In this document: in pieces, positions 1-64,000 of the stretch | How the letters are laid out: the number at the start of each line of letters is the position of its first letter | Numbering within the stretch: the first letter of the stretch is position 1 | DNA from: Rhodosorus marinus CCMP1338 | Lineage: Eukaryota; Plantae; Rhodophyta | Direction of reading: 5' to 3' | Assembly: GCA_029953675.1 (NCBI GenBank) | Contig: JAMWBK010000007.1 | Span: forward strand, 2,108,001-2,172,000 | Length of the DNA: 64,000 bases | Notes under the pieces: generated by a model | Databases searched by the model: none | What the model saw: only the letters and a program-made list of their open reading frames with translations | What the model was told of the DNA's origin: nothing | Position numbers and translations under genes: made by a program

Positions 1-2
1 GA

Positions 3-545
3 GCCGGGGGACTTGGATCTTTTGCGATTCAGCTTGCGAAGCAGTTGGGCTTAACGGTCATTGCTACAGCAAGCCGACAAGACACAATAGATTGGTGCAA
101 GAACCTGGGAGCGGATCACGTGATTAACCATAGGGAGGCGCTAGCACCTCAACTGGAAGAGCTTGGCTATGCGAATGGTGTCAGATATGTTTTCCACTGT
201 TTTGAAGTCGGACTGGAGCTGGGAGACCTCATGAAAAATGTCGTCGGTCCATGCGGGAAGATGGCTGTAATTCAATACGCAAAAGAAGGTGCATACGCGA
301 CGATCGATGGAACTGACTCTTGGTTCAATCGAAAAACCCTTATACACTCGTTTATGTTCGCGAGATCGCTTCACAACGTTGGTATCGAGAAGCAAGGCCA
401 GCTCCTTAACGCAGTCTCCGAGATGATCGATGCCGGAAACATTAAGCACACCCTTAGCAAGACGTTGACGTTCGATGAAGCGAAGGAACTTATGCTTCTG
501 CAGGAATCTGGAAAAAGCATTGGGAAGCTGGCAATGACTGTTTAA
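3..545 (+). CDS. Zinc-free medium-chain dehydrogenase/reductase (quinone oxidoreductase-like, bacterial adh_fam_1/TIGR02817-type), paralog 1, 5'-truncated by the window
   Basis: Frame is open from position 3: AGGLGSFAIQLAKQLGLTVIATASRQ...GADHVINHRE...MFARS...GKSIGKLAMTV*. Rossmann GAGGLG motif and TASR NADPH motif. Clear paralog of 2070-3077. No intron in the visible part. Confidence 0.9.
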   Translation, partial: AGGLGSFAIQLAKQLGLTVIATASRQDTIDWCKNLGADHVINHREALAPQLEELGYANGVRYVFHCFEVGLELGDLMKNVVGPCGKMAVIQYAKEGAYATIDGTDSWFNRKTLIHSFMFARSLHNVGIEKQGQLLNAVSEMIDAGNIKHTLSKTLTFDEAKELMLLQESGKSIGKLAMTV

Positions 546-689
546 GAGTAGTATTTCCTAGGCCCAGGTCAAAAAAAAGGACCGCAATACTGGGCTTCTG
601 CCCGTATTGTAGTTAGTCGCACTTCGCGGGCTGTCGTCAAGACACATCGATGTAGTAGGGCGATTATAATGAGCTCCTGGATACCGTAA

Positions 690-1270
690 ACACATGTTAA
701 TAAGGTGACCACGAGTTCGTTATATGTATCCCAGCTGTTCCCCTAAATGTGTATATTATGCACATTCTACCGGATCCGCACCTGACGCCAGAACTCCGGC
801 GCTGAACTCTTTCATATCCTCGCCAGTGAGGGCGTCTGCCATGTAAATTGTCCCTCATGCATCATCGGGTGGCTTATGCCTTCTGTCGTTGAAGGTCACT
901 CTAAGATTCTCTCACCGTGAGACTTCGAGCCAAAGTGCATCGGACGTAGAATACTGAAATCGATGTTTTCCGCAAAGAAGCTTAGTGCTGGAGCTTAGCA
1001 ATGTGTTGTTGATAGCAGAGTAGCTCTACTTACATCTGTCCAAACCCTCGAAATACATCGCATCGGCAGGGATTTGTTGAACAGCGCCCACGGCGGAGAA
1101 GCACCAATCGAAAAAAAAGAAGGAAAGTCACGACATCGTCACGTTCCACTTTCACAAAGACGAAGTAGTCAAGTGCAGTGAACAACATACGTCGAAATAA
1201 ATCCACTTGAAACTTGGAAACGCTGGTATGACACTGAGCAACACAATACATTCCCTTTTCCCACAATCCC
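690..1270 (-). CDS. Unidentified small multi-exon gene between the two MDR paralogs (boundaries approximate)
   Basis: Minus strand has a series of donor/acceptor pairs (GTAAGT at 1033 ... CTCCAG; GTGAGA ... GGCAG; GTGCGG ... AACAG) bounding short open exons. Reading frame and product are not resolved. Confidence 0.25.
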
Positions 1271-2069
1271 ACCGCTTACAACGAAGACCTTCGGCAACAG
1301 CTCAATGCTTAAAAAAAAATCACCACTCTCGATATCCCACACAAAAAAACAATCAACAACAGAAGCTTATTTTCTAATTTTTAAGTCCCCACCCAAATTT
1401 ATTTGTGTCAATATTTAAAATTTACCTCAAATTTCAACTCTCAAGCAATTTACGTGTACAAATGAAAAATTCTTCTTCAGAATATTTTGATTGATTATTG
1501 ATTGAACTGCGGGTGACTAGCCACTAATTTCAGAGCTTTTCGAAGGCTCTTTGCACTTCCAAAGAATTTCCCGTAAAACTAAAGAAATTGCACGCGCAAG
1601 CGTAGAAATCTATTTATATATGAAAACTTTGCTATTCCTTACTAAATCCAGTATTGTAAAAGTTTTTTTGATAACTGTTTTTCACGGCTAGAATCAAGTA
1701 CATTGAAATATTTACCTAAATTCAAGAAATGAGATGTATGGTCGTCTTGAGACAACCAAGAGGTGATTGGCTAATTTTATTGCAACTTTGCTGGATCGAC
1801 AAGTAATTGGTCATATTATTGTTGAAAAATGTTAAATTGGCAACGGAGTGTTGATCGAGTTGGGGATGTTATCTTAATTGCTAAATGGGATCGATTGGGA
1901 TGGTTGGCAAAGGGTATAAATGCAGAGTTGTTTGAGGAGGATTGATATTGACGGTCTGGAGTGGTCGAAGAGTCAGGTATTGTGAGTGTTGGGAAGGAGG
2001 CAGAGGATCGTTCAGATTTTTGGGGTGAGGTATTGTTTTTTTTTGGGGGGGGGGGGGCTGAGAGGAAGA

Positions 2070-3077
2070 ATGAAAGCGTGGAAGATTACTGAGTTTGGAT
2101 CGGTCGATGTGATGAATCTTGTGGATGACTTTCCCATCCCCGAGATGAAGTCCACCGATATTTTGGTGAAGAACAAGGCCGTTGGGTCGAATCCGATTGA
2201 TTACAAGGCGAGGGGTGGTGCAACAGTTGTACCGTCCGAGGATAATCCTAGAATTGTTGGATGGGACGCAGCAGGAGTGGTTGAGCAAATTGGCAGTGAC
2301 GTCGTCGGGTTCAATGTGGGTGACGAAGTATACTACGCAGGGGATATTATGCGTCCACTTGGATCGTACGCAGAGTTCACAGCGGTAGACTATCGCATTG
2401 TCGGAAAGAAACCAAAGTCGCTGAGCTGGGCCGAGGCCTCGACTATTGCTTTGGTGGCGATTACGGCCTGGGAGACGATGAAGGAGGATATGGTCGTCGA
2501 AGAAGGCTCAGAAATGTTGATCATCAATGGTGCGGGGGGTCTCGGCTGCATGGCAATCCAGCTTGCAAAGCAGCTGGGTTTGACAGTCATTGCCACTGCA
2601 AGTCGCCAAGAGACCGTGGAATGGTGCAAGAAAATGGGCGCGGATCACGTAATCACGCACAGGGAACCACTAGCACCACAGTTGGAGAAACTCGGGTATG
2701 CGAAAGGGGTCAGATATGTTTTTCACTGCCACGAAGTGGGCAATGAGCTGGGTGAGCTGATGAAAAACGTGGTGGGTCCCCTTGGGAAGCTATCCTTGAC
2801 ATTTTCTCCAAAGGATGAAGGTGCCTTCGGCACAATTGACACGGTTGACATGTGGTTCAACCGGAAGGCTCTTCTCAGTACTATGATGTTCGCAAGGCCG
2901 TTTACAGGAGTCAATCCTGAGAAGCAGGGAGAGCTCCTCGACACCGTCGCTGACATGATTGATGCCGGAAAGATCACACCTGTCGTGACCAAAACGATGA
3001 AGTTCGAGGAAGCAAAAGAAGTAATGGAGCTCCAAGCATCGGGATCGACAATCGGCAAAATTGCGATGACGCTTTAG
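2070..3077 (+). CDS. Zinc-free MDR / quinone oxidoreductase-like protein (TIGR02817-type), paralog 2, 335 aa, intronless
   Basis: ATG at 2070 (MKAWKITEFG). Motifs KAVGSNPIDYK, VGWDAAGVV, VGDEVYYAGDIMRP.GSYAEF..VDYRIVGKKPKSLSWAEA, GAGGLG, TASR, MFARP. Asn replaces the catalytic Zn-binding Cys. Confidence 0.92.
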   Translation: MKAWKITEFGSVDVMNLVDDFPIPEMKSTDILVKNKAVGSNPIDYKARGGATVVPSEDNPRIVGWDAAGVVEQIGSDVVGFNVGDEVYYAGDIMRPLGSYAEFTAVDYRIVGKKPKSLSWAEASTIALVAITAWETMKEDMVVEEGSEMLIINGAGGLGCMAIQLAKQLGLTVIATASRQETVEWCKKMGADHVITHREPLAPQLEKLGYAKGVRYVFHCHEVGNELGELMKNVVGPLGKLSLTFSPKDEGAFGTIDTVDMWFNRKALLSTMMFARPFTGVNPEKQGELLDTVADMIDAGKITPVVTKTMKFEEAKEVMELQASGSTIGKIAMTL

Positions 3078-4000
3078 AGTCGTCGACGTAGCTACTATTA
3101 TTAGTTCATACGAGCTAAGAAGCGTCGGCTTGCACTACAGGTTTGTAGAGGTAGATAGCTGATTATCGGCTTTTAGCAAACGGACATGCACTGTTATAAT
3201 CGAAAAAAAAACCGAAAGCACTCTTAATCTGAAACCTTAACCTTCTGGCATGTGGAGGTACCCCTGTGGCTCTCGCAACTCTAAATGCCATGGGAACTTT
3301 ACTTGGAGATTGTTGTATACTTCCCAGGACGACGCAAAGTGGTCGTCTGACCTTGGTAGCCAAACCGAACAACGCAGGAAGCGTTCCCGTCCTCTGCTTT
3401 AGCGAGTTCCTCTGTGTTCGTGCAAGATCTGAATTCCTTGAGCTGAATTCGGAATCGGTTGTCACTGCGTGCTTTGTGACCATCGGAAACAATCTGCGGC
3501 ATCAACCTCGACAAGAAAGCACGGCGCCACTCCAAAAGCAGCCACTACCAACTGGCGCAGTGCGATGAGATTCAGTTCGAACGAACAATGCCTGAAGAGG
3601 CACATAAGCAACAAAAGCTTCCGCAGACTACGCTCCACCTGCGACGCATCTACGTACAGTGTATAACGAACGACAGAACACCTCCTCGGGTGATCGGAGG
3701 CTCGATACTATATATTGATATTCATGGAGCTTGGAATACGTTTGCTCTTCTCATGCTCGCCAAGTCGAATACGAAAGGCAACTCCAGGGTCTTAAACCAT
3801 TCGATTCACTGGTCTTACTACCCATTCAATTCTCACCTCAGAGCTTTTAGTTGACTAGCTAATGCCCCCCATCCACGTCCGAAATCAACTGATCTAGACG
3901 ACGATTAGTTTGATGGGTGAGGAAGACGACTTGACGAGTAGCGGGAAGGGAAGCAGAGGAGGATGACATTTTTTGGCGAAGAAGATTTGTTTGACTGAAG

Positions 4001-4488
4001 ATGGAGGTCCTTCCTTTAGAATTGATCGATAAATGTATAGGATCAAAGATATGGGTTATTATGAGAGGTGATAAGGAACTCGTCGGATTCCTTCGCGGAT
4101 TTGATGATTATGTGAACTTGGTGAGTCGCATGTTGTTGGTAGTAGTTGTAGAGAAATGAGAGAGAGTTTGCTTCTTTTTTGAAAGGAAGGTTCTTACTCA
4201 AGGGCAATATTTTGTGTCGACAGGTTCTCGAAGATGTAACCGAGTACGAGCAGACTGTAGATGGATGGCAAACAACGAAATTGGACAAAGTAAGTCAGCC
4301 ATTATGTGTTGCTTTTCGTTTGCGATTTGGCGTGGTGCTGAAGATTCGCGTCGTACATGTTTCTTCAGATACTTCTAAACGGAAATAATGTGTCGCTTAT
4401 GATTCCTGGATCTGACGGTCCTGAAAGTTCTATTCCGTATGACCCGCCAAAGTCGAGTCCAGGAGAGAACGGGGCTGGTGATGAGTAG
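4001..4488 (+). CDS. LSM5: U6 snRNA-associated Sm-like protein LSm5 (3 exons: 4001-4120, 4224-4289, 4369-4488; 101 aa)
   Basis: Spliced product [76 protein letters not shown].... Sm1 and Sm2 motifs, canonical GTGAGT/GTAAGT-CAG introns. Not captured as one ORF by the ORF track. Confidence 0.96.
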
Positions 4489-5298
4489 CTATTTACAATA
4501 CACGGAACTAGGATTATTGGTACTCTTCTTCCTATTTGTAGGTTATGATCCGCGACCCTTGTTGACTTCCACATGCCGTCGTTAGAATCCTTCGCCTTGT
4601 TTGCGTTTTTACTCACTCCGTGAAGGTGATAAGGATCCTTGAAGCATCCACACGACGGCATAGATATAAGTTTATTCGATGTTTGCCTTCGGTTACGGAG
4701 GTCGCTAGTTTGACTCTATCCTGATGCAACCGAAACTTAACGTCGGAACATTGCGTTCTTCTTCATCTCTTCAGGCTTTTGCTCCAAGCGCAACGTTTCC
4801 AGCCGAATGTTTCCCGTCACTGATGAGAACCATCCCAGTGCAACTCCTTGAGGGCCACAATACAACCAAGCTGGGGCTAGCCCCCACCACGTACATCGCT
4901 CGAGAATACAACTGGTTTCTACGAAAAGGCAACTGAGGACAGAGTAGGCATTACCTGTGAACGAAAAGAAGAGCAACGTCGAAGCCCATTTTGTTGTGTC
5001 ATTCCCGGGCGTGCTTGACCAGATGTTTACTGTTCTTTTCTTCGAAGAAAATTACAAAGAGTCTTCCCGCACAACGAGAACGCTTAAATCTGTTATCGCC
5101 GGGAGTTTTGGGAGCGCAGCAATTCCAGATCTTCTGATGAATACGCATAGGGCTAGTCGTGACGAGCTTTCCTTTGGGCAGCGTCGGATCCGGGATGCGT
5201 TCGAGGACCCGTTCGAGGACCCTGCTTCCTTTGAGAAGAATTCAGCTGCAGCAGTTCGTCCATGCTAACGTGGAATGTAGTATAGGAGAATTTTCAGC

Positions 5299-6100
5299 CT
5301 AGCAGCTGAAACAGCGTTCAGCACACCCATGTTCATGGTTTTGCAGTGCAAGGAAAAGCTCGAAGGCAAACAGGCAAAACCTAGAAACAGGAATCTGGGA
5401 AGTTTTGTCGTAAGGCCCACTTTGGAAGGCTCTGCTTGCTAGTCTTGGGTCCACTGCTCCAAATCGAGCTCGTTTCTGGCATATTTGCAACCTGTCATAC
5501 CAACAGCTTGCGAGTATCCAGTACCCCGGAGGTTTTCAACAACCCCATCAATTCAAGATCAACAGGAATGTCCCGAGGCGTCTTCACAAATGGCAATCGT
5601 TTCAATTCTCTGGACCACAAGTGAGCCTGGTCTTTGAGGCCGCAACTAAAGGTTCGGAGATTCTATGTGTTCGCTGTTGGCGCTCGAAGCAGGAGAGCCT
5701 TGTTTCTACGAATCACGTCGTCCTTCAAACCGACCAATCGAGCATTTTGTAGTGTTTCATCGGACCAGAGTGCTTGACAGTTGAGACAAAACGTATTGCT
5801 AAAAATACGAACATCGCGCAGTAGGTTGCGTTCCTGCACGATCTCGAATGCTTACATCACAAGGAGTCCGTCTAGCTCAGCTTTCTTGGAACTTATCTGC
5901 ATCGGGAGTCTGAAGAGGTTTCGCTGTCTTCTTTCCTGCGCTTGCACTTGCACTTGCACAGCGTCTGAGTCTGTGACCACGTTGTCCGTCCTTTGGAGGC
6001 CGAGGTTCCAGTGCTACGCCTACCTAGTCAGCAGTCTGGGGTATGCTGGGGCAATGATAAGCCTTCGAGCAAAGTCTTTTAGACTAGCCACTGCCGATCT
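5299..6100 (-). CDS. Unidentified multi-exon gene (boundaries approximate)
   Basis: Long stop-free minus-strand segments (e.g. ...NLFRLPMQISSKKAELDGLLV; CGLKDQAHLWSRELKRLPFVKTPRDIPVDLELMGLLK) bounded by GTAAGC/GTATGA donors and TTTAG acceptors. No family recognised. Confidence 0.25.
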
Positions 6101-6418
6101 GATAAGAAAAAGCTGCGTACTGGAAAGCAGAAAAGCTCTCCAAACAAGCGAACCATTAAAAGGCGACTAAGTTCAGGTTTCATCCGCTTCCAAGCTTGGC
6201 GAAGAGGAATGTCCGGGTGGTCGGCATCGCTGCAGTTGCTGCTCCTTCCTCATGAGGATATAAGTGGAGACAACTTTGACGATGATGTACGCGGTTTGAA
6301 AGGTGCTTAGCGTGCCTCTCGGAGATGTAGGAGTGGTTGGTTGAAAGCAGTTTCGACTGGGGTCGGTGAGATACATAGATTACGGGAAGGATGCAGGTTT
6401 GAAGTTTTGTTTGTTTTG

Positions 6419-7558
6419 ATGGCTTCTAGAATTGGTTTTGGGATAAATCATAGTGGTCGATTGAATTGGGCCGTTCAACAGAGACGGAGTGTTTGCGGTT
6501 CAACTGGAGGAGGGGGCTTGAAGTGTGTTTCTGGTGAAGGCAGTGTTGGATCTGTTCAAGCTTCTATGCTGAAGCGATTGGTGGAAGTAAGTCGGTTTGC
6601 ACAGCTCGTGAAGATTTCTTCCGATTTGTTTCGCGCTCTTTTCTTTTTTTTGTGCTGCGTTCTCCTTGATTGACGTCTTGCCGTACCGTAACTGGTTAGG
6701 TTGTTGGAAGCAAGTCTCGCATTGCTACGAACGAGGTCTCGCAGATCCTCAGTGCGGTTGATGAGGTTACTAGAGAGGAACTTGGTGTGCAAGAGTCTCA
6801 GTATCATGGAAGGCTTGATTTGGAGATGCGGAAGCTCATAACTTTCTTGAACATAACCGAGCAAGAAAACTATTCCTTGGGGATCTTTGTTATGCCGCCG
6901 AACACTACCATCCCTTTGCACGACCATCCCGGTAAGGAGGAAAACATCCAATCTGGATCGAAGAACACAGGAGCCTTTCTCAGCTCTTAAGCTCCACGCG
7001 CATTCGACACAGGTATGACGGTTTTCACAAAAGTTCTTTGGGGTGAGCTGGAGGTTGAAGCGTACGATATCGTCGCAAAGCGCCAAGGTAAACAGCGGCC
7101 GGGAAGCAGTTCGCGCTAGGACTAGTCAAAGCCGTGTGTTTTAACAGGTCATCCACTGTTCTTGTTGTAGGCGACAACGATGAGTACGTGGCGTTGAAGA
7201 GAGGAACTTCAGTGACCAGAGATAACGAAGTTCGATACCTTACAAAGGATAACGGCAATATTCATCAATTTCACGCGAAGAGATGGACTGCGGTCTTTGA
7301 TCTGGCAGTACCTCCCTACGACCCATGGAACGGACGTCCGTGCAACTACTTCCGCGTCCTCGGCGATGCAACCACCGAAAATGGTTGGTTTCCACCACAA
7401 AAAAACTGTGGGAAACTAGTGCTAACTAGTACACCACTGCACGCTTCCTCAAATAACTAGGTACAGGAGAGACTGATAGCGTAATCATGGAGACGCGCGA
7501 TTGTCCGGACGAGTATAGAACAACTCGAGGCATTTACACAGGTACCAGTGTGGACTGA
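6419..7558 (+). CDS. Plant cysteine oxidase / 2-aminoethanethiol dioxygenase family (PCO_ADO cupin) with N-terminal transit-peptide-like extension; 5 exons
   Basis: Exons 6419-6586, 6700-6931, 7013-7087, 7171-~7382, ~7468-7558 give YSLGIFVMPPNTTIPLHDHPGMTVFTKVLWGELEVEAYD ... GNIHQF ... AVFDLAVPPYDPWNGRPCNYF ... CPDEY...GIYTG. The three Fe-binding His (HxH plus GNIH) are intact. Confidence 0.92.
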
Positions 7559-7648
7559 CTCTAGTTCCCGATGAGCGAGTGCGACAACCGCTCTCAACGA
7601 AGATGCAAAGGTTCGATAAATTGTGCCAGATTTATATAAACGAGCGAT

Positions 7649-8030
7649 CTAACTACGACCGAAGCTGCTTGGACGGATTTGGCTCTTAGAGAGAGAGGCA
7701 ATCACAGCTGGGGCCACAGACCTACTACCCGACGACAATGACCACGGAAGTTTGGGCATGAAATCACGCCCAACCAACGGCCCTATGATCCCGAGTTCAT
7801 AATCCGTATACTCGCTTCCACCATCAGATCCAATTGTCCATCCAGTCATCTACACGCATGCTCAGATGAAGTCTCTACAGTTCCGCAACGACGCCTACAC
7901 TACCTTAGTTTTTACAGGTCGATACGATATCAAACCCACCCTCCCATCCGCTATCTGGACCGCCGTTAACATGCCTAGTGAGAACAGTGAGGATCGATCC
8001 TTCCCCAAAAAACCTGTTTAGGTTTTTCCT
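7649..8030 (-). CDS. 3' exons of an unidentified gene (5' end not resolved)
   Basis: Spliceable minus-strand exons FLGKDRSSLFSLGMLTAVQIADGRVGLISYRPVKTK | MTGWTIGSDGGSEYTDYELGIIGPLVGRDFMPKLPW... with a GTAGTG donor and GTGTAG acceptor. No family recognised. Confidence 0.25.
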
Positions 8031-9270
8031 TTTCAAGTGCTTCGTACAGTGTCACGCTGAACGATACGGAGCCATGACCACGGCCATCTGCCGACTGCAC
8101 CGAAAGAGTGATGTATGGGTGTTACACAGCTATGGTGTAGTGTTGTAAAAAGTCTCTAGACACGGATACTTGTTTAAAGCTTGAGGAGTTACACAGACGA
8201 CTTTACTTGAGCGATTTATACGTTTCAAGAAGCCGCCGTGAATGGTTTTTTTGCGTCAGTGGGTCGCACGTAAACACAAGTTTTGGCTTGACCTTGACTA
8301 GGTTGTAGGTAGGAAATCAAATCAGAAGATGGGATTCGGAGAATGTACGAGGAAGATTGAACGGACTAGTCGAGCTAGAAAACGCGAAGATGCTCGTAGA
8401 TGTTGCAGATCGTTCCAGTGGAACTTTGGTAGTGGAGTAGCAGCGGTAGGAGTGCCCTGGAAACCCACAAATAGTTGCAACACGGTTTTAGGATTTGTTC
8501 CTTGTGCTGATCTGTTTTGTTGGCGATCTTGTTTTTGGGCAGATGTTTTGTTGGGGCGTGAGCGCAACATTCAAGGTAACGAACGTCGTGTTATCCGAAT
8601 TGGAGCCCATTTCGAAAAAAAAGGGGGTAAGTCAAGCTACCAAGTGAGATTTGTATTGAAAGATCGCTTAGGCAGAACCTTGGTTTCGCTTCTTCAGAGA
8701 CTTCCAGAGCTTGATTGTTCAAATTTTGGATGGAGATTTTGTGCTTGTGGACATCACTTTCATGATCATTCCAATCCGCAATCTGGAGAGCTTGTAAGAT
8801 AGGTCCACGGTCTACAGTCAATGCTTACATTTCCTGGTGAGCACAAGCAACTGTTGTCTAATGAATTGCCTCGTTTCCGACCGTGTGCGATCAACCACGA
8901 TGTTGAATCCTCTAGGCTGACTCCAGAGCACCACCGCGTTTTGCGCTCTGAGATGAACTTGTACGTACGATCGATGGTGATGGACAAGTGCTCAACGAAC
9001 ACGTACAAGCCACGGGCGAGCACAAGTCCAGAATCACCTCGTTGCCGGGACGTCAGGTTCCAGGCGGGCTCGCCTTGGCCTCCATCCAAGCAATCATCTG
9101 AAAGTTCTCAGCTGGGGGCTACATCGAATGCGACTGGGAATCGTTCATGTGGAAGTGTTGGAACCGCGACTCAGCCTTTGTGCACGTTGCTCGGGCCTGT
9201 TTCGTCTTTCCTAGACACGCTTCCGACACGCAGACCCTGGATTTAACCTGAATTCTCTCGTTATTAAGTT

Positions 9271-10899
9271 TTACTGTCCACGTGTTGGGGTCTGTCGTGG
9301 CGGAGGATGTCTGTTCTTAATAGTTGGTGTGGTCTGAGATCGCAATGAATTTGGGTTTGAGTCGTCGAAAGTTCTTCGGAGAGCTGAGCGGAGGTCCTTG
9401 TGTTTGAATTTGTATCCCCCTTCGAGAAGCTTACTGGGTAACACCTTCTGGCCTTTGAGCACCAACTGCGCCGAGTCGCCAAGCATCAGGTTGAGTATCG
9501 AAGAGGGAACAGGCAACCACGATGGACGCCCTAGCCTCGCTCCGAGCTCATCACATATCTCGGAAAATCTAGCGGGCTGAGGAGAGGTTACGTTGTACGC
9601 GCCAGAGTATGAGTCGGAGACGATGGCATCCGTCTGTGTGATATTTTTGAATTTCCGGGAAGCGAACGATGTTATATATCGCCTCAGTCACAAAATAGAA
9701 TAATAAAACTGATAGACTTCGCGGTGGGGCTCCTGAACTTACAACTATGTCCAACACGTCATCCATATGCACCCATGAGACCCACTGCGCCCCGGTGCCC
9801 ACGGGTCCACCCAAAAAGGCTTTGAAAACAGGGACTAGCTTCTGCAGGGCACCTCCGTCGATCGACATGACAAGTCCCAGACGGAGCAAAACAGTACGGT
9901 TTCCATCCGCTGATGCCCGGCGGGCTTCAGCTTCCCAGGCTTTCGCAATGTTTGCAAGAAAGTCCTTACCTGATGGAACCGTAAACATTGGATTTTTTGG
10001 GACCCAAGATGATTAGCAAATGACGGGCAAGTTGATAAGCAGCAAGCCTAAGCGCGCATGTTCGTTTTCTCCTTACCAGCTGGAGAGGACTCATCAAAGC
10101 TGGCAGTCGAAGATGTCCCGTAGAAGCCCACGGCGGAAGCGTTTATCAACGTCGTGGGAGTGCTTCCATTCAAGACGTTTCTCTTCAAGATTGAAACGAT
10201 TCTCCTCGTTCCAATCACTCGACTATTTCGGATTTCCGCTTTTCGCTTCTCAGTCCAACGTCCTGCAAGGGCGAGGGGGTGATCCATTGGTGTTAGAACT
10301 CTGGAAATGTCCATTTTCCGAAGCGCCCTTATACTGTTAAGGGTATGCTTGCTCTCCAAGATTAGATCCTCAGTACAACATGGGTCCGGCTCGTTGTGAT
10401 TCAGGAGAGACTCTAAAAGCTTTACCTTCAGCGAGCGGCTCCCCAGCCAAGTTAACAACAGCATCGCAGTCTCGGAGTTTCCTCTCCAGTAGTGGCTCGT
10501 CCTTGCGAGTAGCCCCGACCGCTGAGTTAAAGTAGACAAAGTCAACGTTTGGGAATTCCTTTGAGGGAAAAACACCCCATGCCTTTTTCAAATCCCTAGT
10601 TAACAAAACAACCTGGTCTGCTCCCTATCACGCGAGACCACGACGGAACAAAACACTCTCAGTATAGGCGGTTAGCCGACACACACAGCTTTTCAGCCTG
10701 GACATACTTCATCTATTAAACGCTGAACCACATGGGAACCAACAAAACCAGTACCTCCAGAAACAGCTACTTTCATTCCCTTCAACCTACGTCCACCGTC
10801 ATTCCCGTCCAAACCGCAAACAACTCTGCGCCTTCGAGCTGCTCTAAAGCAAGCCCCTCCCCCTGCGCCCAACCACAAAAACCCACTTCTCTGATCCAT
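9271..10899 (-). CDS. SDR39U1: Epimerase family protein SDR39U1 / TIGR01777 (YfcH-like), probable plastid transit peptide, multi-exon
   Basis: MKVAVSGGTGFVGSHVV; DAVVNLAGEPL..RWT..RK..I..SRV.GT; LINASAVGFYG; FLA..AKAWEAEA; RTVLLRLGLV...GGAL; LGGPVGTGAQWVSWVHMDD; VL.GQKVLP.KLL..GY.FK. Arg/Ser-rich N-terminal extension of about 40 aa. Confidence 0.93.
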
Positions 10900-11390
10900 C
10901 GTTCTTAAATACCAAACCCAATGCTACACAATTACCAATCACCTCAAACAATACATTCTCTCAATACCAAATGCAAACCTCATTCAATTTAGTCAATCAA
11001 CATCCTACCCCAGAAACTCCGCACTGTCGAACCACTCCTCTCCTCGATTCCCCCCCCCCAAACAAACAACATTCACCCTTCCTAGAAAGAGAGGCATCCA
11101 CACCTATCTTCAAAACCAACCCTTCCACTCTTCCCCAACCCCCGCCCCCCCACCTTCACAACTCGCTCTCCACCGTTCCCGCGTTCTCCGATGTATTTAA
11201 AGGAACAAGCGCTGCCGCGTTAATACCATCATTTTCCAAATAGCAAAAAGGCGTTTCTCCGTTTACGCTCACTCCCTCGTGATTGAGAGTAAAAACCACA
11301 ATTTGTGATTCTAGTTGGGTTGGTGAGCCAAAAGAGTGTGTGTATGATGAGAACAGAAGCTCCTCCTGGCAGTGTACGAAGTGAATGCCA

Positions 11391-11781
11391 ACCTCACAGA
11401 GTCCTCCCATGAGAAAAATATGGCCCATACTGTTCAGAGGAGCCCGGGGGGGTGGGGTGGGGAAGGGGAAGCAGCTTTTTCTTTTCACACTTGAGATGAC
11501 TAGTTCTTGTTCGATCCAAGATGATGCTTGAAAAGAGTTTCAAAACATTTGCCTTCATTGCCTTCATTGCCTTCACTGCCTCATTACCTCAATGAGAACC
11601 TCAAAAGTCCTCTCGTGGGCAAAAATATGACCCATTCTGTCCGGGGGAGCCTGCGGGGGAAGCAGTTTTTTCTTTTCACATTTGCGATAACTAGTTCTTT
11701 TTCGATCTAAGATGACGCTTGAAAAGAGTTTCAACACTTTTCAAGCCTTCATTGCCTTCATTGCCTGACTACCTGATTGAG
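11391..11781. repeat. Diverged two-unit tandem duplication (about 207 bp and 184 bp) with an internal GCCTTCATT 9-mer microsatellite and a hairpin
   Basis: Units start at 11391 (acctcacagagtcctc) and 11598 (acctcaaaagtcctc). Both share aaaaatatg.cccat.ctgt, ggggaagcag.ttttcttttcaca, actagttctt.ttcgatc.aagatga.gcttgaaaagag and 2-3 copies of gccttcatt. Confidence 0.9.
11446..11468 (+). other. Canonical G-quadruplex-forming motif (G7-T-G4-T-G4-AA-G4)
   Basis: gggggggtggggtggggaagggg read directly. Present only in unit 1 of the duplication. Confidence 0.55.
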
Positions 11782-12394
11782 GTAATGGCTTCATTTACGA
11801 TATTGAACAGACCACTAGGCCCAAAATGGTCTAATAGTATTAGTACAGTTCAGATCGTTTCTATGATTGGCTATCTCGGACTGGACTATGACCAATCATC
11901 TTTCGGTATTTCTTGCTCAACTGGGTTTGGCCGTCTGGCAAAGGGAGAGAATCCGTATCAAACTTAGAACAGAAAACATTTCGCGCCAAAAACAAGGAGT
12001 TTTGGAATTGACTGACGATCTTCATGTTGACTGCTTTATCTCTTTGGCGTAAATGTATTTGGCGTAAATGTATTTAGCGTTTTGGTTTGGATTTTGTGTT
12101 TAAGACCTTGATGCGCCTGCTATGGGACTATCGAAAGACGCTCTGTGATGGTTTTCCATGTTCAGCTTGTGCTGTTCAAATAATAAGATTTTAGACCTTT
12201 CCGTTTGCTCGATGGAGCACAGTGTAAAGTTCAGTCTGGCCTCACGACCAGTTGGGTTAGGTTGTCTGTTCGCACGAGGTTCTGATACGGTCAAAGAAAA
12301 AAAGAGCCTGGTTTGGTTTGAGCAGAGTGCTTGTTTGACTGGACTGCTAACAGATAGCTCTGAGCTCTCCTCCGCCGGAAAATCCTCAACACAA

Positions 12395-13000
12395 AAGGAT
12401 GAGTACACTTCTACCGTGTACATAACCCAACAACACAACCCCCGTTCTCAATTTTGATGTCAACACTGCATGTCTCTATTGCGAACTGACACAATGATAT
12501 GTATGTGGAGCCGCCACACGGCTGTGAGGACACGAAGGGACTTGTGTGCAAGTTGCGGCAGGGACTATACGGACTAAAGCAGTCTGCGAAGACCTGGCAC
12601 GACCAGCTAGCAAAAGACCTGCAGAATAAGGGTTCCGCAACTTACACACGAGTCCCTTCGCGTCCTCATAGCCGTGTGGAGTGGCGGCTATGAGGACGCG
12701 AAGGGACTTGTGGAAGGTAATAAGGGTTTCCAGGAGCTGAAGAAGGGCCCTTGTGCGTACATGAGACCGGGGGTTGTGTTGTTGGTTTGTGTAGACGACA
12801 TTCTCATCATGGGAGGGAAAAGCCCACCCGAGAGGCAAAGATGGATTTGGCAGAGCTGTATGAGATCCCGGATAGATCTCTATTCCCAGGTAATGGCGGG
12901 CCTCACCGAGATACTTAGTCGAGTTCCCGGTACGCGATCTACCGTATCTTCCACAAGACGGCGGCTCCAGGGTCGCCCACTCATGGAGGACTGCCAAAGA
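12395..13000. mobile_element. Degenerate, rearranged Ty1/Copia reverse transcriptase (RVT_2) remnant
   Basis: Plus strand: MYVEPPHG...VCKLRQGLYGLKQSAKTWHDQL and PCAY...VVLLVCVDDILIMG. Minus strand: KYLGEARHYLGIEI...RDLIQLCQ. Frameshifts, inversions and local duplications. Confidence 0.9.
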
Positions 13001-14090
13001 TCTTCTTGAGCTTTGAGCAGCAATCATTCTTAATCCAATAAATCAATATGATCTGGAAAAAATAAGCACGAATGTCGTAAATTTTGCTGGTATCCCGGAT
13101 AACATGCCCTTAATACACCATACCACTGATTGGATGAACGCTTACATCAAAATTCCGCGCCAGTAGATTTTGTCCAATCGTAGCATGGGAACCCTTGTGA
13201 TGTCCACTGATGGCTCAGGGCCGTTGCTGCCGGGCCACCGGCTAGGATAGTACATAGTAGCATGGTCGACCGAATGTACAACCAACCCCATCAAAGCGCG
13301 GAGTTGTTTGACAAGCCGCATCCAGTGGGGTTCTCAGTTACAGAACTGGACGACAAAAACCAATTCTGCTGTGACACAATTGCAGTTCTTTAGTTAGACA
13401 AGTCTTCAGTCATAGGACAACTGCTTTTTTCAGATCTAGAACTCATCTGAGGGCCTGGGTTGGTCCACTTCCAGGTCACCAACGGCAGACTCTCCTTCAA
13501 GCTGAGAAAGCTGAGCGCGTGTAAACAACGGGAGCGAGGATGTTCGTAGAAGATTGGCGCTTGAAAGGGGCAACAAGCACGCGGGAGGATCTTTAGGGCT
13601 CGTATTGCCGTAACTGTGGACAGACCTTCTTGCACGGCCCTCGATCGCGTCCACGGGCGAAGACTGCTGAACCACAATTTTTGTATCGACACCGTCCCTG
13701 AATCTAAGAGCGCGTCAAACGCCATCAACCCGCCAGGAGGATGGGGCCCAAGCGATCCTAAAGCGGACTGTAGTTGGTCTAGCTTTGCACCCTAGTTCGA
13801 TCCGGTCAGGGTCAACTAGTTTTCCTGCTGCAGACCGGCCTGCAGCCCAGCCCTGCCGGTTCGTTTGTCCTAGCTCTTGCTTCCTCAATTGCTAGTATTT
13901 GGCTAGACAGCTTAAGATCGGCATGACCTTTGGCGTCTATTTAGTCCTAAGCAAAGACCTACAAACTCATCCCATTGACCGGTTCTTCACGAGGACGTAC
14001 ATACGCACTCTGGCACGTGTCACGAGGTTAGTGAGGGCTACTTCTACGAGTTTGATCTCGCGCGCAGAACGTAGAGTAGACTAGGCCCAC
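13000..14090 (-). mobile_element. Degenerate Ty3/Gypsy-like gag-protease(-RT) remnant
   Basis: Minus strand: gag-like KLVEVALTNLVTRARVRMYVLVKN../WDEFV; a gag/pol-like junction GCAGGAAAACTAG (..QQEN* overlapping AGKLVDPDRI in the -1 frame); aspartic-protease-like AFDALLDSG; weak RT-like VLIFSRS near 13050. Many stops and frameshifts. Confidence 0.5.
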
Positions 14091-14157
14091 GAACTCGAGA
14101 TTGAGGTTGCCCGAAGCCACCCATTTGTGTTTCTGAGGAGCGGCTTGGTATAGAAAC

Positions 14158-14936
14158 ATGCCTCCGAAGGTGAAGAAATCGCATATCAAGGAGATCTTGA
14201 GATTGGCAGAATCTAAACATGTCAGGCTGCCTACAGATGAAGCTGGACGACTTGTAGCTGCGGCCAGGTACTATAAAGAACTGGTATGGAATTCCACGCT
14301 AATCGTTAATGCGCCTCAACTGCGTCCTGAGCTTATTGAATTGATCCATGCGATCGACTAGGGCGACAAGGAGAAAGCTGCAGATGCACTGCTGAAGCAG
14401 TTTGGGGTCAAGAAGGATTTCGTCAAGGACGAGCAGGAGCTCGCAAGAGATAAACTCCAAAAGGAGGAGGCGGAGCTGGAGGATGAGAAAGAGGACGCAG
14501 ATGGTGACCAAGAACAACCGAAGAAAAAGCGAGCAAAGCAGGAACCGGCGGCAGCCCATGTGACTGTAGAGAAGAATCGGCCTCTTACAGAATTGTTTCG
14601 CGAACTGGCAAAGTATGAGTTCGAAGAGGAAAATAGACAGAAAGGATTCGCGTATCAAAAGGTTGGATATGAAATCTGTGACCAAGGAGGAGCGCTGTAG
14701 TGCCTGGTGCCTTCTAAGGCATTGAAGGTCAAAAACCCAACCTAAGCAAGTCCCTCTTTGTATCTGACGTATGGCAGGTGGGTACCGCAATCGCGGAATG
14801 CGACTTTGAAGTAACCAGCGGAAAGGAGGCAATGACTCTGAAAGGTGTCGGTAAATCGAGCGGGAGCAAGATCGACGAGTATCTCACAACCGGCAAGATA
14901 GCGAAAATCGAAGAGGCGAGAAGAAGTCGTGAATAA
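14158..14936 (+). CDS. Stand-alone DNA polymerase beta N-terminal (8-kDa, HhH / dRP-lyase-like) domain protein, 194 aa, 3 exons (14158-14283, 14362-14661, 14778-14936)
   Basis: C-terminal 80 aa NRPLTELFRELAKYEFEEENRQKGFAYQKVGTAIAECDFEVTSGKEAMTLKGVGKSSGSKIDEYLTTGKIAKIEEARRSRE* align without gaps in the core to the Pol beta residue ~12-90 region. NLS-like PKKKRAK. Stop codon follows directly, so no polymerase domain. Confidence 0.82.
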
Positions 14937-15332
14937 GAGTTTACCACTACCAGCGGCTTCCTAAATCGATGCTGCGAGTCTGAAAGAGGTTCTAACGAAG
15001 CCCTGTAGGAACAATTGCGAAGACGCTTTACAAACCGAGCACCCCTCCGGGCAACAGGCAACCCCTCCGTTGGCCCCACGTGAGGTAGTCCGAAACAAAG
15101 CATTGTAAACGGGCCCGCTTGGACGTCGTCGAACCACAAGGAGGATATATTATCATCTCGGGTTTCGGGGCGTCATGAGGAGCATATCGTAGATACTGGT
15201 TCGCTCACACGGACCAGATTTAATGTACAGGGCACCATGCGAAGAAGCAAGTTAACTTTCCTATTTCCTCATGGGGTCGTATTCGACACCAGGTATGCGT
15301 TCGACTTTTGTGAAGTTGAGTACAAGCGTTGT

Positions 15333-18300
15333 TCATCCCTTCTTCTTTCTTCCTCGTCCCCTAACGCCGCCTCGACTGGATGCCGTAGAGCCGCCTCTCT
15401 TCTTTCCAGAGGCTTTTCCGGCCTTGACCATCTTGTCTCCTTTCAAGGTGTCGTCCTCCACTTCCTCTTCCGCATCTTGCTCCTCCTCATCCCCTTTCTC
15501 TACGATGACTTCATCGCCAGCCTCCACAACTTCTTTTGGAGCCGACCGTCCTGATTTCTTCATCTGGCGCACGAGAAAAGATGGTAACCTTTTAAGAACT
15601 TGCACGTGAACGTTGGAAGCCGAGTGTGCCTGGTAGCGCGGCGAATATCGGATGCATACCTGTGTCAACGACACGGTGGAGCTGACGTGATCACCGGACT
15701 GATAAGTTCGAGTGAAGGCGGACTTCACGGCGCTTGGAATACTGTCCTTCGGGTTTGACCTCTGCTGGACGGAGGTTAAATCCAATATTGTCTCCCAGTC
15801 CACATTTGAGAGGTAGTACCTGCGCAAGAACCAAGCGCAAACGAAGGTTCCAAAGCGTTTCATCCTTAATATCAGAAAACGTGAATATTGCATAGCCCTG
15901 TTGGTTCTCTGGTTATTAACTGACTCGTCTAGGAGGTCAATCACAGTTGGTACACCTTCCTTCCCATTCCGGATCAAGGGCAGGCTTAGGTGTGAACGAA
16001 GGCACGGTGCATAGTCAAGAAGCAAAAGCTTCCAGTCCGCGTTAACCCTGGTTTTGATGTGCATGTCAATCTCCTGAGCAAGTCTCACGGATTTTCTCTC
16101 AGACGACATTTTCCCAAGCCATGACGGAAAATTGGGTCTCCCCATTAGATGGGACTGAACAGTCGAGAACAAGCATGCGGGCAATCGTGTGAGAAATAGT
16201 CATCCTCGTTGAACATACTACAGTATGACTGCTGCGTCATGGCGTCGTTGTCCTTACGGCTAGAATGGAACCGGGGTAGACGCTGCTGAGCAATGCAATG
16301 GTCGGCATCAGGTCCCATCGGCTTGATTCCCTCAACTAAACGAGTAAACCGTGCAGGAACACAGAGGGCGTCAACAGCGGCAGGAAGAATGAACATGTGA
16401 ACTGCAGCCGGCTCGTTTGAAAACTGGCTTACCTGTTTATTCCCGATGTCGGCCATGGACATGAGGTCCGTCGCTTTCGCGAGCTTGTCAATGTCTTCCG
16501 ATGCGCTGAAGTGGACGTAGTTCTCTTGCACCATCAGTGGTACGAGGTCTGGATCCATGAAGTACTTGTCTAGCCTCTGGTAGATGTCAGCATTCTTCTG
16601 CCCGGGGTTTTTCGAAAGGAGCAAAGAGTTGATAAGCACAGGTGAAGCTCTTCAACGGTGTTTGTCAATAACCTAATTGAAGGACACCAGAGGCCTGGTC
16701 ATGCACACCTCGAAGAAGACTTTGAACAGATCAAAAATGGGCTGTTGCTGAAAGCTCTTGCCCTCAGATGACAAATAGTCCCTCGCTTCCGCCTGCGAAA
16801 CGCTCAGCTTTCGCGCCTGCCAACTCTGTTGTTGTGAAAAGGGGTTTCGGACAATGTCGAATCAGAGAACGCGGAGGACGAGACCGGCAACGATTACACA
16901 ACAAGCTCTGCGCTTACCTGCAACATGTTGACCATTTGACGAATATCTCCGTGGCATGCCTCGGCTACTTCATCTAATACTTCGGAGGATATATTTCTAA
17001 ATCCCTCCTGGTCGCAAATATACTTAAGGCGTCTCCTCACTTGGGATACCATTGGTCGTCGAAACTTGAGCTTGAAACAATGGTTGGCGAGAGATCGAAC
17101 CTGTCATTGCCGTACCCAAAATCTATCAGACTCCACTAGAACGGGTATCGAGAAAGCGCTGGCCAAGGTTCTGACCAATTTTCCCTACCTTCGGGTGGCC
17201 ATCATCATTGGCTATACAAATGATTGGAATTTTGGTGCTCTTGATTATACTGATGAGCTCTTGTACACCTCCACGATCTCCAGCAGACATGCCATCCACC
17301 TCGTCCATAATAACCACCTGCAAGTTGTTCGCAGGACATGATCAGACAATTCGGGGCGCCCGGCTGGCTTGAGCGCGTACACTTGCGGAAGAAACAAGGA
17401 GCTCACCTGACCATCTTTTCTGGGTGCTTTTGGAGAATCGTCTAAGCGAAGGTACTGTCCGATTGCTTCGTTCACCGCGAGTGATCCGATAATAGAAGCC
17501 ACAGACTTCTTGCTCCTCGTGTCGCTCGCGTTGAATTCCTGCGCTTCCATACCTACCTCTTTGCATGCCTGAGCAAGAGGACGAATCGTTTAAGACTCTT
17601 ACTGTGTTCGGGGATCCGAGCAACGCTAAACTCGAGATCATGGAAAATGATAACAAGCGACTCACCGCATATGCGAGCGAAGTTTTTCCTACTCCGGGGG
17701 GGCCTGCCAGCAGTACAGCCTAGCCACATCAACCAAGACAAGAAAGGTTTGGTTTGAGATCGATCATGTGCATGCTCGTCCGCATGGTCTCCGACCGATG
17801 AAAGCTTGTCAAAAAGTGCTCTTTGATCACTTCTTCCGGAGCGTGGGTCCGGAGAAACTTGGAGGTTTTTGCCACGCACCTTCTCCTGTCCTGGTGGCAA
17901 TTTCCCTTTCTTCGGACCGCTGTGCAAATGAATTGAGCGCCAGTTTCTCAGCCACTTGACGAGGTCCGAAGCATGCTTCGGGTTTGCGCAAAGATCAGAT
18001 ATCGTCTCCGGTTTGTACTTGTCTACCCACAGAGCCTCTGCCGATGGTACAAACGGCTGCAGACAATGACAAATGAAAACAGCCGGGATAAGTGGGAGGT
18101 ACGGGTCCTCAGAGAATCAGAGCGTGTCTCCCGATCTGTACCTCTCTCTTTATCGTTGGGAACGGTTCTCCATATTTAACCGGTTGCTGCTTCGCTTTCG
18201 AAACCTTCGAAGGAATGCTAGACGGCGCTTGTGCTGCGCGCCCTTTCCTCCTTCGTTTAATCTCGGTGACCTCTACTTCGTCAGAGTCAGAGCTGTCATC

Positions 18301-18680
18301 GCTTTCAGCCGCCTCCTTTTCTGCATATGTGGCGTCGTTCTCTTTCGGAACTCTCTTGTCATCGGCGACTGGACCACGTTGTGCAGCTCTTCGGGGCCGT
18401 TTCGAAACGGTGGTTGGGTCCTCGCCTTCCTCCACTGGGTTCGCCTGTTTCCGCTCCTTGAGGCCCTCCTTTTTGGTTCTGGAAGTAGAGCTTTTCCCGA
18501 AGAAATTTCGCAAGTCCTGCCGATCAAATCACTCAGTCAGTACACCCAGCGCAGGTCAAAGGCATTCGAGAAGATCGCGGAGAGGATCCACACGACTGTC
18601 TTATTACAGTCCGAAAAGGAGACGGAGTGTGCAACCTGCTAGTCAGAGAGCACGAAAACGAACCATGATCAACTCACCAT
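15333..18680 (-). CDS. RFC1: Replication factor C subunit 1 (multi-exon; first exon is only the ATG)
   Basis: ATG|GTGAGT...CAG|GAC gives MDLRNFFG. Motifs LWVDKYKP, Walker A AVLLAGPPGVGKTS, VIMDEVDGMSAGDRGGVQELISIIKSTKIPIICIAND, YFMDPDLVPLMVQENY, IPSAVKSAFTRTY, and an acidic/basic tail ending RGRGRKKKG*. Confidence 0.96.
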
Positions 18681-19576
18681 CCTGACCACTCCGAGACAAT
18701 AGCAGCAGCACAAAACCCTGGCCAACGCAAGCTACTACAACCTAGTTAGATTTCCAGGATCCACGACAGGAGACAATATGGACTCTCCCAATTACAAGCT
18801 ATCTATTCCATTTTTAACCCTGTTGTGCCACCATTATCGGCTGACGCTTGTCCTCCTACTTGTATGGGATCCAACTCATTCTGGTCAGGCACACGAAGAT
18901 CCAACCTCGAAGTCGGCAAAACTATTCTCACCCCGTTTTTAAGATACAATCAACATAAGATTTCATAATATGCTATGATGAATTAATTTGGTCATCAATC
19001 AATATTAGTGGAGAATAGCTCATGATTACTGGCTGAACTATATCGTATTTGGAGGGATTAATATTGATTGGTTTGTATGTGATTTTTTTCAATCTTTATC
19101 ATGTGAATTGGAATTGATTTTGGGCATCCTCCTGTAGCAGAATTGGTCCATTTGAGTCCTGGACTGTTTGCAAGCAACTCATGTTGAGTAGTGCTTCGAT
19201 GTCAGCACCGCACTAGATCGCTTCCGATGCATCTGTTTATGTACAGATCCCCAAGTTTGTCTTTACTTATGGGTTTTAGATCGGCTAACTTTCAGCTCAT
19301 GTGTGCTTGCTAGTAGCTCACACGCACCTTCACTCCGGACTATGGAAGAATCGAAATCTAATTGCCGTTCACTGACAGTCTCGTAACCCTAGCACTCATT
19401 TTCACGGGTACCGTTCTCGTCGGAGGGTGACTAGCTGCGGAGCGAGTCCCCATGTCCAAGTCCAGTAATTATCGCTGCGTTTTGTTCTCACGTATCGAGG
19501 CATTTCATTTCGAGGAGCACTGTGCAAGGACCCGAGTTTTGAACTTTTCCCGTCCGTAGACCCCTCCAAGTCGATC

Positions 19577-20338
19577 CTAGTTTGATCTCGCAAAAGTTGC
19601 TAGCTGCGAGATGGATTCCCTAATTTCTTCTATCAGGTCCAGCGGCTCGTCAAGATCTACATCCATGGTCTTGGAGAGCTCTGCAACCTGGCCTTTGTCA
19701 ACGTTGTTGAAGTATATCACCCTGTTGCTGAAAGCAATGTCAAGCAGTCTCTTCAGGGACACAGATATTTCTTCCTTTAGCTCTAGCGCTTTCTTTGAGT
19801 CCTTGCCGAATGTCTGCGCGACAGAGACAAAAAGGGATGAAGGCAGGAGGGTAAGACGTTCCGAGACCGACCTTTGTGTAGCTGTGAAGGGGGGCCCGCG
19901 ACAAACCTCGTCTATAACATGAACGACCTCGGGACTTTTTGAGCTCATCGACAGGAACATCAGCTCGCTTTTGATTGAGTTTCGGGCATCATCCCAGGCG
20001 AGCTTCTTTACCTGTTCCTTTATCTGGTCTAGCTTGGAGGGAGCAGAGCTTATTTCATCCAACACTTGTTTACTAGAAAACCGGATCTCGGAATCGATAT
20101 CCTTCGAATCCGTCGTATTCTTCCGCTCGGACCCTATAGGAGATCCCGATACCTTCTTCTTAGAACCCCCTTCCCTTCCATAGTAATCATCGATGGTCGG
20201 AACTGCCGCTAATCCTATTCCAGGTGTCAAACAGACCAAAGCAACGAGTACTGCCCTCTTGGAATCACAAACAACTTTTTCACACGGTTCACTCGCGAAG
20301 GACCGAAACTGAACACCCCAACAGAGCATCCTATCCAT
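19577..20338 (-). CDS. PsbQ-like thylakoid lumen protein with bipartite targeting sequence; probable stop-free 93-nt intron at 19814-19906
   Basis: N-terminus ..DSKRAVLVALVCLTPGIGLA-A (KR, hydrophobic stretch, small-residue cleavage site). LDQIKEQVKKLAWDDARNSIKSELMFL...KKALELKEEISVSLKRLLDIA resembles the PsbQ four-helix bundle. GTTTGT...pyrimidine tract...GCGCAG looks like an in-frame intron. Confidence 0.55.
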   Translation of the reverse strand: MDRMLCWGVQFRSFASEPCEKVVCDSKRAVLVALVCLTPGIGLAAVPTIDDYYGREGGSKKKVSGSPIGSERKNTTDSKDIDSEIRFSSKQVLDEISSAPSKLDQIKEQVKKLAWDDARNSIKSELMFLSMSSKSPEVVHVIDEVCRGPPFTATQRSVSERLTLLPSSLFVSVAQTFGKDSKKALELKEEISVSLKRLLDIAFSNRVIYFNNVDKGQVAELSKTMDVDLDEPLDLIEEIRESISQLATFARSN

Positions 20339-21603
20339 GACTTCTAATGCAGCACGCTTACATGACCTGTCGCGGACACTTCGCAGTGTTTAGCTTCTCG
20401 TGGTCTTCTGGAACAACCTCCCGGACTTGGGCTCGACAACCTGTCCTCCTCCGTCGAACCTCCCACGTCAGTCCCAGGATCGGACTGGTGACGATGTCCG
20501 CTGGGGATGGCTGGTGTCCTGGGAACGAGCAGTAGTTTGATACAGCGATTTGGTGTTAATTTTTTTCTGGTTGCAGAATAATGAAACCCATAGGTTGGAG
20601 TTTCTCCTTCCCTCCCCAGCCCTCCCAGACAGAATTGATGCTCAAGACGTATTTGGTCGGTGCTCGCCGCGGCTGACGTCGTGGAGGCAATGGGGGCACT
20701 CACAGCTCGGATTGATGGGGTTTCGTGGACCACGATAGTTCTCGAGCAAAGCGACAATGAAGGAAATCAAAGCTTCACATACAAGCAATGTAGGAATCTG
20801 CGAGAATTTGTCTAGTACATTGAGACAGTGCTTCGAGAGGCCGAAGGAGTTTCGCGAGGCTAAAAACTATCGATTACCCGATAGCTCTGATCCGATCGTT
20901 TTGTGCCTTCCATTGTTCAAATCGATGGTGAGAAATAAATGCGAGTCAGAGCTGAAGGAGATCGAGGGGACTGAGCTCTATCTCAGATGATCAGGCCTCG
21001 CGGTCAGATATGGGTTTTGTCGAGGTAATGCGATCCCAATCCCTTGAAGAACACAATTGGGCCCTGGAACGCATAATGATGAGCGTTAAAGCGAATCGGA
21101 TTGGCAGCAAGAGTTCCTTCCGCTTCTCAGACTACCGTTCAGAGGCCTCGGCGAAATTCAGACTGGAGCGAAATCCTTCTGTTCAAGTCGGGGCCCGTAC
21201 TTTAAAGGTATCGCGAGATTGAGCGGGAGAAGCCAGCAGTCAGCAGGTCGACACACGCCAGATCTGACTCGGACTTCCAGAATAAACCCAACGTCAACAC
21301 GCCCCTATCCTCAGGGACCGACCAAAGCCCAAGCGTCGTTGAGCTGTAGGCTGATTGTACCCTCATCCTAAATCACCTGACCCCTTGATTCAACCCGTTT
21401 TGTGCAGGTGGATAGCCTTGTTATGTCGTGATCAGGAGTTTGGTGAGCTACGCGGTAAGCGAACTAACGCGTAGTCCTCGTGCGAAGGCAGAACCGCCAG
21501 CGTGAGAAGAAGCTTTTCTCCCGAGCTCGCTGATGCCGATTCATAAGGGCACCTGATTTCTGATGAAATCTAGAATTTAAATACTTTAGCAAATCATCTA
21601 AGG

Positions 21604-23700
21604 TCACTGCGCGAACGACTTCGAGCCTTCCCGCCCAGTCATCTTCTTGTACTCTAAGGACACCAAGCAGCCGACATGCGACTCGCTGAATTGTCCTTCA
21701 GTAGCCACCAGTCTAACTTTGCCGGACTTGCCGAACGTCCCATCGATTCTCGCGCGTACCATTGACGTCGAATCCTGTGCAGAGTTTTGGACATCGACTT
21801 TCATCCCAATAAACACGGGCTGGTTGTTTTCTCGGCTAAAGAGGTTCTTACAAATTGCCTCCTTGCTGTTCACAACCCTATCGATTTCTCCCTCTCTTCT
21901 CTTTTGAGTATGTATTCTCAACATCCTTCGCCAACTGATCCAGTGAGAAACGCTGCTCAGTGGCTAGTGAGGTTTGTCTTCACTTTCCCGTTCAGTAGTT
22001 GGCGTACCTTTCATCCATGCTGTGCATGACAATGCTTGAGAACGCTATCCTGCATGCGTTGCTTTTCGGGTCTGTATCAAGCTTTGTGCCCACTGCGATA
22101 GAGTTCAAGATAACACAGACTCGCTTCTCAAGTTCGAAGACCGCAAAATACCTATCATACGACGTTCGCTACAACGTCATTGGATACTGTCAGGATTAAC
22201 TTCCGGAAACGAATGCCGTACCTGCGATCATCCCTATGCTCCAGCTCTTGCTCACGTAAGAACTCCTTTTCGATAAGAGGCTTAGGTGACTCCTCATCGT
22301 CGGCTCCCTCTGAAAGCAGAGTCAGTCGAGCATCCACGACATCATGTCCCACGTGAAGCTGAAACTTGGCCATGGACTTGATTGGTTGTCGATAATATGA
22401 CACCGGGAATATGCTTCCGATGAGTACGTTGGAAACCTCGATAGCTCCAGGGGGTGAGGCAGCAAACTGTCTGGATGAGTAATGAAGCAGCAAACTTCAA
22501 ATTAGAAATCTTCTTGAATGAAGGGGTCTTGCCCTGGATCGTCAAGAAGTCAGCAGGATCGTGGAACAAACCGTTCTGGGATGTTCGAGTCCAGTCTGTC
22601 AATACTGAGTCCGACTCTTGCGCCTTTGCCAGCGACTGAAACTGATCGATGGAAGCATTGAATAGTCTTCACCTTCCTCACGAATCCACGAGCTGTGGTG
22701 GGAAATTCCAGTTCCATTCCTACCCGTACGACGCCTCCAAGCACCTTGAAACGAGTGTGAAAGAAGAAAGGGAAAGACAAAAAAAATTCCATATCAGCAA
22801 TTTGGCTACTCGGTGTAGGTCGCGCCGAACTATCAGTTCGTCTAGATAGTCCGCCAGCTTTGGAGAGCATCGTATGGCTCCTACCGTCCCTGTTAGTACA
22901 GTTCCTTGACCCTTAATCGGAAAAACGTGGTCGACAGCAAGGACTGTTATGCGGTCTTCTGCTCCGGAACTTTGGGAAGGAATCGAATCAACAAACTGGA
23001 AAAGCTTCTGCTTAAGGCTCTCTATGCCCAAGGCATTCCCTTCACGTGGTGCAGCGGCAACTCTCACAGTAGCAAACACTTGAAACCTAGCAATCGCGTG
23101 ACAGTTTCAGTATAGAGTGCGAGGCTTGGCTCCGGTCTAAAGACCTAAAGCTCCCCACAGGATTCTACGGATAGTCATTACTTGGTCTTCGCCAGGGTCT
23201 TCAGCACCTTCTGTTCCGTTGCCTGAAGACTTGCCTCGTCGACGAGATCAGCCTTGTTAAAGACCACCAGAACGTGGTTGATGTTTACGACTTCGCCAAT
23301 AACGATGCATTCGGCTGTCTGTGTTTGAATGCCCTTGCTAGCATCTATCACTAGCATCATGCCGTCTACAATTCGTGACCCACAGATAATCGTTCGCAGT
23401 AGACTGGCGTGCCCAGGGCAGTCCACCAGAGTAATCGTCTGCGATTCTCCTGAAAATCATTGGACTAGATGGATAAGGAAACCCGTTTAAAAGAACACGT
23501 CTGCGTTTGATGAAGAGACGCTCACCGTGATCATCTTCTCGGTCGATACAGCTGAAACCAAGGTCAAGGGTAATCCCCCTTGAGCGACTTTGCGGATGCC
23601 TGTCAAGTGATGCCGTTGACAATGTCGTGCTCAAGATCCGAACCAGGCTCGTTTTTCCGCAGTCTACATGGCCGAGCACCCCAATGCTCACGTTTTTCAT
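21604..23700 (-). CDS. EEFSEC: Selenocysteine-specific elongation factor (eEFSec/SelB), multi-exon
   Basis: NVSIGVLGHVDCGKTSLVRILST..STASLDRHPQSRSRGITLDLGFS; LVDCPGHASLLRTIICGSRIVD.MMLVIDASKGIQTQTAECIVIGE; AVDHVFPIKGQGTVLTGTV; LHVGHDVVDARL; C-terminal ARIDGTFGKSGKVRL...LVSLEYKK. These signatures distinguish it from EF1A and eIF2-gamma. Confidence 0.95.
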
Positions 23701-25709
23701 CTCTTGGTCGCTCGCCGGCTCTTAGAACCAAACGGATGGCTTAACCTAGTGAAACCCGTCAACCTCCAATGCAGAGTCTAGCCGCGTCTGCAGGTTCGTG
23801 AGAATTCATCTTGGTCGCCAAGGCACGCCGCGTTTCACTTTCGCGCACAGGGTTGGAGGCGCAGTCTCCTTCCCCCCGCAGTTGAATGTAGTGCTTCACC
23901 GAGGACTTTCTAACAGAGAAGGGGCAACGACTAGTAGTATTTGCACTTCCTGAATCAGCCTCTAGCAACGAAGCCTTTGTGGGAAATCTACACGATCATG
24001 CTGCGAAGGAAGTTTCTTTTTGTGACTCGGCTCATCCCGTGACAGTGACCGGTAGATGCGATAGAGGAACACGATGGGGATGTAAACAAGATCGCACGTC
24101 CGTAAACACCTATAGCACTTTGTCCCGGGGGGGGGCGCGTAGACCAGGCGATTGGAAACGTGAGATACCGCAACTCATTTCCGGGGCAATATCCATTGTC
24201 CCTCCTGCGAACGTGATGTCTCATGCGCCACCTCTGGTGCATGAGAGCCCCGGGCAACGGGGGCAGGCAAATGGTTTCACCCGCAACAATTTTACGGTGC
24301 TTCCTTTTCGTTGCCCGTACGACTTGGAAGTTGTTTTTTTTCAGAAACGTTGGGGCGGGGGAGGATGTATTCCTCTTCTCCCCCATTCGGCGGGTTTGTC
24401 CCGAAACGCTATGCTTTCTTCACACGGTAATTACGTTTGTACTCAATATTCAAGTCGGAGGACTGGCTGGATGCTGGCTAGCTAAAACTCGAGGTGAACC
24501 ATCAAAAACCCGGCCTAGTCCATTCTTTACGCTACGCCAGATTCTAAATGTACTGGAAATTATCCTGCCTGGGATTAATTTCATGGAGAACCTGGATCTC
24601 CGACCTGTTTCGACTCAACAAGCCCCACCTCAATCGCTTTCACCCGTCTTTGCGCCCAACCGAACGGAACTCATGCTTATGTCCACCGTTATCCCTTAGC
24701 TTATCTAGATACTCGTTTCCTAGAAGTAGCTGGACTGCTTAGTGGCTCCTGTTCTGGCTTTTCTAGATCAGAAAGGGGTCGAAGAATAGCGAAATGAAGT
24801 CACCCTGCCCCACAGCCGTCATTGGTGTTCCAACTGCAGGCCCCTTTCCAAGATACTCTAGTCAATTTTAAAACAAAAACAAAGTTCCTTCTACTGGAAT
24901 ATTCAATACCTTGAATCGTAAAATACCTTTAAACGTCAAGGATCCTCTCCTTCATAAAATATCGCTAATTCTGGATTTGGCTGTGCTGCAACCCGCGATA
25001 CGGTTAAAGCACTCGGCGCATCGATAAAGAAATTGTTTTACTTTCTAAATATTTTTGAGCTATGTGTTCTTTTAGTTTGATTCTATTCGCTAATAGCTCA
25101 ACGCACTTTGAAGCGGTCCAATGATCGTATCGGAGCCGAAAGCAGTCTTGTTTTGAAGGCGAGGTTTGAAATTTCAAATATATAATGTTGTCGTTATATT
25201 TTCAAGCTTTTAGTTGATGCCGTTATATGACAATCGATTTGAAATTTTTCATTCGCAAATGGAAAGAATATATTTTCATTTTTTTTAAGTTAGCCGGGAA
25301 AAGGGTCATTAACGAAAAAAACCGAAACTCCGCCAAAATTGGAAAGAAGGGACGGGGTCCGGAATGAGCGGCAGTTTTAAAAGTTGGATGAAAGTCAACC
25401 GCTTTCTATGAATCTCGTTGGAAAAGGATCGCTTTGGATAATATTGAGGAAGGAATAGAATATTTGAATATTCTCCTGAAATGTTGGCTCTACGAGCTTG
25501 GTATGACCGTCCTTGTATAAAAAGCCGAGGCTTCGAGTACATCGAATTCCAAACTGGGAGGGTTGGAAGAACTCATTGGAAAGGTTTGGACGGTGCTACC
25601 TTGAAGCAACAATCCGAGCCCATACTAGTGTGACGGTTGTAAGACCCTTGAAGATTGAGATTAAGAAAGTGAAAAGCTTTTTTTTGAGTTGCAAGAATCT
25701 AGAAGCAGA

Positions 25710-27147
25710 ATGAGGGAAATTATTTCACTCCACATCGGACAGGCTGGAGTTCAGGTTGCCAACTCCTGCTGGGAGCTGTTTTGTCTTGGTAAGCCCACTA
25801 CGAGTGGATCGAATATCAAATACGAGGAGCTTCTTCTAAGCGCGGAGCTGTGTTTGTTTCTTCCGTTTTCGGTCTCTTTTAGAGCACGGCATTACCCCTG
25901 ATGGTACCCTCAAGGAAGGAGCCAATCCGAATGATACTGCTTTCTCCACCTTTTTCTCTGAGACTGGAAGCGGAAAGTACGTCCCCCGTGCTCTGTTCCT
26001 TGATCTCGAGCCCACCGTCATCGACGAAGTGCGCAGTGGAGCATACAAGAAGCTTTACAACCCCTCCCAGTTGATCTCTGGCAAGGAAGACGCTGCAAAC
26101 AACTACGCTCGTGGACATTACACAGTTGGCAAGGAGATCGTTGACGTCGCTCTTGATAGAATCAGGAAGCTTACGGATAACTGTGACGGACTTCAGGGAT
26201 TCCTTGTGTTCAACTCGGTCGGTGGTGGAACCGGGTCTGGCCTTGGGTCTCTTCTCCTCGAGCGTCTATCCGTGGACTTCGGGAAGAAGTCGAAGCTTGC
26301 GTTTACGGTATACCCATCTCCACAAGTGTCGACGGCAGTTGTAGAGCCTTACAACTCGGTGTTATCCACTCATGCGCTTCTCGAGCATACTGATATCGCG
26401 GTCATGCTTGACAATGAAGCTATTTACGACATTGCGCGCCGTTCTTTGGACATTGAACGCCCGACATACCAGAACTTGAACAGGCTGATCGCTCAAGTTA
26501 TTTCGTCTATTACGTCGTCGCTACGATTCGACGGGGCGTTGAACGTGGACATCAACGAGTTCCAGACCAATTTGGTCCCTTACCCGAGAATCCACTTCAT
26601 GCTTTCTTCGTACGCACCTGTGATTTCTTGCGAGCGTGCACATCATGAGCAGATGTCAGTTTCTGAGATTACTACTAGTGCCTTTGAGCCGTCCTCAATG
26701 ATGGCCAAATGTGACCCGCGCCACGGCAAGTACATGGCATGCTGTCTTATGTACCGAGGTGACGTTGTTCCGAACGATGTTAATGCGGCAGTAACCTCGA
26801 TCAAGAACAAGAGGACTATTCAATTTGTTGACTGGTGTCCGACTGGATTCAAGTGTGGCATCAACGGACAGGCCCCGACCTCTGTTCCTGGAACGGATAT
26901 GGCTGACGTGAAGCGCGCAGTTTGTATGATCGCGAACTCGACGGCAATCGCTGAGGTATTCTCACGTATTGATCACAAGTTTGACCTCATGTACGCCAAA
27001 CGTGCATTTGTTCACTGGTACGTTGGAGAGGGAATGGAAGAGGGTGAATTCACCGAAGCCCGAGAGGATCTTGCTGCCCTTGAGAAGGACTACGAAGAAG
27101 TCGGTAACGACGCTGGAGATGGTGAGGACGATGAGGAGGCATTTTAA
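25710..27147 (+). CDS. TUA: Alpha-tubulin (intron 25789-25882)
   Basis: [26 protein letters not shown]|EHGITPDG...; [14 protein letters not shown]; GGGTGSG; [20 protein letters not shown]; acidic tail ending DDEEAF*. Confidence 0.99.
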
Positions 27148-27499
27148 GCCCTGTTCCAGCATCGCTACAAAGCGAGGATAAAATTGTGAAAGCGTAAAAC
27201 ATGAGGCTAGCCAGCATCTTCAGTATGCCTTTGGACCGAACGATTGGGCGGCTGTCAAGAAGCTGTGTTCCAACAGTTTTGCTTGTCTGGATGTTCTGTT
27301 TGTTTTGTACCACAGTGGCCTATTAGTATCCATCCTGCCTGGATCGTTGCAACGACATGGAGAGTAAAAATGATAAAGTTGTTATGTACAGAACGATATC
27401 CATGGCGGAACATTAAATAGAGGATCACGGACCACCAGGATTCCCTCACAGCCGTGATTCGCTTAGCATTCGAGTTCTGCGAGTTTTTCTCGAGGTCCC

Positions 27500-29500
27500 T
27501 GCGATGGAACATTCTTCCCCGCCGCTGCCACCAACTTTGAGCAGGTAAGCCGAGAAAGACAAAGTTTGCCTTGAGAGCTGACGACTTGCCATGCGAGAGA
27601 CAGAACTACATCCCAGTCAAGAAACTGGGATGTTAGTCACTAGTCCGGGCGGACGGGACTCTGGCAATGAGCTGTTCTGAATCTGGCGTTCTTCCTTTTT
27701 AGAATCGACTCCGTGAAGGTCTGCTGGAGAAAACCGCGTCCGGAAAAGAAACTATGTTTAGGTTGAAGAGCTGTCCTCTCAAAGTAGTTCTCGCTTGCGT
27801 GGTTAGGAGAATCCCCTTACCCCAGACTAACGCAGCCGTAGCTTTTAGTCTGCAGCTGACTTCTGCAGCGCGCACAAGTCTAGGCTGGAAGAATCCCATT
27901 TTATGGCTAGCATGTTTGGATGAGCTCTATCTTGTGATGCTTTAACACAGACATTCGGCTACCGCGCAGTTTCGAGATATGCAGCCCTAGACATTGAACA
28001 TCTTTAACACTGGTTAGCGTTTCCACTTGACCATCCACGAGCTTTTCTAACAATGGTGATCCAACACATTCCGCTCGGTTTGCTTTCACGGCATACGCCA
28101 GTGGCATCCGGAGAAATGAGCAGAGGGCAAGCAATATCTCGAGCACGGACTGGATCAACCGTTTCGAGATAGTCTAATTAAAGTAGGAGTCGATGACCGG
28201 ACGCCGGGGAGGAGGCGGGGAGCGCAGATCAATAGCTAACCCGTACGCGGCAAACGACCGTGTCTTTTGGTTTTAATGGAGACCTTCTTTGTCATCTCTT
28301 ATGAAGTGCTTCACAACATCCATGCGACCCGAACAGCATCTGCACGGATGCTTGCTGACCCCCTATTCCTACTTGAGGGGACTACGTGGTGGAACTCTCC
28401 CAGATCCGCGATAGTCCTACGAGTAGTGTTTGAGACTGATTCGTGGGAGTGCGATGAATTTAGAGACCTCCTGCACGGTGAGCGGTCTACAAAACCGCTT
28501 TGCCGACCTCTTAAAGGCGGACATGAAGCTCCAAGATTCTTGTCTGGAAGAAATTCAACCGCAAAGCATGAGAATTTCACCCACGTCAGGCCCGCGTCAG
28601 CCGAAAGAAACAATCCTTCGTCGTAAGAGCAGTTTCCATGACACAGCTATGGCCTAGTTTTCCTTCCGAAGACGTTTTGGAGTAAGCGGTGCGCAATGGA
28701 CTCAACCAAGACTGAGGTGCGCGTACTGAGACAGTCCGTCTATCTCGAAAAGAGATCTCACCGATGGAGTTCCGATCCATGGGTATACTCGAGATGCTGG
28801 CCAGCTCGCTTCTATGTTTTCAGGGCTCTATCCTTGAAACTAGGGAGCAACCATACACAGAAGTGTGTTGCATGAAACCGCTAGGAACAGCTTTTTCCCG
28901 TATCTGCTATGGCGGAGCATAGAAGCACAGATATACATGCTCTCAATCAACTCGAGATCGAATGGTCAGTCAGTGACCATCAACATAATATATCTCTCCA
29001 GCATCTAACAGCACGCAAATACATCGCACTCAAGCACACTCTGTTAGCAAACATATTTCTGCAACCAGCAGATCCGTACCTTGAGCTACAGGAAAAGCGT
29101 CAGCCCGAAGCTGCAAACGGGGGGACTGCCTGACGTGCCCAGAATTTGCCCCCTGATCAACGAAACATTCTTCATTGAATCATGACTTGGTGTCGGTTGA
29201 GTAAACGTGCACCAGCTTCGCGATGGAAAAGGCATATCAGATCAATTTCAAGGATGCCTACGAGCTTCCAGCAGGCGTGTTGGATCAGTTGACTCTTGCT
29301 GAAGAGCAGAGCATCTACACGAAAGTCCTACTCAGCGCTACATTTTCTACGAGATGTGTAATTTCCGATAAGGGCGTTGCCCTTGAGGTACGCAATCCCA
29401 AAACAACGTCTAACGATTCGAAGCATCTAATTCGTTGACGTTTACGAGCTGAACACAAAAAAGGGAACCACGTGGACTCCCATCGAGCCATGTGAAAGAA
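27500..29500 (-). CDS. Unidentified many-exon gene, possibly a beta-propeller protein (boundaries approximate)
   Basis: Many short minus-strand exons with GT/AG borders (e.g. DAGEIYYVD, YGKKLFLAVSCNTLL, YLETVDPVRARDIACPLL). One Asp-box-like SADAGLTW near 28590. Structure not resolved. Confidence 0.25.
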
Positions 29501-31329
29501 CCAGCACCGAGGATATCGGATCTCGGCACTCAATCTCACCCCCAACAACCAATCAAAAAGTTTTTCTGATGATATTTAGTAATAAGGAAAATATATTGGA
29601 TAGATCTTTCTAGGTCGCAATCAAAATCAGCGACTAGTTGGTTTGAGTCGCTTCAAATGGACGTCGACTGGCCATCTCTGTTCAGATTTGTTTGTGATCC
29701 ATTTCCAGAAAGTCTCAAAAAAAATCTCCTTTGAAGCCTGCGCAAAATTCGAAACTAGCGCGAGAACGCTGACCACTCGGAGTTGTGTCGTTTCGGGAAT
29801 GGACGGTCCAGAGAACCAATAGAAGGAGGTTTGACTATTGATTGGATAGTTTTAAGTTCTGATGACCGCGAACGAATCGAGGTAATGGTGGCCACCCCCT
29901 TACGGCATAGTGATTCGTAAACCAGCGAATTCATGTTGATATTGACTTTTCGGAGCTTGGAGGGGGAGTGGAATCATTGGGCAGCTGCACTCAATTTCCC
30001 AAACCTGTTTTTGGGCTGTCAACTATTCCAGTTTGGGTTGAAAATATGGAGGATTTTGTTTGAGCAGCCGTTCTTGAGGAAAAGGCGAGTACCCGGCCTC
30101 CATTTTTCCGAAAATTTTGAAACAAGGCATGTGCAACGATCTCTTGTCCGAAAACTGAATTAATATATAAATAAGCTATAATCTCCCATGGGCAATCATT
30201 TATTCTGGAGAAACGTCCAGATTCATTGGGGAAATCGAAGTCATATATCTTTCAAGAGTTGATTTAGATGCCAACTTAAGCTGGGGGTTAGAAACGCACA
30301 ATATAGATCGAACACGATAAATCCTTGGTCGTAGATGATATATTAAAAGTATAAAAATACAAATTATAGGGAAATATCGTACTAATCGCTATCCTTCAAG
30401 AAAATCCGCCCCAATACAGGAGCCAAAGACTCTTGCCACGCCTAGGAGATAGATGAGGTAAAGCTTCCATAAGAACAATACAGACAAAACACGCATTTTT
30501 TTGGTCCAATTATCTTTGTCCAGCACCCAACACATAGCGGTGAGAATACTTAAATCTCCCCAGCCCCAGCTGAAAAAATCTGAAACGATGCATATCATTC
30601 CTTGAAGCGAACGGAGCGGGTTAGATTACGCTTGACAAGGTACTATTCATATTTATGAATTATTAAGCACTTATTTTGCCGGGAAATATAAGAGAATGTA
30701 CCCCCCATTGGGCCCAAAAAAATACCTACTCGAGTATACCCTTTTGTTCTAACCCCCTTACGGAATATTTACTTTCATGATCTTCCTTTTTGCTTGTTTT
30801 TGATCGAATCTGGAGAGATGGTGCCTACCAATTTTTTTTCATTTTTGGGAATTTTGTGGTTTCTTGGAGGGGTGGTGGAAAAACAAAAAAATACCAACCG
30901 AACTGTGCATTTGTGCCCGTTTACTTTGTAACATTGAAGCTTACTTCTTCTCAAGCATTTCTTGGAGCAAAAGAGGTGAGAAAAAGCCTTGAGCGCAGAG
31001 TGGGTAGGCGGGAGGGGGATATGTTAGTGATATCTGTTGTCGCTGGGGTGGAGTGGAGGTATGGTTATGGGATGGAGCATGCTTATGATTGAACGTTTGG
31101 GCATGTGATGGCGTTGGTTTAACTTGTTCATTTTTTGGTTGCTCGAGACGGTTGGAATTTGCTTTTTAAGCCTTGGGATTTCGAGCTTCTAGTGTTGCGC
31201 GGCGTGCTTGAGTGCGCGGCAGTTTGGTTTGGCGTAATTGTCTTCGAGAGGATGGATGTGTTTGTGTCCAGTTTAGTCTAAGTTGGGGTACAGGAATTGG
31301 GTTTGGAGCGCTTGTCGGGTTTGTTCAAG

Positions 31330-31722
31330 ATGGAGCTAAGCAGGGAAGATCGGACTATGGAGGTGGATTCAGGGGAGTATTTATTGGATTATGGAAGCAT
31401 GGAGACGTCGTCCACTTCGCTAGAGAGAACTCGGAGGAGGAGGAGAAAAAGCGGGTCCCTCCTGGGTGTGAACAGGCCAATCACAAAATCGGACTTCAAC
31501 GCACCACAGCTTTGCGTGAACCGCAAAGTTGGCGGGATGAGGAGAAATTGGTCTTTTCTCAGTCTTTCGGGTGGTGACGATATTTCAAGGATGGATAGCC
31601 TAAGTCTTTCCGGGACTTCGAGCTCAACATGGAAGAAGACGATGAGCCCTCGTAGCGAGCGCTCGTTCGACTCGTTTTCGCAGGATCTTTCCGACGAGGA
31701 GCTCAGAGCGCTCAAGGATTAG
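31330..31722 (+). CDS. Hypothetical Ser/Arg-rich protein, 130 aa, probably disordered
   Basis: ATG-initiated ORF after a GT-rich leader. Basic cluster RTRRRRRKS and kinase-site-like MRRNWSF. No domain recognised; may be part of a larger spliced gene. Confidence 0.4.
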   Translation: MELSREDRTMEVDSGEYLLDYGSMETSSTSLERTRRRRRKSGSLLGVNRPITKSDFNAPQLCVNRKVGGMRRNWSFLSLSGGDDISRMDSLSLSGTSSSTWKKTMSPRSERSFDSFSQDLSDEELRALKD

Positions 31723-32560
31723 ACCGGTCTCATTTGCTCTTGTGGGGCGAAAGAGGAGGGAATTCGGGGACAAACAGGGATGTAATAATCTCCCAGTTGA
31801 CACCCTGTGACGAGGTGAAGCTCGGACGGAGCGAGACCCGACACTCGTTACTGTTCTCGTTACGTTTCAATTTTGTATGCAAAGGGATTTTCATGTCGAG
31901 CATAGCTCAAGGGATGATGGGAACTGTGCTTGAGGAGACGGTGTTGGTGCCACCCCGTGATTTGTGAGTGTGTATTGTTTGATCATGCTGATCATGGCGA
32001 GCCTGAAGGCCGTTTCGGCGTACTGCGGAGTCAAGAAGGCTGAACTGATGCTTTGGCTCTTCATGCGACGGATAGTTGAGATATGAGACCAGACATCCTA
32101 CTCGCGAGGCGCTTGCTCTGGGCCGAAACTCCCGATTGACTATCACTTGATGAGGAACTCACTTAGCGCTGGCGATAGGTATCTTAGGCACTTGCGATCT
32201 GTGATTTTTTTGTACTATATGGTTTAAAGGTAAATCAAAGGAATTAGTTTTTCTCTCAAACCGCTGGACATTGGTGCATGACTTTTGCCTGTCTTCGTCC
32301 CCTTCGTCCAATGCTCGGACAGGACTGAGTGTTAGCGCAGTTGACCAACTACATCACAGCTGTATGGGACTTAGGTGGTCTAATTCCCGCGAGCGGACGT
32401 TCTGCTGTGTTTTTGCTAAAGACATGGCTCAAGCAAAAGCTACTAGTAACGAAGTACTTTTGGAGTGCACGCGGCCAAAGCGCTCTTGTACGTTGGCAGG
32501 TTCACCACTAGCCTATTCGACAAGACCGAACAATGTGTATACGCCGCCCCGCGGAATCCC

Positions 32561-32969
32561 TCAGTCCTTGGGTTCCCTTTCATGCTGTAATTTCATGCCA
32601 GCATACATCGCCTTGCCGCCGGGAGAGAACTCTTTTACCTTAACATCCGAGTCTTTGTCGCGAAAGCCGAGCTCGTCCCATTCAGTTTCGGCCATCAGCC
32701 CTCTGCAAAGGAGACCGAGGTGCAAACAGGTTAGATTCGCCTAAAATCATGAGCGTGGTTATCTTTTCTCACGGTGCAGCTTACGACTTCATTCTACAGT
32801 CAAGGTATTTCCGCGCCAGTTCTCTACATCGAAAGCTCACTGACTTTTGCTCCCGCAGACATTTCTGATACTCAACAGCGATGTCAGTGCACTCCTTGAG
32901 ATGGTCCAACGGAAAGGCTCCCTTCTCCGGTGGACGAACGGGACCCTGCCGAGGTGCTGGGGTGCTCAT
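32561..32969 (-). CDS. COX19: Cytochrome c oxidase assembly protein COX19 (twin CX9C); intron 32703-32784
   Basis: PPEKGAFPLDHLKEC...Y.KCL......CRELARKYLDCRMKS|GLMAETEWDELGF. A possible second in-frame 54-nt intron lies near the 3' end. Confidence 0.95.
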
Positions 32970-33569
32970 TGTCTTCAGAAGTTGATCTCAAGCCCTCCCA
33001 ATTAACTCAGAAGCAATTTCCTAGTTCTGTTCGAGCCCCATCTGGCGAAGCGCTCCACGCGGCGGATGCGTCACTTATGAATGGCTGGGTGACGCCAACG
33101 GGTATCTGCGCGGGCGGATTTGCGGATGGATCCCATGTCGCTTCTAACGAGTACCGGATCTTCGAGATCTAGACTCAAGAAACATATAGGCGAGAAAGAG
33201 CATCAGGGCGGTCACGGCAGCATTCCCGCCACCCACCAGCCCCTGAGCTATCCAAGAATCCGAGGTTCCCAATAACTAATCCGAGGTTCCCAATAGCTAA
33301 GGGGACCAACCGCAGCTGAGCAAGCAGAGATTGCAGCTCTTAAAGTGCCAGTTTGTTTTTGATGTTTTGGTTGCAATTTTGTTGTCCAATAAGGCGTTCA
33401 GAACAAGGCAGCGCGTTTCCAAGTCGTCGCTTGGGAGGCCACAGCGGTGTTTGAAAAGCATCAGGCCGAGGTCCCGGGGCTTATGAAGTGTATTTTTTAA
33501 GCATTCAAGGCGTTCATATTTTACTTTTACTTTTGGTTTCCTCAGTGGAGTTTTCTTCCTTGCGTATCA

Positions 33570-35659
33570 CTACAACAGCATCGAGACTGGGTTCTCGATG
33601 AACTTTTTCATATGCTTCATCCATTGTGCGCCCACAGCACCGTCTACATGCCGATGGTCACAGCTCAGGGTTAGAAACAAAGTGCTTTGCACCTTTTGCG
33701 ACAGAGAAGAGGAATAAAAGAGCTACTTCAGCGGTACTGCAACATCCTCAAAAACGAAGTGACATGCTGAGGGCCATGGTACCTTCAGGTCATCACCATC
33801 AATCTTTGCAGACTGCTGCACGGCACCTATTGAGAGCGTTCCGGCTTGATTATTGAATACGAGCGGGGTTGAGTTCTTGACACCGTAGTCGCTAAGGTCG
33901 CTAATTGCCAGAGTTCCCCCACTGCTCTCCTCAGGAGTTAGCAATCCCGCCTTCCCTTTCGCATCCAGATCGCTGACCTCTTCAGCGATCGTTTCAATAC
34001 CTTTCCTGTCTGCGTTCCTTAGAACACCAAAAACTGGTCCTTGATTTGTGAACACTTCTACGGAAAGGTCAACGTGTTTCAATCTTCGAACCGCAGACCC
34101 CATCAAGGTGCCCCCAAGCGCAGGTTCCTAAGCGTTGGAGATCGAACAATGTTCACGATTGTCAAAGACGGATTACGTTTGAAGCAACAAGAACGGCTTC
34201 CCGCAGTAGTCAGCGCTTCCTAGTTGCACTCCATGCTTTCCATGATTGTTGTTGTCGGGTGTACTACCTTTTGAACGGCGACTGCGGCCGCCTTTATCAT
34301 AACATCGCGGAGTTTCAAATTGGTCTTCTCCTTCTCGTTCCATTCTTCAATCATCTGCAACAGCTTGTCTACATTGCATTCAACATTGAGGTAAAAGTGA
34401 GGCACGGTTTGCTTGGAAGCAACAGCCCTCTCAGCGGCAGCCTGACAGACGAACAAAACGTAGACAATCAATTGCGCTTGAGCTCCTTCATCACGTCTTC
34501 CATATTCACTAGACGCCTTCACGAGCTGGCTCTAGTCAATTACCTTCCTGATCGGCCCTACGGCAACTTCATAGTACCCTTCCTCACGCCGATCTACGAC
34601 GGTTGGCATTGGAACGGCGCCCAAGCTAGCGTCCGCTTGCACAAGGAAATCAGAGGATGCCATATAGGCTTCCAAATCCTTCATCGTGACACTTCCGTAC
34701 ATGCCAGTTCCAACGACCTTGTTGAGTTCAATCCCTGCTTCAGCAGCATGCTTGCGTGCTCGAAAGCTTGCAAAGACTCCCTGGTAGTAGGGAGCACATT
34801 CGATTGTGGTGTCAGTTAGAAACCTAGGTCTTCTTGTCTATCTGACATTCTGCACACGGATGAGCCGATATGTACCGATCGAGGAAGCGCTGCCGGTGCG
34901 GAAACGGTAGGGTCCGTCGATACTGGAGTCGGGCTCGCCGCTACCGGCTCGACGGGAACAGGATCAGGGGTGGTTGGGACGTCCGGTATGGAAGGATTGG
35001 ATGGGAACATGTCGCTATCGGCGTCTGCGGCTGCTGCCGATGGAGAATAGTCTGCAAACGCCGCGACATCGCTTTGGTTCTCCACAATCACGCAAATTGG
35101 AGTCCCGATGGGGATGTCATTGGTACCGTCGGGGAGCAATATCTGGGATGATCCCATCAAAGTTTGATTGACCCCAGGTCAAGAAGAGAAGCGAATTGCG
35201 CGTGAGATTGGCGTTCCTTTGTTTCCGAGCATCATCCCACAGTGCTGAATGTGGGTCATTTACCTTTGCTAGAAAACCGTCATCGGTTGTATCAAAATCC
35301 AACGTGGCCTTGTCTGTCTCGATCTCGGCAAGCGAGTCTCCTGCAGAAACCGCGTCCCCCTCAGCCTTCAGCCATTTCACAATATTGCCAGTGTCCATAG
35401 TTGGAGAGAGTTTCGGAAGCCCCAGTTCATTGTGCTGGGGTAGCGATGACATGGTCCGGCGCAAGAAACCACCGTTCGCTATCCTGCTGGATGTCCGGAG
35501 GTCCGAAAGCCACTCACGTGCCAAGGTGCTGAGCTTCCTCCCACTAACGGAACCGTAAGATCTCAGGAACGAGGCTTCATTCTCGGGGACAGTCGAGCTG
35601 AGCCCAATTCGTGCACCCAGAATGACTCTCTGCCAGCGCCGTCCCACCATCGTACGCAT
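33570..35659 (-). CDS. DLAT: Mitochondrial pyruvate dehydrogenase E2 (dihydrolipoamide acetyltransferase)-like protein, one lipoyl domain, divergent core
   Basis: Mitochondrial-type presequence. [37 protein letters not shown] (lipoyl Lys). PSBD-like [34 protein letters not shown]-terminal [18 protein letters not shown]...IENPVSMLL*. Confidence 0.88.
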
Positions 35660-36868
35660 CTATCCCGATCAAATCCGCCCAGAAGGGCGAAGTTCCACCA
35701 CAACGAGCCACACAAAAAAGAAAATAACACCGCTACTCAATATATCTCAAAAGCGAACCGTTCCAACTTCAAACGATCAAATCATACCCAGCATTCAACA
35801 GGACCAAGGACCAACCCTATCCATCACCATTGACATTGTAATATTACCAACATCACACCATTTCCCTCCTCTATTGACGGAAGATCCAAAAGCAACTACG
35901 TTAAGATTCCTCACAACTATCAGACTTGAACCGCCGCTTTTTTTACGTCTATTAGGGAAGGTCCGAAATCAATCATGCACCCGCGAAACCCCGTCTCGTA
36001 ATAACAGATTCGTCTGCGCGAGACCGATCAAGCCAAGCGAACAACACCAGCCCGAAGCATTTGGGTACAAACCGATCCACACTCATCGGGCCGAAAAAGT
36101 CCTTTCAGGCCCACCCATTGGTGGCGGTGAGTCTGTGAAACTGAAAAACCAACGACAACTTAACACATGTCTATATATCCTCTTAGAGACAATTATATAT
36201 AAGCCACGTGTCCTTACAACCAAACAGGACTGATTGATTGGGCAAGGTATGCCGCTGACTGTGCTATTTATTGCAGACGTTGAATCCATGAGTAGTTAAA
36301 CTTGTATATACATTTCAAGACAACTTGTTTTTTTTAGGAAAGAATTTCTATTCTAGACGTATCATGCATTGATTTTGGATTTTAGGGGTAAAGTTGGAAT
36401 GGAATGGATGCGGACCTAAAATGGCATCTCGATGGTGGAATGGGTAATTCAGTCACGATAACATGGCTTGTTCAAGGAGGGTCTCGGCTTTCTTGCATAA
36501 GAGGACTCACTGGGTGAACTGATCTCTGAGAATTTCTGTCGTCTATTTGGAGGGGGCAAGGTTGATCGTAGGCAGCACGAAATGAGATGAATTGAAGACG
36601 CCGGTCCTGGTTGAGAGCGCGGGCATGGGAGCCGGCGTCTGCTGAAATCTGAGTCTTGCGCGTTCCGAGTTTCGATCAAGCGAGTAAAGAGCTTGCCTGC
36701 GATTTTGTGATGTAAAACCTGGTTCATTTTGAAAGTAGGGCTTTCCGATATGGATTCGGGGCAGCGAAAGGGTATCACGGTATGGTCCTTTGCTGAAGCG
36801 CTTTTTTGAATACATGTATGCTCACCTTGTATTTGCTTGGTTTGCTGAACCTGTGCGCCTCGTCTGAT

Positions 36869-38231
36869 ATGAAACGCATCCGTTCTGAGACAGGTCCCGA
36901 GCGCGGATCAAGTTCTGGCGGAACAAATTAGAGAAGGGAAAGAGAAGAGGAGTTTATTCTCTTCAGTTGCTGAAGGTTCAAGCGATAGTGCCACCAACGC
37001 TAAGAGAAGCGAGCGCCCTGGTTCTAGGGAGCTGGAAAGCTCTCCAGACGTGGGTCAAAAGCGACAACGTCCCGATTCGAGGAAAACGAGTAGTTCGCCA
37101 GAGCTCACACGCGGAGGGTTTCAAGGGGAGGCTTTGTCCCTATCTTCAACGGAAATTTCAACGCGAGGCATGAAAATTTCGGATCCAACTGCCCCTGCGA
37201 GTGTCGTCGAGCCACAGATTCGTGTTCACGTTGCCTCTGATCAGGCGCGGGTAATGGAAGAACTCAAAGACGATGCTAGGAATCTTTTGTCTGTACTGTC
37301 TACGGAGTCGCGACCTGGACGCCTGACCTGAAAAAAAAATCGTGATCTCGCTGCATAAATGAACAGGCGAAAACCGGGCTCGTCATCAACAAGAAGCAGT
37401 CTGGAAATCCACTCTTGAGACATATCCGGGATGTGGCTTACCATTTCAGCGACACCGTCGTCCCAGATTTGTAAGTTGCCTATTTCATTTCACGCTCCTC
37501 CGCACTGAGTGACTCGGAAGACTCTTAAGTTTTGTATGCTCTAAATGCAACCACTCGGGACAGCCTTCTCGGTCAGCACGCTTGCGCAATTTTCATTAGC
37601 TTAAGGTACCACCTACTGTACCCAGAATACATTTACGGGAGAATCAGAAGAGTTGGAAATCTCTATCGCACGAGAGTACTCTTGTGCCTTGTGGATGTAC
37701 AGGACCATGAGCGTTCTCTCCTGGAAGTAAGTCGGGCGTCTGTCGCTTGACCTCTGCTTGGGCATCCTGGGCCGCTACTGACTTTTAACTCTTCAACTCG
37801 CACAAACTTTGAAGTTTGCGAAACTTTCAATTATTTACGAATGGGTGCTAATATGTGTGTCTAACAACAAAGAAGCCGGGAGGTATCTAGAAAGCTATAG
37901 AATCTATGAAAACAAATCGGCAGACAGCATCATGCAGCGTGTTGACGAGGACTACTACTCCAAACTTCATGGGACCCTGTCATCTGTTAGAATGGTCAAC
38001 AAAACAGATGTGAAAAGTCTGTCTATGAATTTTGGCTCCTTGAAGAACATAGTGCTTGCTCAGAAAGAGGTTCGTGATCCAAAGATGTGGACGTCCAAGG
38101 ACAGGATATTGCTGACTCTGGTTCTTGTCCGCGGGTAGGAACTGCTGCGTTGTCCCGGAATCGGAGACCAGAAAGCGATAAGGCTTTACGATGTATTCAA
38201 CGCACCCATTCGCAAGCGTACCAGTTCCTAG
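36869..38231 (+). CDS. ERCC1: DNA excision repair protein ERCC1 (multi-exon; true start may lie further upstream)
   Basis: VINKKQSGNPLLRHIRDVAYHFSD.VVPDF; LGQHACAIFISLRYHLLYPEYIYGRI; RVLLCLVDV; EAGRYLESYRIYENKSADSI; VNKTDVKSLSMNFGSL; ELLRCPGIGDQKAIRLYDVFNAP (HhH2). Confidence 0.95.
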
Positions 38232-39628
38232 CTGCTTTATCAATTCCTGTACTCTACATAGGAGAGTAAGCGCATACTTAAGTTCTGTACTTTCCCGCGT
38301 ATGTGTAGAAAAGTAATAGTTCCCGTTCACTCTGTGGTCTGGCGTTTCGCTGCCTGAGCGAGAGCCAGATATTTTCTATTACGTGGGTAACCCTTGAAAC
38401 ATCGGGGAGGACGTGTTGCGCGCAGTATGATAGTGAGACTACTGCGTGGGACGACGAACCGCTTTGTTCTCCCTCAATTGAGGTCGTCAAACCACTACCA
38501 GGGAGCTCTGTTACTGAGGCGCGATTAGTGCGACTCTGAAGGCTCTACGTTTACTTGGAAAGCATCAGATCCTAGTGCCGAGGCGCCGAAATGACACAGT
38601 TCGCGTCCAATATCGAATCTCGTTAGTTTACTGGACTCTTCGCTTAGCACTAGAGAAAAGCAGCAAGGCTTCCACGTAGGCCATCAGCTGCTGATGCCCA
38701 TAACCAGATGCTTCGGGCAAGTGGCTTTTCAGGGAGTAGTGGAGTACCTGCGATTGTTCGAGAGCACCAAACCCGACCTTTTTCGGATCAAAGGGAACGA
38801 TCAATATCCAACTGTGTACTGTCAAGGTATCATCTCAATATTGATTTATCGATTATTCATCATAACCATTTCAAATATTCAAAAATTGCCATCGCGACCA
38901 ATGGAGGTCACGTATTTTCGCTATTTAGCCGTTACATTTAGGAGTTGCACTAAATACTCTTCTATTTAGCAGAACCCCGGGTTAGGAAGAATTTGTTGAC
39001 TTGTGGAAGACCTGCTGCCTATGTATGAATGGGCATCTAGTCGATGTGGAAACTTCAGTTTCAGATGATGGACAGCCTAGAATAGGCTGTTCTACGGGAA
39101 AAAAATGAAGACTAGCTGACCATTCCACGGGAAAGGGGGGGGATAGCTGTCACAAATCTGCTCGGTTTAGAAAAAAGCAACGTTGAACCAGCTTTCGGAA
39201 TCGTCTTTTGTTTTCCCTATTGCAACACGAAGCAATCACATTCTTCCGAAAACTAATTGTCGGGAAGAATTAGGGATCCAAGAAAAGCAGAGGATTACTG
39301 TGTTCTGAGTATCATCATACAACCGTAACAGGACAAACCACCGACAATACCTCAGAGCGTCTGCCCAAAGCATCGTAGAAGTACAGCCATTAGTGGACTT
39401 CTGCTTGGTGTTTTTCTTGCAAACTGAGTTGTTCCGTTCTGAAGCGGCTGCTGGCTTGTCAGGGTGGTTGTAGTCAAGAGGTTTAGGGTTGCTATTCGTG
39501 TTTCTGATAATGAGCGTTTCCAAGAAATCGTGGGTCGTATTCAGCAGCAGGGGGTAGGAGGGGCTTGACGGGAGAGTCTTGAGGAGGGCAGTGAATTGGG
39601 CGGTTCCTGGAAACAGAATTATTTGCAA

Positions 39629-42600
39629 ATGACTTCATCGCAGGTCGAAGTTATCCTCAGTTCCTTAAGGGATATGTGTCAGTCTCGGCTAGAAGAGCTT
39701 GATTCAGAATTCCAACATAATCTCGCATGGCTGGCAAAGACAACGGAGAGGACTAGGAAAGCTTTAGCTGTAAATCCTCTGAACATTGGACTAGTCAGCG
39801 CGGGACCAACAAGAGCCAGGAAGGTTATTTCCAAGACAGGTCAGAACACCAGCTCACAAGACAAGAGGAGGCAGCTGAACCGGCGGCGCAGAAGTTCGCC
39901 GAGGACTCGAAAAGCTCAAGACGAGAACAAAGAGAACAGTGTGTTGGTGAATGTGACAAACAACCCTGAGCGGCTTTTACGACGGTACAACTTTGCACGA
40001 AAACCGGTATTTGTTGAAATCCAAAGGCTCAACCGTTCCCAACCTTTTTTTTTTCCAAACAGGAACAGATCCAGAGCACTCCGGCCAGACAAGTCCAGAA
40101 CTACTCCGACTATGGTGGGTCCCCAATCTTTTGAAAAGGGCCAGGACTCTGTCATGATTGTTGATGAAGCTCTGGGCTGCCGTGAGACTCGATCACCTTC
40201 GACAGCCAAGTCTCCGTGTACCACTGAATACAAGGAAGACACTCCGATTGAAGCGGTGCCGGAGGAAGTCGTCGATCACTCTGAGCAGGCAAATGGAAAA
40301 CGCGATCATCAGATGGAGTGGACGGGATCTTGTCAGGCGAATCAAGTTCTCTCTCCCGAGCTGGAAACGCGTGTTTCCAGAACTTCTGAAGACCTTGCTG
40401 AGACACAGGAAATCCCAAAGAGTTCTATTCGGGAAAGCCCGAAGAGTCCTATGCTAAGTGAAACTGGAGGCCGTAAACCAGTACCGAGAAAGTCGAGATC
40501 GCTAAGATCAAATTCAGCTGGACGGGAAGAAGTTGTGCCCAAGAAATTGCTGCCCGAAAACCGGAAGGAATCTGAGATCTCGGAACCAAAAAAGGGCAGC
40601 ACCAGTTCGAATCCGCCTAAGAGGGGTTCGTCAAGGGGAAGGAAGAGGTCATCGTCTGCAATGGAGGCTGGGCAGAGGGAACCTGGGAAAATGTCACTGC
40701 AGAAATCAAGTGTTGCTTTCGACGTAGACGAGAACGGTGGAATTTCAGTTGCGGGTCTGGGCGCTCTCGCGGGACTTGATCTGAAGAACTCTGAGGGCAA
40801 ATCTATTAAGCCAATAGAAGGTCCAGCAAAGAAGATTAGGCTTGCGAAAGTGGCGTCTAATATTTACGTAAACAGACTAGGAGCAGAAAAGCTGGTCGAG
40901 CAAAAAGCGGAGTATGCAACCGAGGAGAAACAAACGGATGCACAGGATTCTCATCCTGTTGAGATCTCGAAAGAGAAGAACAGATGGTCCGAAGCAAAGG
41001 TGAGTTGCGAGGTGGTGGCTTTCGATTTCGTCCAGCACGCATCGGGCGCACTTCCTCGTATCTCTGGCTGGTCTTAACATGAAAATCTGGTCCATGTAAG
41101 ATGCAGGATGAAGGTACCACATCCGGAGAACGCAAAGGCGAACAGACGCATAGAGAGACTCCTGTAGTTGCCGAAGATGAAGTGCAGAGCCCTCACCTTG
41201 AGACTAGTCAGGATAATAGACAAACCGTCAGTGAAGTAGTAGCGGAACGGAGTGGCGAGCGAGATGAAGACGAGAATTTCGATGGGAGCATTAGCCGCGC
41301 AGCTCCTTCTACGCTTGAATCTGGGACTGCTCACAACAACACGGATTCAGGACAGGGGACTGGAGGAGTCAACGACTGCTCGCGAACGTAAGCATCTCCG
41401 ATATGGGAGACCTTGGGGAGCAGCCATGATTCGGAACTGAATTGTCAAACTTCCTTCGGAACCCTTTGTTATTTTTCTTGCGCCAAGGCTCGGAGAAGTG
41501 AGTGAACGAAAATCATGTGACGTCACAGAGACGCAAAGATCGTAAGTAGCTAAAACTGCCTTTGGACGCGGGACTGAGTTGAGGTACATGCTTTCTCATT
41601 TGTTTTTGAACCGCGGTCTTTTTTCAAACCTATTTCTGCCCTCAGCAATGAGGAGAGAGGTGAATCTACTCCGACACGAGTCTTGGACTTTGAAGCAGAA
41701 GCTGACGATCACGAGGGACACGAAGGCTCACCATCTGTGAAGACACCATCGCGCCTGGCAAACCTGGTCACGACGATGACATCATTTCTACCGGTGCTTG
41801 GAGGTAGCAACAATCCGCAAGATGGGGCCACGAGCTCAGAAACTGAGAAGCTTGAGATGGCGACTACGAAGAGAAAGGAGCTTGAGAAGCGCGAGGAAGA
41901 GCTTGCAGAAAAGAGGAAAGCAGCTGCTGCAGCCAAGATGAGGGAACATGAAGAGAGACAGAAGCGAGCTGAGATGAAGCGAAGAAAACTCGCAGAACTA
42001 GTAAAGCAAAAAGAGCTTGAGAGAAGAAAAAAGGAAGAGGAGAGACATAAACGTCTGAAGGAACAGGAGCTGGCCAAAAAGAAGCAACGTGAAGATGAGG
42101 TATTGTGGGATTTCTGCACCTCGAATAACTAAATGCAGCCGAGCTGATTATGCTCCTATATCTGAATCAATCCAGGAGGTGCGACGAGAGGAGAGGAGGA
42201 AAAGAATTGAGGAGCACAAACGCAAGCTCGCTGAACAAGAAGAGGCCCGAAGACGAGAGCTTGAACTGCGGCTCGCGTCGAGTAAATACGAAGCTTCTAT
42301 GGCTCAAGCTCGAGATGCTGCGCTGATGCCTCCTCCCAAGTCGATCCCGTCCAAGCATACACCTCAAGCGAAGAACAAGGCAACCGAGGAGGAACTTTCG
42401 AGCTACCAAATGACGACGGAAAAGAATGACAACGATGAGGACAGTACTGACGAGGAATCTAGTACGAGGAATAACAAGAAGATTCCAGTTTGGGCCAGAC
42501 AACCTCATCTCAACCGGGCGCTTGAAGACCAGGATAAGGTATGTCGAACCCAACACTAATCAGTCTCGCCCGGACAGCACGAACCTTGTAGAAATTCGAG

Positions 42601-42944
42601 TTGTTCCCCTGGGTAAGACTCTGATCAAGATTCATTGCTTCGTGCTTGTCAGGCGCTTCGAGACCCTGATACCATATTTCCGAGAACCAGCGCTACATGT
42701 GACCTGGAGGAAGTTTTTGCTGAGGAGAAGAAGAAGAAGAAGAGATATAGGTATGATCAGAGCTCACATTGCCTGTTCACAATGTTCCCTCTACTCCTAT
42801 CCCAGTCGCCCGGCTGATTGCTTACAACGGAGTTTGATCGCATGTGCTTCGCACAGAACAAGAGGCAGCTCATCGAACTGGGTCAGGGACCGGCTCACTT
42901 GGAAGGAGGAAATGGACTATAAGAAAGCTGTCGGTCTGATGTGA
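39629..42944 (+). CDS. INCENP: Inner centromere protein INCENP (chromosomal passenger complex scaffold), multi-exon
   Basis: N-terminal helix CQSRLEELDSEFQHNLAWL; long Ser/Arg-rich disordered region; E/R/K single-alpha-helix segment; IN-box IPVWARQPHLNRALEDQD..DPDTIFP...CDLEEVF...RY R|TRGSSSNWVRDRLT. Confidence 0.85.
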
Positions 42945-44011
42945 ACTCTTATAAATAATTATCCTTAAGAAAATTCATCTTGTTTTTGTCATGAGGGTCT
43001 TCCCTTCGCGGTCTTCGGCTGTCTCGGGAAAAACAGTTATACTCCTGCCGTGGTTTGGTTCTTGAATACGCTTCATTCGTATTCGCCTATTATGGCAGAG
43101 GAACCCTGGTTATCGTCCATGAGGTCTAGACCACAAGCCAAGAACGCTCTTGGAATTCCTTCCACTGTGCTGCCACTCGGCGAGACCTCTGGAGTCCTTG
43201 AAGGCTGGTCTACGGCTGGCCTTCAACGGAGATTTCCATCTGATGCGCAAATGCCACATGCACAATGTGAGATGATTGACTTGACAACAAAACGGGGACC
43301 ATCATTCATGTTGTCCCGCTCTGACTTGACGTTCCCGATTTTGTAAGATGGGGACATATGTCCCGCTTGAAGCAGTAAATCTTGTGCTACTCTGACTATC
43401 CTGGATCATCTGTTTCCCCCTGGCCATGGCAATAAGCGGTGGTTGTGCTCAATAATCGTCAATTTCTTGGAGAGGTTTGGTCGCTGGATGGCTGTATAAT
43501 GGGTTGCTGATCGAACAGTGTTGAAAGCAGTTAATTCTTGGAACTCTGATAGTTTGCAAGACTTGTGCCACTGACGACTAGTATTTTCCTTTCGAGTTGA
43601 ATTTCCGGCGAGAATGCCGTACCGATTAGTCTTGTGAAGTGTTCACGGGCGCTATGGTATTGGTGATATTTGCCCCCGCCCATTGAAGCAAGCCTTGATC
43701 GAAGCTCAGAATCAAGGAATCCTGTCTAAGACCCGGTCACGGACCAATCGAAGCCGCAATTGGGCTTTGCTCGATCGTGTGAGCGTAGACCTTGTACATT
43801 GCCTCCAGAGCTGTGGAGTTCTACTAGAGTTAGTGTGCCTCATCGCGGACTGAATCGCGAAAAAATCTGAAGCACCAGCGCTCAATGGGAGAAGAGGAGG
43901 CCGACAGTAGGGAAATAGTTCAGCTGCTATTTGTTTAAAAACCTGGAGGTCCTTAAGACCTACACGCAGTAGGCGCGTCAATTTTCGGCAGGAAAACTCG
44001 GCTAAATGAGC

Positions 44012-44033
44012 TCAGCTGGACGCGTCCAGCTGA
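44012..44033. promoter_or_regulatory. Perfect 22-bp palindrome (E-box - ACGCGT - E-box)
   Basis: TCAGCTGGACGCGTCCAGCTGA equals its own reverse complement and lies in intergenic DNA. The regulatory role is inferred. Confidence 0.45.
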
Positions 44034-44612
44034 AACTCGAGCCTTGTTGCTCTCCTAACTATCAGAAGATCCGGTCGATAGATTGTCCACATATCACTAA
44101 CTTGTCTTAAATTTAGTCATTCGATTCTCTAATTAGTGCGCTAATTTAACGCCTACAATTGATACTCATGAATTAGTATATGTTGGAGAAACATATATCT
44201 TAATCATAAATCCAACAGTATTTCATGCGTAGAATGTTAGAAAAACATGACCTCCGTTTTATTTCTCCAAACTTCGGTGCCTACGCCGTTAGTAAACGGC
44301 CAACATAGAGAAACGTCTTTGTTTTAGAGAGATACTCTTTATATTTGGTATGTTATGGTAAAGTAATTTGCATGTTTTTGTTTATACTTGACGTGGCTTC
44401 ACGCAGTGTTTCGACTGCGAGGCACTGAAGCTGGTGATTGATGGTGTACTGTTCTGCGTGTGGTAGGACATGGCTCTTCTTGGCTCTTGAAAGGTATAAA
44501 GTGTCCGAGGTCAAGAGCAAAGGAAGTTCAAGGGTCATTTTGGTCTAGCAAAGGAGCATCTGGAATGGGAGGGGGCTCTAGCGAAGGGATCTTGGAAGCG
44601 GGGGGGGTTGTT

Positions 44613-46074
44613 ATGACCCCCCGTACTGGAAAGCGAGCATGGAACCGGGAGAGACTAAGGCGCATGAATAAGCCGCCGATAAGGGTAGTGGTTGTGCTTT
44701 TCGCCATTTGCGTAATAGCTTATCGAACTCTGTGAGTAGCTGCGTTTTTCTGCTTCTGTTGGGGGGCCCTCGCGTATTGCTGACTGGTTCCGAGGCTTTT
44801 TTTCTTTTGGGGGCCTTAGCTGGTCGACAGGCACCATGATCACTTCATTTTATGAAGCGTCAGACCCGAGCAACACTTCCCATTTAGGAACCGAAGCGGA
44901 AGAATTCAAAGGGATAAACTTGGCAGACCACAAAGCGGACTACGAGGACTATCAGCACGAGCACAAAACTCCCCAGTCCCCTCACGAAGGCGGTTACGGG
45001 TACAACATGGAGACACTTGTTGACGAGGATGATGAATACTATGACGAGAACGATGAAGACGATGATATCGATCGGGACCCTTACTACGATGAGCAAGGTG
45101 AAGAAGGCGAAGAAGAAGAAGACGAAGATGATACTGCAGCTGAGGAAGATGATGCGGATGCGGTGGACTCGGGATACTACGGTGATTCGCAGGACAAAGA
45201 GGAGGCTGAGGGAGGTGACAAATATGGGGAGTACGACGGCGAGTCTGAGAACGTACAAACGGGACTGGATATTGAGGTGTCAAATGACGGGGCCGCTGGT
45301 GATTTCGCTGTTGCCAGCGTGAATGATTCTGCCGGGCACGAAGACGGACACGATGAGTCTTATGGTGAACACGAGGACGAAGAGTCTTATGGTGAAGCCG
45401 AGGACAAGGAGTCTTATGGTGAAGACGAGGACGATGAGTCAGAAGATAATGCAGGCATCGGGGATGGTGAGGATGGCTTGGAAGGAGACGAAGGGGATGG
45501 AGACGAAGGGGAAGAATATGAAGGTGAAGAAGATGAAGTTGAAGAAGATGAAGGGGAAGCAGATGAAGGCGGAGAAGATAGAGGGGAAGAAGATGAAGGG
45601 GAAGAAGATGAAGGGGAAGAAGATGAAGGGGAAGAAGATGAAGGGGAACAAGATGAAGGGGAAGAAGATGAAGGGGAACAAGATGAAGGGGAAGAAGATG
45701 AAGGGGAAGAAGAGGAAGGGGAACAAGATGAAGGGGAACAAGATGAAGGGGAAGAAGATGAAGGGGAACAAGATGAAGGGGAACAAGATGAAGGGAACGA
45801 AGATCAAGGGGAAGACGACAATATCGATTCTGCGGAAGATGGTTATGCAGTAGACAAAGATGAACCTCCAGTCGACGTTGTAGCGGCCGGCCATCAAAAG
45901 CAGGAAGCTGATGCGGGCATGGGTGCAAACGCTATGGGAGCCAATACCGAAGCTGTGGAAGTCGAAAGTGAGGGTGGTATTGTGGATGGTGGGCTAGTCC
46001 CCAGCTACGATGCAGGAAGAAACACAGGAAACACAGCGTTTACTTCAACGGACGTGCATGCAGGCGTGGTCTAA
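44613..46074 (+). CDS. Highly acidic type II membrane protein with EEDEG/EQDEG pentapeptide repeats, about 457 aa (intron 44732-44819; 3' end could include one more exon)
   Basis: Basic N-terminal tail MTPRTGKRAWNRERLRRMNKPP, then TM segment IRVVVVLFAICVIAY. Splicing GTGAGT...CCTTAG joins in frame to the 412-aa acidic ORF (RTL|WSTGTMITSF). Confidence 0.7.
45355..45435 (+). repeat. 27-bp coding tandem repeat x3 (ESYGE[HAD]ED[EKD])
   Basis: gagtcttatggtgaaNNNgaggacNNN occurs three times. Confidence 0.9.
45586..45810 (+). repeat. 15-bp coding minisatellite x15 (GAA[G/C]AAGATGAAGGG = E[E/Q]DEG)
   Basis: Units counted by hand. Degenerate units precede it from about 45490. Confidence 0.97.
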
Positions 46075-46099
46075 GCAAAGTCTTTCTGGTGCTACCGAT

Positions 46100-48820
46100 T
46101 TGCTTTTGCAGGGTCCTCATCCAGTATGATCGTGTCTCGCTTTCGCATGGGCTAAGTAGATTGTTATTGATGCAGTATTCGAGCTCGACGACAACGAGCC
46201 CCGCCATCTTTGTTCTTGGCATCGTTTGGAAAGCTGACAACTGTCCTGTGGACATACGGGACTCGGAACTTAGGCCGAACAACTTCTGTGGCAGCGTATT
46301 GTATTGATGAACAGATCCTTGACGGATAACCACACCTAAATAAATCTTTGACTGCTTGTGAGGTAGCAGTGTCCAAACTAGTATGAAACGCTTAGTAGTC
46401 CCTTCACTTGAGCTACAGAGTGGGGCGCCATTGGTCCTCAAGGAAGGCAAATTTGGCTAGGCCAAGCAAACCGCAGGCCGGGTTGTATTGTCTGGTTTCA
46501 CATAGGGCTATGAAGTTTCCCCATGCACTCGCCGGACTACGGCAGCAAAGCCACCTGCACATGCGCAGGAATTCTAGGCGAGATCTTTCAAGGCTGTCAG
46601 CTTTGCGGTCTCTCTAAAAGGATAACGAAATGTGTCCATCCAAAGGCTGTTTTTTTAAAAGGCGCCTGAAACAGCAACATCGACAACAAGACAGGCGTGA
46701 GGTGATCACAGTTTGGTTGAGCAATGACATATTAGGGCATTCTTGGTGTAGCTTCCTCAAATTTGTTGAAGCTATTTTGTAAGGTTGTACTTTCAGGACT
46801 TGCTATATACCTACGTGAGCGCGTGAAGGGCTAGATTCCATCTTCTCAATTCCCGTCACTTCGCTCGTCGACATGCGCAGGGATTTCTGGAATAACTGGG
46901 TGAAAAAGTCTTCATAGTACGTCAGTTATTTCATTCGCGCAATAGCGACGTAGGAAGAAGTGCATGCTCCGATCTGATACAGTGATGGTTCGATATTTCA
47001 GCAAAGAAAAAGGCAACCCACATTCTAATCTGAGGTATACAGTTTCAAAGAACTGGAGAGGACTGTATGAGATTCGACTGTGTGCCCGAAGCTCCTATCG
47101 CCTTATTTTCAAGCCGCGCATCCACATCATAATATTCCCGTGAATTGCCCTGGTGGCGTCGGTATCTACAACACAAACCTAGTTAGGGCGCAGAGAGCGC
47201 GTCCCCAAGGCAGCGTTACAATACCAGAGAGTCAGACTCAAAGAAGCATATAGTCCTAAAAGAGCATCAGCGGGGTCGGTCACCGTAACACTCACGAAAC
47301 CAAGCACTCCCGGGCAAAAGAAGAACTCGGCGTGTGATCCGAAGACCACCCACGATCCCTTTCCAGCCGCTTGTCGGAACATACCCTCGATTGAAATTAA
47401 AAATAATTTCGCCTCTGTAAACATTTCCTACGAAATCTTCAATAAACAAGTCAACTCCTGATTCGGGCGGCGTATCAAATCAATACCCACAGCACAGCAC
47501 GCAGAGGCAATGTTCACTCTCGTTTCGGGACTCAGCGTATTGGTATGAGTTTGTTCCACTCATTTTCGAGTGCTTCGGTCAGTCGATAGTGTAGGTTTTC
47601 ATTGGCTTCGTGTACTCTTTCGTAACGACCCAGCCCGTCTTGTTAGGCTCCTCCGGAGCTGTCTTTGACTCTCCGGCGGTCGAACGCTACGCGTTGTCGG
47701 GTGCGCGTCATCAGCAGGTTCTTTCCCACATCTCAGTGTAGTTAGTCTCTTAAGCGGGCGTGATTGTAATAAATATAAGTTGCAACTTCCGAATACCATC
47801 AGTTACCCTTCGCCGTGATATAGGCGCATAAACTTGTGGGGGGGGGCCGGGGGGGTAGATTTATGTGAAAGCTACACTAAACAATGAAAAACTGATCGGA
47901 CAACTGTGCCCCTGTCAATAATTTTTCCCTGCATTATACTATGCAAGATGAACTTTCGGGTTTTTGGAAATCTGTCCTTCTGGTTTAGCTCAGTGTAACG
48001 ATTCATCAGGACGTCACACTCAGTCACGCTGGTTTAGCTAGTGCTCTAATCAGACTAACTCAGAATCGCAGCGTTTCGTGGTTGCTTTATTTTGTGTGAG
48101 TACTTCTTTGCGACTGGAAGTAAAAACTTCATTCCAGCTCTTTAGGTCTTTAGAAGTCTCTAGTAACTCCCTCAGTCTCTGCATCAACGGAGACCTCTTG
48201 AACTACTCAATAGGCTCATGTTCATCAATACGGTCAGCTTCAATGCGCGGGTACTCATATAGGTCTGCACGCACTCACCTGCAGCTGGTTTCTCTCAATA
48301 TACAAGAGTTTTTCAACTTTTCTGAATCCAAGCCATTTCGCTTCGAATCAGTGAAGGGCATCTGCGATTGATCCGCGCGTATCAGTCGTTGAGGGTGACG
48401 CGGGTGGAGTCTAGCGTAGCAAATCTTGTACTGGGCTGAGGATCAACTTCATCTAAAACTTTCACCGCACTCAGCGGGAAACTTCGAGAATCGAAGTCGA
48501 TCGTTTGCATGACATCAGTCCTCTGATGGTCTGGACAGATAACGTCAACCCAACGTCAAAATGAAGGAAAAAGTCAAGATCTCTGTCGGAGGTCGCGTCA
48601 ACAACCCACATTGACGAAATCGTTTCGGAATCCCGGTTTTTCACGGTTAAGCCGATAAGCTGCATGGTAAAAACCCGCATAGTCGCAGCCAACAACTGCA
48701 ACTTGTATTTGCTGCTTCTGATTCTAGCTTTGTTATAGGCAACTCGATTCCCTAAAAATAATGGTAAGATCTGCGACGTCCTATATTCCCTTAGGCCTGG
48801 CAAGTCTTGGCTCGCCCTTT
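46100..48820 (-). CDS. One or more unidentified multi-exon genes (boundaries approximate)
   Basis: Several stop-free minus-strand segments with splice-like borders (e.g. YYEDFFTQLFQKSLRMSTSEV; MQRLRELLETSKDLKSWNEVF). No family recognised. Confidence 0.2.
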
Positions 48821-50259
48821 GAAAGAAGATATTTTAATTGTAGTTGTCCTTGAAAGAAATCCAATACAAGTAAACATGAAAGCGATGGTCACTAGGGGGG
48901 GGGAACGGGGGGGTGGCCATAGACCCCTCCCGCTTTCTTGAATCGATGTGTACATTCTCCTATTTGAATATTGAAAACGAGGAGGTGGGAACCTATTCGA
49001 ATACGATGTTTGTACATTTTTCTAGATACTTTCAAATAAATCGAATATATGTTTTAGAGTTTCCTGTCGTATGTATCCAACTTGTGTCCCGCAAATGCAT
49101 TTCAACACAGAACCCAGATCTGGTTGCCGTTAAAAGACCTCCTCGACCTGGTTCCTTAACCACTCTCCTGACTCTACCAGCTTGAGCTACTTGCAGTGCT
49201 AGGATGCTACGTCATGGAGACCATGAAGAGAAAATAAGGAGTCATCAATACGTTTGAAACTACTCAGACAATCCCGCGCCGGAGTAGTCAGTTAAGGGAG
49301 ACCCACCGGACCTCGAGAATGGTCTCTTGGACATGCCGTTATGAGCAGCATACATGAGCTCGTTGCGCATCGATTAACGGTTTTTGAAAATCAGGAAAAC
49401 TGATCAGGTCAAAAAATTCTCCCCAGTCTAGGGGGAATTTTTTTTGATCGTTCGTTTTGATGCGTATTTTGCATCAACTCCTTTGGTATACGTCCTGAAG
49501 AACCAAAATAGATTATCAATGGAATTCTAATTAGCGTGGAGGCTAGGGTCTTCTGCGTCGGAAAGCAGTGCGAACAGGCGCTTTTGATAAAAAACGGGAT
49601 CGTCCGCGCATACAGTTGCCCCAGGTCGGAGCTTATATATTGCACTGGTTCTGGGTGGAGCCTCAACCGGTTGTAAATTGGGAGTGCTTCTTGTCTGTTG
49701 TATATGGGAAAGGGAGGCCAATTTGAAGGGTGTTGGCGTGGACTGCGCAGATGATCCGACGTACTTCGCGGAGGCAAAACGTTGAAGATGGTGCAGGAGA
49801 AATGGCCAGATGATACAATTGTAGCTGGGCATGTGGATGAGATGAAGTGCGAAGGGTTGATTGCAGGGAGAATTCGATTGCTTTCTGTTGAGCTGAAGCA
49901 ACTGTGCGCGTAGCTGGTTTGCTCTTGAGGACCCCTCTTCGTGCAAGTGGTGAGTTTTGGAGTAGCGAAAGCGTTCTTCGCTACCTCGGGGATGTGGTCG
50001 TGCTTTCTTGACAAGGATGTGGAATTGATGAGCTGGTTGGATTCGGAGACGTTTTGGGCTGGAAGCCGTTGTTAGAAACGAGGTCGGAAGTGTTCTCGTG
50101 TGTAGGTAGGCTCACATGCGGTTAATGTGGCAAGGGAAGGTCGCCTGAGGATTTTCCAGTTATCATGGCCGTGGTGAATCGTTCTGGACTGGAGTGAACT
50201 TGTTTTCGGAAGCTTGGGAAGGTGGCCTCGGGCTAGGCTCGTATAGGCTTTTGCGGTTA

Positions 50260-52614
50260 ATGGCCGAGCTGATCGCTGCATTTCAGAGCATGATCCTGGC
50301 TCTGAGAGACAGACTCGCGGATGTAGTTGGTGTTGTGTTTCCGGCCTTTCAGATGCCGGAAGACTTTGTCCGCGAGCTGGATGAAGCGGCAAGGGACTAT
50401 CATCGGGATAACTCGGAGGCTCAATTGCGCGCACTATTGAAGGCTGTTGAGAATGGAAATGGTCGTTTAGGAAATCTGCTAGAGGCCTTGTCCGACCTGA
50501 GGGAATCCATTTCCCACGTGTTGGCCGTTAAGGTATTCACTGTGCTTAGTCACCCTAGGGTGATGTTGGAGATGGTCCAATTGTTGATGAAGAAAGAGGA
50601 AACCCGTCCTGAAGAGACGGACCTCCGCTTGCGATACGCTCACACATATGTCGCGGCAACAATTTTGAAAAGTGGCTCCCCAGAACTCCGCGAACTTGCT
50701 GTGAATCACAGCGGAGTAATGTGCGTCTTGCTAGGCCACTTTAAGAAGCCAATGCCTTTGGATCCTCTGATAACGGAGAAGGTTTCCCTCCTAATCAGCT
50801 CATTTTCCAGCGACTTCCCCTTCGACCTGTTGGAGCACGTAGAGGGAAAAGGCTTCATTCGATCAGCGGCGGTCCATATCTCAAACCCCAGCGTGGCTGA
50901 AATGATTGGCCAACTATTTGTTGGCAGTGGCGGGGTGGAACAGACAAGTCTGCCCGTGAACGGTTTCATGCAATTCTTCTTCGAGGAGAAAGTATACGAC
51001 GTTCTCGTGGATCGGTTCCTTGCAGCTTCCGAGTGCGAGAGTCTACTGAACCGTGACAACCGACCCGATGGTCTATGTCTGCAGGAGCAGGAAAATTCGC
51101 TCTCGGCTATGCATTCCATTATCAAGAGGGTAGCTCCTCTGTTCAATGAAGGTGACTTCTACAGCTCGGGAGATATTCGGGACGCGTTTGATTACATGCA
51201 GTTTGTGCAGAATGAGCAGCACCTGAACAGAATATTCGATACAGCGATAGAGCTTGGGGAGCGGTTTGCAGACTCGTCAGCCCTTACCGCGGCCATGCGC
51301 TTCGGATCGGATCTATTGGAAGTGTTCTCGTCTGGTACTTCGGGCACAGCGGCAAACAGCATCAACAAAGACGATTCGCTGTTTGCGAATTCTGTCAGAG
51401 ACAGCTGGCACCCACAGGATGATGACACAACGGATGGTGATGGTGGCGGTTTCGGCACATTGAAGAGCGAGATGGGAAGGCCAGAGCCTAGTGGGAGCCA
51501 AACTCAGAAAAAGAGTTCGTACGAAGCCGTACTCATCCCAAGATTCGCTGGCCTGAGTCGTATTCTTGAGAGACACATTGCCGCGACTCGTCAGAGCATT
51601 TCGAACAAGAATCCGTATCGCCTGGGGTCAACAGTCCTAGAAGTTGTGACCTTTCTCGGGGTCTGCTTCCAAGCACGGAATAGGGTAGGAACCAAAATCT
51701 CGGAAGTTCGAAGCTGAATTTTATAAATCGGCTAGCACCGACGCTCACACTTTCTTTCTTGTTTTCCTCTGTGTGATAAATCAGGACGTACGGAATGAAT
51801 TGTTTCGCCTTGGGATTCATGCTCAGCTCTACGATATGCTTGCACTGCATGAGGACAGCTCGATGTTGCACCAAACTGTGGAGGTTACAGTCGAGTTCGG
51901 CCTTTTAAACGACCCTAAGCTGGGAAGGATTGTGTGGCTGAAGGAATTCCGTCTAGCGGAGAAGCTTTTGTCCTTTTGGGAATCCTCCGTAAGTAGAGCC
52001 TCCTCATTCTGGCTTTTCGAGGGCAGTGCTAAAACTGCATGCAGTTTGAGAGTGCTTGCGAATGGAATCAACCAGCAGGGTGCTCCGTTTGCCTCTCCGA
52101 TGCTACAGAAGGACTTTCCCAATCTAGCGGGTTATAGTAGGAGTACTCTGTTTCTTTGGATTCTTTGTCGACAACCAAGACCGCGTTTCGTTTGCTGTGG
52201 TAGAGCGGCATGCTAACTCTGTCCCGTTCGTCTGTTTGGTCCGCTCAGTGTGTTAATATAACCGGAAGATGGTCCACGCGATTAAGTACTGCTGTGCAAA
52301 TGCTCTACTATGTATTGGAGATAGAGCATCGAAACGGAGGAGACAGTTCGGAGGTAAAGGGACTGCTAGGGGAGGAAACGTATGATCGGTTTGTACAGTA
52401 CTATGAAAATGAGTTGTCTGAGATTCTCAGAATTGAGAATCAAGTGATTGGTGGAAGCATTCCCCGGCAAGGTCACAACGGATTTCATAGTTTGAGCGAT
52501 TTTAGACATGCTCATATTGACGAGTTCGTTGATAGTGATGACGAAGAAGATACTTTTTCCAAGAGAAGGTCGTCGAGTCGCATTAGGAACAGAGCGCCTA
52601 ACGTTGAATTGTGA
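50260..52614 (+). CDS. SIT4 phosphatase-associated protein / PP6 regulatory subunit (SAPS domain), multi-exon
   Basis: RLRYAHTYVAATIL; LLGHFKKPMPLDPLITEKVSLLISSF; FIRSAAVHISNPSVAEMIGQLF; YRLGSTVLEVVTFL; RNELFRLGIHAQLYDMLALHEDSSMLHQTVE; acidic SDDEED tail. All follow the order of SAPS-family motifs. Confidence 0.8.
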
Positions 52615-55144
52615 TGGGGGTGGCCAGACGATTTTCTTTGGCAGTTTAGAGACTCCGGCTATTGGGAAAGCAAGCGCGAAGGTGGGGCGCCGACTCCGCG
52701 CTTCCTATATCATATTTATATCACTTTCTTTTGAGGACAAACTCGTTCTTGGCGGCGGCTATATTCCTAACGTACTCTGGAACCTTTAAAGGTGATAACT
52801 TGTAGTTACCGCTGCTCTCGATCGCTTATGACACAACCATGCGCGTGAGGATGAGGCAGGAGAGTATTGCATGAACTGTACGGGGACAACGAGCCCTCCC
52901 GGCTCTGATTGGATTCCTTGCCTGTTTCGAAGCTTGTATAAAGGATGTTATCGGTGTAAAGGGCTGAGAGGACTGAGAGGACGCATATGCGCACGCTACC
53001 ATCGTCAACTACTGGCGGACGGACAAGCAAACTTGATCATTTCATCATCATCGTTTTATCCCTGCTTGGCTGTGGTAGTCGTCAGGATGTTTGCAAGGTT
53101 TCTTAGTAGCAGTTGCTTTGGCTGTCGTTCAGGAGTTCTGTGGTGCTAGGAGTATGAGACATTTCAGTCCCTGCATCTTGGAACGTCCAGATCAGATTTT
53201 CAGTAATCCACCACACCCATGGACCTTCAAGCGTTTGGACTTTGTTCCAGATGTGCCCCAAGAGCAAAACTCTACCGCCGGCAGGGGAGCCGTGTTTGCA
53301 GTGATCTATTGCATCCACGGAACTGCAAGCGTTGGTACTTGGTTCGTAACGGAAGTGTTCAAAAAGCATAACTCTAGCACAGGAATCCATGTGCTTGTGG
53401 GAAACTAGGTTCCCGATCCACCACCCTCAACTGTGATCTCCTAAGCAGTAAACGGGCTCAGCAGATTCATAGGGCAAGGCTTGACGAGCGGGCCGTTGCT
53501 GGATGTCGGATGGCCTTGTTCGTGGTTACGGAATTGGATGAACGCAAAGAGACCCTTACAATTATCGTACGAAAGTCGGTAGTTCGACGGGATAGCTTAG
53601 CACGACGTCTCCGATTCTTTAAACGTGTCCAACTCAGTTTCAGAGCGTCTGCATCCACCCCTTGAAGGAGTCAGACTCGCTGGTTTGTTGCTAGATGAAC
53701 AAGAAAGGCCTAGCCGCATCGCCAATTCTGAACCCTGTTGGGGCCCCAAGCGCCTTATTTCAACCCTTGGGAAAGTGTTTGTCGATATACGATAGGGACC
53801 AAGGTCACCTTTGTTAGGATGCCAGCTGAGGAGCTGAATGTGAACAGAGTCATCAATGGGCTTACAGTGATACTCCGGAACGGGAAAGCATTCCCAGGCG
53901 AGGGCAATGGGCGAGTTTATGGATGACTTTCCGGTCCATGAAATCGACTTCCGGAGAAGCCTTAGTGCAGACTCGCATTTCAGCTGTAATCAACGTGGGT
54001 AGGACAAGGAAGCGAACAAATTTCAACGCGTTCAAAACACTATCGCAGCGCAGGATGTCTCTTAAACTATTAGATTCGTTCGCGAAGAAATTTTTTCTTG
54101 AGAGAGATCGTGTCTACTGGATTGTAGGTGTTCGTCCAAGGCATCGCCCAGCCACGAAGTCCCGTTTTTTTAACTCCGGCCAGGTCAGGGGAAACTCGTT
54201 TCATGTATTGGGGCCCTCAGCATGAGCCCTCAACTGAAGTGATGGGTTGCACCGATAACAAGCGTCCAAGTAGTGTTCATGAGGACTTTGGTGAACAATC
54301 TATCAACTGTGCGCCCAACCATTCGAACGAGCTTACAATTTTGAAAAACTACACTGCTAGATTGATGGAGGGTCGATTCCCCCAAAAGTGAAAGAGGGAT
54401 GAGTTCACCCCCAAAAAGGCACTCAGCCGTTTGAGCATGCACAGAGGCCTTGTGCTCCGTGCTTCTTGAGCACGAGGAACAAGTCATTTCCTGAGGTCGA
54501 GGGTGGGTTTTCTTAAGATTGAGAACGTGGTCAAGCCATTGTGATTTCTCACCTAGGAATGCGATGCTGCGGTGAGGGGTACTGACATATAGCTGCATCG
54601 GGGTTGGTTGACGCAGTTGAGCACAGCCTTTCTCTATTCAACTTAGAAAGAAATCGAGCTTTTCAACAAATAGATTTTTTTCCTTTCCTCTTCCTTGAAC
54701 GAAACGCAAGATTGAAAAACGATCACCACCTGCTTTGGGCTCGGTTGGTCATCCAAGGCTACTACCTGTCGGTTTGAACCCACCCAAATAAACGATATGG
54801 GTGTCGACAGTTCGCTAGTAGATTCTCCCGCCCCAGGATACCCCCCCACCCCCGTTCTCTTTTACGCTCACATGAAACCGCACGCCTATTTTCATTCGCA
54901 GTTCGTTATACGGTCCGGTACGACCTCTTCAAATTATTTGGAAAAACATCAAATCCGAACACCATATAACAATATGTGATATGATGCTAATTCATGGTTC
55001 GCAAATTAGACCCTTACGCGTGTCTCCGTTCTAGTTGGATTGCAGGGAAGTACTAAATATTTAAGATAGTGTTCGCCAAGAAGCATAATTGATGCGCATC
55101 TACGGTCTCCCAAAATCACTATGAGAAAGGGTGATACATTGTTT

Positions 55145-55591
55145 CTACTGTTTCAACATCTCTTTCGTCAGCCATGACAACAGTTGGTGTTCAACCCCCC
55201 CCGGTTCCACGAGAAACCGCTTCCTAGCGTAGATACTGGTATGGGCAGTAGATAAACGATAAGTGCTAAATTTCCACGAGCACTGGATTGCTAAAAACGC
55301 CCTGCGAGGGGGATTGCGTGGAAAATTCAATATGTGTAAGCTCGTTTCTACATAGTTTCTACGTAATTCCGGGCCCATTTCTGAGGAATCTATCTGAATC
55401 ACTGCCTGCAGCAGGGTAGCAACATTGTCAGAAAACCTGGAATCCTGGTTCCCTAGATCAATTTCGAAGAATGCTCGTTTTGCCACACTGCTAGTTGTGA
55501 ACGCGATCTCGGCGTTCACATATAATGCTTGTAAACATATCAAAACTACAATACGCTTCATAAACAAGAAGAAAATTGACACCCTTCTCAT
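55145..55591 (-). CDS. Hypothetical small secreted protein (138-148 aa; alternative ATG at 55561)
   Basis: Single-exon ORF with signal-peptide-like MKRIVVLICLQALYVNA-E, followed by SSVAKR. No known domain. Confidence 0.5.
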   Translation of the reverse strand: MRRVSIFFLFMKRIVVLICLQALYVNAEIAFTTSSVAKRAFFEIDLGNQDSRFSDNVATLLQAVIQIDSSEMGPELRRNYVETSLHILNFPRNPPRRAFLAIQCSWKFSTYRLSTAHTSIYARKRFLVEPGGVEHQLLSWLTKEMLKQ

Positions 55592-56727
55592 TCACAAGAG
55601 GCCGTAGCAATAGCTGCCCTGAGCACTAATCGCGAGTACTTCGCCGCGCTTAGTCTTTTTTTCCCCTCGGGGTTTTTTTTTTTTTCAGCCTCCGATTAAA
55701 CCATTCATTCAATGTGATTCAAATCAATTAAGAATAAGGAGAACGCTTGAGCGTCGACACATATAGGGTTTATCGCCATTACCCTAAACGGCCCCACAAA
55801 GCCGTTAAGCTGAGCGTCCATCTCAGTTTTTTTTGGAGAAATTTGAATTTGCCGTCGGAATCGTGGTCCTCTAACAAGTTCATTTTTTCTGTATGTTTTT
55901 CACCTACGGGACCTAAGCGCAATAAAATTTCAAACCAAAGCATAAATATTTTCCGCGGTGAGGATTATCGGCAAGAGCCGCTGTTCAGCTCGCAATCCTT
56001 GGTTGCCCCAATTCGAGGAAATACGCAAAGGGACGCGGTGCTCGAGCCAGTGAATGTACGAATATCTGATAGTTCCCAACAGCAACTTCAAAAAAAAACA
56101 ACAATTTCAACCTCGGAAACAAGGCAAATGGAGTAACTACGCTTATACTCAGAACAATTGATTTTGGACACGCGTCAGACCATGATTCATAGGAATTCGT
56201 TGGCGTTTCACCCAGACAGAGTATAATTGGATCAACGCATTCAGTTGGAGGTTGTACTCGTCTGGTCTTGATGTGAAGGAAGAATTCGTCAAGCCATTGT
56301 TTTTAAGAAATAAATTGCTCAGAAGACAATTCATTATGATATTCAATTAATTTTGATCGAGAGCTGGACCGGAAAGCGTCAAGCAAACGAAATACTCTGC
56401 TCCAAGGGGTTCCCTTGAATATGTAATATTTTACGAGCGCGTCTTGGGGAAAGAACCATTCAGTCATGTTCTTTTTCTCATGCTTCGGGAATTTTTTTCT
56501 TTCAAGAGTCTAGAAGATGACGATCTCTGATTCAAACGGACCCAACGAGGCGAGAGGAGCTCGCTTCGAGAAGCCTACATAAAGGGGATTTGATGCTGCA
56601 CACCGGAGAAAGAGGAGATAGATCCAAAAGAGTAAGTATACAGATTCAAGAGAGTTGAAGCTGAGGAGCAGAGAGTGAAAGGAAAAACTACGCTGTAGCA
56701 GAAAAACTAGGGTTTCCGGATCAGGAT

Positions 56728-57282
56728 ATGTCATTGCTGTTTATGAGTGATTTAGTAGCTGTTGACCTGGAGAATCAACTTCTGGCATCGTTCGCAGAGG
56801 GCGGGCCGGCGTTTGCGCCGGTAGACTTGGATCTTATTGCCCCGGAAGAGTTGGAAGTTGAGAACTCCCTGTGGTCCACTGAGAGTGCTTCGCTTAGCGA
56901 AAGCTCGCATTGCAGCGATGATGGTGACTTTCTCGAAAAGTTCCTCGCTGAGATCGAGCCTGAAATCCCAGTTGTCAAGGTGGAACCTGAGACGGTAAAG
57001 CCTGTTGAGGTTGTCCGCCCATCGAACGCAATGGCAACATGCCCAATCTGCCATTCGAACTTTTTCCGCAAGTACGAGATGATCAGGCATCTGAAAGCTA
57101 CTCATTATCGCATCCGCCCTCACCAATGTAAATACTGCAAAAAATCGTTCGCGCGAACATGCCACCTCAACGTGCACATAAAAAACGTACATATGAAACG
57201 CGATAAGAAGAAGAGGCAAACGAAGAAACAGAAGACAGAACCAACTATAACTGGCTTCCGGGAGAACGGAACCCTGTTGTAA
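56728..57282 (+). CDS. C2H2 zinc-finger transcription factor (two fingers, acidic N-terminal region, basic NLS)
   Basis: CPICHSNFFRKYEMIRHLKATH, linker YRIRPHQ, CKYCKKSFARTCHLNVHIKNVH, then KRDKKKRQTKKQK. Intronless, 184 aa. Confidence 0.93.
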   Translation: MSLLFMSDLVAVDLENQLLASFAEGGPAFAPVDLDLIAPEELEVENSLWSTESASLSESSHCSDDGDFLEKFLAEIEPEIPVVKVEPETVKPVEVVRPSNAMATCPICHSNFFRKYEMIRHLKATHYRIRPHQCKYCKKSFARTCHLNVHIKNVHMKRDKKKRQTKKQKTEPTITGFRENGTLL

Positions 57283-57377
57283 CTTGTATACCAACTTAAT
57301 AAAACTATCCGAAGTTGAAATGAAACAGATTTTCGGGAACGTCCCTTGCCCTCCTTATCACAACATACCTGAGCACG

Positions 57378-59100
57378 TCAATCAAAAATCTTGAGTTCTC
57401 GAGAAGGACGCGGGATCCTCCACCGGATTAGAAGAGGAGCAAAAGCATACACAGACGAGAACACAAAGTTCAGTTCCTCAGCACGGTCGTACAGTCTGCT
57501 GCCTGTTCCGATTTCCCTCTGGGAGCAGAGTTGTTCCAACTCGGGGTTGGCAGACAGTCGGCTTTTCTCAAGACCATTCAGCCGTTTTGCTAGAGCTGCA
57601 TAGATACCTAGAGGTTTGCGCTCCTTGCCTACGCTGTTCTTTGGAAAACAAACAAGCACTCGCCGCTGTCCACGACCAGCCTTTCCCTTGCATACTGCAT
57701 TCTACAAACGATTGTGTGCTGACTGAGACTACCTTTCTCTGTGGCGTAGAAGAGGCGCGTGGGTATAACAGATGAAATGGAACAACCGAATCCCTGTGAC
57801 CAACCAATCACAGCTACGGCGGGATGAAAGGTTCAGTACCCGTTTTCTTTGAGTTCGGATCAACTTTGATCATCTTCTACTTCAAATTGGCTGCACAAAA
57901 TGATTGCTCCCTCACGATCAGTCAATATGTGCTTTGATATAGAATTGTGAAAAAAATGACCATCACGCAAGCTGTATTTTTCGATCTTTTAGGATCGCTC
58001 TTTTCCGTCTGTAGCGGATGCCAATCCATTGTACAGGGTTTTAACCAGGTAAAAACCGAAGTTTCCCTCTCAAATCCTTGTTTTTTTTGGCGATGACTTA
58101 CTTTTAGTAGTGTCGTACCCAGCGACAGGGCGTGGTTTCGGTCTCACACCCAGGTAGAGGTATGAACTAGAAGTAGTAGCACCGTCGTATGCATAGATAC
58201 CCGCATTACAATACCATAGTCACGGTCTCTTGCCAGCACACCCGAATTGATCAGGGAGCCTGTCTCCGTGGGGAGGCTGACTGGCCAGTATATTCAGAAT
58301 ATTTCAAAGGCACGTGCATGATCACGATAAAAAAGTCGTTAGGTTTCGATACCCAAAGGGTTGCCCCTGTTTACTGTTTATCGAGCAGGGTAGGTCACCC
58401 GGTTGACCCTAATCTAGACTAAAGATTTGACTTTCTAGCAAAAAGTTTGTAAAGTAAGCCTATGCTCGGGCGTTTCATGTTACAGCCTCATTTCCGAAAC
58501 GAATTTGGCGAATATGGCAGGAAATCAAAGACATCATGGTGTTAACTGTGGATATGCTTGCCCTAGATATTTCTCAATTTTTGGGACATGTAGACGTTAT
58601 CTGTTCGAATGGGACCCCTTTGTCATGGAAATGGCGTTTCCTGAAACGTCCAGAACTGACGTTTGTCCCCGGCCAAACTATTCTCAAATTCACCTTTGTC
58701 TTCTACCTAACCTGATAATCCTCTGCAGCGCAATGCTTCTCTTAACATCCTTCCAATACCCGAAAAGAATTGTGGTTGGAGTTTGCGCAGTGTCCGGTGT
58801 GATACTCCTCGCCAAACTGGTCCTCCACCAATTCTTTCAAAAGCTGAAAGCGTTCAGAGTAGTTGAAAGAACAAGACGTTCGGGTACTGTGGTTTCGCGA
58901 TATCCCCTTGGTTGATTCACAGGATAGTCAGCAGTGCAAAGCAAGAATGGAGACCTTGAAAAAGTATTTGCAAAGCAAAGTACAAAACGGACTCCGGCGA
59001 CTCTGAGTTAAACCGCTCGGTTTGGATATGGATGAGCGTTTCTGAGCTAAGCCGAGGTCAACACTGACAACCATAGCCCCACAAAGGCGCGAAACATGGG
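57378..59100 (-). CDS. Unidentified multi-exon gene (boundaries approximate)
   Basis: Protein-like minus-strand segments (e.g. LEQLCSQREIGTGSRLYDRAEELNFVFSSVYAFAP; HILTDREGAIILCSQFE). Structure unresolved. Confidence 0.2.
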
Positions 59101-60024
59101 TTTAAGCCTGCCCTGGTCATTAATATTACACTCCGAAATAAACCAAATTAAAGATCCGAGTGACGGGCGCACCCCACAGCTGAATATTGACACCGTAACT
59201 GACATCGATTAAACCAATTCATTCAACTAGACGAACGCACTTGCCTTGACACCTATTGTGGGCCAATCAATTTTGGGGTCACTTAGAATGGGAATCAAAT
59301 TTTAAAGCGAAATATTTGCCAATTTTTACATGCCGAACTAGCCAATGATATGCAGTCGGAGAAATAGTATCCTTTCAGCCAAAAAGCAGGTAAAACAGGT
59401 GGACAGACCCCCCTGGCAGCAGAGGTTGTTTTTCTCTTCTTGTCGATGAGAAAAAGCACGTTCGATAATGTGGTCAAGATGGCCTTCTCCCAAAGCAAAG
59501 TTTCCCCGTTTGTGCTGATCTGAGTGTTAATTGCCACCACCTCGGCGGCAACGTGAACGGCATCCTTCCTCTTGTGCCCCTCCAGGACTAAACCCCAGCC
59601 TAACGAAGCTTTTTGCGTTGGAGACGGAGTGCGCGTTTTGGGGCTGAGGCTTGATTGCTTATGTAGTTTCTTGTGGATAGGTGAGTGAGCAATTGAGCGA
59701 AGGGTGTTCAATTTCTTTTTTTTTTGGAAGGCCTTGGATGTTTCTACGATGATCAAGTACAGGGGCTGGTGAGCAAGTCGCGTTCTTCTTGTTTCCTGTT
59801 AAATGGGATGGGTGAATGAAACGCGAAATGACAGTTGGGCTGGGGAGGTGGGGGACCTAGGTGTGAATGGAGCGCAGTGAGGATCAAAGTGTCGTGGTGT
59901 GATATCCGTTTGCTAGGAGGTAGGTGGCTTGGTTTTGAAAACGGTGAGATGCGCTTAGGGGTAGCGACTGCTAGTGCTAGGTAGCAGCCTTTGCCTTCGA
60001 GCAGGGTCGGAAAAAAAGTTGAGT

Positions 60025-61577
60025 ATGGAGATTGGGAAAGGGGGAGGTTCCTCCGTGAATATCAATGCATCCTGGCTGTTTTTGAGCTTGATGTATTTGG
60101 TTCAAGGGATTCCGCTTGGCCTGGCCGCAGGGAGTGTTTCATATTTGTTGAAGAGCTCTATGACATACTCCGAGGTCGCAATTTTCTCTTTTGCAACTTG
60201 GCCATATGCGTTGAAGCTTTTTTGGAGTCCAGTGGTTGATGGGTTCTACTGGTCCAAACTGGGAAGGAGGCGCAGTTGGATTCTGCCGGTGCAGATACTT
60301 ATAGGTCTCACAATGATTTATATTTCGCAATGGATAGATTGCTACTTGCCTGGCGAAGAGTGCTCGACACAAGGTCCTCGTCCTGAGGCACCTGGTATCC
60401 GGTTCATTACCTTTTGGTTCTTCATTTTGGTGCTTCTTAGCGCAACTCAGGATATCGCTTTGGACGGGTGGGCACTAGAGTTGTTGCCCGAGAGTGACAG
60501 GCACCTCGCATCAAGTGCACAAACGATGGGGCTTACTGGTGGTTTCTTTCTGTCCTTTACGGTACTGCTCTCACTATCTTCTAGAGCTTTTGTACGCGAA
60601 TGGCTCCCTTTTCTAGAGGGTCCGCCCATAACTATCTCCGGTTACATTCGATACGCCGGCATTGCTGCAGCAACTATGAGCGTTTTCGTGCTTCTCGTGC
60701 CTGAGTATCCGCCAACGGAAGAACTGGATGTCATGGACGTGTACAGGAAGCTTGTCTCGGTCGTTATCTCTCGGCGGGATTTGCTGCTTGTTCTTCTTGT
60801 ACATAAGTTGGGATTTGTTGCGAACGATGCTGCATCAAGCTTGCTATTGCTGGAGAGAGGCTTTAGAAGAGAGGACTTCGCGCTGACAGCAATGTTGGAC
60901 TTCCCCGTACAGCTTGTTGTCGGGCTTATAGTGACACGCTGGTCAAAGAAGCGGAACCCAGTCCAACCGTGGGTTACTGGACAACTTATGCGACTTGCTC
61001 TGTGCTTTATCATGAACGTATTTATTTATTATGCAGTTGGAAGAACCTCCGGGCTGGAAGCTTTCTTTCCGTTGGTGGTCTCCTTGTCCATTCTTACAAG
61101 CGTAGCTGGCACAGTCATGTTCATATCTCAAGGGGCATTTTTCGCTGTAATATCTGATTCAGCGATAGGCGGCAGTTATCAAACGCTGCTCAACACGGTA
61201 AGCGAGAGCAGAAATGACCCACCGGATATGGCCTGGTTTGAATGGAATCAGCGCCTTGGTTATAGCTCTACTTGTTTGACCCTTGTTTTGCTGATGCGAA
61301 TATCATTGCTTCGTTTCTTTTCGTTCATGGCTGGCAGTTTTCGAACTTTGGTGGGACCTGGCCGAAGTTCTTTGTCCTCCGGGCCATTGATTACTTTAAC
61401 GTTGAGGTTTGCGACAGTATGAGCAACTGCGTGCGTACTCGGGAGGGTTATGTTCCCGTCTCGTTTGCGACTGTGTCCCTTGGTGCTTTATTGTTCGCTT
61501 TTTTGGTGAGGCCAAGAATTCAGGATCTCGTGCAGAGCAACAGGAATAGCGCCGTCGCGAAAGACAAGATGTCATAG
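60025..61577 (+). CDS. SLC33A1: Acetyl-CoA transporter 1 (SLC33A1/AT-1, MFS); intron 61198-61337
   Basis: LMYLVQGIPLGLA.GSV..LL; FSFATWPYALKLFWSPVVD; LGRRRSWILPVQ; LSATQDIALDGWAL; ASSAQTMGLTGGFF; AIGGSYQTLLNT|FSNFGGTWP. Confidence 0.95.
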
Positions 61578-62637
61578 ATTTTTGCACTGGATCGACCGAT
61601 TCCGTATCATTGTCGAAGTCGAGGGAATTGGCTGCTTAAGCTCTTGGATATCTTTTGTCCAAGTCATAGAGGTTGACCATGGTGAGCAGTAGTAGGGAGT
61701 AGATTATTAAAATCATGAACTCGTGGCTAGCAAGGAACAACCCGACTCTACCAACCCGTATGGTCTGGCTGGCTTCGCCGGACCTGAGACCATCTCGAAC
61801 TGAGGAACAGGTTTTTCTAAAAGGAATTCTCAAGCTGAAGAAAGAAATCCGATTCCTGCCTATCAGCCGTTTCGAGTACATACTCAGTCACACGCTACAT
61901 ACGGAGTCCAGCATGCCTGTACTGTCGTTTGAAAGTTTAGCTCATCCAAGAACTGTTTGCGCAAACTAATCACCTCATCCCTGTGGCGGGGACGGGAAAG
62001 ATTTTCAGCGAATTTCGATCTGCAATTCCGAGTTGAGCGCTCCATAAAGGTTGACTGAAATAATGACTGCTTGTTCTACCTATTCACCATTGGCTTATGA
62101 GAACACGTGCTAAATGATAATTAGATGAATTGAACTTTCGAAATATTTTCAAAAACGAAGAAACTCCGGTTGAAAAAACGCCCCCTTTCGCCGTCGGCGT
62201 CGCCAAGACAGGCTGTCAACAACCCACAACCCCCAATTGAGGGAACAAGTTCTTCTTTTGAAGGGGGGGGTTAGCTAACTATACCACAATACAAAATAAT
62301 AACTTTCGCTACTTTTATGAGTTTCCAGGCAGTCTTTTCCAGTCACTGTATACCCTACATGAAATCAAAGGAAATCTATTGCATCAAATGTAGAAGCCGA
62401 TTTCTGCGTTTTCGAGGTAGATTGTAGTTTTCGGTTTTTGCTTTTATTTTCGTGTTTGCCGTCGGTGTCGACGCCCTCTGACGCCGCAAAAGGCTTTGAC
62501 TCTTGTGTGAGAGGCGAAGTCCGAGCGACGAAGTTGCTGGTTGCGGGTGGGGTTGCTTGTGGAGGTTGTTTGAGATACGGATAGGAGGCTGGGATAGGGT
62601 TGTGCGTTCTTTTGGTCCAGGGACTGGAGGGTTAGAG

Positions 62638-63604
62638 ATGAAGACGCTTTTGAGCACGGGGTTTCTTCCCCTCCCTGAGGGAGGTAAGTTTCGCTGTCAA
62701 AAAGGAATATTCGCCATTGGTGTGGGTGACTTTTTTTTTATTTTTATTTGTTTGGTCGTGCCTTGACCGTGCTCTTTGCTGTGGAGGTCATGCTCGGGCA
62801 CTCTTGAGCTTAGGTGGAAAATTTTAACCTGGCCATTTGTCTCTCGTGTTGAACATTTGTTGTGGCGCGAGGATGATGAGTTTTTGACGTTTTGTTTTCT
62901 GCCTTGGTGCCTTTAGTAACTGTGGAGGTGCATTCTCGAATAGTCGAGGTCACCGGACCTCGTGGGACGCTGAGTCGCGACATGCGCCACATGAACTTGC
63001 AAGTTCGCAAAGTTGAAGGCGGGGAGAAAATTCGTGTAGATATTTGGCACGGGAAGCGGAAGCACGTTGCGGCGATGAACACTATCTTGTCCACCATTCA
63101 GAATCTTATTACGGGCGTTACGAAGGGTTACAGATACAAGATGCGTTTTGTCTATGCGCATTTTCCGATTAATGTGAACGTCGCCGATGATAAGCAGTCT
63201 GTCGAGATTAACAATTTCCTTGGAGAGAAGCGCGTGCGTAAGGTGGCGATGCTGAAGGATGTAACATGTATGAGAACCTCGACGAAGGATGAGCTCGCGT
63301 TGGAAGGAAATGACTTGCAGCTAGTGTCTCAGTCAGGTGAGGGTTTGCGCACTAAAGTTCTAGTTATTTGTAGTGAAGCGTGGAGTGGTCAATGTCCTTC
63401 TGCGCAGTGACTCAGTGTGCACCGCGCCTTGTTTGATCTGTGTTCGCCTTGGATTGGATGATGGTCTAACTTCACGCTTTCTTTGATATCCCCGACGCAG
63501 CCGCACTCGTACATCAGTCTTGCTTGGTGAAGAATAAGGATATCCGCAAGTTTTTGGACGGCATTTACGTTTCTGAGAAAGGATACGTAGGGGAGGAAGA
63601 CTAA
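62638..63604 (+). CDS. RPL9: 60S ribosomal protein L9 (uL6); exons 62638-62683, 62917-63336, 63501-63604
   Basis: MKTLLS...EG|[19 protein letters not shown]; [20 protein letters not shown]; EINNFLGEK; [17 protein letters not shown]|[28 protein letters not shown]. Confidence 0.98.
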
Positions 63605-64000
63605 ACTAAATATCTTATCCTACTTTGCTTGTCTCCTGGGAATTTCATCAGCTCCTGCCATGTAATCTATACTAGTACTAGATTTGACCTCATGTTTTTC
63701 AACATGCATCATTGAGGGTTTCTGTTGACAGTCCCTGGATCTTGTTGCTGGCGAAGGCCATGATACAAAAGCGCGGAACGGATAGCGATTGGTATACCCC
63801 ACAACCATGTCTTCCTTCGATGTGTTCGTCGCGAGCGCGTCACAGAGGGTTTCCGTGGCCACAAGTTGATAGTATTTTGTACGCGAGCTACTAGAATCCC
63901 GCAGGTCGTCAACTGCGTTCCATTTAGGGTGTCCTAGAGCAATTAACAATCGAAGCGTGGGCGTTCATAGTAGTTCGCAGTGTGATTTGCACTCTTATAA

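What the first reader, a model, noticed from the sequence alone, without database searches (positions are those of the whole stretch)
14158..14936. Polymerase-less Pol-beta 8-kDa domain protein: candidate stand-alone dRP lyase / gap sensor
Seen: a 194-aa spliced gene whose last ~80 aa match the Pol beta N-terminal domain and then stop. Residues equivalent to human Pol beta K35, Y39, K41, the HhH GVG (64-66) and the Schiff-base nucleophile K72 (SGSKIDE) are kept; K68 is Ser. The N-terminal part is a helical segment plus an acidic linker and NLS. Known: this domain removes 5'-dRP and binds 5'-phosphate at gaps in base-excision repair, normally fused to an X-family polymerase; a related HhH also occurs in MUS81. 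Inference: a split base-excision-repair system with the lyase encoded separately. Similar small proteins may already exist unannotated in other algae or stramenopiles.
Basis: partly seen in the sequence, partly recalled or inferred. Interest (0 to 1): 0.72.

Follow-up and report, generated by a model that had tools for sequence, protein, structure and literature searches.

The report
Polymerase-less Pol beta lyase-domain protein
A red alga (Rhodosorus marinus) has a real, expressed and conserved 194-residue gene that carries only the small DNA-end-binding "lyase" domain of DNA polymerase beta, without the polymerase. It belongs to a widespread uncharacterised protist family whose larger relatives attach the same module to DNA-break-sensing zinc fingers.

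Summary
Exons 14158-14283, 14362-14661 and 14778-14936 (+, GT-AG introns) encode 194 aa. Residues 113-182 match Pfam HHH_8 (E=1.4e-15) and human Pol beta residues 12-90 (E=2e-9). The predicted domain superposes on Pol beta at 0.9 A. Pol beta E26, K35, Y39, K41, the GVG hairpin and K72 are kept. K68 is Ser, next to a Lys.

The protein is NCBI "hypothetical protein NDN08_004817" of Rhodosorus marinus. A cDNA-like contig from a related strain has intron 2 spliced out, stops at the same codon and runs straight into a convergent RFC1 gene. No polymerase exon follows. dN/dS is 0.07.

It is not an orphan. Over 500 relatives exist, in oomycetes, chrysophytes, a xanthophyte, a green alga and giant viruses. 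Most are short and end just after the domain. A new 60-aa N-terminal three-helix domain plus HHH_8 forms a cassette, which longer relatives join to zf-PARP, SAP and PADR1.

Best reading: a nuclear protein that binds nicks, gaps or 5'-phosphates in strand-break repair, possibly with dRP/AP lyase activity. Roughly half of the short-form relatives replace E26/Y39/K72 together with Y/F/Y, so lyase is not the family-wide function. The "split BER" idea could not be tested.

The parts
14158..14283 (+). Exon 1 (aa 1-42): start codon and the first two helices of the N-terminal domain, including the conserved V-R-L-P-T motif
   Evidence: Splice model. In-frame stops lie just upstream of the ATG. The exon is conserved in the related strain and in orthologues.
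14284..14361 (+). Intron 1 (GT..AG, 78 nt). It carries an in-frame TAG at its 3' end.
   Evidence: It is retained in the cDNA-like contigs L001 and L002. Orthologue P0004 aligns across the junction without it, so splicing is required to make the conserved N-domain.
14362..14661 (+). Exon 2 (aa 43-142): third helix of the N-domain with the 'QFGV' motif, the acidic linker, the NLS-like motif and the first half of HHH_8
14425..14517 (+). Acidic, predicted-disordered linker (aa 64-94)
   Evidence: pLDDT is 36-53 over aa 60-100 in the AF2 model built from the alignment. Length and sequence vary among orthologues.
14518..14538 (+). PKKKRAK, a basic motif resembling a classical nuclear localisation signal (aa 95-101)
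   Evidence: Read from the sequence. A K/R-rich patch sits at the same place in nearly all short-form relatives. Its NLS function is inferred.
14572..14661 (+). HHH_8 / Pol beta 8-kDa-like domain, first part (aa 113-142). It holds E128 (= E26), K136 (= K35; codon 14641-14643), Y140 (= Y39; codon 14653-14655) and K142 (= K41).
14662..14777 (+). Intron 2 (GT..AG, 116 nt), which splits the HHH_8 domain
   Evidence: It is absent from the cDNA-like contigs L001 and L002 of a related strain, which is direct transcript evidence of splicing.
14778..14936 (+). Exon 3 (aa 143-194 plus stop): helix-hairpin-helix G165-V-G167, K168, S169 (= K68), K173 (= K72; codon 14868-14870), the terminal helix 'KIAKIEEARRSRE' and the TAA stop
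   Evidence: The stop position is conserved in the related strain, and the family as a whole ends just after the domain.

Best explanation
The locus is a real, expressed, three-exon nuclear gene of the red alga Rhodosorus marinus. It encodes a 194-aa two-domain protein:
- a previously undescribed three-helix N-terminal domain of about 55 aa;
- an acidic disordered linker with an NLS-like motif;
No polymerase is attached.

It is the minimal form of a conserved [N-domain + HHH_8] cassette. Other protists fuse this cassette behind PARP-type zinc fingers, SAP and PADR1 modules.

Most likely mechanism (inferred). After nuclear import, the HHH_8 domain docks on DNA nicks or gaps, as it does in Pol beta. 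Docking would use the helix-hairpin-helix (G165-V-G167) and the basic pocket (K136, K142, K168, K173). The N-domain would recruit or position a partner.

Rhodosorus keeps the Pol beta lyase-pocket residues E128, K136, Y140 and K173 intact. It is therefore a plausible 5'-dRP/AP lyase acting through a K173 Schiff base, that is, a 5'-end-cleaning factor in base-excision or single-strand-break repair.

Graded belief:
- real gene with a Pol beta-like 8-kDa domain and no polymerase: about 0.97;
- binds DNA through this domain: about 0.85;
- acts in strand-break or base-excision repair: about 0.55;
- shows dRP/AP lyase activity in vitro: about 0.5;
- lyase is its main physiological role: about 0.3.
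For: Shown:
- The gene model, start and stop are established.
- Intron 2 is spliced out, and the sequence is collinear through the stop codon, in cDNA-like contigs of a related strain.
- Selection is purifying: dN/dS is 0.07 overall, and the HHH_8 domain has 13 synonymous and 0 non-synonymous differences.
- HHH_8 matches with E=1.4e-15 and Pol beta with E=2e-9.
- The AF2 model built from 30 sequences has pLDDT 93-95 over the domain.
- Foldseek places that domain on Pol beta at rmsd 0.9 A over about 78 columns, 39-40% identity, probability 1.0.
- The family profile ranks Pol beta (5e-20) above Thermus PolX (5e-15) and Pol lambda (7e-14).
- E26, K35, Y39, K41, GxG and K72 are kept. PMC2241857 names K72, Y39 and K35 as critical for dRP lyase and lists E26 in the catalytic pocket.

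Family context:
- 516 relatives have E<=1e-3, and the best 150 are mostly short proteins with the domain at the C-terminus.
- An N-domain HMM finds the same domain directly upstream of HHH_8 in proteins that start with zf-PARP, SAP and PADR1. This ties the cassette to DNA-break recognition.
- The zf-PARP forms keep K72 in 12 of 13 cases.
- The triad state E26/Y39/K72 occurs in 79 domain copies, against a concerted Y/F/Y state in 27. These residues therefore behave as one unit, and Rhodosorus has the Pol beta state.

Established knowledge (my own, not tested here): the isolated 8-kDa domain of Pol beta retains dRP lyase and DNA binding. zf-PARP is also joined to other end-processing enzymes, such as DNA ligase III and plant ZDP.
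Against: - No biochemical data exist for any family member.
- Three of the seven Pol beta pocket residues differ (S30->E, H34->Q, K68->S), and K60 is Met.
- Only 30 of 69 short-form relatives keep Lys at the K72 position, and 28 have Tyr. DNA-binding positions are kept in 63-68 of 69 (K35, K41, G64, G66, Lys at position 67). Lyase therefore cannot be the conserved function of the family.
[quoted passage not shown] Keeping it does not distinguish binding from catalysis.
- The same domain is also fused to TFIIS-N/Med26 and GIY-YIG, and is arrayed in tandem in giant viruses. That fits a general DNA-binding module.
- The N-domain matches no known family, so the partner is unknown.
- Gene neighbourhood gives no support: RFC1 adjacency is not seen in Phytophthora ramorum.
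Confidence: 0.5

Rival explanations
1. It is a non-catalytic DNA- or chromatin-binding protein. The HHH_8 domain would be a general DNA-backbone-binding module, and the N-domain would mediate oligomerisation or tethering. There would be no enzymatic role and no specific link to base-excision repair.
For: - About half of the short-form relatives lack the Lys72 equivalent but keep the DNA-contact residues.
- The domain occurs in tandem arrays of 2-4 copies in giant-virus contigs and in Aphanomyces H310_10902.
- It is fused to a TFIIS-N/Med26 domain in another subgroup.
- An acidic plus basic low-complexity linker is common in chromatin proteins (my own knowledge).
Against: - The Rhodosorus and oomycete clade keeps the whole E26/Y39 (or W)/K72 unit.
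- The HHH_8 domain has no amino-acid change between the two strains despite 13 synonymous changes.
- The cassette is fused repeatedly to DNA-break sensors (zf-PARP, PADR1), not to histone-like or chromatin-reader domains.
Confidence: 0.27
2. It is an adaptor for a structure-specific nuclease, working like the N-terminal HhH domain of MUS81. The HHH_8 domain would bind flap or junction DNA, and the N-domain would bind a nuclease or scaffold.
For: - Pfam HHH_8 also covers the MUS81 N-terminal domain, and UniRef auto-names these proteins 'MUS81-like HHH domain-containing'.
- One relative joins a GIY-YIG nuclease domain to HHH_8 (P0095).
- P0065 carries two repeats that, by eye only, resemble the SLX4 C-terminal motif. 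Pfam did not confirm this.
Against: - The domain is far closer to Pol beta, PolX and Pol lambda than to any other solved structure, and MUS81 is not among the best 60 PDB matches to the family profile.
- The protein has no nuclease domain, and none lies downstream on the same strand.
- The Pol beta lyase-pocket residues are kept.
Confidence: 0.1
3. It is an annotation or assembly artefact, or a decaying remnant of a family X polymerase gene that lost its catalytic exons.
For: - The domain normally sits at the N-terminus of a polymerase.
- Intron 1 is retained in the two available cDNA-like contigs.
Against: - dN/dS is 0.07 between strains, with identical stop positions.
- Transcript evidence exists.
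- Full-length orthologues with the same two-domain layout occur in oomycetes and chrysophytes, and in other relatives from unnamed sources.
- A convergent RFC1 gene starts about 400 nt downstream.
- The window has no PolX-like sequence.
Confidence: 0.02

Closest known systems
8-kDa N-terminal (dRP lyase) domain of DNA polymerase beta (family X; Pfam HHH_8, PF14716)
   Same: - 39-40% sequence identity.
- Predicted fold superposes at 0.9 A.
- The helix-hairpin-helix GVG is kept, as are E26, K35, Y39, K41, K72 and L22.
- It is the best PDB match for both the single sequence and the family profile.
   Different: - No fingers, palm or thumb follows, and the domain lies at the C-terminus of the protein instead of the N-terminus.
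- S30, H34, K60 and K68 are not kept.
- It is preceded by an unrelated N-domain and an acidic linker.
- Lyase activity is untested.
[quoted passage not shown]
   Same: It is the same domain family. The 'G-I/V-G-K' hairpin, with Lys directly after the second Gly, matches the family consensus seen here. That Pol lambda also has this Lys is from my memory.
   Different: The match is weaker than to Pol beta: 7e-14 and 5e-15 against 5e-20 for the family profile. Both are again parts of polymerases.
N-terminal HhH domain of MUS81
   Same: It is covered by the same Pfam family. This is the source of the automatic UniRef name.
   Different: It is not among the best 60 PDB matches. MUS81 carries an ERCC4 nuclease, which is absent here.
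zf-PARP-containing DNA-end-processing proteins (PARP1 N-terminal region, DNA ligase III, plant ZDP)
   Same: Longer relatives of this protein begin with zf-PARP, SAP and PADR1, the PARP1-type break-sensing modules. By analogy, a break sensor is coupled to an end-processing or end-binding module.
   Different: The Rhodosorus protein itself has no zinc finger. The long forms carry [N-domain + HHH_8] where PARP1 has BRCT-WGR-catalytic. My searches found no paper describing this architecture.
Short viral 'DNA polymerase family X, N-terminal domain' proteins and giant-virus tandem HHH_8 proteins
   Same: They are polymerase-less proteins built from the same domain.
   Different: They have no N-domain cassette. 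Many carry 2-4 tandem copies behind a coiled coil. They are only distantly similar in sequence.

Membership tests
Pfam HHH_8 / Pol beta-type 8-kDa domain | Significant match to the family profile, above the curated threshold | tested here: met
   57.8 bits against a cut-off of 30, E=1.4e-15, profile positions 2-72 of 73.
Pfam HHH_8 / Pol beta-type 8-kDa domain | Compact helical fold with a helix-hairpin-helix that superposes on the solved Pol beta domain | tested here: met
   The AF2 model has pLDDT 93-95 over aa 110-190. Foldseek gives rmsd 0.9 A over about 78 columns, probability 1.0. This is a prediction, not an experimental structure.
Pfam HHH_8 / Pol beta-type 8-kDa domain | Hairpin G-phi-G plus basic DNA-contact residues (K35, K41, K68/K72 region) | tested here: met
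   G165-V-G167, K136, K142, K168 and K173 are present. K68 itself is Ser and K60 is Met.
dRP lyase (Pol beta / Pol lambda type) | Schiff-base nucleophile Lys72 with Tyr39, Lys35 and Glu26 in the pocket | tested here: met
   K173, Y140, K136 and E128 align to these positions. Their roles are taken from PMC2241857. Three other pocket residues differ (S30, H34, K68).
dRP lyase (Pol beta / Pol lambda type) | Measured 5'-dRP removal and a NaBH4-trappable covalent intermediate | not testable with these tools
   This needs recombinant protein and a dRP substrate.
Family X DNA polymerase | Fingers, palm and thumb nucleotidyltransferase core following the 8-kDa domain | tested here: not met
   - The protein stops 12 residues after the Pfam match.
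- The transcript contig is collinear through the stop.
- tblastn with seven PolX proteins finds only the 8-kDa region in the 64 kb.
- The 'GSFRRG' hit at 31683-31724 is a chance match.
MUS81 endonuclease | ERCC4 nuclease domain C-terminal to the HhH domain | tested here: not met
   Pfam finds no ERCC4 match. MUS81 is absent from the best PDB matches.
[N-domain + HHH_8] cassette family (defined here) | A three-helix N-domain of about 60 aa with the '[VI][RK][LFV]P[TK]' and 'FG' motifs, located upstream of a C-terminal HHH_8 that ends in an 'LEExR'-type helix | tested here: met
   - The N-domain HMM hits aa 3-58 with E=8e-13. P0001 was in the seed alignment, so this is partly circular.
- The same HMM hits the equivalent position in zf-PARP proteins that were not in the seed.
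- Full-length 49% identity to P0004.

The most novel reading that the evidence does not exclude
The [N-domain + HHH_8] cassette marks an unrecognised and widely distributed eukaryotic strand-break repair factor: a polymerase-independent 5'-dRP/AP lyase. It would act alone in Rhodosorus and oomycetes. In green algae and other protists it would be fused behind zf-PARP/SAP/PADR1, giving a 'nick sensor plus 5'-end cleaner', the counterpart of the plant 3'-end cleaner ZDP. It would supply the lyase step of short-patch base-excision repair in lineages where no polymerase provides it. The Y/F/Y subfamily would be a natural catalytically dead, binding-only offshoot.
Probability: 0.25. Interest if true: 0.75.

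Novelty: new variant of a known kind. Interest (0 to 1): 0.55.

Why it matters
In the best-studied systems, removal of the 5'-deoxyribose phosphate is reported to set the overall rate of base-excision repair (PMC2241857). There it is carried out by a domain attached to DNA polymerase beta or lambda.

A conserved, polymerase-free version of that domain would show that this step, or at least recognition of 5'-phosphorylated nicks and gaps, can be supplied by a separate protein. The evidence is that it is widespread in algae, oomycetes and giant viruses and is repeatedly fused to PARP-type break sensors.

The finding has three practical uses:
- It defines a testable candidate repair factor for lineages whose BER pathway is poorly known.
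- It offers a natural active-site-variant subfamily (E/Y/K against Y/F/Y) that can separate binding from catalysis.
- It adds a new 60-residue domain of unknown fold family, which probably mediates partner binding.

Tried and rejected
1. I searched the 5.8-billion-protein set with a profile of PolX catalytic cores. Of 8000 candidates scored, 5415 matched at E<=1e-10. The 120 listed that carry an organism name are all animal Pol beta or lambda, and the unnamed rest come from metagenome or run assemblies. No red-algal or oomycete entry was visible. The result is inconclusive, not negative.

2. Single-sequence AlphaFold gave a poor model (pLDDT 54). It was replaced by the model built from the alignment.

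3. Identity of the N-domain.
- Pfam scans of 21 members found no recurrent hit.
- A profile against PDB sequences gave nothing better than E=0.16.
- hhalign against the HHH_8 profile gave probability 0.1%, so it is not a degenerate second copy.
- A fold search of the N-domain alone was impossible. Models cannot be cropped, and the Pol beta domain dominates the hit list.

4. Literature. Searches for stand-alone 8-kDa domains, HHH_8/PF14716, zf-PARP+PADR1+HhH, and Pol lambda in red algae found nothing relevant. PDB entry 6h5h, 'polb4', occurs in the searched library only in one NMR-methods preprint, which I did not read. I did not establish what it is and set it aside.

5. Conserved gene neighbourhood. 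RFC1 adjacency is shared only with the close strain, not with Phytophthora ramorum.

6. A weak tblastn hit of the PolX 'GSxRRG' motif at 31683-31724 is a chance match. It lies in a non-coding-looking stretch and has no DxD motif.

7. DEK-C or SAP identity for the N-domain, considered by eye because of the 'FGV' motif, was not supported by Pfam.

Full report
**1. What is in the sequence**

Reading 13500-16000 and the six-frame ORF list shows three open segments on the + strand. They join through canonical GT-AG introns in only one frame-preserving way: exons 14158-14283, 14362-14661 and 14778-14936. The product has 194 aa.

In-frame stop codons lie immediately upstream of the ATG. The protein is identical to NCBI 'hypothetical protein NDN08_004817 [Rhodosorus marinus]', a stylonematophycean red alga. 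UniRef names it automatically from its Pfam domain.

**2.

Pfam HHH_8 (PF14716) matches aa 113-182 with E=1.4e-15 and 57.8 bits, against a cut-off of 30. No other significant domain is found. phmmer against all PDB sequences gives human Pol beta residues 12-90 at E=2e-9, and Pol lambda at about 1e-3 to 1e-4.

- K35 = K136, Y39 = Y140, K41 = K142
- G64-V-G66 = G165-V-G167
- K68 = S169
- K72 = K173

In addition, E26 = E128 and L22 are kept, and a Lys (K168) directly follows the hairpin. S30, H34 and K60 are not kept.

A Pol beta paper names K72, Y39 and K35 as the critical lyase residues. It lists E26, S30, H34, K35, Y39, K68 and K72 as the catalytic pocket (PMC2241857). Four of the seven pocket residues are therefore kept, including all three called critical.

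**3. The gene is real, expressed and complete**

A 4.4-kb JGI contig (L001, with a near-duplicate L002) comes from a strain about 87-90% identical in DNA. It carries the same gene with intron 2 precisely removed. An intron of the neighbouring gene is also removed, so the contig is cDNA-derived. Intron 1 is retained in these contigs.

The contig is collinear with the genome from exon 3 through the stop codon and into a convergent gene on the minus strand. That gene matches RFC1 (Pfam RFC1 C-terminal domain, E=1.6e-29).

tblastn with seven family X polymerases finds only the 8-kDa region in the whole 64-kb window. One weak motif hit at 31683-31724 is a chance match.

Between the two strains dN/dS is 0.07. 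Within the HHH_8 domain there are 13 synonymous and no non-synonymous differences. Splicing of intron 1 is supported by orthologue P0004 (196 aa, 49% identity over residues 3-194), which aligns across the junction.

**4. Structure**

With a 30-sequence alignment, AlphaFold2 gives three regions:
- a confident three-helix N-domain (aa 7-56, pLDDT 85-90);
- a disordered acidic linker (aa 60-105, pLDDT below 55);
- a very confident C-terminal domain (aa 110-193, pLDDT 93-95).

Foldseek places the C-terminal domain on the Pol beta 8-kDa domain at 0.9 A rmsd over about 78 columns, with 39-40% identity. A profile of the family's domain ranks Pol beta (5e-20) above Thermus PolX (5e-15) and Pol lambda (7e-14). 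MUS81 is not among the best 60 matches.

**5. It belongs to a large, unnamed family**

An exhaustive phmmer search of 1.84 billion representatives finds 516 relatives at E<=1e-3 and 77 at E<=1e-10. Nearly all of the best 150 are proteins of 100-350 aa with the domain at the extreme C-terminus, ending in an 'LEE[YL]R.G'-type helix. True PolX proteins rank far lower.

Named members are all 'hypothetical protein'. They come from:
- oomycetes: Pythium, Aphanomyces, Thraustotheca, Phytophthora, Peronospora;
- chrysophytes: Chromulina, Chlorochromonas;
- the xanthophyte Tribonema;
- the green alga Pyramimonas;
- several transcriptome and metagenome sources without a taxon name.

An HMM of the N-domain finds it in the short forms. 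It also finds it immediately upstream of HHH_8 in longer proteins. [N-domain + HHH_8] is therefore a conserved cassette.

Architectures confirmed by Pfam:
- zf-PARP + cassette;
- zf-PARP + SAP + PADR1 + cassette (for example Pyramimonas P0132);
- HHH_8 + SAP + PADR1;
- TFIIS-N/Med26 + HHH_8;
- GIY-YIG + HHH_8;
- 2-4 tandem HHH_8 copies.

The tandem forms occur on IMG/VR contigs, including giant-virus MAGs. Short polymerase-less 'PolX N-terminal domain' proteins also exist in viruses.

The N-domain matches nothing in Pfam or among PDB sequences, and it is unrelated to HHH_8.

**6. What the conservation pattern says about mechanism**

Among 69 short-form proteins, the DNA-contact positions are nearly invariant:
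- K35 in 63
- K41 in 64
- G64 in 67
- G66 in 68
- Lys after the hairpin in 64

The K72 position is different. It is Lys in only 30 and Tyr in 28.

The changes are concerted. The triad at positions 26/39/72 is E/Y/K in 79 domain copies (plus E/W/K in 10), and Y/F/Y in 27. The lyase-pocket residues therefore behave as one functional unit. That unit is either kept whole, as in Rhodosorus, the oomycetes and 12 of 13 zf-PARP forms, or replaced whole, as in the chrysophyte-type proteins.

From this I infer two things. DNA-end, nick or gap binding is the common function of the family. Lyase chemistry is plausible only in the E/Y/K lineage, to which this gene belongs. K72 is also listed among the Pol beta residues important for DNA binding (PMC2241857), so its retention alone does not prove catalysis.

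**7. Most likely function**

The protein is most likely a small nuclear protein that docks on nicks, gaps or 5'-phosphorylated ends through its Pol beta-like domain, and brings a partner through its N-domain. It would act in single-strand-break or base-excision repair, and in this lineage it may remove 5'-dRP or cut AP sites through a K173 Schiff base.

The link to break repair rests on the repeated fusion of the cassette to PARP-type break sensors. This is an inference from domain architecture, and the lyase step is untested.

Rivals, in order of weight:
- a purely architectural DNA or chromatin binder, supported by the Y/F/Y subfamily, the tandem arrays and the TFIIS-N fusions;
- a MUS81-like nuclease adaptor, supported only weakly;
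- an artefact or decayed polymerase gene, effectively excluded.

**8. Comparison with what is known, and novelty**

The C-terminal domain is a member of the Pol beta-type 8-kDa domain family (HHH_8). The protein is not a family X polymerase and not MUS81, because their defining catalytic domains were tested for and are absent.

The new elements are at the level of architecture:
- a polymerase-less, C-terminally placed lyase-type domain;
- its pairing with a new N-domain;
- the fusion of this cassette with zf-PARP, SAP and PADR1.

My limited literature searches found no description of it. The proteins are, however, already in public databases with an automatic domain-based name. I therefore rate it a new variant of a known kind, of moderate interest.

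**9. What remains open**

Whether Rhodosorus or the other carriers have a family X polymerase could not be determined here. The 'split BER system' idea is therefore untested. No activity, localisation or partner data exist.

Noticed in passing
window 15333-17721 (minus strand): An RFC1-like gene (replication factor C large subunit; Pfam RFC1 C-terminal domain, E=1.6e-29) converges on the HHH_8 gene, with only about 400 nt between the stop codons. In the related strain both genes are assembled into one cDNA-like contig, which suggests overlapping 3' ends.
   Followed up: partly
L001:475-554 and window 14284-14361: Intron 1 is retained in both cDNA-like contigs (L001, L002) although intron 2 is removed. 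Retention would truncate the protein at 67 aa through the TAG at the intron's end. This could be regulated intron retention or just an unspliced precursor.
   Followed up: partly
relatives P0022, P0035, P0077, P0170, P0180 and others (not in the window): Concerted triple substitution in one subfamily: E26->Y, Y39->F, K72->Y at the Pol beta lyase-pocket positions (27 domain copies, against 79 with E/Y/K). This is a natural active-site swap and could serve as a binding-only control.
   Followed up: yes
relatives P0032, P0066, P0072 (not in the window): Their zf-PARP domains score above the Pfam threshold. By eye, however, they lack part of the zinc ligands ('CKKSK' instead of CxxC, and no His/Cys at the second site in P0066). 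They may be zinc-free PARP-finger-like domains.
   Followed up: no
L003-L011 (IMG/VR contigs, including GVMAG-S-1102104-120 and GVMAG-M-3300001718-3): Proteins with an N-terminal coiled coil and 2-4 tandem Pol beta-like 8-kDa domains are encoded on viral contigs, including giant-virus MAGs. Their function is unknown.
   Followed up: partly
Aphanomyces invadans locus tags H310_10902 and H310_10904 (not in the window): A three-copy HHH_8 protein (322 aa) and the short N-domain + HHH_8 protein (219 aa) carry locus tags two apart on the same 925-kb contig. This suggests a local duplication or cluster.
   Followed up: no
window 44836-46074 (+), repeat 45480-45815: A 412-aa extremely acidic low-complexity ORF contains 22 copies of a 15-bp unit (GEEDE repeats). 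It accounts for the strong GC and AT skew at 44-46 kb. Pfam finds no match.
   Followed up: partly
window 1986-3077, 26029-27147, 59974-61422 (+): Other recognisable genes or exons in the window are a zinc-type alcohol dehydrogenase, a tubulin, and an acetyl-CoA transporter (Acatn). These are ordinary nuclear genes, consistent with a eukaryotic chromosome.
   Followed up: partly
P0003 (Logan assembly of a related strain): A 108-aa gene call ends in the same 53 residues as this protein, but an unrelated N-terminal part precedes them. That part appears to read through intron 2 in another frame. This looks like a prokaryote-style gene-calling artefact on eukaryotic DNA.
   Followed up: no
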